From Chiloscyllium plagiosum (taxonomy: Eukaryota), in contig NC_057718.1 of the NCBI RefSeq assembly GCF_004010195.1, positions 50,236,450-50,300,449 of the forward strand: 64,000 bases of DNA. Direction: 5' to 3'. The translations under genes and the position numbers were made by a program. This document shows positions 1-64,000 of this stretch, one piece after another (within the stretch, counting starts at the first letter, position 1; the number at the start of each line of letters is the position of its first letter). The notes beneath the pieces were generated by a model, which was not told the origin of the DNA, made no database searches, and saw only the letters and a program-made list of their open reading frames with translations.

Positions 1-560
1 CAGAAGTTATAACAAGGCACTTAGATAAGTTCAAGGTAATTATCAAAGGGAAATGATGTTTAAACAATCTATTGGAAGTCTTTGAGGAAGAAATATATGA
101 TGTGGATAAAGGGAAACAGTGGATGTACTTAGATTTACAAAAAAACATTTGTTGTAGTGCCATATTAAAGGTTATTGTAGAAAATGAAAATTAATGGTAT
201 AGTGAGTGATTTGTTAACATGATCAGATTGTCTCCTCTTAAGTAGCCAGAAGATATGTAAAACTTGGTCAATGTGTCAACCTGAATCAAATCAGTGTGCT
301 GCAGGGACCAGTGCTCAAGCCTCAAATGTTACAATTGATATAAATGACTTAGATGAAGGCATGGAATGTATAGTTGTCAAATTTGTTGATGGCACGCAGG
401 TAGGAAAGGTGTATAGAAAACCTTAGAAGATGACAAATTATAGAACAAGTCAGGAGAATCTGGCAAATTGGGTATAATGTGAGAAAACATGAAATTGTCC
501 ATTTTGGGAGGAATAATAAAGATATTTAGTTAAATGATGAGAATGCAGTTCAGGGATGTG
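1..560 (+). mobile_element. Old CR1-like LINE RT fragment
   Basis: Degenerate gtggatgtacttagattt, gggaccagtgctc, aaatttgttgatggcac (FADD region) motifs. Confidence 0.65.
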
Positions 561-562
561 TA

Positions 563-680
563 GGTTAAGTGCATTGGTCAGGGGTAAACATAGGATAGTA
601 CGGGAATGGGTCACTGTTTGGAGGGATAGTGTGGACTTGTTGGGCCAAAGGGCCTGTGTCCACACTGTAGGGATTCTAAG
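563..680 (+). mobile_element. HE1-type SINE 3' half
   Basis: gtggacttgttgggccaaagggcctgtgtccacactgtagggattct matches the 3' part of the other HE1 copies. Confidence 0.7.
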
Positions 681-761
681 TTCTAAGTTCATAAATTGCA
701 AAGGATCTAGATTTACTGCGCACAAATCATGAGCAAAAGTGGGCACGACACTAGTTATAGA

Positions 762-2245
762 TAGATAGAATATTACATTGCAGTGCAGGCCCTTCGGCCC
801 TCGATGTTGCACTGACCTGTGAAACGAATCTGAAGCAAATCTAACCTACACTATTCCATTCTTGTCCATATGTTGATCCAATGACCATTTAAATGCCCTT
901 AAAGTGGGTGAGTCTACTACTATTGCAGGCAGTACATTCCACACCCTACTGCTCTCTGAGTAAAGAAACTACCTCTGACGTCTGTCCTACATCTATCACC
1001 CTTCAATTCAAAGCTATGTCCTATCGTGCTAGTCATCACCATCTGAGGAAAAAGGCTCTCACTGTCCACCCTATCTAACCTTCTGATTATCTTCTATGTC
1101 TCAATTAAGTCACCTCTCAACCTTCTTCTCTCTAACGAAAACAGCCTCAAGTCCTTCAGCCTTTCTTCATAAGACCTTCCCTCCAGACTAGGCAACATCC
1201 TTTCGAAAGCTTCCACATCCTTCCTATAATGCTGTGACCAGAACTGTATGTAATATCCCACGTGCAGCCACAACACAGTTTTGCAAAGCTGCAGCATGAT
1301 CTCATGGTTCCGAAACTCAATCCCTCTACCAATAAAAGTTAACACACTGTATGCCTTCTTAACAACTTTATCAACCTGGGTGGTAACTTTCAAGGATCCA
1401 TGTGCGTGGACACAGATCTCCTGCTCATCTGCACTACCAAGAATCTTACCATTAGCCCAATACTGTGCATTCCTGTTATTCCTTCCAAAGTGAATCACCT
1501 CACACTTTTGCACATTAAACGTCATTTGCCAGCCCAGCTCTGCAGCTTATCTATGTTCCTCTGTAACCAACAACATCCCTCAGCAATATCCAGAACTCTA
1601 CCGACCTTACTGTCATCTGCAAATTTACTAACTTATCCTTCTATACCCTCATCCAGGTCATTTATAAAAATGACGAACAGCAGTGACCCCAAATCAGATC
1701 CTTGCAGTACACCACTAGTAACTGAACTCCAGGATGAATATTTCCCATCAACAACCACCTTCTGTCTTCTTTCGGCTAGCCAATTTCTGACCTAAATCAC
1801 TCTCAATCCCATGCCTCCATATTTTGTGCAATTGTCTTACTGAAATCCATATGCACCACATCAACCACTTTACCTTCATCCACCTGTCTGATCATCTTTG
1901 CACAGAATTCAACAAGGTTTGTGAGGCATGACGTACTCTTCACAAAACCATATTGACTATCCCTAATCAACTTATTCCTTTCTAGATGATTATAAATTCT
2001 ATCTCTTATAACCATTTATAACACTTTCCCCACAACTGAAGTAATGCTCACTGGTCTACAGTTACCAGGATTCTCCCTATTCCCCTTCTTGAACAAGAGA
2101 ACAACATTTGCTATCCTCCAGTCTTCTGGCGCTATTCCTGTGGACAATGATCAAAGCCAAAGGCTCAGCAATCTCCTCCCTGGCTTCCCAGATAATCCTA
2201 GGGTAAATTCCATCTGGCCCAGTGAACTTATCTATTTTTACACTG
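762..2245 (-). mobile_element. CR1 LINE ORF2 (RT and 3' end), decayed
   Basis: ORF track: [57 protein letters not shown]. Confidence 0.92.
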
Positions 2246-2810
2246 GATGGAGGTTTGTTCACTGAGCTAGAAGGTTCATTTTCACCATACTAGGTAACAT
2301 CTTCAGTGAGCCTCTGGATGAAGCACTGCTGATGATTCCTGCTTTCTATTTATATGTTTGGGTTTCTTTGGGCTAGTGATGTTATTTCCTGTGGTCATGT
2401 CATTTCCTATGGTGATGTCATTTCTTGTTCTTTTTCTCAGGGGGTGGTAAATGGGGTCCAACTCAATGTGTTTGTTGATAGAGTTCAAATTGCAATGCCA
2501 TGCTTCTAGGAATTCTCGTGCGTGTCTCTGTTTGACTTGTCCTAGGATAGATGTGTTGTCCCAGTCGAAGTGGTGTCCTTCCTTATCTGTATGGAAGGAT
2601 ACTAGTGAGAGTGGGTCATGTTGTTTTGTGGCTAGTTGATGTTCATGTATCCTGGTGGCTAGTTTTCTGCTTGATTGTCCAATGTAGTGTTTGTTACAGT
2701 TCTTGCATGGTATTTTGTAAATGACATTAGTTTTGCTTGTTGTCTGTATAGGGTCTTTCAAGTTCATTAGCTGCTGTTTTAGTGTGTTGGTGGGTTTGTG
2801 GGCTACTACT
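2246..2810 (-). mobile_element. Penelope-like retroelement, GIY-YIG endonuclease and 3' end
   Basis: ORF 2303..2767 NVIYKIPCKNCNKHYIGQSSRKLATRIHEHQ...REFLEAWH. Confidence 0.92.
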
Positions 2811-3214
2811 CAGACCTCCACCCCCCCCTCCTTGGCATTATGGTAGCTGTTTAGCCTCCTGTTGGTCAAGTGTATTTTCTGTTCTAATCTGCTCTAATAA
2901 CTGTCCCAGAGAACCATAGTGCTGCTCTGATTACCATTTTGGCTGGATGCCAGGTTTGTTAGGCAGAGATGCCAACAGCATGAGTTCAGTTGTGTAAGCT
3001 GAGGCTTCTCTCCCTTACCCTACCCCTGAGGTGTGGTGACCCTCTGGTTAAATCACCAGTCACCTCTCTCTAATGACACAGCAACCCTGTGGTCCTCTGA
3101 GACTATGGTGACTTTAAATAACTGTCCAAAAATTTTGCCTTCTTTCTTAAAGCATGGGCGCCTCATGTTTGTTACTTCAGAGATTGTTTAGTTTTCTGTG
3201 TCCTGCTTGTGTGT

Positions 3215-4664
3215 TTTTATTTATTCATGGGATGTCAGTGTTGTTGACAAGACCAGCACTTATTGCCCATTCTGGTGAAGGTAATAGTGAGTTGTCTTTT
3301 TGAACAGCTGCAGTCTTTGGGATTTAGGGAGTGCTTTTATGAAGGGAGTTCCAGGATTTTGAACTCATGACAGTAAGGTGGACAATAATCTGGTTCTAAA
3401 TCAGGGTGCGCATTTTGGAGGGGAAGTTTAGATAGTGGTGTGTTCCTATGCATTTGCTGACCATCATCTTGTAGATGGTAAAGGTCACAGATTGGAAGAT
3501 GCTGTTGAAGGAGTTGGAGTGAGTTCCTGCAGTGCACTGTTTAGATGGCGCATACTGCTGCTGCTTTCTAATAGTAATAATGGGACTGAATGTCAAAGGT
3601 AATGTTCTCTCATAGCTGTGCAGCCGCTCTGAGGGTCTGTGTATGTCAATGTGTACTGACACCATCCTAGTAGTGACATTTGGTTTTGGACATTGATGCT
3701 GCACTTAAACTTCAGAGGTCAGTGCAGAAGAAATGTGGGATCATGGGTTGAAAGGGTGGACTGGGTGTTAATCCAGTAGGCTGCTTTGTCATGGATGGTG
3801 TCAAATTTCTTGTGGTGTTGGAGCTGCACTTATCCAGACAAATGAAAAGCATTCCATCACTATCCTGATCTGTGCATTTTATGTAGATCAGCAAAAGGGA
3901 AAGAGTTAAGATATTTTATCTTAACCTTAGATATGCTCCAGTAGTCACAGTATTTGTATGGCTGGTCAATGGTGTGGGATGTTCAGTGGGATGTTCGTGG
4001 GATGTTCAGTGATGGCAATGCTATTGACTGTCAAGAAGCAGTGGTTAGACTCTTGATAGAGATGGATATTGCCTGACATCTGTAGTACAAATGTTACTTA
4101 CCACTTATCAACCCAAATCATGATATTACTCAGATCTGGCTGCATTTAGACGGACTGCTTCAGCGTCCGATGTGTTGAGTGGTAATGAATGTTGTATAAT
4201 TGTCAGTGATTATCCCCACTTCAAGCCTTTTGGTGAAGGGAAGGTTATTGTTGACGTAGCTAAATTTGATTGAGCTGAGTACACTATAATGAGGGACACC
4301 TGCCCTGATATCTGATTCTCACCCTCTCTCAACAAGAATCATTCTTTGTGCTAGGCATGACACTGACCAGCAGAGATTCCCCTCCCTGACTTCCATTGAC
4401 TTCAGTTTTGCTCAGGTTCCTTGATGCCATTTTTGGTCAAATGTAACCTTGATGAGCTTGGTTGAACTAAAGTTGTCATGACTTCAGTAGCTGAGTGGTC
4501 TTATTGGAATCCCATCTAAGCATCACTGAGTAGGTTCTTCCTTTGCAGGTGGTGCTTGATAACACTATCAATGATCCTTTCAATCACTTTCACGGAGAGT
4601 TAATTAGCTGAGTAGAATTTGTCCTGCTTCATGTACAGGGAATACCTGGCTAATTCTACACATT
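3215..4664 (-). mobile_element. Old L2/CR1-group LINE, resuming at ~7726 after a composite insertion
   Basis: 3' end ttttatttattcatgggatgt...cttattgccca shared with the SINEs at 26455 and 49893; degenerate RT motif near 4190-4220. Confidence 0.7.
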
Positions 4665-4906
4665 CAGAGTCAAAACATGTGGTGCTAGAAATGCACAGCT
4701 GGTCAGGCAGCATCCGATGAGCAGGTGAGTCAACGATTCGAGCATAAGCTCTTCATCAGGAATGAAGTGGGGATAATCACTGACAATTACACAACATTCA
4801 TTACCACTCAGCACATCAGATGCTGAAGCAGTCCCTGTCCAAATGCAGCCAGATCTGAGTAATATCATGATTTGGGTTGATAAGTGGTAAGTAACATTTG
4901 TAATAC

Positions 4907-7579
4907 TCAGTGCTACAGCGGGTGCACAGAGAGGGGAGCCGGAAGGTAAGCGGAGACCAGTTTAAATTAACGTTTTTCTTTTCACAGTCTGTGTTTTTTT
5001 TTCAGCTAGGAGTGGGAACCCAGAAGTTGTCAACAGAGGCTTCTGGGAAGGTAAGAGTTTTGAGTGGAGAAGGACTGCATTCTGGGGAAGGTGGGACCTG
5101 TACAAGCATGATGGGTTGCACCTGAACCAGAATGGCACCAATATCCTGGGAGGTAGGTTTGCTAGCACTCTTCGGGGGGGGTTTAAACTAATTTGGCAGG
5201 AGGATGGGATCCGGACTTGTAGTCCAGCAAGTAGGTTAGCTGTTTTTCAGGATGTCCAAGAATGTAGGGAGGCTGTGGAGAAGGTAGCANNNNNNNNNNN
5301 NNNNNNNNNNNNNNNNNNNNNNNNNNNNNNNNNNNNNNNNNNNNNNNNNNNNNNNNNNNNNNNNNNNNNNNNNNNNNNNNNNNNNNNNNNNNNNNNNNNN
5401 NNNNNNNNNNNNNNNNNNNNNNNNNNNNNNNNNNNNNNNNNNNNNNNNNNNNNNNNNNNNNNNNNNNNNNNNNNNNNNNNNNNNNNNNNNNNNNNNNNNN
5501 NNNNNNNNNNNNNNNNNNNNNNNNNNNNNNNNNNNNNNNNNNNNNNNNNNNNNNNNNNNNNNNNNNNNNNNNNNNNNNNNNNNNNNNNNNNNNNNNNNNN
5601 NNNNNNNNNNNNNNNNNNNNNNNNNNNNNNNNNNNNNNNNNNNNNNNNNNNNNNNNNNNNNNNNNNNNNNNNNNNNNNNNNNNNNNNNNNNNNNNNNNNN
5701 NNNNNNNNNNNNNNNNNNNNNNNNNNNNNNNNNNNNNNNNNNNNNNNNNNNNNNNNNNNNNNNNNNNNNNNNNNNNNNNNNNNNNNNNNNNNNNNNNNNN
5801 NNNNNNNNNNNNNNNNNNNNNNNNNNNNNNNNNNNNNNNNNNNNNNNNNNNNNNNNNNNNNNNNNNNNNNNNNNNNNNNNNNNNNNNNNNNNNNNNNNNN
5901 NNNNNNNNNNNNNNNNNNNNNNNNNNNNNNNNNNNNNNNNNNNNNNNNNNNNNNNNNNNNNNNNNNNNNNNNNNNNNNNNNNNNNNNNNNNNNNNNNNNN
6001 NNNNNNNNNNNNNNNNNNNNNNNNNNNNNNNNNNNNNNNNNNNNNNNNNNNNNNNNNNNNNNNNNNNNNNNNNNNNNNNNNNNNNNNNNNNNNNNNNNNN
6101 NNNNNNNNNNNNNNNNNNNNNNNNNNNNNNNNNNNNNNNNNNNNNNNNNNNNNNNNNNNNNNNNNNNNNNNNNNNNNNNNNNNNNNNNNNNACCGTATTG
6201 TTGAAGAGGAGAGTATGAAACGGACTGGTAAGCTAGAGGAGATACTTGTTAGGAAGGAAGATGTGTTGGGCATTTTGAAAAACTTGAGGATAGACAAGTC
6301 CCCTGGGCCTGACGGGATATATCCTAGGATTATGTGGGAAGCAAGAGAGGAAATTGCAGAACTGTTGGCAATGATCTTTTCGTCTTCACTGTCAATGGGG
6401 GTAGTGCCAGGGGACTGGAGAGTGGCGAATGTTGTGCCCCTGTTCAAAAAAGGGACTAGGAATAACCCCGGGAATTACAGGCCAGTTAGTCTTACTTTGG
6501 GTGGTAGGCAAAGTAATGAAAAGGGTACTGAGGGATAGGATTTATGAGTATCTGGAAAGACACTGCTTGATTAGGGACAGCCAGCACAGATTTGTGAGGG
6601 GTAGTCCTTGCCTTACAAGTCTTATTGAATTCTTTGAGGAGGTGACCAAGCATGTGGATGAGGGTAGAGCAGTGGATGTAGTGTACATGGATTTTAGTAA
6701 GGCACTTGATAAGTTTCCCCATGGTCGGCTTATGCGGAAAGTTAGGAGGCATGGGATAGTGGGAACTTTGGCCAGATTGAAGATTGGTGGAGTTGTGGAT
6801 AGCGAGGAGGGCTGTTGTCAGCTGCAAAGGGACTTAGATATGATGCAGAGCTGGGCTGAGGCGTGGCAGATGGAGTTCAACCCTGTCAAGTGTGAGGTTC
6901 GTCCATTTTGGAAGGACAAATAAGAATGCGGAATACAGGGTTAACGGTAGGGTTCTTAGTAAGGTGGAGGAACAGAGGGATCTTGGGGTCTATGTTCATA
7001 GATCTTTGAAAGTTGCCACTCAGGTGGATAGAGCTTGTAAGAAGGCCTATGGTGTATTAGCGTTCATTAGCAGAGGGATTGAATTCAAGAGGCGTGANNN
7101 NAGTACTGTGTGCAGTTCTGGTCGCCTCATTTTAGGAAAGATGCGGAAGCTTTGGAGAGGGTGCAAAGGAGATTTACCAGGATGTTGCCTAGAATGGAGA
7201 ATAGCTCGTACGAGGATAGGTTGAGAGTGCTAAGCCTTTTCTCATTGGAACGGCGAAGGATGAGGGGTGACTTGATAGAGGTTTATAAGATCAGGAGAAT
7301 AGATAGAGTAGACAGTCAGAGACTTTTCCCCCAGGTACAACAGAGTGTTACAAGGGGACATAAATTTAAGGTGAAGGGTGGAAGATATAGGGGGATGTCA
7401 GGGGTAGGTTCTTTACCCAGAGAGTGGTGGGGGCATGGAATGCGCTGCCTGTTGGAGTGGCAGAGTCAGAATCATTGGTGTCCTTTAAGCGGCAATTGGA
7501 TAGGTACATGGATAGGACAAATGTTTGGCACAACATCGTGGGCAGAAGGGCCTGTTCTGTGCTGTACTGTTCTATGTTC
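4907..7579 (+). mobile_element. CR1 LINE with ORF1 SGNH-esterase remnant and ORF2 RT, internally deleted, spanning the gap
   Basis: LYKHDGLHLNQNGTNILGGRFA (DxxH), KSPGPDGIYPR, NYRPVSLT, VDVVYMDFSKA; TSD taatac at 4901-4906 and 7580-7585. Confidence 0.92.
5290..6191. other. Assembly gap (902 N)
   Basis: Run of N; a 4-N gap also at 7098-7101. Confidence 1.
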
Positions 7580-7604
7580 TAATACAGATGTCAGCTCCTC
7601 ATTC

Positions 7605-7632
7605 CTGATGAAGAGCTTACACTCGAAACATT
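7605..7632 (+). ncRNA. Hammerhead ribozyme core in a PLE tail (decayed cleavage site)
   Basis: CTGATGA-a-gag-cttaca-ctc-GAAAC-att. Confidence 0.65.
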
Positions 7633-10600
7633 CATTCTCCTCTGATGCTGCCTGACCAATTGTGCTTTTCCAGCACCCCACTTTCTGACTCTGATCTCCA
7701 GCATCTGCAGTCTACACTTTCTCACAATTCTACACATTGCTGGATGGATGCCTATGTTGCAGCTGCTCTGCAATAGCTTGTTTATGGGTGCAGCTAGTGC
7801 TGAACCACGAATCTGCAACGCTACTCACAGAACAATGACAGAACTCAGTCCTTGTGGTTGCAGAGTCTTCAACTATTTCTTGTTATCACATGGAGTGAAT
7901 CAAATTGTATGAAAACTGTCATCTGTGGTGTTGGGAAATTCAGAAGGCAGCTGAGATGGATCATCCATTAGCCATTCCTGGTTGAATGCAAATTCTTCAA
8001 CCTCTCTCCTGCACTGTCTTGTTTTCCCCATAGTTCTTTTATTACAGCATAATTTATGGCCATTAATTCTGAAAGGACAGTTTCGTGAGGTGATTTGCAA
8101 CTTGCGACTTGCAAATATCTACCTGTTTTTGCAGATCTAATTTTCCCCTGTTATTTTATTGTGATGGGTTCAAATCTCAACTAAGCCACATTAATGGTAA
8201 TATGTTTCAGTGACTGATTAATTCAGTGGGTTAGGAGAAAGTGACAATGGCAGATGCTGGAGTGGGGTGCTGAAAAAGTGGGATAGTTTGTTTAAAACAC
8301 TAAAATACATTATAATGTACAAAACAGTCATTACAGCAACCATGTGACTTTTGTCTGTGCACACTGTTAACCCAAAGCAGGTGAACTTAGACACAATGTT
8401 ATGTATATGTAGCACATGACATATTTTAAAGGTGAACTGTTTAAAGGCAATGTATGAATACAATGCTATCCTTGTCAACTGCAAGTTCTGAATCATTACC
8501 ACTTGTTGCATGAAAGTGTTATTTTTCTAGCCCCTCTGAATCGCTTGCCCAAAACTTAAGCCTATAGTCCAAACATGATCAGCTATTTTTTTTTCTTGTT
8601 TAGACACTGTTATCTAAATTCTCCATAATTATGACCATCTTTCTATCTGAAGAAGACAACCTCACTTGCTTCAATTAACATTGCAGCTAAAGTCCCTCAT
8701 TGTTGAAAGAATTATGATAAACCTTTTCTATGCCTTGTGACAACTGGGTAGAGAACTTGTGGCCAAAGCAGTGTTTTAAAATGTTTTGACATAATTTCCT
8801 AGTTTTTGCTCTCAACACCACCATTTCCTAATTCTATACATGTTTCCAGTTACTTTCTCAATGTCTTGTCACTTTCAAAGATCTATGCACAGCAGGCTTG
8901 AGGTTCCTCTATCTCCCTGCCTAATATCCCATCTTCCAACTTTTTGTCTATTCTGCAAGTCTCTTCACAAGTCCTGGAGCTCCCAATGTGTGTTATCCTC
9001 ATTGGTTGCTGCACCCAAAGACTGAACTTATCAACAGACTTGAAACAAACATTATCTCTGATCCAATATCCAAATTAGTTATTTACCCAGGAAGCTTCAA
9101 GCACCAACCTTTGGGGGGAAAAAAAAACACTTCTACCACCTTTTAAAGCAAAGCAGCCATTCACTAAACTTGTTTTTTTTTCTGTCCTTAAGCCAAATAA
9201 TTTCTCCAAACTAAAACTGGCTATTTTATTCCATACACATTTTTTTTTTTGTTTAAGTGCATTTTATTGGGTACTTCAAACTCTTTTGATTTCAGTTTCC
9301 TTTTTATTTTTCTTACATATCAATCTTTTGATGCTGAAGATCAGTGTCATGTGTGTTTGTTGCTATCTGAGGCTGTAACCTAAATGTTCTGTTTAGAATA
9401 ATTCTGTTCATCAAATCTCATCAGGATGAAACACATGCTATTTTCCAAAGCACTTTCTGGGCAGGGGAGAGGTAGGACCTATTCTCAGACAACTACAGCA
9501 AGAATTAATTGAACGCTTCCTCATCTGAAAGGTGACAAACATTTGTAAAACAAAGGATATACTGCAGATATTGGAAAATGCTTCCACACTGATTCCAAAG
9601 ATCTGCTCAATACAATAAATGTTTGTCTCCTAGAGGTTAATAAATACCAGGTAAAGTATGTTATTTCAACCCTTAATTTAATGCAAATGCTGTTTTTTTT
9701 TTAAAAAATCTGCATATCTAACATGCAGAATTAAGAAATGAATAATCGTGGCTAGATTCTTTTTATGATAGTGGAGAGAGGGAAAGCAGGACAGACTAAT
9801 TGGACTAGTGGTGCAGTTTCTACTGCTGGCTGGCCAGTTTATCTCTGGTAAGTATCATTAACATTCATCAGTCAGAGGCAGGAACAAAAGATCACAGCAG
9901 TATTTTCAGCTGATGCCATCTTTAAAGTATTGCCACTTTACCACTGGTCAGAGGTTGGAGAAGAGGTTAGCAGCCATGGGAATAATGTTCAGAGAACATG
10001 GCTGCAATACCACAAGCCTGTCACTACATCATTCTGCTTCAAATGGAGCAGTATACCAATACAAATTGTTAACATATATGTTTAGTTCTTCAAATGGAAG
10101 TTGTGCCTTACCAATTCAGGCTCAAGTCAGTCAGACAGGCATCCCTTATAATAGGGACCACCATCATCAGTGCTAGTTACTGAACTTCAGTCTTAAAGAC
10201 AATCAAGGTCTTTCCCCAATTAGAGAGTCAAGAAAAGAGGTATCCTTTTATGAATAGGACATAAGTGTTTAAGTTGTATTTGTAAAGAGATAGAAAATAA
10301 GATATATATAAATTGTATGAAATTTTTTAAGGCTAATATATTCATTAAGGAGGGAGGGGTATAATGGCATTCACTTGTGATTATTTTATATACATGTACA
10401 TGCCAGAATAAATTGGTTTTAGTTGTACTGACTTTCCATGTGCAGCACAATGTTCTAGTCTGTCTGCAAAGAAATTCCAATTCTGATCACTATGGAAGAA
10501 CTAGCAGGACAACCTGGTGAGCTCAACGGTGAAGCAGGTGTGTGGGTAAGGATGTCAGAGCTTGGACAAATATGAGAAATGGTCTATCCCTGTTCTTCCA

Positions 10601-11260
10601 ATATATGCATATCATTCTGAAATTGGCTGTGACGAGGAGGCTATTTGGAAAAACAAAAGCTTTCATTCCTTCAGTGTTTTCCATAGAAGAAGCTAACTGC
10701 AAAAGCACAGAGTTTTAATCTCTAGGGATCACTGTCCACTTCTGAGGAGACTGCCTCAGAGGGTGCAGTGTCAAATCCTTGCCCGCATCTTCTGCCAGTA
10801 CAGATATTATTTACTTTGGTGTAGATCTGTACTGAGATTCAAGGTTGCAACCTGGTAACAATACACCAGCCATGAAAAGCTCTGCTGCCAAGGCTGATGG
10901 CATGCAGGGAGTGGAAGCCTGATCCAGGCTATGCCACAAGACTACAAGAGAACAAGGTTTGGACATTGCATTATTTAATGATGTATATTATCTCCTTAGC
11001 ATATCACTGTATATTGTCTCCTGAACATATGACTATGTCAGACTTAACCCTTACACTACAGTGTCATGTATCTAGAGGTCTCTGGTAAGCCAGTAAATAT
11101 GAGCAATTTATTGTGAAGGACATGAAGATCTGGAGTTTCAGATATTATCTGTGCCTTAGCTCAGGTAGAACAGGTATCCAGGAAAGTCATGAGTGATGCT
11201 CTTTTCTGCCCTCCTCTGAATGCCACCTCCACCAGTAAGACTGGTGACTGTTCAGGAGAG

Positions 11261-11466
11261 GCAAAAGTGAGGTCTGCAAATGCTGGAGATCAGAGTCAAG
11301 ATTAGAATGATGCTGGAAAAGCACAGCAGGTCAGGCAGCATCCAAGGAGCAGGAAAATCGATGTTTCGGGCAGGAGCCCTTCATTGGGAATCCTCATGAA
11401 ACATTGATTTTCCTGCTCCTCGGATGCTGTCTGACCTGCTGTGCTTTTCCAGCACCACTCTAATCT
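11261..11466. mobile_element. Palindromic PLE-tail insertion
   Basis: Inverted arms (gctggaaaagcacagcaggtcaggcagcatcc / ggatgctgtctgacctgctgtgcttttccagc); 16-bp TSD tgactgttcaggagag at 11245-11260 and 11467-11482. Confidence 0.9.
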
Positions 11467-13477
11467 TGACTGTTCAGGAGAGTCAGGTCAAGTAAACCAG
11501 TTATGAATGCTGGCTGGAAGTTCTCCCAGTCCTGCATGCCACTGCTTTGTCACCAGCTCAGACAACAGCCTCCAGATGAGAGGCATTGCAGTTTGCTTGG
11601 AATTTTCATAAAGTCGCCATTCATCTCCGGTCAGCAGGGATGTGAAAATTAACCTTGCAAGGGAGGAGGAGTGGCTGCTGAAGAAGGTATCAGTCACCAT
11701 CTTGATGCAGTAATATGAGGCTCTGGGAGCTGCCACACTCACTTCCAGTGGGGCCCCAGAAACGAACTGGAGCCATAGAGGAAAAAAAAAGGTCCAAGCG
11801 ATCTGGCATCAGGTGATCACCAAAGCCACTGGAACTCATCTACCATCCCAGCACAAAGCTCTGCAATGCTCTTTCATGAGGTACAGTCTTTAACAATGCC
11901 CCTCTGACTATAATTAGTTCATGCTCAGCCAGCATTCCCTTGCTACTGAGTGCCACCTTCTTTTGTACTGGTGCCTATTTGTGCTCCCCTCTCTAGCCTT
12001 GACTCATCCAAAGGTTTCTCTCTCTTCTTGCAGTTCGACATGGGATTTGCTGCTGTGTAGATGATTTCAACTCCGACCTCCTTCCTCTTAGTTTCTCTTC
12101 ACTGATGAACCCAGCTCCAGACTACATGACGTTAATGGTATTTTAGGCATTCCGTCTATAGAGTTAATTGCCTGTCAATCTCTAATCTGTCCATCCCACT
12201 TGCTTCACCTGCAGCTTTCAATTGACCCTCTTCAAGACTGTCAGATCCAAAGTTGCAAAATATCAGCCAACAACTGAATGAGACAAAATCTGATCAAGCG
12301 TTTGGCTGAGACCAGAAAGTCATTGCAAAGCTTTAGGGTATGAAAAGTAATCGGAGATCTTATTCCTCTAGATTTACACATTTTGCTTGTAAAGATGTTC
12401 TGCAGAATGATACACCTTTGTTCTTCACTTGTAATCTTGCAAGAACTATGGGTCACACTTCTATAGTAAAGCCTTGAACTATGTTTCTCTCCAACTTCAA
12501 GTCCAGACTGAGCCACAAACAGCTTGTATTTGTTATGTGAAATCACTCTTACTATCCCTTTACAGCCTAAAATGGAAAGAAAAATAGAAATGGAGGAACA
12601 GCATGCAGTGTGGCCGAAGTAAAAACATGGACGTACCCCAGAATAGGAACTGTCCATGTAAACTTTCTGTGCTGATGTCAAACTTCAGCCCGCAGGTTTC
12701 CTGTCCTTCCAAATTGAGTATTATTCCCCTGACCACCTAAATACCATTTGGCCAGTAATGGAAACACTGTTGGGTACAATTGTTAGAAATGATGGGATTG
12801 TGTGCAAGGAGCTTAGAGATACATTTTTAAAACCATTTTAATTTCACTCTGATTTCTTACTTCCTCTCCTTTTGCTAATAAGTCTTCTCTCCCTCTGTTA
12901 ATTTACTAAAGGAACTAATTCTTTATGGATAACTCTGAAGTTAAGGTGCTTTCTAGCAGCATGGGCACCTCCATTATGGGGACTTATTTCGATAACTAGG
13001 TAACTAATGAGGCGGAAATAGAAGAGTTTGTTGATGAGATGAAGAAAAGTGAAGTTTGTGCAGATCAAAAACGTGATTATAGACTATTTAGGTCAAATGA
13101 TCTACTGTGTTACAAATATCACATAATAAAGCAATGGTGCCATTATGGTACAGAAAAAGGTCATTTAGTGTACCAATTGTACACCTGTTCAATGTAGAAC
13201 AATCAAATCAAACACCTTTCTCTGATCTCTATTATTGTAAATGTATTTTGCTCAATTGCCGATCCAATTTTATTTTATGAACATTTTTTAAATTCCTGCT
13301 TCCATCATCCTCAGTTGTCATCTTGCTCTGTAAAAAGGATTTTTTATACATACTCCCACCGTCATTCCAACCCCCCCCACCCCGGCCATGTTATAGACCT
13401 TTACAATATCACCCCTCAGTCTCCTATGCTCCAGGGAGCACTTTATTTACTAGAATGTCCAGGTGACATTCTAGTAA

Positions 13478-13872
13478 ATAAGGAGAGGCTGAATAGGCTG
13501 GGAGTTTTTTCTCTGGAGCATAGGAGACAGAGGTGACCTTACAGAGATCTATAGAATCATGAGAGGCACTGATAAGGTAAATAGTCAATGGCTTTTCCCC
13601 ATGGTGGGACAGTCAAAAACTACAGGGCAAAGATTTAAGTTGAAAGGGGAGAGATACAAAAGATTCCAGAAGGATAATTTTCTTACACAGAGGGTAGTGA
13701 CTGTCTGGAATAGGTTGCCAGACATATTGGTGGAGGGGAGTACAGGGATAGGATAGGTATAAAGGGATATGAAATGAAAATAGGCAAATGGGATTAGACT
13801 AATTATGAAAACTGGTGGCATGGACAAGTTGCACTAAAGGCCTGTTTCCATTCTGTTAACCTCTATAACTCT
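13478..13872 (+). mobile_element. CR1 3' fragment
   Basis: KERLNRLGVFSLEHRRQR; FLTQRVVTVWNRLP; ctctataactcta tail. Confidence 0.85.
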
Positions 13873-13989
13873 ACCTAATTCATGTAAAGGTATCCAGTCC
13901 TTACACACTCGAACAAATTCACCCTCCTGCTTTGTCCATGCAGAACAGTACTTGGTTCTCCAACCTAACCTTGTTTTTTCTTTTAAAAA

Positions 13990-14522
13990 CCCAGGGGGTC
14001 AAAGAAATGGCATAAGAACTGAACACCTACATGAAGTATGGAACAAAGAACCTCCCAGAAATGTGAGTAAATCAAGGGTGCTGTGCGAAGGCAGAAGTGA
14101 AATAAATCAGTAATTTAAGAAAATGGTACAGGGGAAACTAAGGAGTTAAAGGCAGACAAATCACCAGGCCTCATAATCTACAACTCAGAGTATAAAGGGA
14201 AGTGGCCCTGGAAATATTGGATGCATTGGTGGTCATCTTCCAAAATTTTATCAACTCTGGAACAATTCCTATAGATAAGAGGATGATGGATGTAAACCCA
14301 GTAATTAAAAAGGGAGAGAGAGAAGACAAAATTACTGTCCAATTAGTCGAACATGATCCGTGGGGGAAATGCTACAGCTTAATATAAAAGATATGATAAA
14401 GCATTTGAAAACCAGAGATAAACAAACATTTCATGAACCTTTTGTTCACCTGCGTCAGTACAGGCTTGGAGGGCTGAAGGGCCTGTTCCTGTGCTGTGTT
14501 GTTCTTTGTTCTTTGTTCTAAC
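13990..14522 (+). mobile_element. CR1 fragments (RT N-terminal part plus 3' tail)
   Basis: aaatcaccaggcc (KSPG), VALEILDALVVIFQN; gggcctgttcctgtgctgt...tgttct tail. Confidence 0.7.
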
Positions 14523-14529
14523 CTTGGAA

Positions 14530-15700
14530 GACCACACACAGTCACCAGTACATACACACCAACTTAACACAATAACTGAGCCCAAAGAAACATCCTACTC
14601 CAACATTGATCAGTCCTTGGCCTCTGTCTCAAAGAGGGATGCGTTCCTTCTCTTTGGTGATTTCAATTCCCGAGCCGTGAGGGGCCCAATCCTGTGGAAA
14701 GGTGTGATTGGCAAGGAAAATATAGGGAATGCAAACACCAATGAAGCCCTTCCACTGAAAAACTGCCGATAGTGTGGTCTGCTCATAGCGAACCCCTTAT
14801 TTCATCAAAGAGACAAATACAATACCTCACAACACCCTTGCTCCAGATATTTGCTTCAATAAGCTACAGTATATAGATGATCCCTGCATGTGTGCACACT
14901 GCCAGGTCAAACTCCGGCCTATCACTGGTGCATTCATGGAGGCATTTGAAAGGATAAGCCTTAAACTAAACATCTAGGAGGCAAGGTACCTCTACCAGCC
15001 TGCTCTCAGGGAGGGAAGACACTGATGAGGGGACACAACATTGCCTCTGGGATGCCATCTGAAGCCTTTGACCATTTGAAAAACAGTGATCAATAACAAA
15101 GGCCTCAAATCTGGCACCAAGCTCTATCTACAGGACTTGAGAACAGGACCTGTCCTTTTGCATGCAGCGAGGACATGGAAAGTAATACCTCAAATTCTTG
15201 GAAAATATATTCGCACTGGGCAGCCCTGTTAAATCCTGCACATCCAACTGCAGAATAGGTGTTCCAATATCATTACCTTCTCTCAGGCCAACGTCCTCCA
15301 CTTCAAGGCACTGGTTATTGTTAGTCAGCCTGTGTTGAGTGAGTCACGTTGTCTGTATGCCTCATGCAAAGTTTCCAAAACATATTCAACTACTGCAAGC
15401 TTCGTCATTGCAAGCCATTACCAGGAGGGTCGTGGATATACTTCAAGCTATCCTCCAAACCTCCCTGAAATATTGCAACACTTCCACTAAATTTTGGGAA
15501 TCTGTTGCTGAAGATTGCCCTACATGAGTGATGAAGCCTTCATGAAAGTGCAAACCATTTCAAAGTGTCTCTGACAGGTCCAGGTAAAGATCAAGTGCAA
15601 ATAGCAAAAGGAACATGTAAAGACCCAAGCATTGTACTTACCTGCCTCAAGCCTCACTTGCCCTGCCTAAAGCAGAGTGCAGATCCAGCAATGAACTACT
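14530..15700 (+). mobile_element. RTE-clade LINE remnant (APE region and C-terminal remnants)
   Basis: LFGDFNSRAVRGPILWKGVIGKENIGNANTN resembles the RTE APE motif LLGDFNARVG...WxGVIG. Confidence 0.7.
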
Positions 15701-16569
15701 TAGTCACCTCAGGACCTACAACTCCAGAGTGGATGAAAGTCATCCCTCTGTCCTACTGTCCTGCTGAAGCTGAAGAAAATACAGGGTCAGCACAGCCTCC
15801 TTGTTTTCATGCTCCGATCCTCTGGTTGTAAAGCCTAAGATCCCAAATGCTTTGCTGATTATTTTCTCTGCCACATTTTAAAGATCTATGCACATGAACC
15901 ACCAGGTTCCTTGACTCTTGACAATTTTTTTGGCAATATGGCCATTTAGTTGTTTTCTGCTCTTTTCTGTCTGCTACCGTGTGCCATTTCACTCACCTTC
16001 CTGTTATTTTCTCTGCTACTTGCTTGCCTATCTGTATTTCCTGTTAGAGCTGATTAGGTATCCTTTGCACTTTTTGTGACATCTTCAAGTTTGGTATCAT
16101 TGGCAAATTTGGACATTTAGACTTTGATTTCTGTTATTTAAAAATACATTTTTTAAGTAGCAGTCCTAACACAAACCTTGAAGAATATCACAAATCTCCT
16201 CCAGTCTGAAAAACAACCATTTCCATGCTCCGTGATTGTGCTGATGTGATAAGATGAACAGCTATGAGAGAAAACTCATGTGACACATACTGCACTGAAT
16301 GGCCGCCTTCTGTGCAGTACGTTTTATGTAATTTGACGTAATCTAAGCGCCCAGATGCTAATTACAGAACTTGTTCTTTCAGAACATCTGATATTAACAG
16401 AGATTGGGAAAATCCAGACAGACAGTACAAAATTCATGGTCCATAGTTACCTTTTGATAATCAGCTGGAACATTGTGGCAGCAGCACCCAAAATAATTAA
16501 TAAAGAAAAAAAATTATTTGAAAATATTCTGACGTCAATGACTTGACTAGTTGCTCTGACATAAAAAGC

Positions 16570-16798
16570 TTTTAAAGAGGGATGAGGGGGCACATTTTTA
16601 AACTGAGAAGAGAGAGATTTTAAAAAGACACAACAGCAATTTTTTTACATAGGGAGTGGTTCACGTGTGAAATGAACATCCTGGAGAAGTGGTGGATGCG
16701 GTTACTGTTACAGCTGGGACTAGTTTTGTTTGGGATTATGTTCGTCATGGACTGGTTGGACCGAAGGGTTTCCATGCTGTACGACCCTACGATTCTAT
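16570..16798 (+). mobile_element. CR1 3' end
   Basis: ttttttacatagggagtggttcacgtgtgaaatgaac...gaccctacgattcta. Confidence 0.75.
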
Positions 16799-18161
16799 TA
16801 AAGCTACTTACGTGCATTATTACTGTTCTTAATAGAATCTGACTTTTTTTCAGATGTGCTGCTGGAAATGTATGGCTGTTTCTGACTTTGTTTGTAAATG
16901 TATATTTTAATGATATAATAATTTATTGCCAAATTGAGCATATAATGCACCAAAGTTTGGAATCTGAATACGGCAATCATGTTCAGAAAATTGAAGTTAG
17001 CCTTTGTAAAGCACAGTATTTGTGCTCATAAACTGTTAATAAAAATCCAAGGACTTTGCTTTCCTCATGCATATTTGACCTCGACTGAAGCTTGGGAAGC
17101 ACCAGGTGTTCTATCTTTTGAAAGCCTTTGTGTCATCCTGATTAAAGAGAAGCAGATTTTTCCTCTCTTTTTGCTGATTATAAAATAAACCTGTCCAATA
17201 GCTGCTAAAGTGTGTGATATAAAATTATTTAAGCTGACATTTCTACAATGCAGCAGAAAAAAAAGATTTTTGAAAAATCTTCTAAAATCTGTATTTTCTA
17301 TTGTAAGAACATAAATCGAGTTGCAGCAGAAATCGGTGTAACAGGGAAAGACGTAGAAATAAGTTGAGTATCTTGGTTTCTGTGTTGCCGGGATTGGAAG
17401 ATGATCTTTGGAAGGCAACAAAGTGAATCCTCAGATGTGGAATATTTATTCTGGAAAATTGCATGATTATCTGTAAGATCAGAGAGGATTTATGAAGATC
17501 CTGACCTTCACAGATTCAATTGATTTAGAAAAGAATCTTCAGTTGGACAGATTGTACGTAACTGGTCTCATAGAAATGCTGGTTTATAGATTGAAAAGCC
17601 AATTTTCCCTCTCCTTTCCTATGCTGCTTCTATTAACACCATGTAAATGTCAATTTTAATGACAGTAATTCGTCTTTTCAGCTCTTCTACTAAAAGTTAG
17701 AGGTTTCTTGTAACCTTCAGAACTTATCTAGTCATTTACCAAACTTCAAACTTTATTTTTTTTTTTGTTTTGTGAGAATTAAGCAAGAACTAGAAAGACG
17801 TCCATAAGTTGATGGTAAGTTGTTTACGGCTGAATGGTTACAGTACATGGTGGTGGGCAGGGTTGGCAATCACAAGCTCTGGTGCTTCTCCTGGCTGGGC
17901 GCTTGGCCCTTTCTCCAGCTCCTGAGTCAAGGATATAACGATAAGGCTTTTACTGTACCCTCCAGGAGCTCAAAGACTTTCACCGTGGTTTGTTCTCTTT
18001 CTAGATTAGAATCAGGAGCATAATCCAGTGGCAGCATCTCACTGGTGTGTCTCTGTAGCCGACAAAATGTGCAGACAGACACAGGGTCAAAAGGGAGCTC
18101 TGTCACAGGTTGTTAGAGGACTGAACAGAAGGACAGAGGAGTCCACAAACATTATCAGTAC

Positions 18162-18923
18162 TGTTGCAACATGGCAATGAACCCCATCTGTTAATTAAAC
18201 TAAACACCCAGAAAAGCTCAATTTGCCTTGTAAGCTGCTAAAATAATGACAGAATACCAAATTCCACTGTTGATCAAAAATAATATCAATTTATTCTTTA
18301 ACTCTAAAAGTGAACATTAAACAACAGCCACACATAACTCTAAACCTCCCCCCTTCTCTTAACTGCTTATTATCTGCCTCCAACTCTATAACAATATACT
18401 GTTACAATAAAACTCTTATTAAAATTACATCAGCTTAATTTCAAAACCATACAGCAACTGTTTCCATCGGTGTCTCTCCTATTTTGGCTGAAAATCTCTC
18501 TGAGTCATCTTCTTTCTTTTTGCTGTGAAGATGTTCCATATGAAAAGGTATCTTTCATACAGAGTGTTTCAATGGCAGTTATTCTGTCGATGGCAGTTAC
18601 TCTGTCTGAGTTACCAGCTGCCTGCTTTTTTATACCCCCAACATCAGATCGTCTCATTGGTTCGATGTTGGCAAAATAATAAATTCAAAATCGATTGGGT
18701 TTTAGTATCATGGGACATAATTTAAACTGATTGGTTAAATTTGAATTATTGTCAAAACAGCAACCAATTCAGTTATTTATTTCACAGCCAAATTTTACAT
18801 ATTTCAGTTTTCCAGTATACTCTGGGACAGCTAATTAGTCATATGACAGGTGCTTGTAAGCTCTCAGTGCAAAACAGCATTCACTCTCTTAAAGGTACAG
18901 TACACACGTTCAATGTCATAGCA
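18162..18923. mobile_element. Solo LTR (Gypsy-like)
   Basis: TG...CA termini; perfect 4-bp TSD gtac at 18158-18161 and 18924-18927; related to the 45965 LTR. Confidence 0.85.
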
Positions 18924-19349
18924 GTACCACGTTGGCGCTGGCAATCTTGCGTCTGATTGTTTCCATGGATAGGTTGGCAGCAGTCATGGAGACTCAGCAC
19001 TCCATTGCTCATCATCAATGGTACGGCAAGATGGGGCAGGATTCCTTGTCCTCACTCCACATGTCCCTTCCTCTCAGTAAAGCAGCTTGGTGCCAGTAGA
19101 CAAATTATGCAGAGGAGCAACCATTACCAGATAGCCTGAAGCTTCGCTTCCGAACATTTGCTCAGCACTTCCACCTCAACCCTGCCTGTGATTTGTAAAG
19201 TCAACAGACGTTTAAGCTGAGGAAGGTGATGTTGGCTCTGGTTAGGAGAGACTGGGCACAGATGTTTATCCAAGTCAACAGGGTAGACTCCCACTACTTC
19301 AGCCTAGAAGTTGTATTCCATTTAGACATAGTGGGAAGGAAAGGAAGAA

Positions 19350-19900
19350 CATAGACTCAGAAGAGTCATCTAGTACAGAAATAGACCTTTCAGTCGAACA
19401 AGCCCATGCCAACCATAATCCAAAACTAAACTAGTCCCACCTGCCTGTACTTGACACATAGCCCTCCAAACATTTCTTATTCATGCAGTTATCTAAAACA
19501 CCTTTTAGACATTGTAACTGTACTTGCATCCACCACTTCCTTTGGAAGTTCATGCCACACATGAACTACTTTCTGTGTTTTCAAAAAAAAAGTTTTCCTC
19601 ATGTCTTTTTTAAATCCTTCTCCTCTCACCTTAAAAATATGTCCACCAGCCTTGAAATCCCTATTGTAAGGAAAAGACACCTGCTATTCACCTTATTTCT
19701 ACCCCTCATGATTTTATAAACCTCTATAAGGTCACCCCTCAACTTCCTAGACTCCAGTGAAATAAGTCCTAGCCTATCCAGCTTCGCCTTAGAACTCAAA
19801 CCCTCTATCCCCAGCAACATCCTGGTAAATCTCTTTTGAACCTTCTCCAGCTTAATAATATCCTTCCCATAACAGGGCAGCCAAAACTGCAAGCAGTACT
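19350..19900 (-). mobile_element. CR1 3' fragment
   Basis: [29 protein letters not shown]...[14 protein letters not shown]. Confidence 0.9.
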
Positions 19901-21013
19901 CATTATGCTGAGGGTAGACAAGTGGCATGGGTGAGACAGCACTGGAAATAACCATTTTACTTTGGCAAATGTATGCTTACTCCAGCAGACATTTGAACAG
20001 TGCAGGTATGTTATTCACTGCCAGACCCAGTTAAGACACATCCATTTGAGAGATGAGCACACTTTGACGTTCTAACGATGTATGAAGTTGTAAGGCCAAG
20101 CTCTGCTCATATCTCGAGAGCTCCTCACTCCTTAGCCTGAGCTTCCAGACATCAAGGATTCTTGAACCATGATGTTCAGATCTCCAGACAATTTCTTTGT
20201 GAGCTCTGTGTACAGAATCAATTCACAATGTCACAAAGATGAAGCAAATTCGTTGACAATAGCTCCTCGGCTCTCCGATCTATGATAATAAAACCCTACA
20301 TATGCTCCATACAATGTAGAATGGACACTTCCCACATTGGCTGTTGCCACTATAAGCTGTTCTAAGGTCAATTATGAGTTTCACAAGCATAGTTTAAATG
20401 CTGTCAGTAAGACATCATTACCACCCTGCTCCAAACCCAACTCATACAGAAGAGACTTGCTACCACACGACAGTCTATGTCTTCACAATATTAGATTTCA
20501 ACCTTAGAATCTAGGAGCTGCAAAGTTGTATTCTAGTCCTGGATATGGAATTATGTTTGTGAAATTGATACTTTGTTTTTAAGTGCCTTTTCTTCAGGAC
20601 ATGGGTTCCTGGGCTATATGAAAAAAGGAAATGTGGTATAACTGCAAGGAAGTTATGATTAAAGCTGCATACAACTTTGGCTCTGCCACAAGTGTAGGAA
20701 TCACACTTTAGGAAAAATGTGAAGGGATTAAAGAAGGTGAAGAACAGATTTCAAGATGTGGAGCTTCAGTTACAAGGATAATTTTGAGCTTTTGTTCTGA
20801 GAGAAAACTGATAGGAGATTTGATAAAGGTATTCAAAACCATAAGGGATCTGGACAGATTAGATAGGGAAACTGTTGTCATTGGTGGAAGGAGTAGGGAG
20901 TAGATGATGACTGGAAGAAGCAATGTTGGTATGAGGAATGCACACTATTTAGGATCTAGAATGCACTATGTAAGAGTATAGCTGGAGGTGCATTCAATTG
21001 TGGCTTTCAAACA

Positions 21014-21752
21014 TGTTATGAAAGCTCTTTCATTATTAATACTTGAGGACTCAAATTTACTTGAAAGACTGAGATGTGGATGAGGGTTTTGTAAAAGGTC
21101 ATTGAAAGAGCACTTTGGTCATTTTTAAAAATACTTACAAAAAATTACTTTGCTAAAGACACCTCCTGATGGCCACATGTCTTAAGATAACTGCTTAGCT
21201 TTGTTTATTGGAAGTCACATCTGAGTTGAGAGCTCTCAGGAGCTACAGCCATTTGATTATTTTTTCGTGTTCAGTCAGTGTGTAGCCTGCTAAAAATAGT
21301 CATCCATCATATTCTCTTCTATCGGTTTAGAAAATGCTTGCAGTAAAATTTGAAATCTGATGCAACTATCTTCCAAACAAACTGCTTCTGGAAATGGTCC
21401 GAGTGACAACAGCAAGTGACATCTATCTATATATGCCAGCAAGCATATATAGCCATCTGGAAATTTTAATATTGAATCTTTTTCCCACAAATTAACAATT
21501 ACTTATCCCAAAATTTTATTTGTAGTTTATCTTCTGGCTAAGAAAGGTGTTTTTTTTAAAAATAATTAATTATTTAAGAATAATAGAACTATTATTTAAG
21601 AAACCCGGTTGGTGGATTTATTATCTGAAATGGATAGATTTGTAAATATAATTGACTGTATTAAGTGGGTAAAACTTTTTTTTAAACTTAGGTTGTGACT
21701 ATTGGAATGGACTTCAAAGATTCAATGCTCTCCTTCCTCTTTGGTCATAACA
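21014..21752. mobile_element. Solo LTR at the end of an old CR1 fragment (20590-21010)
   Basis: Perfect 8-bp terminal inverted repeat TGTTATGA...TCATAACA; TSD aaca at 21010-21013 and 21753-21756. Confidence 0.85.
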
Positions 21753-23215
21753 AACAAGAATTAGGTAATTACATGAACATGAACATTACGTCAGATCACA
21801 ATATTGCATGTGGCATCTTCCTCCACTGGCTTTCACTCGCCCCATTGCCCTAAAAAAAAAGCCCCTCTGTGCTACATGCTCACTCATTTGGGACACTTTA
21901 CCACTTTTCCTGACTGAAAGCAAACGAACCCTTGATTAACCGTAGACCACCTTGCCTATTCATTGCTGGAAAACATGTGGCAAGGCCCACCTTGAGATTA
22001 TCTTGCTCCAACCTTTATGAATCTCACAAGTGGAATAACAGAATTCTCACGAGGCAGCATTCAAAAGCCAATTGACAACGATTAAAGTTTGCTGAAGGTT
22101 TGTTACAACTCACCTCATTGACATTTGGATTCCAATCGTATCAGATTCATCGAACAAGCAAGATGTCAGGAAAACCTGACAAGAAAACCAAATGTGTACC
22201 TTACAGATTCGACTTGTCACCTCCATGTTGGACACTGGGAATCATTGGACTTGGTGGGTTCTTGGGGAAGTGTGAAGCCTGTAGACTTGGTCGGATGGTC
22301 CATTAGGAAGGAAACCTAGGGTTCAGCAACATGGTCAGGCTAAGGATGGGAGCAACCTTCCATCATGTTAGAAATGGAAAGCTTACAATGGACAAAAAAA
22401 TGATATGGTAACACTTGGAGTTAGCAGAGTAAATGACTTAACCTCTGAGGGAGGGGCCTGCAGCACTCTCCATTCAGAGTTGTGGAAGAGGAATAGTACA
22501 GGTCACAGGCCTACAGAGTGTACAGCATACAGGCATGTAAGTTGTCTATACCTGGAGATAATACAGCATTGCTCCTATCAGTGGATGGCACCTCCCTGGC
22601 ACAGTGTGTCAAATATTAGGGATCGTCATTGAGTAGGGCCAAGGTTTTCAGCAGAACATAATACCATATGGATGTATGGTTGCCCTGCTTGTGGCTGTTG
22701 AAGTAGACTGTCAGTACAGATTCAACTCATTTAGCCTCATGTGGCATGAACTGCTGTTGGATAGTGTGAAAATACATTGAGCATAGAGATTCAAAGCAGA
22801 TGCATGTGGTTTCCGCAGATATTTACTGAGTATTGAATTGTTCCTGAAGGAAGTGGGGTAGATGGGGCAGAATCGAAAGTGAATAATGTATTGTGGTGGG
22901 AAGGTAATCAATGTGGCATGTTTGGTGAGATATATTACAAGAACTCATTAGGTCTCATAGTGTAAACCCAAGTAACAAATTCAACACAATACTGACGTTG
23001 TCATTAAAAAAACTAAGATTACTTCTGATGACTAAGATATTTTGTGACTCAGTTACAGTTAAATAGCACTCTCGCTGATCAACTACAGATTTGAAATTCC
23101 AGGACCAGCCTTCTAGGAATATCTGATTCTAGGACTGGAAAATGGGATGGAATCTGTTTCTGACCCTAAGTTTTCTGGGTTGAAATTTTCTGGTTGGAGG
23201 AGCCATGATCATATC

Positions 23216-23536
23216 GATTAGATTAGATTACTTACAGTGTGGAAACAGACCCATCGGCCCAACAAGTCCATACCGACCCATCGAAGCGCAACTCACCCAG
23301 ACCCATTCCCCTACATTTACCCCTTCATCTAACGCTACAGGTAATTTAGCATGGCCAATTCACCTAACCTGCACATTTTTGGATTGTGGGAGGAAACTGG
23401 AGCACCCGGAAGAAACCCACGCAGACACGGGGAGAATGTGCAAACTCTACACAGACAGTCGCTTGAGGCGCCAAATGAACCCGGGTCTCTGGCGCCGTGA
23501 GGCAGCAGTGCTAATCACTGTGCCACCGTGCCGCCC
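23216..23536 (-). mobile_element. Full-length HE1-type tRNA SINE
   Basis: 5' gggcggcacggtggcacagtg (A box), ggttcatttgg B-box region, core tttgcacattctccccgtgtctgcgtgggtttc, (TAATC)n tail. Confidence 0.93.
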
Positions 23537-24206
23537 ACATATCTTACACATAATTGATCACATTCTTCAAAATATCATTTTCAAATATTGTTCCACTTGT
23601 CAATTATTTGGCTCAATTCAATTCCTGAACTAATCTCAGAATTTGAACCTTTGGATTATTTGAAGACCTCAGAAAAACTCTGAAGCTTTCAAGGACCTTG
23701 TGAAAGTGCTTCTGTGATAATCCATCCCAAAAGCAATCATTTACTTATCAGTAATTGTCAATATCGCAATCTAGCAGGGTTGTATTCATTTCTTTAACAG
23801 GTTTTACATAATTTTCTTTTCATTTCAATTATAGTAGAATGAGCCTTAAAGTAAATTTACTCATCATTTTTAGCTAAGATTCCATGACTTCAATAAAGAT
23901 AAGAATAGCTTCAGAACTGTGTGTAATTACACATTTGCCAGCATTGTTTTGGCAATGAACATGTTGAGTATTCTAACCATTATAATACAAGTTGCTTTCA
24001 TGCAGTCATAGTGGTTTAGAAATGGAAATTTACACCATTAAATCTTTGTTTTCATTTTTATGGAGAACATATGTTACATTGAAATTTTATAGAAACAAAG
24101 GATATTATGTTACAGAATGTAACATCACTCCCTGACTCATCTCACCAATATTAAATCACCATGATACCCATTTGGTCACACTTGATCAATTATGCGTAAT
24201 TTATGT

Positions 24207-24400
24207 GGGCAGCACGGTGGCACAGTGGTTAGCACTGCTGCCTCACGGTGCCAGAGACCCAGGTTAAATTCCCGCTTCAGGTGACTGTCTGTGTGGAGTT
24301 TGCACATTCCTGATGAAGGGCTTTTGCCCGAAACATCGATTTTACTGCTCCTCGGATGCTGCCTGAACTACTGTGCTTTTCCAGCACCACTCTAATCTAA
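24207..24400 (+). mobile_element. Chimeric element: HE1 tRNA head fused to a hammerhead-bearing PLE tail
   Basis: HE1 to tttgcacattc, then ctgatgaagggcttttgcccgaaacatcgat...ccagcaccactctaatctaa; acacttgatca repeated at 24178-24188 and 24401-24411. Confidence 0.85.
24310..24340 (+). ncRNA. Hammerhead ribozyme core
   Basis: CTGATGA-a-gggc-tttt-gccc-GAAAC-atcgat; perfect stem II. Confidence 0.75.
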
Positions 24401-24619
24401 ACACTTGATCACACTCCCCTGCTCTTTCCCAACTCTTTTAAAAGATCTTCTTCAAATATTATATTATTTTAGAAAACTATTGTGGACACTGTTTCTTGTA
24501 TTATTTGCCATGCAATCTTCTGTATCAGAAAAGCTCTCCAAAATTTTACCTTTCTGACAATGGTTTTAAACTTAGCAAAATCAGATTGAAGGTTTGGGGG
24601 AAGCAAAGTACAATTAGAT

Positions 24620-25510
24620 TTCATAGAATCATTGAAAAATTACAGAGAGAGACAATTTGGACCATCATAGCAATGCTGTCTCTCTGCAAGAACAAGTTAG
24701 CTCGTCCCACTCTCCCAGCCCTTCCTCTTTGCCTTATTTCTTCTCTCTATTTAAATAACTACCAATTCGCTTTTGAATCGAGATCCACCGCACACTCAGG
24801 TAATGCATTTCAGATCCGAATCATTCGCTTCATAAGAGTTTGCCTGAGTGTTGCCTTAGGTTCTTTTCCCATTGACTTTTAATATCCTGTTGTTCGTGAC
24901 CACTCCAACTTTGAGACAGTTTCTTCTTATCTATTATGAGTAAGCTCTTCATGATTCTGAACACTTTTATTTAATCTCCTTTTAGTTTTTTCTGAGGAGA
25001 ACATCTCCAATTTCCCCAAACTATCTACAGAACTGAACTCCAATCTATTCACAGAACTGAACTCTATCAACTGAGGAGCCATTCTTATGAATCTTTTCTT
25101 CACTCTTTATGATGCTTTCATAACCTTCCAAATCTATCCAGAGCTCAAACGCAATACTTTAGTTGAGGCTGAACCAATGCTTTATTACAGTTACCATGAC
25201 ATTCTTGCTTTTAAACTCTATTTATAGCATCTAAGATCCTGTTTGCATTCTCCACCAGATTCTCAACCTGCCTTGCCAGAATTGTATCCTTTTATTTTGC
25301 TATACCTTTCTTTATTCTTACTGCCAAAACACATTATTTCATACTTTGCTGATTAAATTTAATCTGCTATCCATCTGCCTCATTCAATCAACCTTTCTAT
25401 GTCCTCTTTAATTCTATCACTACCTCCTCAGAGGTTGCAACAATTGTTTGGTCATTTCTAAGTGTTGAAATTTTGCCCTGTGCACCCACGACTAGGTCAT
25501 TAGTTTGGAT
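24620..25510 (-). mobile_element. Old CR1 3' region
   Basis: Degenerate CR1 3' motifs (catagaatc, ttaatctcct, ctgaaccaatgc). Confidence 0.55.
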
Positions 25511-26454
25511 CGGGGCTGGATAATGCATGTTCCTGCTGGGTGGGTTTTGGGTGGGGGTGAGAATGTAATATATGGAGAGTGGAGTGCTTATCATCTTCCC
25601 ACCCATCCATGAGCTCATTCCCACAACACAGAGACAGGCAGCTTATCTACCATATGTAAAGTGTCAACTGAATTAATTGAAAGCTTAATTGAATTCGATA
25701 ATATGGTTGGTGTGGATACTTGCATGGTAGCAGGATTCACACTTTCCGAAGTAAATAAAATAGCAAATAGAAAAGTGGGGTTTATCAATGGACATTGCCC
25801 CTTTCCCACTGAGACCACCAATCAAAAAGATAGCTCACCTTCCTTACTTCTGACTCACATATTCTTTAGATACCCCATTACCTTTCATGAGTTGCCAAAA
25901 TAAAAGATGGTGATAGTTGCTGGATTATCCTGATTATTCATTGTCAAGGTTTTCCCACTATATTTGCCCTCTATTGCAGTTTATTTTAAATTTTGCAGGC
26001 AGAGTAACAAACAAATTCCCAAAACATTGCATACACTGATTGATTACATACATGCTTGTTACGTTCCTGAGTCCAGAGAATGCTCCACTTGGAATGATGC
26101 TCAGACTGGTGTATTTAAATATCCTGGATTTGGAAGAAAAAAGAAACTATTAGTAACACAATAAAGATATTGGATGTTTTAATTCATTCAAAATCCGTAG
26201 TTATAATGACAATGAATGAGTGCCCGTGTATGGACAGGAGAGAGATTTCCACCATGGAATCCTGGGTCAACTTATTTCCACAGTCACTGGAGATGCCTTT
26301 GGCAGAAATCTGAGATTCAGCTAAGCCCAAAAGACTTGGAGAAATGTAATTACTGCCACAGCCAGAGCTCCAGAGTCATTTAGAAGTAAAATTGATGCTC
26401 ATAGTTGAAGAGGTCATGAAATCTCAAAATGTTTGAGAGACTCTCATTCAGAAA

Positions 26455-26780
26455 TCACTTTTTAAAAATTCATTCACACCATGAGAGTGTTGCTGGCCAC
26501 ACCAGCATTTATTGCCCAGACAAATTGTTGTGGGTCTGGAGTCACATGTGGTCCAGACCAGGTAAGGATGGCAATTTTCCTTCCCTGAAGGACATTAATG
26601 AAGCTGACGGGATATTCTGAAATCAACAATGGATTCGTAATTAGATTCGTAATTCAAGATTTTTATTGAATTCAAATGTCACCATCCATCTGGCAAGATG
26701 TAAACCCAGATTATCAGGACATTACCAGGTCTCTGGATTAATAGTCCAATGATAATACCACTAGGCCATTAACTCTCCTA
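26455..26780 (-). mobile_element. tRNA-derived SINE, second family (LINE-shared tail)
   Basis: Head tggcctagtggtattatc...taatccagagacc on -; tail cagcatttattgccca shared with the LINE at 3215; paralog at 49893. Confidence 0.75.
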
Positions 26781-27027
26781 AGACTTGCATCATCGAAGTC
26801 AATTTGCTGTGTGTATCAACAATAGGCAAATCACAAATGCCCGGTTCTCTCGGCTGCACCATTTTATTATAATGTTTGACCCGGCCAAGCAAACAAGTTG
26901 GAAATAAAGTTTTATAGAGTTACTGGACTTTCCAAGCTTCTTGAGGCACTTTAGTGATTATGCACATCCTAATCTCCAGTCTCCAAATTCATATCAATGA
27001 AACAAATTTCACTCCATGGATTCAAAT

Positions 27028-27343
27028 ACATAGAGTCATAGAGTCATAGAGATGTACAGCATGGAAACAGACCCTTCGGTCCAACCCGTCCATGTCGACC
27101 AGACATGCCAACCCAATCTAGTCCCACCTGCCAGCACCTGGCCCATATCCCTCCAAACCCTTCCTATTCATATACTCATCCAAATGCCTCTTAAATGTTG
27201 CAATTAAACCTCTATAAGGTCACCCCTCAGCCTCCAACGCTCCAAGGAAAACAGCCCCAGCCTGTTCAGCCTCTCCCTGTAGCTCAGATCCTCCAACCCT
27301 GGCAACATCCTTGTAAATCTTTTCTGAACCCTTTCAAGTTTCA
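27028..27343 (-). mobile_element. CR1 3' end with internal deletion
   Basis: (catagagt)n tail; closely similar to the 38188 and 61784 copies. Confidence 0.9.
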
Positions 27344-27869
27344 ATACAAGTGAAAATTACTTTCCAGGATGTTCTTATCATCTGATAGCCTCACACTGTC
27401 ACTGAGCATTATGACAATGATGTATTTGCAGAAGCAGAACTAAACTAGAATGAGTTATAAGTTTTTTAAAAGGATTGTTCAGATGTTTGGTCTTTTTACA
27501 TGGTGCTCTATCGTACTCTGCTTGCACAATTTAATTAATTCTGATCATTTTTTACATACTATCAATTTTAAAATTCAGAATGCACCTCAAATATTCTTCT
27601 CACCTTATTATCATTCAAAAATATTTTAGAAAAATAAATGAGCTATTTGGTCTCGACCCTGCTCCATCATTCAATAAGTTCATGGCTGATCTAATTGCCT
27701 TAACTCCATTGTCTTGCCTATTTTGTCCACTGTACTTCTGTATTTTGTCACACTTTTCGAAGTAAATAAAATAGCAAGTAGAAAAGTGGGGTTTATCAAA
27801 GGTCATAGCACCTTGGTCATACAAGGTTCACATACTTGCCATGCCTATTCTTCATTCTCACAGGAACGT

Positions 27870-28480
27870 GCCACTCCTGAACTGTTATCAACTCCATTTG
27901 AAATACTCCCATATGTCTGATGTGGATTTACCCTCAAACAACTGCCTCCAATCAATATTCTTCACTTCCTGCCTAATATTGTTGTAAGTTATCTTCCCCC
28001 AATTTAACACCTTCATCCAAGCATTGCTGTTATCCCTATCCAGAGAACTATGGTCACTACTTCCAAAATGCGCCCACACTGAATCTTCGCTCGTCTGGCC
28101 AGGCCCATTTCCAAAGACGAAGTCCAGTATAACCCCTTCCCTGGTTGGACTGTTCACATACTGTGTCAAAAAACCCTCCTGGATGGACCTTACAAATTTT
28201 GCCTCATCCAAGCACCTAGCATGTAGTCAGTCCCAGTCAATATAGAGGAAGTTAAAATCACCCATCACAACAACGCTGCTGTTGTTACATCTTTCCAAAA
28301 TTTGTCTAAATATTCTCTCCTCTATCTCCCACTGGCTGTTGGGAAGCCTGTAGTATATCCCCAGCTTTGTGATTTCACCTTCCTTATTCCTGAGTTCTAC
28401 CCATATTGCCTTGAATCATGTTGTATCCACCCTCAGTACAGCTGTGAGATACTTCCTTACCAGTAATGCAACTCCCCAAC
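27870..28480 (-). mobile_element. CR1 endonuclease (APE) fragment
   Basis: FLTQYVNSPTREGVILDFVFGN...FGSSDHSS; GDFN-like codons upstream. Confidence 0.85.
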
Positions 28481-29139
28481 TTCCCTTTCAACTTATTGGG
28501 GTTATTTTTATAAATCAAACCTCTTTCATCTTCTTGTGCCCTTTCGTTCCCTGTCGAATTTTAGGGATTTTTAAAAACCATTTGCTGATTCCCTCAGTTT
28601 CCCAGTCTCTGTTGACTGCTCTGGACCCTCAGGACAAAAGACCTAAAACCTACTAAGTCATTATGCAATGATAGGTTGAACTCCTGCAATGGTTTGCCTA
28701 TCACTGCTAATTCATTTTGCATATAAATTTAATTAAGGATACCTTTAAAGTATTTGTGAGTAAGGCCTTTCATCAATACTGTGATCATTGTTGTGCATTC
28801 AAGTTGCATTTCTTCAACTTTTAACATTTGTAGTTATTGGAGATTCCAGTGTCCTTGAGGATGGTTATGAATTTTTCTCATGCCTGGGATACAAAGGTGT
28901 TATTTCTCCTTTGTTCAATAAGTCCTGGTTGGCTTCCTGGTTTCACCCTGCTACACCTAGCATAGTTTCACTTGCTCTCATGGTTACAACACTGCCTTGA
29001 TTGCAGGTCCTTCTATTTGTTATCGGATCCCTGTCTACGTTGAGTGAGGGATCTATGAAGAAATTTGCAGTCACCTGCTGGGATGGCTGCTTCTCCGGTT
29101 TTTGAAACACTTTGTCACTTTACAAAGCTGTACAGGAGG

Positions 29140-29347
29140 TAGAAAGTGATGACTGCAGATGCTGGAGATCAGAGTCGAAGAGTGTGGGTGCTGGAAAAGC
29201 ACAGCAGTTCAGGCAGCAATTGATGTTTTGGGCATAGACCATTCATGAGGAAAGGTCTCCTGATGCAAGCCTTATGCCCGAAATGTCGATTCTCCTGCTC
29301 CTCAGATGCTGCCTGGCCTGCTGTACTTTTCCAGCACCACACTCTCA
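29140..29347. mobile_element. Palindromic PLE-tail insertion
   Basis: Inverted arms; 16-bp TSD aaagct(g/a)tacaggagg at 29124-29139 and 29348-29363. Confidence 0.88.
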
Positions 29348-30346
29348 AAAGCTATACAGGAGGCAGTTTTTGAACTGGCCTAATATTACTTCTCTCAACA
29401 CTTTTGTAATTGTGGTTAATTTTGTATGATCATTCCTGATAGTTTAATGAGAGTTGCTGAACGTTATGAATTCATGAAAAGCTAGAACAAACTTTTCTGC
29501 AGAAGCTGCTAAATCTCTTGTGGTATGATTCTGAACCAACGTTAATCATTAATGTAAAAAAGTTTGATCGTTCATAGTTTAGAATTAGACTTAGAATATC
29601 CTTCATTGTCAAATGTACTCAAGTGAGTCTGACTGCCTGCACTAGACCCCAATCCAATAACCATTCTGCTCTGCTCCAAACCTCCAGGGTGCTTCACACT
29701 GGTTCTCAGCTGCTCCAAGATAAGTTTTCACTGGGACTTGCTCCCTGTGCCGGCCTCTACCTGGGATTCACTCCCAGTTTGAGGAGCTCTCTTCAGGCAA
29801 TGTGGAGTAAATTTCATGGGTTCTTCCTGTAAGGTGACCCTGTATTAGGTGAATTCAAATTTCTTCAGGCCACTTTAACTCATCTGCAATTTCTCAAAGG
29901 ATATGAAGAAGTCATCTTCTTCAAATTTGGGTACAAACTGAGAAGAGTATAAAATAAAACCAAAACTTGTGTTTGGAGTAGTACTTCACCCATGTTCATT
30001 CAAATAGTAACTTTCTAGAGACTTGAGATAGTTCTGAGTTCATGCAGAAATTGTAAAAGTCACTTGACACTCAATAGACATGCAAACAGGCTTTGAATGT
30101 TTGATTTCAATATTTTTTTTAAAAGGCAGTTCCAGAAAACCCTGTAATGAATACAGTTCATGCCTAAGTTATGAATTTGATACATCTTTACTGGGCATGA
30201 CAAAATCTTTTCATAAACACTGCATATTTACAACAAGTGAAGTGCTTTTCCTGAAGTACAGTTACTACTGAAATATAGGAAACACAGAAATTGATTTGTG
30301 CACAGCAAGCTTCCACAAAACAGTATTATGAAAATCTTTTTTTTAA

Positions 30347-30664
30347 GATTAGATTGCCTACAGTATGGAAACAGACCATTCGGCCCAACAAGTCCACACC
30401 GACCCTCCAAAGAGTAATTCACCCAGACCCATTCCCCTACATTTACTCCTGACTAATGTACCTAACACTATGGGCAATTTAGCATGGTCAATTCACCTGA
30501 CCTGCACACTTTTGGATTGTGGGAGGAAACTGGAGCACCCAGAGGAAACCAGACACGGGGAGAATGTGCAAAATCCACACAGACAGTCTCCCAAGGCTGG
30601 AATCGAGCTCAGGTCCCTGGCGCTGTGAGGTAGCAGTGCTAGCCACTGAGCCACTATGCCACCC
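30347..30664 (-). mobile_element. HE1-type SINE
   Basis: Full-length match to the 23216 copy. Confidence 0.92.
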
Positions 30665-31862
30665 CTTTTGTTTCAGAGATGTTGATTGGGAATATGTATT
30701 CATATAAAGGGTAATGCTCTTCTTTGAGATAGTGCTTTTGAACCTTTTATGATCACTATAAACAGCGGGTAGGGTCTCAATTTGACATTTCATCCAAAAT
30801 ATAGCAGTTCTGACAATACAGCACACCAACATTGCTGCAATATATTGTCACCCTTAATTTTTATGCTGAGCTTGAAACCAGAACCTTCTGACTCAGTGTT
30901 GGGAGTGCTGACTACTGTGCATTTAAGATAACAAAATTTAATGAATAACTCTAAGTATGTGCAGAAAATGGAGTGAGAGGTTATGAAATAAGAAAAAAAG
31001 AGAAAAATTGATTTGCATTTATAAAGCACCACTGACAACCTCAGGATGTACCAAAGGGCATTACAGCAACTGATACATTCTGTAAGTAAAACCGTTGCTG
31101 TAATAAGGTAGAAAATTGAGAGATGGGCAGCTGATAAAACTGGACAGAAAGCAAGGTGTCTTTTGGCTGTGGTTGATATCATCAGGGATGAGAAGTCATT
31201 AGTACAGATTGAAGGAAAAATATCCAAAGAATATCTTAGTGAGAAATTAGACATCCCTGTGACTCCACAGTATTCATCTCAAAAATGGGGCTCATTGTGC
31301 CTACTCTGAAGCTGTGCACAAGGAGATTCAGTCATACCTCAATTTATTTTTGAAGTACTGTTCAAATTACAATCCAGCAAATCACGTTCTTGGCAGCAGC
31401 GGCTACACCTTGAATGATTACTGGTAGCGACAGTGAGCAGCTTTGGATTTCATCAGTCACTAATTATTCCCTGTCTCCCCTCTGCAGAACTGATTCCTCT
31501 ACTGTAGAAAATGGCAACTGGAGAAGACTTAAATAATTAGAGAAATTGCTTATCTATAGCAATGTAATAAGTTGAATGTCACCTCCTCATAATCTACTGA
31601 TCTTAATAGAAGCAATTGTCACTAACCCTGTTTTATTTTCAACCATGCCCCTTCATTATTGACTTCTCACCCATGTAGACTGTTATTCAAAAGATCTGTT
31701 CAATCATCATGAGGGATCACTTGGTGATGCTTGACAAATTAGCAGCATTCAACTGCAACAGAACAGGACTGCACCATTAAAGGTTACTTTCTTTGCTAGA
31801 GGTCCATCTTCATTGATTAACAACTTTGGACAGTAACCAGTGACTAATAGTCAAGAGTGAGT

Positions 31863-31868
31863 TTTATT
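31863..31868 (-). terminator. Candidate polyadenylation signal AATAAA of the minus-strand gene
   Basis: tttatt on + about 150 nt past the stop codon. Confidence 0.4.
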
Positions 31869-32016
31869 AATGGTTCATTCGTTCTCTCCCCTTGCTCATT
31901 CTTATTGATGGCACTGTCAGAGATATTAATCTCATCGTAGATAGCAGTGCTATGTTAGGTAGTTTAACCTTTCCAAGCTATATATAGAAATATATTCTTC
32001 AGATAAAAATCAATGA

Positions 32017-32240
32017 CTACACCACATTGGCAAGCCACTGCTCAATGAAAAGTTGTAACTGCTTATCAATTGGTTCTGTGACTTGCCTAGCTTCTCTGTG
32101 CAACTTGAAAAACTCCGCAAAATTAAATTTCAGCATATTACTGTCAACAGAGAGGTGCCTTGCAGTAAATGGAATCAAATTGTACTGAAGCAAACTTAAC
32201 AGACACTCAGATCCTTTAAAAAAGTGTTGTAGCACAACAC
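32017..32240 (-). CDS. Terminal coding exon of an unidentified minus-strand gene ((S)VVLQHFFKGSECLLSLLQYNLIPF...FIEQWLANVV*)
   Basis: Acceptor tgttgtttttcag; phase-1 start; 74 codons ending in TAG; TE-free; AATAAA on the minus strand at 31863-31868. Confidence 0.8.
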
Positions 32241-32564
32241 CTGAAAAACAACATCATTAAATAGAAATTGTCATCCTTTATGATTTTCTGTCAAAACGTT
32301 CCCAGCAATAAATAATAATGGATGTAACATTGAAATATTAGGAAATAAATTTCTAAAACAAAGAATAAATGTTGGAAACAATTTGTCAGCTCATATAGGT
32401 ACAAAGCTAATTCCCACTATCAAAGCTTCCTTGAGAAATATTTTTCAATACAATTGGAAATTATTTCTTAGTATTTTCCTTCAAATTTGTTTGTCAATTA
32501 GAGTTTATTTTCTTCCAAATTTAAACAAATTAATTTGTTTAAATACCATCTTGCAGAAACATAC

Positions 32565-32692
32565 TGTTAAAGCTGAGATACATTTCACACAAACAATCAA
32601 GGTCACAGACTTCCTTTAGCATACACATTATTTGGAATAATTGTACAAGGCTGATGTACTCTCCATCAGCTGCAAAGGTTGACATTAGGAGA
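32565..32692 (-). CDS. Internal exon (LLMSTFAADGEYISLVQLFQIMCMLKEVCDLDCLCEMYLSFN)
   Basis: Acceptor ttttctttaagtcag, donor ACA|gtatgt; 128 nt, phase 2 to 1, matches both neighbouring exons. Confidence 0.72.
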
Positions 32693-33228
32693 CTGACTTA
32701 AAGAAAACCCATTCCTCAGCGATAACATATTGTCAATGGTCCAAATGAGCAGAGGGTGACATATCCATTCCCTTCAGTGCGAGGAAATCTCACCATCAAG
32801 AGCCACTGTAAATCTGATTGGTGGGCAACCATAGCAGGTCCCAATAGCACCATAGCTGAGTGCTGAGTGCTGCTGCGACTGCCAGCAGGTCTCGAGATGA
32901 AGGCAGTCATAATACCTGGATGTAAATATATCTGGGGTGTTAACTGGAGAGCTGAGCGAAGCCAGCAAGGGAGTTGGGATGTGTTTTGGAAGACGTGTGG
33001 AAGAACAAAGCGGGGTCAATCTTCAGGAATCAGCAGAAGAATCCCCCTGTTGAATTTCCTTCACTTCATTCCCAGTTTTGCCACAGTTTTGTTTCAAACG
33101 TCTTCCCACTAAAATGTAGATTCTAAGCCAGTATGTGGAATTTTTTTTACCCATTATCAAACTAATAAATGAAGTGGAGGTGGATACATGAAGAGGGGAA
33201 AGAAAAGATTACTCACAAAAAGAAAAAC

Positions 33229-33436
33229 GTTAAATATCACACAACACCAGGTTATAGTCCAACAGGTTTAATTGGAAGCACCAGCTTTCAGTGCGCTGCT
33301 CCTTCATCAGGTGGTTGTCGATGAAGGAGCGGCACTCCGAAAGTTAGTGCTTCCAATTAAACCTGTTGGACTATAAATTGGTGTTGTGTGATTCTTAACT
33401 TTGTCCAACCCAGTCCAAAACTGGCATCTCCAAATC
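33229..33436. mobile_element. Palindromic PLE-tail insertion, second family (GAAAGCTAG hammerhead)
   Basis: Arms cacacaacaccaggttatagtccaacaggttta / taaacctgttggactataaattggtgttgtgtg; hammerhead cores on both strands at 33283-33348; TSD only approximate (A-rich). Confidence 0.85.
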
Positions 33437-33934
33437 AAAAGGAGAAAAAAACCTTGTTTCCATTCAAAAATGTTAAATCTCCAACACAGATTTAAACCTC
33501 TAGGAATGAAATTCTGAATTTGTAATGGTTAATACTCAGTGCTGCTTAAAAATATCTTCAATTTAATGCACAATTCAAAATTTGCTTATGCATAAATTGT
33601 CAAGTTCTAATAATGCCTTGCATGTTTAATAGGTATCTTTCATATAAATGCAGCAACCTTATATGTTCCATGTACTTCAATGCCAAGCTTCTGAGAGAAG
33701 TAGCAACTTTTGGAATGGGACAGGTAACACAGAGCCTACCAGCTTTCCTTATTTAACAATGCACATGTGATCACAAGATGTTGTTGCGTGATTCTCACAA
33801 TAAAAGGAATAGCTGCAGAAAAAGGAATGAGTGTAGTTGCAAGGTATGTTGTCTGAGCAGTGCTGTGCAGAAGAAACTTGGAAAGGTCAGAGTATGGGGC
33901 TTGGCACCTGAAAATATTACACCACAGAGCTTCC

Positions 33935-34060
33935 TGTCCTTCTGAGATCACTGAATCTCATGAAGCATTGTGTCCAGGCTTGAAGGAATCATAACCCAGC
34001 TGCTCACTTTCTTGGTTACTTCCAGCAATGCCTTCTTGGTTTTTGATACTCACCTTATCC
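33935..34060 (-). pseudogene. Harbinger-type Myb/SANT ORF remnant
   Basis: KTKKALLEVTKKVSS...WTQCFMRFSDLRR (frameshifted). Confidence 0.6.
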
Positions 34061-34307
34061 TCCCAACAATGGGAATGAGTTAGGGTTGTCAACTGTTGCA
34101 GAATGTCGAGGAGTCCCTTAGAATCGGTCTCAAATGAAACATTCTCAAGAGTTTGTCAGTTCAAGACAACAGCGACCAGGACTATGCCAGCCAATCATAG
34201 CCCATTTCTGTATCATCTAGCCCTCTAGATGACTAAGAATGATTGCTGCATAGTGGCAGCTCATAATTGTTTACCACCTAACCTTCTCTATATCAGAGAG
34301 TGACGGA

Positions 34308-34437
34308 GAGAACGTGAGATCTGCAGATGCTGGAAATCAGAGTTGAAAAGTGTGGCATTGGAAAAGCACGGCTGGTCAGGCAGCATCCGAGGAGTAAGAA
34401 AGTCGACATTTCAGGCATAAGCCCTTCATCAGGAATG
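34308..34437 (-). mobile_element. PLE tail with hammerhead core
   Basis: Reverse complement attcCTGATGAagggcttatgcctGAAATgtcga. Confidence 0.85.
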
Positions 34438-34983
34438 TGATGGATGATCAGAGTGTGGCTGTCAGCCAATCACAAATGGTGGTCAAATAACAATTGAATT
34501 TCCTTATGTCAGGAATCTATTCCTCACCCACAGGAATACCTACACAGGTTCAGTGTAGGCAAAGGCGTCTTAATGAAAACATCTAAACAGCTTACAGAAC
34601 ATGTGATCAGTACTCCAATAACTTCAGGTGATGGAAGGAAAGGGTGCTGATTCTTAGCCAAGGTTAGACTCTGGCTAAGACTGTCCAGAAGCTGGTATAG
34701 TAATTAATTAGTGTTATCAATGTTATTAATTTGCCTAAATTTCAGCAGGCAGGTTTTGGTGCTCTGTGGATTCCTATCTTCTATAAGCAATTGACAGAGG
34801 AAGCAATTATTCAGGGCTAATAGTGAAATTTAGTGAAAGCAGGTTCATTCCCGATCACTCAATGTCATACAGAATTATTAGGCTCAACAACGCTATGCTA
34901 GTTATATTCCCTTTCTCCTTTATCTCAGCTTTAAACATTCCATATATTTTTCTACACTCTTTTCTCTAGTTACATGCACTCAC

Positions 34984-35270
34984 ATGATGACACTGGCTTT
35001 CTGTAATGCCACTAAAACAAATCGGCATCTCCCAGAATTTAATTTCAGTTCCTGTGAAGGACCTGAAGATAAAAATAAGAGACCCAGAGACAACCCTTCC
35101 CTCAACTCCTTTTTGATCCTGTGATTACTAAAGCCTCTGGAAATAATATAGAATTCACAGAATCTGACTTTTGTTGAGATCCTTTCAATGAGAAATTCTT
35201 CCAAATAAAGCATGGTGGTCATTATCATGACCACACTCTGTGATTGACTAGTAGGTCTGCAACAAGGAAT
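34984..35270 (-). CDS. Internal exon (IPCCRPTSQSQSVVMIMTTMLYLEEFLIER...RCRFVLVALQKASVI)
   Basis: Acceptor ttctgtgtctccttaactcag, donor AT|gtgagt; 287 nt open (within ORF 34980..35327), phase 0 to 2. Confidence 0.72.
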
Positions 35271-36837
35271 CTGAGTTAAGGAGACACAGAAAGGGCTGCT
35301 GGAGAACAAATAGATACCTAATTGCATCCTGTGCCCTCATTTACTATATTAATAAGTTTTGGCCCATTATGCTTGTTGTGTTAGTGAATTCAGTGGGTTG
35401 AGCAATGCAAACAGTGAGAGAAGGAACTAATTTAAGTTTGGCAAAAAAATGTAACAACAGAAGAGTTTCAGATATAGTGGAGTTAATATTAAGCCCCATG
35501 ATAGGAGAGAGAGCTCCAAAATGGAGTTAGCAATTACTAATCAAGAACACAACCGAAATCATTGCATGTGGTGATTCCATTAACTTCTCGCCGGTGAGTT
35601 GCAATGTTTGTATGCTCCCAATCTTTGGGAGGAAGATTACTTCACCACCATGTTTGAATTGATTGAAATTTACTGCTCAAATCTTTCCGAGCTTGATAAA
35701 CCCAATAGTGGAACAGAGCGAGGTGGTCAGTTCCAGCAGGTTAGTGTTTTCCAAAGCATTCTTGGTGAACAAGGGAGGAGCAAGAGTATTTCATCCTGTT
35801 AATTTCATCTTCTCCCCTGTGCTGTGATTAATGAATACTCTGATCTTTCCCTCATTCCATCCAAATTATCAGCCTCATTTTAGCTCCTACCAAGCCCTGA
35901 ATGCTGCCATTATCATTCTTCTGCTGTTAGCTTTCCCTGCTGAACTTGAAGAATACAATGATAATAAGATTCTATTATTAAATTCAACTAATGCTAACTC
36001 ATAACAGCAATTATTTGTTTGGGAGTAGAAGGGGCCTTATGTCCATTTCAAATGTCATTGGGATTTCTGTGCATCCACCTGTATTGTGATCTCTACATCC
36101 TCCACATCTTGCCAAAAATGCCAGGGCTAAGGCCGGGAAATATTACAATTCGGCTTGAAATACTAGGCACAAAATGTGATCCGAGTTCATTGTCCTAATT
36201 TTTTGGTACATTTTTAAAAATAAACATTTTCTTAACCGGTACAGAAAACACAGAATTTTCAGAACACCTTGTGTTCAGTCTAACTCGATTTTGTAATATT
36301 TTACAGTGTTCCAAAAAACACTAGCCTCGAAGCCAGCTCTTTCCCCAAGATTGGACATCTCCAGAATGAATTAATCACTATGGGGATTTTCCAAAACTTG
36401 CATTTGTTTTCAAGCTTTCAGAGAGGATTTAAAAATTAAATTGGCTCTTTACAGTACAATGAGCACCTTAAGTGTGATTTAAAGCATTTTTCTTATTGAT
36501 TAACAAGCTGATTGTTGTACTTCAGTAGTTTGATATATCTCTTTTAAAGGGAATTTCAGTCATTCATAAACAGGTTAGTCAGAGATGATCAAATGACCCT
36601 GATTTCTATTTTCATGAAAATTCACTTAATCACCACTTCTAAATGCATGAATGATTTTTTTTGTTCTGATTCATGGCAGCTTTTATGTTTGCAAGTGACA
36701 TGGAAATGAATTTGAGATGCAACTAAGGGAAGGTTGGCTGAAAACATTTTTCAAAACATTTTGATTTCCGTTTGCAATTGCTTCATTTTTTTGGGCTGAA
36801 ACAAAAACTGCATCCACTCATAGTTTCATCTTTACAG

Positions 36838-37125
36838 AGATTAAATTTGCAACAATGTGGAAACAGGCCCTTCAGCCCAACTAGTCCCTCTGAAGAGTAA
36901 CCCACCCTGACCCATTTCCCTCTAATTAACTGACCTAACACTATGGGGCAATTTAGCATGGCCAATTCACCTGACCTGAGCATCTTTGGACTGTGGGAGG
37001 AAACCCACACAGACACAGGGAGAATTTGCAAACTCTACACAGACAGTCACCTGAGGCTGGAATCAAACCTGGAACCATGGCGCTGTGAGGCAGTAGTGCT
37101 AACCACTGAGCCACTGTGCCGCCCA
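36838..37125 (-). mobile_element. HE1-type SINE
   Basis: Head and core match, with small deletions. Confidence 0.9.
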
Positions 37126-37454
37126 TCAGTAATTATTTTTAAAAGACTGAGAGATACAAATGAAACGCCAAACAGAGTACTCTCGACTTTCTGATTCTTT
37201 TGGCAAAATATGTCATGGCCCAGACTGATATTTCTCACAAATCACCAACTTTTTGACTCTCTAATAATGCAACTGACCTCTTCAGCATCCGGCTCACACA
37301 CTTGCATGGAGTGAGTGACAGAAGTGTTCGTCACTTCCGGGAATTTACAACATTCATCCTGCTGGTGCTATATTTAAAACTCAGCTGCACAGCACTTCAG
37401 ATGCTGAAGACCAGGAAATGGCTATCCACTCTGGTACTTAACCATTACTGCTAT

Positions 37455-37640
37455 CCACAAGGGAAAACGTGGACCCTGTTTTATCAGACAGGGACCTGGA
37501 GGTCTGTGTGGCTGGGATGGTAGAGAAGAGGAGCATCCTCTATCGTGCAGTCTGGCAATGCAAGCTACACTACCAGATCCAGTCAACCTGGAATCAGAAA
37601 GCAGCGTAGATCAATGCCACTCTCAGACAAACTAGTGCAA
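37455..37640 (+). pseudogene. Harbinger-type Myb/SANT ORF remnant
   Basis: GKRGPCF...DRDLEVCVAGMVEKRSILY...QSTWNQKAA* (frameshifted). Confidence 0.65.
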
Positions 37641-38187
37641 AAAGAATATTTTCTGTATTCCTCAAGCATAAAGTGCCATTTACTCTAACTCTGCCCCAGC
37701 ACGGTAAGATCACCAAGGTTAATGATCTAAATCTCTGATTATTGCATGCAGCATATTTACTTAATAGTTCTCAGCACTTTGCCTTCACAAACTACTAACT
37801 TCTTCTGCCCTGTGCACTTCCTATTCCATTCTGATTGAACGTGTTGAGAGTATGTTTGGGACTGAATTGTGACAGCAGCCCAGAGAGAGCACAGTCCAGA
37901 CTCCAGGCGAATGTCCCCACAACTCCTGACTGATGCATCCCTTTAATCCTTCGGCTGTTAGGAGTTGACATACAGGACTGACTGTGACCCAATTTCTGGA
38001 CAATAAAGACAATGATCCCTGGATAGTGGTAGGAACAGAAAATGGCAGATCATGGCTCTAACTGTGCTGAATTTTTTTAAAGCCACTTGATAACCTGTGG
38101 TGACACCCTTTACTAACCATACGCCCATTAGGACTGTTAAGAGCTGGTCCTCTTTGACTTTCAGACATGATCATGTTGTTGAAGCAC

Positions 38188-38914
38188 ATAGAGTCACAGA
38201 GTCATAGAGATGTACAGCATGGAAACAGACCCTTCAGTCCAACCTGTCCATGCCAACCAGACGTACCAACCCAATCTAGTCCCACCTGACAGCACCCGGT
38301 CCATATCCCACCAAACCCTTCCTCTTCATATACCCATCCAAATGCCTCTTAAATGTTGCAATTGTACCAGCCTCCACCACATCCTCTGTCATTCCATACA
38401 CGTACCACCCTCTGCGTGAACATGTTGCCCCTTAGGTCTCTTTTATATCTTTCCCCTCTCACCCTAAACCTATGCCCTCTAGTTCTGGACTCCCCAACCC
38501 CAGGGAAAAGATTTTGTCTATTTATCCTATCCATGCCCCTCATAATATTGTAAACCTCTATAAGCTCACCCCTCAGCCTCCAAAGCTCCAGGGAAAATAG
38601 CCCCAGCTTGTTTAGCCTCTCCTTGTAGCTCAGATCTTCCAACCCTGGCAATATCCTTGTAAATCTTTTCTGAACCCTTTCAAGTTTCACAACATCTTTC
38701 CAATAGGAATGAGACGAGAATTGCATGTAATACTCCAACAGTGGCCTAACCAATGTCCTGTGCAGCCGCAACATGACCTCCCAACTCCTGTATTCAATAC
38801 TCTGACCACTATCCTATCTACACTATCTTCGCTATCCTATCTACCTGCGACTCCACTTTCACGGAGCTATGAACCTGCACTCCAAGGTCTCTTTGTTCAT
38901 CAACACTCCCTAGG
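38188..38914 (-). mobile_element. CR1 3' fragment
   Basis: ORF 38349..38774 [33 protein letters not shown]. Confidence 0.93.
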
Positions 38915-39399
38915 ACATTGTGGTCAAGTGAACACAGATCAAATTTTAGACATTCAAAATTGGCTCACAACCAGAAATATCAGGCCTGACAGAAAATCAG
39001 CTAAATTTTCCATTAAAGTAAACCATTGCCAGCAGCTATCAGCTACGGAGAAGAATAGAAACCAATATCAAACAGATTACAAAGTTTCAACGGGAAACAG
39101 CTACAACTAGCCTGAGGGCATTGGAGAAGACTTGATCAGATATTCTGGCATCTTGACTGCCTGAGTATGTGCACTTTTCATTTCCAGGCATAACAACAAA
39201 GAAGAGTATTGGCCCATTGGATGATTTGAATCCGGCTCATAACCTCATTGATCAAAATCCAAAGGACATTTTGGAACACTCCAATGCAAGAGGGAACTTG
39301 TTGATGATTTTGCTAATAATCTGCTCTGATACTGAAATTTGTGGAGTTTCATTCCTTCAGGTTGTAATTGTTAAATTAATTAAATGTTAAATTCTAAAT

Positions 39400-40712
39400 G
39401 TGACACAAACACGGAAATTGCTGGAAAATCTCAGCAGGTCAGGCAGTATCTGTGGAGAGAAATCAGAGTTAACGTTTAAGTTCTAGTGACCCTTCTTCAG
39501 AACTGATAGCAGTTAGGATTTTTTTTTTATGTAGAAGATAGGATGGGGGATGGGAAGAGGTAAATGATAGGTGGAGATAAAGCCCAAAGAGAGAGAAGTT
39601 GAGGGAGAAGTTGGCACCATTAGAACAAAGGCAACACAGGTTGAGGAACTAAGAAAATGGAATAGAGTCTTAACAGCAAATAGTGTGTGAAGAAGCATAG
39701 TCAAGGTCACTGTGGGGTCAGTTTATTTGTAATGGATATTGGTGGTCAGACAATCCGAGGACAGATAGATGAATGGATAATGGTTAGCCTAGGAGATTGA
39801 TTGACTGCTAATTGGGACTATTAGTGGCTAGTAATGGGTAGTGTATAATGACAGACCATGAGACAACAAGGCCTGATGTGTGGGGATTGGGGTCAGGACA
39901 TGAGAGAAGATGACTGAAGCCTTAAATAGATGAACTCAATATTGAATCCGGAAGGCTGTAGAGTTCCCAAGCAGCTGGCACTGAGCTTTGCTGGAGCACT
40001 GCAGCAAGCCTGAGGCAGAGATGCTGGCCAGGGGACAGGGTGGTGCGTTAAAGTGGCAGGCAACTGAAAGCTCAGGGTCATATTTTGCAGACAGAACATT
40101 GGTGTTCTGCAAACTGGTCACCCAGTCTACACTTCATTTTCCCCAGTGTACAGGAGACCACATTGTGAGCAGCGAATGCAATAGACAAGATTGACTGAAG
40201 TGCAGCTAAAGCTCTGCTTCAACTGGAAGTTATATTGGAGCCCTTGGATACTGAGGACAGAGGAAGTAAATGGGCAGATGGTGCACCTTCTGCGATTGCA
40301 GGGGAAGGTACCTTGGGCCTGTGGGTGGGGTGTTGAGAGCGAAGGAGGAGTGGACCAGGTGTCCTGGAGGGAACAGTCTTTGTGGAAGGCTGACAAGGAA
40401 GGGGAGGGGAGTTTGCATCTGGTGCAAGCAGAAACTATAGGTCTGCCTTGGCTGTCCTGTTTGTGGAGTTTGGGAAGGAAGTAGAAGCGAGCTGTGAGAG
40501 GTTGACAGACTATAGGCTTGGAGACAGTGAAATGATGTTAGTGACCGCTGTGGATATGGTAGCCTGGTGTTCCATGGTGGGGTCATGGTCTGGGGGAAAT
40601 ACAAAGAGGTATCTGAGTGCTGATGCTCAGCCTCTGCGATGTAGTGGTCAGTCCACCAGGTAACAACAGCACCATCCTTATCAGCAGGCTTAATTACAAA
40701 GTCAGGTTGCAT
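39400..40712 (-). mobile_element. Neptune-type Penelope-like element, deleted, with hammerhead tail
   Basis: IKPADKDGAVV (RT start); PCNRRRCTICPF Cys linker; NLVYCIRCSQCGLLYTGE GIY-YIG; ctgaaga..aaacgttaac core near 39465-39503. Confidence 0.88.
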
Positions 40713-41555
40713 CTGAGAACATGGGGTGCAGTCAGTTCATTAAGGTGGGACGCAAAGGGATAAAACTGAGATCTTTGCTGAGGACAGAGTGTTCAGCAAC
40801 AAAGAGCAAGAGGTTAGGAGGGATAGTAAACACACAAGAGAAGGGGCTGGGATAGGAGACTGAGTCAGAGGGAAGGGGAGGGAAGAAGGTTCCAGAGACC
40901 GGTGGGTATCTAAATTTGGGAGCTTTCTTCCCTTTCCTATCCTCTCATTTTTATCACTTTCCACGAAATCTCTCTTTACTTTTCTTTCTGTGTTTAATAG
41001 ATATTGAATCCATCCACTCAAATTGACATTTCCTTCTCGTTCTTTAAGTCCATTATCCTCCAATCTGATAGGTCAATAAGACATGCAGTTGCCATCCCTA
41101 TTCCTCCGGTCTCAGGTATCCTATGTCTGTTGTAATGTATTAGTACCAACTCACACTCTCCACAACTGGTAGGATGGGGGAAAGGTGCAAAATATTATAG
41201 CAATTAAATAGGCAATGGCAAATTTAACTGAAAGGAGACATCATTCCTTTCTCTACTGCATCAAATTTTAGCTTTCATCTAAAGTTGCTCTCACTTTTTA
41301 AAAAATTTTCTTACCATCACAACATTTCAAATGAATACAATTTTTGCACAGCAGAACACACCAAGTCAGTCCTGTACAGATTACTATCACATGAATAAAA
41401 TCTAAGAATCTCCATGGTGACTCCCAGTCTGTGGTGATCAATGCATAATGATTATTTACCCACCAACAGCAGCGGAAGTAAATTTTAGATCTTACACTAA
41501 CAAATTATTTCCTATCATTCAAATTTGTTCTGATAATAACATTTTTACTGTCTAC

Positions 41556-41661
41556 CTTCTTGCATAACTGCAATACGTGTCTGGCAGTTGAGTTAAATAT
41601 TGAAATGTACAAGATGTCATAGTGCGCCAATAACTTGTTCTGATGATGACATATATGGTTG
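41556..41661 (-). CDS. Internal exon (NHICHHQNKLLAHYDILYISIFNSTARHVLQLCKK)
   Basis: Acceptor ttgatctttcag, donor AAG|gtagac; 106 nt, phase 2 to 0. Confidence 0.65.
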
Positions 41662-41976
41662 CTGAAAGATCAATCACTGTTCAATGACAGTACCTGTCAG
41701 GTAATACTGTAAGATGTCAACATGAGCTAAATGACTAAAGCAAAATAACCTCTGCAAATACTTCCCCACACTAACAGAAAAATGCAAATTAATTTCAGGC
41801 TGCTAAATACTTCATACCTTCTGGACTTTTATTTTATTTTTAAATTTAAGAAATTCTGATTTTGCACAATGAAACTCTTTATACATTGAAGATTTTTTTT
41901 CTCTGAGTATAGCCTGAGTATAGCACATTAAGCTGACACTCCATAGGGAATGTTGCATGGTCAGAAGTGCCAAGAA

Positions 41977-42220
41977 GCAAATAAAAGCAAACTAGATGCT
42001 GGAGATGCAGAATAGAAAGTGCTAGGGAAACTCAAGTCTAGCAGTGTCTGAGACAAAAATAGAGTTAACTTTTTGAGTCCAATGTGACTTCTTCAGAACT
42101 CTAAACTCTGCAGTTCTGAGGAAGTCGCATTGGACTCAAAATGTCAATTCTGTTTCTCTCTTTCTACAGATGCTGTAAGATGTGCAAGTTTCTCCATCTT
42201 ACACCAAGTTTCTGTTTTTA
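41977..42220. mobile_element. Older palindromic PLE-tail insertion
   Basis: Arms ttttgagtccaatgtgacttcttcagaact / agttctgaggaagtcgcattggactcaaaa; TSD tgcc(a/g)agaa at 41968-41976 and 42221-42229. Confidence 0.78.
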
Positions 42221-43284
42221 TGCCGAGAATCAGTCTCACTTGTCTGTTGCCGTGGTTCAGGTAGGGGTGAGGAAGAGTTGGAAAGACTCCATGATATTTC
42301 CCGAAGAAAGCAGGAATTTTTCACGCTGACTAGTTCATTCTGACTAGCATTTGTCCTTCAACTGATATCACCTCAAAACAGTAAATAATTCATTTTAATT
42401 GCTCTTTTCAGATCTCACTCAATATGTCTGCTATGTTTATCTTCAGAATAATGGGCATCAAACTTTGGAGGTAATGAATTGCGTGAAGTGCCATGCAGGA
42501 ATAATTATTTTTACATAAGTGACTTTTAATGCTGATATAATGCCTTTAATGTCTAAAAAGCTACTTATTTTCTCATGTCCTTACAACATTATAGGTACAA
42601 AACTTCAAACATATTAATTTCTTCTTATTTATTTTTCACCTAACCTAAAATACGCCATATATAATATTCACAGTTTACTTTCCCACTTACTTTTTTGATT
42701 GTAGCATTTTTGTTAATCTTCAGTCATACTCTTTGACTTGTTATTGCCTTTAACAAACAAAACTGCTTAACGTTCTTCAAAATTGAAGTCAGCAGCATCA
42801 TACAGTACATTATCACTAAAATGGCTTTTTCAGTTGCTTTTGAGCCAGTTTTGGAATTGAATTAACACCCCAGATGATGAAAACCATCAACTTTGCCTCC
42901 AAGGACCTATAAGAATTACTGAATTTTCAAATCTTGATATCTTTACCAGGTTTTTGCACTCGTCGATCTTACGTTCCATTATAAGTTAAATACTGCACAT
43001 TTATCATACTCTGCTGCGAGTTTGCCATGACTGCAAATGAAACTGCATTCTCAGGCATTACATGCTTCAAAATGTTATTTTGCTGAATTTTCTTTTTTTT
43101 TAATCAATTTTGCTTTGGAGCTGTGAGTAGGAACTGTGAGCTCAAATGACTTTTGGGCTGTTGGATAACAGCTTGTGTTAAAAGGAAAACAGACCAAACC
43201 AGCTTTTGTATGTTCATGAGGCCAAGCCTGTAAGTTAATTGCAGGTTGCTTCCTGATCAATAGGTTCTGTAGGCATATTGTCAC

Positions 43285-43577
43285 GGGAGATGGCTCAGTG
43301 GTTAGCACTGTTGTCTCACAGCGCCACGTTCCCAAGTTCGATTCCAGCCTCTGGCAGCTGTCTTTCTGGAGTTTGCACATTCTCCTTGTGTCTGCGTGGG
43401 TTTCCTCCCACACTCCAAAGATGTGCAGGTCAGGTGAATTGGCCATGCTAAATTGCCCGTAGTGCTAGGTGCATTAGTCAGAGGGAAGTGGGTCCGGGTG
43501 GGTTACTCTTCAGAGGGTCGGTGTGGACTGATTGGGCTGAACGGCCTGTTTCTACACTGTAGGGAATTTAATCTAAC
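43285..43577 (+). mobile_element. HE1-type SINE
   Basis: tggctcagtggttagcact A box, gttcgattcc B box, core and tail. Confidence 0.92.
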
Positions 43578-44523
43578 AAAGATGCTATTAACGAGATCAG
43601 TACATGGGAATTGGTTTCAGTACATTTGGAGAGGACTTCATGTTGATGCAGATGGCAAACATTGAACAGTAACTGGGGTCTTGTGAGGGAGATGGCTAGT
43701 CTGTCATGGAGTGGTCAGAATCTGAATTGAATTTTGGACTGTGTTTTCAGTGAGAAAGAGTCTGACTATTAATGCCACAGCATGAAGATTTGAAAGCTCC
43801 CTGCCTAAAATCCCATCAATAGCTCTTGGAAGCTCAGAGAATAGAAAACTAAGTATTGCTACCTTTATGAGTGAACTCTGATTGACGTCTTCAGAAAATT
43901 AACCAAGAAACCTATGCCTATGGAACAATGCATTGTGAAAACACTTAAGTAAACTGGTCAGTTTTGTTATCTTTTATTTATCCTTAAAGGTGCAAGTTTG
44001 TCTGTCTTTAGTGTGAATGGAACTGAGAACAAAGGTTTTGGTTTCAAAGCATAGACCAATTAGATTAATTTGCTAATTAGCTTTACTGCTCTGAAGTTAC
44101 TATATTTTTCATAAATTGCTTAATCTTTTTGTTTAAGATACAAACCGATGACTGAAATTGATTATTCGTAATGTTTGTGTTTGATTATTCAAAAAAAGTA
44201 TGGATAGGAACAATTGGGATCAATTTTGAGGATTTTTAAAAATTTTGATGTGTTGTGAATACAGAGATAGAAAGGCTGATTTGGTTTGGCTGTTGTCTCC
44301 GTGTTCTAAGAGAAGCCACATGTTGCTCAGGTTTCATCCGTGATTCCACAAATGCAAATGAAAGATTTTTCCCAACTTCATTTTGAATCAGGAGGAAAAC
44401 ACAACTGGGTTAAAATTAGTGCTCCTGATGCAGGGTTTTGGAAAACACCAGGATTTTTTCTTCAAATCTATCTTTGCATATTTCAATACCAACACAGTTT
44501 TGGGTTAAGAATTAAAAACTTAC

Positions 44524-44622
44524 ATTTGACTTTCTATCCAACAATATTGACCATCTGCTTTTCTTCCTTGAAATGCATTTAAATAAACTTCAACATTTTG
44601 TTGCATTAAATAAGGAAAGCAG
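44524..44622 (-). CDS. Internal exon (CFPYLMQQNVEVYLNAFQGRKADGQYCWIESQ)
   Basis: Acceptor atatttgacag, strong donor AT|gtaagt; 99 nt, phase 2 to 2, open and in frame with the 41661 exon. Confidence 0.6.
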
Positions 44623-44954
44623 CTGTCAAATATTTTTGTATTGAGTCATCATTTTAAAAGAAAAATCCATCAATAAACAGGCAATATTGCATCAAAACAT
44701 AATTTAAATAACAGATCTTAAAAGGATCAATCCTTACTGATTTCTAAAATTTTCCTAAAATCCCAAAGATGAGGTGAAAGATCAGTAGATCACAAAATGT
44801 TTTTTTTCTTGAAAGAGATAATGAGGAAAGACTAATCATGAACAAAAATCAGCAAATTTGAGGTTCAGGCATGTGTTGGTGTGCAAAAAGGTAACAATTC
44901 TTAACGAGAAAATACTACCTTGAAATTAAATTAATGCTAGTCATTCTAAAAATA

Positions 44955-45018
44955 GTCGATTTTGCCTGTCCTCGGATGCTGCCTGAATTGCTGTGCTCTT
45001 CCAGCACCACTGATCCAG
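44955..45018 (+). mobile_element. Short PLE-tail fragment
   Basis: gtcgat...ctcggatgctgcctgaa...ccagcaccac; 12-bp TSD attctaaaaata at 44943-44954 and 45019-45030. Confidence 0.8.
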
Positions 45019-45180
45019 ATTCTAAAAATAAATGCTTGCGCTTTGTAGAAATAACTTAAAATTATGCTTGCAATGGTAAAACTTTTACATTTAAATTGGC
45101 CTGCATGTAACATAATTTAGAAACAGACATAAAACAAGTTTAATTTCCTGCAAGTAACTTAAGATTGAATGGGAAGCTGA

Positions 45181-48079
45181 GGGCAAAATCTCACATTTTT
45201 TGGTGGAGTGTGAGTTGCACTGGAATGTTTTGGAAAGATTCCTATTGTGAGGCCTAATGCGGTTTGGCACCGTAACTTACCGAATGTCCTGATTAACTAT
45301 CTCCCCCTCCCTATTCCATCCCCAACTTACCACGTGTGATTCGCAGAACAACTCTCCACTCAATGGATATCTCTGGCACTTGCACTGTACTTAAAATGGC
45401 CTTGTGCACCCAAATGAGCATTAGTATTCCACTGCTACCCTGCTTGGTCAAGGATGGAAGCTGAATGTGTTGGGGAAAGGGACAATGATATCAGAGAAGG
45501 GGAAGAAGGTGCTGTGATTCTCCAACAGGGACTTGGAAGTCATGATTGAGGGTTAGTGCAAGGGAGGGATTCGTCTTACCAGAGGACCAGCAGAGGAGGG
45601 CATCCCACTATGTTCTGGCAGCCTGTTCGGAGGTCACCACATGGATCAGTGCCATCTTCACAGTTAGGAGGAAATATCAGTAATACCGCTCCAGGGTAAA
45701 TCTCACAATCTTCTCTCTACAGGTCACTCACTCCATCCTTACTATCACACCCATCCCACTAAGACTTCCATTACTGCTCTCACTATTGCCTGCAACATCT
45801 TCTCTCATCACTCACTCACTCTCACATCACCCCCTCGCACGCTTTTATCCCTGCATGGTCTCTGCGCTGTTTACTGTGTCTCTCTTTAGAAAATTTGGGA
45901 GCACATTCTGGTGAGCATCTCATTGTGACAGTTCTGTACCTGGCTAAAGAAGAAAGGTCCCTGGTGTTACCACGCGGAGGCTGAACCCCTCTGCTAATTA
46001 AAGCCAAAAACCCAAAAAAGTTCACCTCACCTCATAATCTGTTAAAAATGTGTGAACGAAAGAAGATCCCTGATTTCCACCATATAAATGAAAAGTAGCA
46101 ATTGATTTATTTAATCAATAGGAAACACTAACCAAAAACTATTAACAAACTGAACACTCTTTTTCATAACTAAACACTACCCTTTAGAGCTGAACACAAT
46201 CAATTAATATGTTGTTCCAATAACACAATTAGTTAACATTACATTAACTTAATTTCTCAAAGTCCATATCGCCTCTTATGTTGTCTTCCTTCCAGTCTTC
46301 CGATTCTGCTGCCTTTTCCCTGGATCAGATTTCTCCTTTTTACTGCTGTTACAGGAAAAGGTACTTTTTGATAGATAGTTCTTTCTGAGATTTCTTTGAG
46401 AACAAGATGTTTATGTCTTTGGATGGCATTTGCTCTCTGGATCTACGATGGCAGTTCTGAGCAGTTTTTGAAATATCTGTATATTTTTATTACCCCAAAG
46501 TTGTTCCCTCTAATTGATCTAGTTTTGTCAATACAATAAATTCAAACTCAGTTGGGTTTTAGTATCCTGGGCATAATTTAATTAATTGGTTACATTTGAA
46601 TTGTTGTCAAAACAGCAACGAAAACTCAGGTATCCATTTAACAGCCAATTTTATATATATATATATATATCTATTTTGGAACAGCGCCTCTCCAAGCTGT
46701 TCTGTATTCTAGCAACTGTGGCTAAACTTGAAATTAAAAATTCAGAAAGCACATTTTATCTTAAAATGAGCATACACTCTTTCGTCTTTGTAACACAGGC
46801 CGCTGAAACTCGGAGGACTATTGGAGACCATGACCCTGGTCAGCCCCAGGCAGGAGAGGGCTGAAGTATCAATAATTGGGGACTTTTTCAGAATGCACAG
46901 GGAGGAACAGGACAGGTATGTGAGACACAATGGTTCTGATTACCCAAAAGCTGCAGCAGTGCCCTAACCATGCAATCATTTGCGTCCAAGCACAGTTGAC
47001 AGCTCCTGTGAAGAGCCAGTCCAGCATTCTTAGGCTCCACGGGAGAGGTCATGATGTCAGTGAACCCTTTCAGGTATTAACTGTCATTTTTGCACTCCTT
47101 TGCTCAAGCCATTTGTCCTGAGGATTGAAGACATGGCAAGAGGGAAATGGGAACCTAACGAGCACTCAAGTGCCTCTTACTCACAAGGAGGCAGGGCCAG
47201 ACCACGCAGCACCCAGCAGTAAGGGTATCCACATGCTAGTTCCCTCAGAGGTCTCCTTTCAAGAAACTCCAGAGCCTTTCATCTTCACCTCAGTTGGCCC
47301 CATTGGGCCCTTGGAAGTTGAAGCTGAGGAAGGTTCACTTGCAGCTGTTGAGAAGACACCTCAGCACATTTGGATGTCCAGACACAAACATCCCTGGGAT
47401 AATCACACCAAACCTCCAGGACCAACTGATTCCATTAGGGATCAGGCTCCCTCACTCCAGTTGCGGAACTAACCCTAACCCTACTGCTGGCACTACAGTA
47501 AAATGTAGTTTGGGGGAGGAGGGAGGAGGGCAGGGAAGTAAAAGGAACAAACCTGCAGAGAGCACTTTAGTTCCATAATGACAATGCATTGCACATGACG
47601 TTTTGGGCTTTTGCTTCTCTTGTTGGGTCTCTGCGAATCCCCAGAAGTAATTCTGTAGCCAGCACGATGCCCAATGTCACACCTATACAGGATGTAGCAT
47701 AAAGTGAAGTCTGTGTTGAGCACCTGCATTGAATAATGGCAGGTAAACCCCTAATATTTGCGTCAAGAACAGTGAAATTCTGATGGGTTGTCTGAAGAAA
47801 GACCACTCTGGGGAGATGTTGAAACTTCACTTGTACACCATGTCACCTGTGGCTCCACGAGCCTCCAATAACTGCAGCAGTGAGACACTCCCTGTTAGGT
47901 TGATGATCTGGCCACACAGGGAGGCAGGGGTCAGTCACCTTTTAATTATGCCAATCAGATAGTTCACACCCCCTTGAAGCAGATAACCAATCCGCTTTTG
48001 GGAAGATGCCTGACTGGGGAGCAGCTCCTCACAATTTTACAGGCCCATCCTGCTTCCAAGGGATTGATAAAATTCTGCC
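45181..48079 (+). mobile_element. Harbinger-like DNA transposon remnant with Myb/SANT ORF and nested solo LTR
   Basis: Imperfect ends gggcaaaatct / aaaattctgcc; FSNRDLEVMIEG...SEVTTWISAIFTVRRK at ~45490-45700. Confidence 0.6.
45965..46795. mobile_element. Solo LTR related to the 18162 LTR
   Basis: TGTTAC...GTAACA termini; TSD ctgg/cagg (1 mismatch); shared block ataaattcaaa..ttgggttttagtatc..ggg..ataattta. Confidence 0.82.
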
Positions 48080-48113
48080 AATGGGTTTCCACTCAATCTC
48101 AAACAAAGCCTGT

Positions 48114-48399
48114 GATTAGATTAGATTACTTACAGTGTGGAAACAGGTCCTTCAGCCCAACAAAGTTGAAACTTTATTGCTGGAACAGCACAGCAGGTCA
48201 GGCAGCATCCAGGGAACAGGAGCATGGCCAATTCACCTAACCTGCACATTTTTGGAGTGTGGGAGGAAACCAGAGCACCCAGAGGAAACCCACACAGACA
48301 CTGGGAGAATATGCAAACTCCACACAGAGAGTTGCCTGAGTTGGGAATTGAACCCAGGTCTCTGGCGCTGTGAGGCAGCAGTGCTAACCACTGCCACCC
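48114..48399 (-). mobile_element. HE1-type SINE whose middle is replaced by a PLE-tail fragment
   Basis: 48164-48220 is PLE sequence (gctggaacagcacagcaggtcaggcagcatcc) in place of ~80 nt of HE1. Confidence 0.85.
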
Positions 48400-48862
48400 A
48401 CAAAAGTAGTGCCTTCAAAATTTAAATTGGTCACGTGCAGCTCCAAACATGGGAAGAAATGCTACAGTTTTATTCCACAGTCCAGAGCTGGAATTGTTAA
48501 GGGCATTGAAATCATTGATATATTTTTATTTCCATTGATTCAACTAAGTCCGCCTTCTTAAATTGTGCGTCAAGCTATTTCCTCTCAGAAGTTTTTTTTT
48601 GTTATGTGAGTAGTGGTGCGTGCAATGATCCCATTTTTTCACCCCATACAGAAGGTGTGTTCCTTATTCTCACGTGACAAATTTTCACAGAAACCTTCAA
48701 ATCACTAAGCAAGTGATGATTGATATAAGATTGATACACTGTGATCTAATCTAATAAATGATTTAACACATGACTGACGACGTGTGCACTGCGGATTACT
48801 TTGATGGTCAAGCAACTCCTTCAGTTTGTAGAATAGAATTGAATGTGGAGAATTATTCATAC

Positions 48863-49045
48863 TGTGTAAGTTATTGCTCCGAGGTCTTTGTGAAGACCAA
48901 TGACGATAATAAAATATAAATGCGTTTTGTGTTCTTCACTGTTGTTGGCAAAATGGATAACCTGAACTGCCACTCTGAACAAAGCATCTGTCGCATGGTT
49001 TATAAAAGTGGAAAGCAGTTGACAGACTGCTTCCAACAGTAACAC
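48863..49045 (-). CDS. Candidate upstream exon (VLLLEAVCQLLSTFINHATDALFRVAVQ...GAITYT)
   Basis: Acceptor cccctgtag, donor ACA|gtatga; 183 nt open, phase 0 to 0; link to the phase-2 exon at 44622 unresolved. Confidence 0.3.
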
Positions 49046-49295
49046 CTACAGGGGCCTGTAAGCTCCCTGAATAGAAGGTGAGAGCAGTTCTTAGCTGACA
49101 CCTTCACTGTTTGTGTACTGGGGCTTAGCACCTTTAGTCTCCGTTTTTCAAATCAATCCCTAGTTCCTGACAGAGGTCAAACCTCCTTGCTTTCACTGCT
49201 AAAATCTTTGAGACACTGTTTGTTTGTCATTTCAAAAGCATTTAAGTGAAGCAGATAAAACAATAAAAAATTATTCTCCCCTCAGCACATCCTCT

Positions 49296-49316
49296 CACAC
49301 ACACACACACACACAC
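49296..49316. repeat. (CA)n microsatellite
   Basis: About ten CA units. Confidence 0.9.
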
Positions 49317-49892
49317 CTTTTGTGACTTCAGTGGAATAAAACTGTAGTATTTCTTCCCATGTTTGGAGCTGCACGTGACCAATTTAAATTTTGAAGGCAC
49401 TACTTTGTCAATATCTGCAATTTTTATGCAAGGGAGTTGTTATGCATACATATACACAGGTTAGTGTTTAATTATGATTAATTTTCTTTGGTGAACCACT
49501 GAGTATGGTGATTTTGTCATGCACACAAATTAACATGGGAAAGGTCATGTTTACGATCGTAAAATGTATAAAAAGCAATATTAATAATGGCAACTTGTAT
49601 TGTTATCAGTGCAAAAACACATTTTCCCATTGTTTAGCTATACAAACAACATACTGTCTTGTACTAAGAATAAAAATGTGACACTGTTACACCAGTCACA
49701 TGATAATTTTATATATTCCTGTTGCTGTCATATTTTGTGCATTTGCACTTGTTTTAAATGATTTCTAATGTGAACAATGGAAGAAAATGCAGTTTCAAAG
49801 ATAGAATGTAAAGGTAGAAATTCCTGGTTGCAAATAAATTGGGAGGGGATCATGCAATGCAAATGTTGATGTCAAAGGTATTTGCACGAGCT

Positions 49893-50234
49893 TTTTTAAA
49901 AATTTATTAACAGGATGAGGGCATCACTGGGTAGGCCAGCATTGCTTGCCCATCCCTAACTGCCCTGACGGCAGTTAAGAGTTAACCATATTGTTGTACA
50001 CCTGGAGTCACACTTAGGCTAGACCTGGTACACTGGCCCTTTTCTTCCCTAAAAGGCATGAGTGAACCAGATGACTTTTTCCCCCAAAATCATCATCAAT
50101 CATTATCATGACTCTTAAATCCAGATACTTAATGAATTCAAATTCCACCATCTGCCATGGCAGGATTCGAACCCGGGTCCCCAGAACATTACCTGGTCTC
50201 TGGATTAACAATCCAGGCATAACACCACATGACC
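49893..50234 (-). mobile_element. tRNA-derived SINE, second family
   Basis: B box ggttcgaatcc on -; paralogous to 26455-26780. Confidence 0.8.
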
Positions 50235-50951
50235 ATAACAAGAAATGTTGGAGACTCACACATGGCCTTGGCCTCCCCTGATGAGGGCATTATTCACTTT
50301 GTTCAGATCATGCTGAGGGAATATTCAAAGCCAGAGACATGGTTGCAGGAAATAAACATTAGCCTGCAATCCGTTATAATAATACCAGAATAAAAATTAA
50401 TGCTCAGAAGAAGAGTCACTGGACCCAAAAGATTAACTGTGCTTTCTCCACAGATGCTACACATAATTTTAGGCAGAAGATAAGCTGAAACTTGATAAAT
50501 GGTAAATAGGTTTATTACATAATAGCCAACTCCACCATATTTTGAGAAATATGATGGTTTTCTATGAGATATATGACATATGTAAGTGCATCTCACTGTT
50601 AGCTATATTCCCTGAGCACAAGATCAGCAACTTTGGGAAACCCTGCAAATATGAGTAAACATTTATTATTAAAACCTTTCAGCTCCTCTCAGGAACAGTC
50701 TTTTATTTCCTGATGAGCAGATCAGCTCATGATGTCAGTGAACCCTTTCAGGTATTAACTGTCATAAACAACAGTGTTCTTTTTAAAGTTGCTCAGCCAT
50801 ACCAGGAAATGCAACAAGGAATTATAGAACCATACGAATGTCAAGTAACTCCCATTGTAACCCTGAAGATAGTTTTGCTTTGCTTTGCTGAGCAATTAGT
50901 GAGCAAAAGCCAGAGGTCAGGGATAAAAGCCTTTGGTCAGTGATGACAGAA

Positions 50952-51159
50952 GGATTGCATTAAAAATCACATAACACCATGTAATCGTCCAAAAGGTTTA
51001 TTTGGAAGTAATAGCTTTCAGACCATTGCTCTGAGATACCTGATGAAGGAGCAGCACTCTGAAAGCTAGTTCTTCAAAGTAAACCTGTTGGACTATAATC
51101 TGGTTTTGTGTATTTTTTTAACTTTGTCCACCCCAGTCTAACACCGGCACCTCCACATC
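50952..51159. mobile_element. Palindromic PLE-tail insertion (second family)
   Basis: Inverted arms; 9-bp TSD atgacagaa at 50943-50951 and 51160-51168. Confidence 0.85.
51040..51070 (+). ncRNA. Hammerhead ribozyme core (CUA cleavage triplet)
   Basis: ac-CTGATGA-a-ggag-cagca-ctct-GAAAG-CTA-gt. Confidence 0.72.
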
Positions 51160-51215
51160 ATGACAGAAATACAGACATTGGTCCAATTCCTCGACTGGGC
51201 AACACTACTCCTTAC

Positions 51216-51294
51216 AAGTGAGACACAATCAAGGAATACCTTTGAAATTTTCATGCTAGACAATGAATTGAAATGTTGTAAAATTCTCTCATAA
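51216..51294 (-). CDS. Candidate upstream exon (YERILQHFNSLSSMKISKVFLDCVSL)
   Basis: Acceptor aatttgcag, donor CTT|gtaagg; 79 nt open, phase 2 to 0, compatible with the 49045 candidate. Confidence 0.35.
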
Positions 51295-52515
51295 CTGCAA
51301 ATTACTGTATGTAATAGTTCACATTACTGCTTTCACATTGATGTTTGAAGAAATCCAGAGAGTTTCTGATTTAGTGCATTTGTTCAATGGGCCAACTGCT
51401 GTTTTATATCTTCTCATTACTTGATAAATGAGATTTATGGTTGTTGTTGATCTCGAAATTGTCCACATCTTTAAGTCATGCAGATTAAAATAAAGAATTA
51501 CAGATATTTCTTGAAATGCATAACATTTTATCTGCCAGATCCTTCAAATGTTTTTACTCTTCTGTCTATTTGGCACATAACCAAGACAAATAGTTGATCC
51601 GACCTTTCATTTTATTTTCACTCTTTCTCAAATATTTTATGCTCAAGTGGTTTCTGGAGGAAGGTTGAGTACAGACCAAGGATTTACCATTTTGATTTGA
51701 ATCTGTATCTTTGCCAGGAGTTTTGTCCACCAGGCATGCACATTAACAAATCACAGTATGTTTCCATATTTTCTTCATTATGTATCAGATGGAAATTCTT
51801 GGAAAGTGAAACACATTGAACAGAATCTTACATGGGCCTGAATGACGTGGGCGATAACAAGAAATGTTGGAGACTCACACAAAACGTCCAGTGAGGCCTA
51901 TCACTGGGGACAACTCACTATATCTATTAACTAAGTTCCGGGTGTCAAAGCGAGTTTCTCACTCGGCAGCAGTATGTTGCCTATTAACAGGAATTATTGC
52001 TTGCTAATTACCTTATTAACTGCAGATTTCACCTCATTAGTATGCAGCTTTCTATCGGAACATCCGCTGTGAGCAAACTAGACACCGGTAATTTCTGACA
52101 TGAATGTCAGAATGGGTACCTGTGGACTCCAGCTTGCCACTTATTCCACCAGATTTTCATGTTGGAGACTGACAATAACATCTCATAGCACAGGTATCAC
52201 ACACCCTTCAGCCACCAACCTTGGTATCCAACATGTGTTGGCCTCTAAAAGCCCTCATGATACATATAGTATGCAGGAAGGCAATAATAATGAAATATAG
52301 TACCATCATGTGATTTCACACTCATAACCATCAGTTCAGATGCTATTTCAGTGCATATTAGAGGGGATAGCATTGAGACAGCATCTGCAGACAGTGAGAC
52401 CACAGATATAAGAGCAGAATTTGGCCAGACAGCAAGTCTGGGATGTGTAAGACAGCAGTGGAGAATATGAATGCCAGGTACAAATCTTGATCAATAACAA
52501 TTGTTGATAAATAAA

Positions 52516-53935
52516 TAGTAGCAAATGTTGTTCCCTTGTTTAAGAAGGGGAGTCGGGACAACCCTGACAATTACAGGCCAGTGAGCCTTAATTCGGTTGA
52601 GAGTAAGGTGTTGGAAAAGGTTATAAAATATAGGATTTATAATAATCTGGAAAGGAATAATTTGATTAGGAATAGTCAACATGGTTTTTGTGAAGGGTAG
52701 GTCATGCCTCACTAATCTTATTGAGTTCTTCGAGAAGGTGACAAAACAGGTTGATGAAGGTAAGGAAGATGTGGTGTAGATAAACTTCAGTAAGGTGTTT
52801 GATAAGGTTCCACATGGTAAACTATTGCACAAAATAACGAGTTTTGGGATTGAAGGTGATTTAGCGGTTTGGATCAGAAATTGGCTGACTGAAAGAAGAC
52901 AGAGGGTGGTGGTTGATAGGAAATATTCATCCTAGAGCTCTGTTACTAGTGGGGTGCCGCAAGGATCTATTTTGGGGCCACTATTGTTTGTCATTTTTAT
53001 AAATGATCTGGAGGTGGGTGTCAAAGGATGGCTTAGTAAATTTGTAGATGACACTAAGGTAGGCAGAGTCGTGGATAGTGCCAAAGGATGTTGTTGGTTA
53101 CATAGAGACATAGATAAGATGCAGAGCTGGGCTGAGAAGTAGCAAATGGAGTTTAATGCGGAAAAGTGTGAGGTAGTTTATTTCAGAAGAAGTAACAGGA
53201 ATGCAGAGTACAGGGCTAATGGTAAAATTCTTGGCAGTGTAGATGAACAGAGATCTCAGTGTCTAGGTGCATACATTCCTGAAAGTTGCCACTCAGGTTG
53301 ACAGAGTTGTTAAGAAGGCAAATGGTGTGTTGGCATTTATTGTTAGGGGGATTGAGTTTCAGGGCCATGAGGTCATGCTTCAGCTGTACAAGACACTAGT
53401 AAGGCCGCACCTGGAGTATTGTGTACAGTTCTGGTCACATTATAGGAAGGATGTGGAAGCTTTGGAAAGGATTCAGTGCAGATTTATAGGATGTTGCCTG
53501 GTATGGAAGGAAGATCTTATGAGGATAGGCTGAGGGAACTGAGGCTGTTTTTTTGGAGAGAAGAAGATTGAGAGGTGACTTAATCGAGAAGTATATGATA
53601 ATCAGAGGATTAGATAGGGTGAACAGTGAGAGCCTTTTCCTCGGATGGTGAAGGCTAACATGAGGGGACATAGCTTTAAATTGGGACGTGATAGAGTTAG
53701 GACAGATATCAGGGGTAGGTTCTTTACTCAGAGGATAGTAGAAGGGAGAACGGTCTCCCTGCAACAGTAGACTCGCTGATGTTAAGGCATTTAACTGGGC
53801 ATTGGACATACATATGGATAATAATGGAACAGTGTAGGTTAGGCAGACATCAGATGAATTTTGCAGGTCAGCAACATCATGGGCCGAAGGGCCTCTACTG
53901 TGCTGTAACATCTAATGTTCTATGTTCTTTGTTCT
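52516..53935 (+). mobile_element. CR1 ORF2 RT to 3' end, decayed
   Basis: [19 protein letters not shown]...SKFVDDTKV; LVRPHLEYCVQFWS; (tatgttc) tail. Confidence 0.93.
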
Positions 53936-55114
53936 ACATTCACTTTCTGTGTGACTGCTAGCATCTGCTCCAGCTACAATACACATGCTTTTTAAGAAGT
54001 ACGGGTTTGCTTTAACTGGCACTGGCCACTCACAATATCAGGGGCCTGCTGATGCATCAAGCTAATCAACAGCACTTTTAAAGTCGATTGAATGGTGAAA
54101 TCATTGAAATGATCAGGCAGCGTGAAGTTAGCATGCTGCATTCATTGTAATCAATGGGTGCCAGTTAATTACGCATCAAAGTTTCCATGTCAGTTTTCAA
54201 GGGTCGATTGAATTTAATCCCCTTTGGAGATCGATGCGCAGTATTTTTTTAAAAATGCAATTGGAGGGAATATGCTCCTTTCAATTCGTTTTGAAACCCA
54301 GCTCATAATTTCAGATTTTGAGATACAAAGATGTTAACTTTAAAAAAGCCAAAAGTAAAATTAATTTCAGCCATTGAAAGAAAGAAGTGTCTGAATAATA
54401 TTATTTTTGTAGTGCTTGCCCTTATCTAGAATGTAGTCCTCTGACTCATGCCTATGCCTCTCGGATAAAACCAAGAGAGACAGCAAAGTAGGTCACTTTG
54501 TACTGGGTCATGTCAATATTCATGTCCGTGAAAGTCACTGAACTAAAATTAGCAAATGGATTTTGGTGCACAGTATCATAAAAATGAGTGTACAAAGATA
54601 AGCAGGACAATATTTATGCCTTCAGAGTTTAAAATTTCACATATTTCAACTCGAGTAAAATGTAGGTGTTGTTTGATCATGTGTGCTTGCTCAGCATGGA
54701 ACTAAGAGACTAAACAATACCAGTTTATGACTAAACCATTAATGTGAATCTGTCAGACCATTCCATTCACTAATGTTAGTGTACAGCATGTCGGTTTGCG
54801 TAATGAAGTAATGTAAGCTGAATTAAAAGTGCATTTATATCTTATTTCAAGTATGTAGGAAATAGAGACTGATTATAAAATCAGCAAAATTAAGCATGTA
54901 TGGGCAACATTTTAAAATTGAATTAACTTTACTTTTCTAATTTTCTCCTGCATTTTCTGTAACTCCATAACTGCAGTTATTGTGCATAATATGAAGTAGG
55001 TCTGGGCACCTCATATTCCAGCTGTGTTTTATTTCCATTTTACACCTCCTTAACAAAACTGTTACAGTTGTTATTCTAATCCAACTCTAAATACACAACT
55101 CAAAACTGATTGGA

Positions 55115-55428
55115 CTACATCTTGTCAATGTCTGGTTGAAACCTACAACAGCCCTCCACACTATCTCCACAACTCCACTAACCTTCATGCCATTGGCAAA
55201 CGTACTAACCCACCCTCCCACTTCCTCATTCAAGACATTTATAAAAATCACAAAGAGCAGAGGTCCCAGAACAAATCCCTGAGGAACACCACTGGTCACA
55301 AAGTTCCAGGCAGAATATTTTCCAACTACTACCACCCTCTGTCTTCTATGGGCCAGCCAATTCTGTATCCAGACAGCCAAATTTCCCTGTATCCCTTGCC
55401 TCCTTACTTTCTGATTGAGATTACCATG
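55115..55428 (-). mobile_element. CR1 RT fragment abutting an HE1 5' end
   Basis: WIQNWLAHRRQRVVV...[19 protein letters not shown]. Confidence 0.88.
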
Positions 55429-55751
55429 TGGGCGGCATGGTGGCACAGAGGTTAGCACTGCTGCCTCACAGCGCCAGAGACCCAGGTTCAATTCCCGCCT
55501 CAGGTGACTGACTGTGTGGAGTTTGCACATTCTCCCCGTGTCTGCATGGGTTTCCTCCGGGTGCTCTGGTTTCCTCCCACAATCCAAAAATGTGCAGGTT
55601 AGGTGAATTGGCCATGCTAAATTGCCCGTAGTGTTAGATGAAGGGGTAAATGTAGGGGAATGGGTCTGGGTGGGTTGCGCTTCGGCGGGTCAATGTGGAC
55701 TTGTTGGGCTGAAGAGCCTGTTTCCACACTGTAAGTAATCCAATCTAATCC
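55429..55751 (+). mobile_element. Full-length HE1-type SINE
   Basis: gggcggcatggtggcacag head, ggttcaattcc B box, (TAATC) tail. Confidence 0.93.
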
Positions 55752-56349
55752 ACTAGATGGGCAAGTGGACCACAAAAGATACTGAGTGTTGCATTGTATT
55801 TGGGGCAATAAATTGAGCAGAAAAAAATGGCAGTGCTGACCATTGTACATTATCAGCATAACATTGTCCCACAACTATTATTTTAAGTCTAATCCAGAAA
55901 ATGTCTCTACACACATCCCCCTCCACCTCAAAGATATTTAAATAGGGTCTAATTGGCTAATCTCTCTGATTCATTTTGTTTAACGTCTGTATTAAATCCA
56001 GCTAATCTGGATAGATTTGAAAAGGCCATTTTGTTACTGCCACAATCTGTTGCTGTCATTTTGCCTTCATATCAAACAGCTTCATAGTTCAGAGGACCTG
56101 TCAGAACAACTGAAGCTTACTTGTCAGCTCTAAAAATTGAATAATTTTGACTTAGGAATATTGATTTTCCAATGGGAACTTGGTGAATCACATGGTAAGT
56201 GAGCCCAAGGTCCTCAACGATAGCCAGAACTTTTGGATTTGAAGGCTCTGGTACTAGTTGGACATCACTTCAGAAACTGAAAGTCAGGGGCACCCCCTCA
56301 TCTATAATGGCTGCTCCTACAATACAGGAGATGTCAGCATAAATGTCTT

Positions 56350-56570
56350 GGTTCGGTTCCCTGCTTCACTGAACATATCCTGCACACTTGCTGGTCGGTG
56401 TCACAGAAACACAGGAAATCCTCTTCGCAGTGAATAGATCACAAGGTCATTATATCACCCATTCAACTGGGTATGGATTGCAGCACAGGTCAGCATTGTA
56501 CAAAAGCAATGTCAAACAGTGTTGGAAGAATGTTCACGATCTCCTGTGCTTCCTAAGGATAAGCGGCACC
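56350..56570 (+). pseudogene. Harbinger-type Myb/SANT ORF remnant
   Basis: PCFTE...LLVGVTETQEILF...WIAAQVS...KQCWKNVHDLL (frameshifted). Confidence 0.65.
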
Positions 56571-57224
56571 ATCTTTTCTCAGCTACCTCAGACTCTCAGA
56601 GGCATCATTCACTTTGTCACTGCACATGTATCTCACAAAGCCTCACAAGCTGAAAGCCTCAGAAGCACATGCATGATGTTCTTTCAAAAGCTTATACCCA
56701 CCTCGTTCTCTCACGCTGCTAATGCTTCCTTCCCTCTGCACACCCTACTGACTCATTGGAGACACCTCATTAACAAACCCTCCCTTTATCTTACCGCAGG
56801 AAAAACTGGCTCATAATCTTACCCAGTGAGCCAAAACCAAAGAGGGTAGAGTGCAGCAAACTGATCACCCATTTGAAGAAAGGGCCATCGACCTGGCCAG
56901 AGAGAAGCAGAACCATCCCTGGGATCTGTGATGGTGAGGTGCCAGAAATTAAGTAAACAAAAATATGCTCTGCTCTTCTTGGGTGAGAACCAAAGCTAGG
57001 ACATGGCTGTGCAGGAGGCTCCCTCCATCTTCAACAAATCTTCCTCTTCTTGTTTCTGCAGAAAAGGCTCATAGCACTCTGAAGCATTTAAATGGCACTG
57101 AGGTAGACTTAGTAGCCCTTATGAGGGACTGACTTCCCCCAGTAACACTTGTGTCTTTGGTACAAGGACCATTATAGTGTAAACATTCTGGAATCTGATG
57201 AGGTGGAAGTGCTCACTGTACCAT

Positions 57225-57387
57225 GATGTGGAGGAGTCGGTGTTGGACTGGGGTGGACAAAGTTAAAAATCACGCAACACCAGGCTATAGTCCAACAGAT
57301 TTATTTGGAAGCACTAGCTTTCAGAGCTCGGAAAGTGAGTACTTTCAAATAAACCTGTTGGACTATAACCTGGCATTGTGCAATTTA
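57225..57387. mobile_element. Palindromic PLE-tail insertion (second family, centre collapsed)
   Basis: Inverted arms; TSD tcactg(t/g)accat at 57213-57224 and 57388-57399. Confidence 0.82.
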
Positions 57388-58469
57388 TCACTGGACCATA
57401 GCAATGCTAATGTTGTGTTAGGGAAGGGTTTCCTTTAATTTGCACACAGTTAAGACATAATTTTAATTAATACAGTACTGAACAATGAAAATAAGTAAAT
57501 CCATTACCAACATGAAATACACCGAGCAGAGCATTGTCTGCCAACAACTCAAATGAAAGTAGAACGTGTAAATGGAAAATGTCCACTTAACTCAGATAGC
57601 CTGAAGTGAGTGGCTATAAACTCTGTCAGCTTTTTGAGGTACTCTAAATCATTTCTCTGTCTTTATCTCTTTGGCAACATTGCAGACACATCTTAAGATC
57701 CTTACTCTTATCTTCTCCCTTAGAGATGCCTCATCCGAATGACTACCCTTTTCCTGACCCAAATTGTGGAGGCATAGTTCACCACTACAATCCAGATCAC
57801 ATTGTCAGGGCCAGAGTAGAAGGGCAGCAGCAATGAGAGTGCAAGTGCTGCCTTAATCCATGCCCAATCACCAGTGACCTGAGGTTCTGAAGCTGAAGCA
57901 TTGCTGTTGCTCAGTTGAGTGGATGGAGGGTTCAATATCCATGAACGGGTCTGCTACAGTTGCAGTGATTTTATCTAAACTAAAGAGAAGGAAGACAACT
58001 AGTGCAGTGTGAACTCAAGGCACAGGGCCCCACCTTGACATGTAACCACAGCTTTATTGTTGTGGTGTTGAAGTGTTGAGTTTCTCAATTAGAGAGATTA
58101 AATCAGAAAGAAGGAGTTAAAGTGGCTGTTTATATCATTAATACAATGCAAATGATTTCCAATAGGTTTCTTGTTGCAATGTGATGTATGGAATTTGATC
58201 ATGTCATCTAAGGAGAGCGGGCTCAATCGCAACGGTGAGAATCTGATTTTGGGGCTCTCGCCTGATTAAGTCATCTTGCTCACTTTTATTCTCACCACAT
58301 CAGGGAGGGGAGAATCATGTATCAATGCTTCATCCTAATGGCTACTAAAGGAATATACTAACAGCTAGCTGAAGACTTTGTTGGAGACCCACCGACCTCC
58401 CAATCAATGGTTCCTCTTTGCCTGTGTTTTCCTGAAATTTGAAAAAGACTAAGACAGGGAAGACCGTGA

Positions 58470-58660
58470 GCAAGGGTGTAACCATTTTTGAGGAGTTATT
58501 GAATTTTTTGCTGCACATTTTTTGTGTGATGGAGATAACACTGACAGCTTCTGCAACCTCTTTCTGTAAAGCTTGAAAACCCCTCAAAAAGGACTGCTGA
58601 GAGTAACCCTTCTCAGTCTGATTCCAGACAGAAACAGCTTCAAAAATGTGTCTGAACATT
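58470..58660 (-). pseudogene. Myb/SANT-like ORF remnant
   Basis: EVAEAVSVISITQKMCSKKFNN resembles the EVA..VS...QCxKKFNDL pattern of the other remnants. Confidence 0.5.
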
Positions 58661-59159
58661 TGGGAGCCCTTTCTTCTCCTGAATTCTCCGTTCCAAAGCT
58701 GCTACTCTGTTTGACACTTTTGACTTGCTGCTGTTAAAAAACTAGTAGCTCTCTTCAATTAGCCAAAGAATTGTCTCTCACTCCTAATGGCAGCAGTGAA
58801 TGCTTTTACCATTCTTAAAGCACCCTATGTGCATATTGAGAGATGAAGAAGGATCATTGATCAGGTCTGTGACAGCTTCATAAGGTAGCAGGTCAACACT
58901 GAGAAGAGAATGATCCTTGAGCTTAAATACTAGCCCAGAAATTCCTGGAGTCCTGCTCCTTTAACTCCCACAGAGTCAATGCTTTGCTCGACCCTGCCAC
59001 GGCCAGCGCCTCCAACTCTAAATGACTCAGGCAGCAACTGCAAGTATGTATGAATGGTGAGTGGCCAGCCCAAGTCAGTCTACCCTCATAAGATTGAGCA
59101 GGAGCCCTTCTAGAGACTAATTGAACTAAAGATCATTATTTAAATACTTAAATACTTAG

Positions 59160-59452
59160 TGTGCAGCAGAGTGGCTCAGTGATTAGCACTGCTGCCTCAC
59201 AGCACCAGGGTCCCAGGTTTGATTCCAACCGTGGGCGACTGTCTGTGTGGAGTTTGCTCATCCTCCCTGTGTCTGCATGGGTTTCCTCCCACAGTCCAAA
59301 GATGTGCAGGCCAGGTGAATTGGCCATGCTAATTTGCCCATAGTGTTAGGTGCATTAGTCAGAAGGGAATGGGTCTGGGTGGATTGCTCTTCGGAGGGTC
59401 GGTTTGGACTTGTTGGACTGAAGGGCCTGTTTCTGCACTGTAGGGAATCTAA
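59160..59452 (+). mobile_element. HE1-type SINE
   Basis: Head, core and 3' end match. Confidence 0.9.
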
Positions 59453-61354
59453 GTTTTCATCAGATTAGAATAATTGTCTTAGCAAAGACAAAGGACAATT
59501 TGGGAGGTGGACTGGCCGACATTCAGCTCATAATGTGGAAAGTTGTCCTTACTCAGGCCACATCAAACAGCTGACTAATTATTTCCAAGAATCTCACACC
59601 ACAGCTCACATGACATAACGCAGAAAATTGCCTTTAATGTCAGCTGATCATTTACTCATGCCTGCCTGACAAATATTTAAAATATAATTTGAAAAGGTGC
59701 AGAATCCCAGGATGAGTAGGTTCCAGTTGATATTCCTGGTCAGTCCTTAGGGAAGCTAATGATGTATTCAACCCCAGAAATTTCAGAGCCACTAGATCCT
59801 ATGTCTGTCTCCATAACAACAGCATTCACATATGACAACTTAATACGTTCAAGATCTTCTGGCAGTATTTAAAGCAGAACATAGATTTCTCCTAGTATCA
59901 GGGCCAAGATTCCTCCCCCAAGCAATGCTATCAAAATTGTCATTCATATCATTACTGTTGTGAGATTTTGCTGTATGGCTGCAGCTTTTGCTAACTCATA
60001 AGTGATTGTATTAAAATTCACTGTCAATGAAACATTTTGGGATGTTACAAAGAGTTGCAATAAGGTAATATATAAATGCAAGTTCTCCCTGCTTTAAAAT
60101 TTCCTCAGCGCACAGTCGGCACAGAAAGCTTTTTATAGTGTCAAGCAATTAACTTTCTCATTATTTGCTTCATAAGAGGCAGGCTGCTTCTTTGCAGGTG
60201 CACATATTTTTCCCAGCCTCACTGACGTGCGGTCAAATAATGTCTGCTGCATTCCATGTGCTTGAGCAAACAATTTGTGTCTGTTTATGCTTTCTCTTTG
60301 CATTAGTTACAGCCAAAGCGAAATTCAGTAAAACAAAACCCGATAAACAAGAATATATTCATTCATTTCCATTGTTTTCCTTTTTTTGCAAATCTTTCTA
60401 ACATCAAATATAACGGAAACTGAAAATTGACAAATTCCATCTTGCTATTACTGCTTTCAGAGAGTTATTAATCAAAAATATGGGCTGGAAATTGCATTCT
60501 GCCTCCCCCTCCCAGCCCCAGATCCTGGAGCCAGAATGGCAGACAGGAGCAGGGTGTACGATTTTGCAGTATGGCAAGAGAGTGTGCCCATTCACAAGAA
60601 CTCCATTAATATGGGAGGCATTGAATTGATTATTCATCCATTGGTCAATTAAGTGTGTATCAGGGCTTCCTCCTGTTGCCATTAGGATTTTGCTTGTGAC
60701 TGGGGAGGCTAACACAAAGTAGCCAGGCTATCCTTCAAAAGTGAAAATAATGGACGGGGTAGAGGAATGCTCAATGGAAGACTGCATTCATTTACATAAG
60801 GTATACGTTTCAGTCTGGAAGAAAGTGCCATGAAAATCAAGAAGACGAAAATAAAACATTTTGGAATGTTAATTCTTTAGAATGCAACCAGATTCTTCAA
60901 GTGTATTAAACATAGTGTATGTTTTTCCCTTTAAACGAGGAAACATTAATCTAATTACTATCTTAATTAAATGGTGATCATTAAAAATCCAACCAATTTA
61001 CCAATATTCTGCCCCGACATTCAGCTCCTCATGTGGAAAGTGTCCTTACCCAGGCCACCCCAAACAGCTGACTAATCACTTCCAAACACCTGGTCTGGCA
61101 TTGGGGATTGCTCTTGAGTTACTGTTCTGGGTCCTCCTGATCAAAGGCTATATTCTTTGATTTGACCGAGGACTGCTAATCATCATGACAAGCTTCTTGA
61201 CTTTGTGCTTGTGCTTAACAGCTGCTCATCACAGAGTATGGCAGCAGCCAGCAGTCAGACCATGTGAAGGTCCCCTGTGTTGGTCTGCTGCAGACAGCCC
61301 TCCGAGAGAGAACTGTGATAGTAATGTTGCGAACAGTTGTAGCTCAGGTTGATG

Positions 61355-62700
61355 ATATGTATGATATGTATGTTAGCTCGCTGAGCTGGAAGGTTTGTTT
61401 TCAGATGTTTCATCACCATGACTAGGTAACATCATTAGTGAGAGTCTCCGGTGAAGTGCTGGTGGTATGTCCCACCTCTTTATTTAGAGGTCTTGGTTTC
61501 TTAAAGTGGGTGATGTCAATTCCGGTTTTTTTTTCAAGGGAAGGTAGATGGGATCTAAGTCAATGTTTATGATAGAGTTCTGGTTAGAATACCATGCCTC
61601 TAAGAATTCTCGTGTATGTCTTTGTTTCGCCTGTCCAAGGATGTGTGTGTTGTCCCAGTCAAAGTAGTGTTCTTCTTTGTCTGTATGTGTGGAAACTTGT
61701 GATAGTGGGTCATGTCTTTTGGTGGCGAGTTGGTGTTCATGCATCCTAGTGGCAAGTTTCCTGCTAGTTTGTCCAATGTAGTGAAGAAGGATAGTGAAGA
61801 AGGCGTTTGGTATGCTTTCCTTTATTGGTCAGAGTATTGAGTACAGGAATATATGAGGTCATGTTGCGGCTGTACAGGTCATTGGTTAGGACACTGTTGG
61901 AAAATTGCGTGCAACATTCTGGACTCCTTCCTATCAGAAAGATGTTGTGAAACTTGAAAGGGTTCAGAAAAGATTTACAAGGATGTCGCCAGGGTTGGAG
62001 GATCTGAGCTACATGGAGAGGCTGAACAGGCTGGGGCTGTTTTCCCTGGAATGTCGGAGGCTGAGGAGTGACCTTATAGAGGTTTATAAAAGTATGAGGG
62101 GCTTGGATAGGATAAATAGACAAAGTCTTTTCCTTGGAGTCGGGGAGTCCAGAACTAGAGGGCATAGGTTTCGGGTGAGAGGGGAAAGACATAAAAGAGA
62201 CTTAAGGGGCGACTTTTTCATGCAGAGGGCGGTACGTGTATGGTATGAGCTGCCAGAGGATGTGGTGGAGGCTGGTACAATTGCAACATTTAAGAGGCAT
62301 TTGGATGGGTATATGAATAGGAAGGGTTTGGAGGGATATGGGCCGGGTGCTGGCAGGTGGGACTAGATTGGGTTGGGATATCTGTTCGGCATGGACGGGT
62401 TGGACCGAAGGGTCTATTTCCATGCTGTACATCTCTATGACTCTAGTGTTTTTTACAGTTCTTATATAGTATCTTGTAAATGACGTTAGTTTTGCTGGTA
62501 GTACCCATGGATCCTTTGGGTTCATGAGTCGCTGTTTGAGTGTGTTGGGAGGTTTGTGGGCTACCATAATGCCAAGGGGTCTGAGTATTCTGGAAGTAAT
62601 TTCTGATATGTCTTTGATGTAAGGTAATGCGGCTATGGTTATTGATTGTGTTGTGTCTGCTTGACTAGGTTTTTTTCTGAGGAATCGGCAGATTGTGTGT
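61355..62700 (-). mobile_element. Penelope-like element (same family as 2246), split by a CR1
   Basis: MHEHQLATKRHDPLSQVS...REFLEAW; VAHKPPNTLKQRL; decayed hammerhead ctaatga..gaaacatc near 61400-61440. Confidence 0.9.
61784..62443 (+). mobile_element. Young CR1 3' fragment inserted into the PLE GIY-YIG coding region
   Basis: ORF 61905..62366 stop-free; TSD tagtg at 61779-61783 and 62444-62448. Confidence 0.93.
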
Positions 62701-63199
62701 GTCTTTTTAATTTTGCATTTTGTTTTTCCGACCTATGGTTATACGGAGTACTGCTGTAATATAAAATACAGCCTAAAACTTCAACTGTCACCACAATCTA
62801 GCGTCATTTTGAATAGTTTAAGAGTAAAAAGATGCTGCTGAAAGAGAGTTCCTCCACCTTCACCATGAATCCTAATCCCTGCACCAGACCCAAAGATGCC
62901 AGACTCATACTACTTCTGTCCCACCCTGAATTAAATTGAATGCTTTATTATCACATGTACTCAAACGAGTACAGTGAAAAGTTTATAAGTCGCCACTTAC
63001 GGCACCATCTTAGGTACAAAGGTACTTAAGTACAGCTTCTTCAATTACAAGATTAGTTGCAATGTAACAATGTCACCAACACACGGCACGTTTGGTAAGA
63101 TAGGAAGCTGAATATTAATAAGGTGAGCTGTGGTGGTAACAACTTGCTGCTGCCTCATGAAAAATGTGCCATGGCAAATGCCTCAGAATAAAGTGCAAG

Positions 63200-63455
63200 T
63201 CATTAAGTACTGAGATGAGGAGGAATTTCTTTACTCAGAGGGTAGTGAATATTTGAAATTCTCTGCACCAGAGGGTTCTGGAAACACAGCTACTGAGTAT
63301 TTACAAGACCGAGATCAATAGATTTCTTGATCCTATGGAGCTCAAGGCATATGGGGATAATGGAAAAATACTGAATTAAATGATCAGCCATGAGCAAGGG
63401 TGGTGGCACAAGCTCAAGGAGCTGAATGGCCTACTGTGCTCCTATGTTCCTGTCA
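63200..63455 (+). mobile_element. Old CR1 3' end
   Basis: gaggaatttctttactcagagggtagtgaat...gctgaatggcctactgtgctcctatgttcc. Confidence 0.8.
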
Positions 63456-64000
63456 CAGAACAGCCAGCAGCTTCTCAGGCCAAATAGCAATGGACAACAA
63501 CTGCTGGCTTTGCCAGTAAGAGAAATATCTTGAGGATGTGTTTTTAAAAAACTATGGATTTATTTATAACTGCATGTCATGGTCTTGGCTACAAAGGAAG
63601 AAAAACTCATCAAGAAAAGGGAGTTAAAAAACACATATAAAAGTTCACTTCTGTTCTCAATAGTAAATCTGATCTCAATATGATGTTATTTCATATACAC
63701 GTCTGTCAATCTCTTATCTAATGCAGCATTTTAAAATGGTATATAAATTGCACTCACATGACAAGATCATACTAACAACTGCTGTCTCTCATTATTTAAT
63801 TTAATCATAATGCATTCTTTAAGACTGTCAGACTCCTGAGTGTTCTTTCAATGTTTAAGTTACATACTATACAATAATAACAATGTTTTTGTTCAAAGAA
63901 AATTAACAGAGATTGCAGGTACATCTGAAGGTCAACCTCAACCTTGTTGCAATATTGGCACATTCATGTTAAGTTCTTTACAATTGCAAGATTACACTGC

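What the first reader, a model, noticed from the sequence alone, without database searches (positions are those of the whole stretch)
4073..7738. Palindromic PLE insertion that captured an inverted copy of its own flank
Seen: TSD aattctacacatt, PLE tail (-), a ~150-bp inverted copy of 4073-4223 (at 4763-4902, continuing at ~7583-7594), PLE tail (+), TSD. A CR1 with its own taatac TSD later landed inside the copy. The copy carries the private mutations of this particular old LINE (5 substitutions and a 2-bp indel over the first 140 bp), so its template was DNA ~430-580 bp away. Inference: synthesis during PLE integration switched templates from PLE to local genomic DNA and back, giving a snapshot of how the hairpin insertions form.
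Basis: partly seen in the sequence, partly recalled or inferred. Interest (0 to 1): 0.72.

Follow-up and report, generated by a model that had tools for sequence, protein, structure and literature searches.

The report
Neighbouring DNA copied into Penelope insertion
Where two stubs of a Penelope-type jumping gene meet head to head, the genome holds a reversed 150-base copy of DNA from about half a kilobase away, most likely made when a loose DNA end folded back on its own strand while the insertion was being sealed, a repair slip already described for other jumping genes.

Summary
Real. A 13-bp TSD brackets two outward-facing PLE-tail stubs; between them lies an inverted copy of 4073-4222 (6 substitutions and one indel in 151 bp), later split by a CR1 with a 6-bp TSD. 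Copy and source share two frameshifts and a stop against family proteins. Contigs of two related species bridge four of six joints, so misassembly is unlikely. Best reading: both target nicks primed PLE cDNA; the left cDNA end folded back about 540 nt onto its own strand, copied 150 nt, and was joined to the right cDNA. A second case in this window (24178-24411) shows the same geometry with 6- and 5-nt microhomologies. Against: the arms differ by 17%, copy and source by 4% (p=0.001), so later repair at the palindrome centre stays open. The spacer records end joining, not how the mirror arm is made. The same outcome is described for L1, R2 and yeast breaks; my searches found no report for PLEs. 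The scan noted three similar cases on other DNA of this genome (unchecked).

The parts
4073..4223 (-). Source segment: part of the RT region of an old, dead LINE (minus strand); older boundary probably 4222
   Evidence: tblastn/frameshift alignment to RVT_1 proteins P0002, P0003; single-copy 100% contigs in organism A, orthologous contigs in B and C
4652..4664 (+). Left copy of the 13-bp target site duplication
   Evidence: only two occurrences in the window; host LINE frame runs on across the site when the insert is left out (P0008 and P0012)
4664..4765 (-). Left arm: PLE 3'-end stub without the tail; 5' end just ahead of a minimal-hammerhead-like core
   Evidence: ten such stubs in the window; very high depth; PLE label rests on motif and structure, no ORF present
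4764..4906 (+). Inverted copy of the source, first part (4222 to 4082); 4764-4765 shared with the arm (2-nt microhomology, 3 nt in this genome's present sequence); 4901-4906 is also the CR1 TSD
   Evidence: bridged to the arm in organism C (record 27) and to the CR1 in organism B (record 20)
4907..7585 (+). Later CR1-type LINE with 6-bp TSD (second copy 7580-7585); holds N gaps 5290-6191 and 7098-7101
   Evidence: RT matches at 6260-6896, family 3' microsatellite ends at 7581 (loose ends); present in B, probably absent in C (record 27 leaves the stretch at 4900 with 52 letters over); the name CR1 is recalled
7586..7594 (+). Inverted copy of the source, last 9 nt (4081 to 4073), exact
   Evidence: (I15); not bridged by a listed contig
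7595..7598 (.). Four unassigned bases at the copy/right-arm joint: untemplated, or PLE sequence ahead of the shared arm start
   Evidence: no match to the source continuation; one paralogous contig aligns from 7596 (table 5c), a weak hint
7599..7725 (+). Right arm: PLE 3'-end stub with the ~30-nt tail; starts at the same element position as the left arm; family match ends at 7723
   Evidence: 760-845 loose ends at 7723 in three runs; bridged to the right flank in B and C (records 24, 32)
7726..7738 (+). Right copy of the 13-bp TSD, identical to the left
24178..24411 (+). Second, independent case: 11-bp TSD, inverted copy of 23434-23560 (SINE head plus 20 nt of unique flank), one PLE stub, TSD
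   Evidence: 112 of 127 identical; flank 17 of 20, not shared by 6 other SINE heads; microhomology 6 nt at the TSD end, 5 nt at the PLE joint

Best explanation
One event at integration. The PLE enzyme cut both strands 13 nt apart and each 3' end primed reverse transcription on PLE RNA, one at the tail end, one at the internal start about 30 nt upstream; both cDNAs stopped just ahead of the hammerhead core. Before the two cDNA ends were joined, the left end was single-stranded for at least 590 nt of host DNA (resection), its 3' tip folded back on its own strand at 4221-4222 through 2-3 matching bases, a polymerase (host end-joining polymerase such as Pol theta, or the PLE RT) copied 150 nt away from the break, let go, and the new end was joined to the right cDNA. 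A CR1 later landed in the copy. Shown: the anatomy, the local origin, presence in three species, the order CR1-last. Inferred: two-ended priming (by analogy with the Anolis enzyme), resection, fold-back direction, timing. Not known: the polymerase.
For: Arm polarity and TSD fit priming from both nicks; the purified Anolis PLE cuts and extends both strands and starts at two sites that bound the tail (PMC11167929, parts 1-2 read); both arm ends here match family-wide ends (loose ends at 4678 and 7723). Both TSD 3' ends read ATT, the motif that enzyme cut most, though 0 of 6 other window insertions have it at both ends. The copy sits exactly at the arm joint, inverted, from the side whose top strand leads into it. 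Second case 24178-24411: one arm only, copy starts on the last 6 nt of the TSD, loop about 620 nt, 5-nt overlap with the PLE end; no palindrome existed there to break later. 2 of 5 non-palindromic pairs within 2 kb lie at PLE joints. TSD clock: focal TSD 13 of 13 identical, chance 0.47-0.59 at 4-6% divergence against 0.09 at 17%; three palindromes together P=0.03 at 17%. Arms also differ by 13% and 22% in the two palindromes without spacer. Same outcome described at L1 ends (10.1101/2024.12.14.628481, passages) and R2 ends (PMC11371274, passages).
Against: Arms differ at 16 of 96 sites (14 of 90 outside CpG columns), copy and source at 6 of 151: Fisher p=0.001 and 0.003. The arms share 4 departures from the window majority, so they are of one subfamily; if identical at birth they are about three to four times older than the copy. 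The TSD test is weak: over all 7 insertions P=0.18 at 17%, and 5% divergence is itself at the edge (only 2% of simulated sums fall as low); it assumes TSD lengths of 11-19. Microhomology at the priming end is only 2-3 nt, none is seen at the other. A third inverted local copy (48403-48478, 1 mismatch in 76) abuts a SINE that is about 10% from its relatives, and two direct pairs lie at no element end, so such copies also arise without PLE integration. Fold-back loops reported for L1 inverted duplications are small hairpins, in yeast 41 nt, not 540 nt.
Confidence: 0.62

Rival explanations
1. Two steps. An ordinary PLE palindrome inserted first; much later a break at its centre (hairpin or cruciform tip) was patched by the same fold-back templated insertion. 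PLE enzymes played no part in the capture.
For: Arm-arm 16 of 96 against copy-source 6 of 151, p=0.001; 95% ranges 10-26% and 1.5-8.4%; arms of one subfamily; a young local inverted copy beside an older SINE at 48403-48478.
Against: Needs a perfect 13-bp TSD at 17% (chance 0.09) and a break in the few bases between arms already some 10% apart; does not explain the one-armed case at 24178-24411; organism C already has arm and copy joined.
Confidence: 0.2
2. One step, but by the PLE reverse transcriptase jumping templates: from PLE RNA onto a local transcript (or invading the intact left duplex from the right cDNA end) and then on to the other end. This is the literal form of the first reader's idea.
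For: L1 insertions built from two RNAs and from template switches are described (PMC11702581, passages); template jumps were proposed for rotifer Penelope inserts (PMC3846280, passages); short microhomology suits RT jumping (own knowledge).
Against: In the second case the copy starts from the host TSD end on a 6-nt match, with no cDNA end to switch from; both PLE cases take the inverted orientation and side that fold-back predicts, while RNA or duplex invasion would allow others; no microhomology at the right joint for invasion from that end. No transcript data were examined.
Confidence: 0.13
3. Single-strand snap-back: one cDNA (right arm) copied the local segment and then its own strand to make the left arm, so the spacer would mark how the mirror arm is made (self-priming model).
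For: Geometry allows it: the left arm is the shorter. Self-priming was proposed for Penelope palindromes (PMC3846280); cDNA snap-back is seen for R2.
Against: Predicts arms identical at birth and as close as copy and source; they are not (p=0.001). The short end coincides with ends of one-armed insertions that have their own TSD (24305, 44969), so it is a priming site.
Confidence: 0.03
4. Artefact or distant origin: misassembly beside the N gap, or a fragment from another copy of the LINE family.
For: A 902-N gap lies 380 nt away; no listed contig spans the stretch or the joints at 7580-7599; no whole genome was available for a search; summed depth over 4773-4911 (4261 in X1 against about 20 for one copy) shows that some paralogous pieces reach 85% there.
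Against: Copy and source differ at 7 places and each has its own contigs of single-copy depth; four joints are bridged in other species; at 4157-4168 only the locus's own contig was laid in each of 4 runs at 85%; two shared frameshifts and a stop; the two family proteins agree with each other at only 22 of 46 residues, source and copy at 49 of 52.
Confidence: 0.02

Closest known systems
Inverted duplication of local DNA at L1 insertion ends (Mendez-Dorantes et al., 10.1101/2024.12.14.628481 and PMC11702581; passages read, supplements not seen)
   Same: Resected 3' end self-anneals by about 2 nt, primes synthesis, inverted local copy joined to the cDNA end, TSD kept; the earlier version counts three insertions with sequence templated from DNA near the site.
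   Different: There: L1, human cells, the host (reciprocal) end, small hairpins. Here: PLE, germ line, fixed in three species, the folding end already carries cDNA, loop about 540 nt (620 nt in the second case).
Snap-back 5' junctions of R2-protein insertions (PMC11371274; passages read)
   Same: cDNA 3' end primes further DNA synthesis on cDNA or, less often, nearby target DNA before the junction forms.
   Different: Engineered, one cDNA end, fixed rDNA target; here two cDNA ends meet.
Local foldback inversions at yeast double-strand breaks (PMC11724301; abstract and section 15 read)
   Same: Resection, hairpin, synthesis, release, end joining; inserts from 10 to over 150 bp.
   Different: 10-bp imperfect microhomology, 41-nt loop, most inserts 5-34 bp, no retroelement.
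EN+ Penelope-like element insertions with inverted 5'-truncated copy, one-sided tail and minimal hammerhead (PMC3846280, PMC8557442, PMC4209133 passages; PMC11167929 parts 1-2)
   Same: Head-to-head arms, TSD, 30-nt tail on one side, hammerhead-like core; rotifer copies hold host DNA between terminal repeats.
   Different: In the passages read the captured rotifer DNA is not traced to the insertion's own flank; here no ORF is present and the filler is an inverted copy from under 600 nt away.

Membership tests
EN+ Penelope-like element insertion | ORF with PLE-type RT and GIY-YIG endonuclease | not testable with these tools
   Only 100-130 nt stubs are present; no genome held.
EN+ Penelope-like element insertion | Inverted 5'-truncated copy, TSD around the whole unit | tested here: met
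   Arms 4664-4765 (-) and 7599-7725 (+), 13-bp TSD.
EN+ Penelope-like element insertion | 30-40 nt tail at one end only | tested here: met
   Right arm runs about 30 nt beyond the left; same in the 11.2k and 29.1k palindromes.
EN+ Penelope-like element insertion | Minimal hammerhead motif in the terminal repeat | tested here: inconclusive
   Core CTGATGA in 4 of 10 stubs, followed by GAAA in 3 of those 4 (right arm yes, left arm mutated), stem II with a paired double change in both arms; Rfam gave no hammerhead match to E=10.
Local templated (fold-back) inverted insertion at a DNA end | Insert is an inverted copy of DNA near the same break end | tested here: met
   145 of 151 identical, 430-580 nt from the TSD, shared lesions.
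Local templated (fold-back) inverted insertion at a DNA end | Microhomology at the priming junction | tested here: inconclusive
   2-3 nt at 4763-4765 (5-6 of 8 with mismatches, I2), near chance; 6 nt in the second case.
Local templated (fold-back) inverted insertion at a DNA end | Dependence on resection and a host polymerase | not testable with these tools
   Needs cell experiments.
Co-integration product (formed with the PLE insertion) | Spacer, arms and TSD of one age | tested here: inconclusive
   TSD and spacer clocks agree; arm clock is older.
CR1-type LINE (4907-7585) | RT domain, 3' microsatellite, short TSD | tested here: met
   tblastn to RT proteins, weak RVT_1 E 0.07, repeat tail, 6-bp TSD; clade name recalled, no tree built.

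The most novel reading that the evidence does not exclude
PLE integration in this lineage regularly passes through an open double-strand break whose two ends are primed on different RNA molecules and lie resected for 0.5-1.3 kb before joining; a sizeable share of insertions (2 of 7 in this window) therefore carry an inverted copy of their own flank. The many insertions of this family would then be a fossil record of germ-line resection and fold-back lengths, and a test between two-ended priming and self-priming for PLE inverted repeats.
Probability: 0.35. Interest if true: 0.62.

Novelty: new variant of a known kind. Interest (0 to 1): 0.42.

Why it matters
How PLEs make their inverted structures is called undefined in PMC8557442, and the steps after priming are called unvalidated in PMC11167929. 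A filler copied from the insertion's own flank shows that the central joint is a true end-joining step with a long single-stranded end, and arms that differ more than their TSD would mean two RNA templates. One locus cannot settle this; the value is a countable signature (side, orientation, distance, age) in a genome rich in such stubs. The locus also gives nested markers: capture before the A/C split, CR1 probably after it.

Tried and rejected
No whole genome is held, so the genome-wide best-hit test stays undone; the window blastn, the 85% lay of four runs and two family proteins stand in for it. Rfam: 2 chance matches, no hammerhead; free-energy folds of three stubs gave stem II but not a full hammerhead. 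Pfam on the source translation: no family; on three CR1 pieces: one weak RVT_1. Centres of the 11.2k and 29.1k palindromes and the 34.3k 5' filler: longest local exact matches 8-10 nt, chance level. CpG decay does not explain the arm difference (14 of 90 outside CpG columns). Gene conversion between copy and source as the cause of their closeness: unlikely, since species-specific changes in the source are not in the copy and the closer arms were not homogenised; conversion before the species split is not excluded. Joint table: only 15 of 783 rows shown, all from paralogues; the CR1-less joint in organism C is inferred from record 27 (264 long, 212 laid), not seen; 155 'other letter' rows hidden, so four of the six substitutions could not be polarised. 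In organism C no 2-nt insertion is listed at 4151 (5 indel rows hidden). For the second case the SINE part alone is closer to a distant copy (8 differences, 55426) than to the local one (12); the local origin rests on the 20-nt flank, and I had no reads for it. ATT at both TSD ends is not general. Scan look-ups by words and near gave nothing. Host gene and its direction were not determined. Six paper searches gave no report of local inverted fillers in PLE insertions; the library lacks most subscription journals, and supplementary figures S9-S10 of the L1 preprint were not seen.
Full report
Observation. The structure is in the sequence as described. A 13-mer occurs twice in the 64 kb, at 4652-4664 and 7726-7738. 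Inside it lie a stub on the minus strand (4664-4765) and one on the plus strand (7599-7725) of a repeat with ten stubs in the window. Both begin at the same element position, just ahead of a CTGATGA core; the right one runs about 30 nt further at its 3' end. Between them, 4763-4906 and 7586-7594 form an inverted copy of 4073-4223 with six substitutions and one 2-nt indel, interrupted by a 2.7-kb CR1-type element with a 6-bp TSD. Four bases (7595-7598) are unassigned. Rfam found no hammerhead.

Local origin. The host is a dead LINE on the minus strand: its translation finds 15 proteins at E up to 0.001, of which the three scanned carry RVT_1, and two of them align across the insertion site when the insert is left out. 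Against P0003, source and copy give the same residue at 49 of 52 positions and share 26 departures, among them two frameshifts and a stop; against P0002, 37 of 41 and 20. The two proteins agree with each other at only 22 of 46, so family members are far apart while source and copy are 96% alike. No other copy of the segment is in the window. In four runs laid at 85% likeness (84-100% of each read), only the locus's own contig covers 4157-4168, although some paralogous pieces do reach 85% elsewhere on source and copy. A genome-wide search was not possible.

Not a misassembly. Organism A contigs match 3800-4115, 4118-4425, 4396-4693 and 4740-4870 without a difference, each at depth about 20; they overlap the first two joints by only 29 and 25 letters, and this run may be related to the assembly. 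In organisms B and C, listed contigs bridge TSD/left arm (records 10, 26), left arm/copy (27), copy/CR1 (20) and right arm/TSD (24, 32) by 31 letters or more; the two joints at 7580-7599 are not bridged by a listed record. Record 27 of organism C leaves the stretch at 4900 with 52 letters over, which is what a CR1-less allele ending 33 nt into the right arm would give; the second piece is not listed, so this is inference. By my arithmetic on table 8, A differs from B at 49 of 1239 sites (4.0%) and from C at 80 of 1412 (5.7%, range 4.5-7.0). B's source has the two extra bases and the copy's base at 4168, and another base at 4223, so the source was once closer to the copy and the older microhomology at the arm/copy joint is 2 nt.

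Mechanism of the arms. The polarity is what two 3' overhangs give if each primes reverse transcription. The purified Anolis PLE cuts and extends both strands, prefers ATT, and starts at two sites that bound the tail (PMC11167929). Both TSD 3' ends here read ATT, but none of six other window insertions shows that at both ends. Both arm ends match family-wide ends (table 7), and short ends also occur in one-armed insertions with their own TSD. A snap-back origin of the left arm, as in the self-priming idea of PMC3846280, is geometrically possible but predicts arms as alike as copy and source.

Mechanism of the spacer. The top strand runs source, 430 nt, TSD, left arm, reverse complement of source. 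That is the product of the left end folding back on its own strand and copying away from the break, which needs at least 590 nt of host DNA single-stranded. The copy includes 20 nt of flank beyond the SINE head (17 of 20 identical, binomial 5e-7; absent from six other SINE heads), starts on the last 6 nt of the TSD and overlaps the PLE start by 5 nt. Its SINE part alone is closer to a distant copy (8 against 12 differences), as expected if the local SINE was near its master at the time. There the host end primed, with no cDNA to switch from and no palindrome to break. Of 30 self-matches of 50 nt or more and 84% or more, five non-palindromic pairs lie within 2 kb: two at PLE joints, one at a SINE 5' end (48403-48478, 1 mismatch in 76, no clear TSD), two direct pairs at no element end. 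Leaving out the focal case, one of four at a PLE joint has a chance of roughly 0.004 (hand estimate, 7 joints of 10 nt in 64 kb). So 2 of 7 PLE insertions here carry such a copy, but the process is not confined to PLEs.

The weak point is age. The arms differ at 16 of 96 sites, copy and source at 6 of 151 (p=0.001; 0.003 without CpG columns). The arms share four departures from the window majority, two of them a paired change in stem II, so they are of one subfamily. Either they came from different, already diverged RNAs, or the palindrome is older and the spacer a later patch. The TSD favours the first by about five to one (0.47-0.59 against 0.09). The other two palindromes also have arms 13% and 22% apart with near-perfect TSD cores; simulation gives P=0.03 for the three at 17%, but P=0.18 for all seven insertions, and depends on assumed TSD lengths. 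I put capture at integration by fold-back at 0.62, later repair at 0.20, RT jumping to local RNA or duplex at 0.13, snap-back at 0.03, artefact or distant source at 0.02.

Comparison. Inverted duplications of local DNA at L1 ends, with TSD kept and 2-nt priming, are described from human cells and cancers; snap-back onto nearby target DNA for R2 protein; foldback insertions at yeast breaks. Head-to-head PLE arms, tail, hammerhead and host DNA between PLE repeats are described. Six searches gave no report that joins the two, within a library that lacks most subscription journals; I read passages or named sections only, and no supplements. The scan has noted three similar captures on other DNA of this genome (85 nt from 0.7 kb, 143 nt from 1.3 kb, 236 nt from 1 kb) and one later repair patch in an old PLE; these are unchecked notes and are not counted as support.

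Verdict. Real, well preserved, a new variant of a known kind: it works like fold-back templated insertion at retroelement ends, here between two PLE cDNAs and over a long loop. It shows how the centre was sealed, not how the mirror arm arises. Interest 0.42; 0.62 if a genome-wide count shows a regular, co-integrational signature (probability 0.35).

Noticed in passing
window 24178-24411 (source 23434-23560): One-armed PLE insertion with 11-bp TSD whose 5' filler is a 127-nt inverted copy of a SINE head plus unique flank 620 nt upstream; 6-nt and 5-nt microhomologies. A cleaner example of fold-back capture than the focal one; not checked in reads.
   Followed up: yes
window 48403-48478 and 49331-49406: 76-nt inverted pair, 1 mismatch, 853 nt apart; one copy abuts the 5' end of a SINE (48114-48402) that is about 10% from its relatives and holds a PLE stub in place of about 80 nt. 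No clear TSD.
   Followed up: partly
window 25737-25803 / 27748-27814 and 59516-59588 / 61014-61085: Two direct local duplications of unique-looking DNA (67 nt 91%, 73 nt 89%), 1.9 and 1.4 kb apart, not at element ends.
   Followed up: partly
window 11245-11485 and 29124-29366: Two more head-to-head PLE stubs with 16-19 bp TSDs, tail on the left arm, arms 13% and 22% apart, no captured spacer.
   Followed up: yes
window 4907-5289: The CR1 5' part seems to jump from a 5' end straight to an open frame at 5041-5289 that I recall as the end of a CR1 ORF1 esterase (no Pfam match); suggests an internal deletion. The first 2 nt of its right TSD also fit the family tail.
   Followed up: partly
window 34292-34459 and 44943-45030: One-armed PLE stubs with TSDs (about 12-13 bp with 2 mismatches; 12 bp exact); the first has a short filler with no local match.
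   Followed up: partly
window 3974-4011: Short tandem of three 11-12 nt units in the host LINE; organisms B and C have indels here, so it expanded or shrank after the split.
   Followed up: no
window 50151-50241 (-): ARAGORN calls a 91-nt tRNA-Asn-like sequence; probably a SINE or pseudogene, not examined.
   Followed up: no
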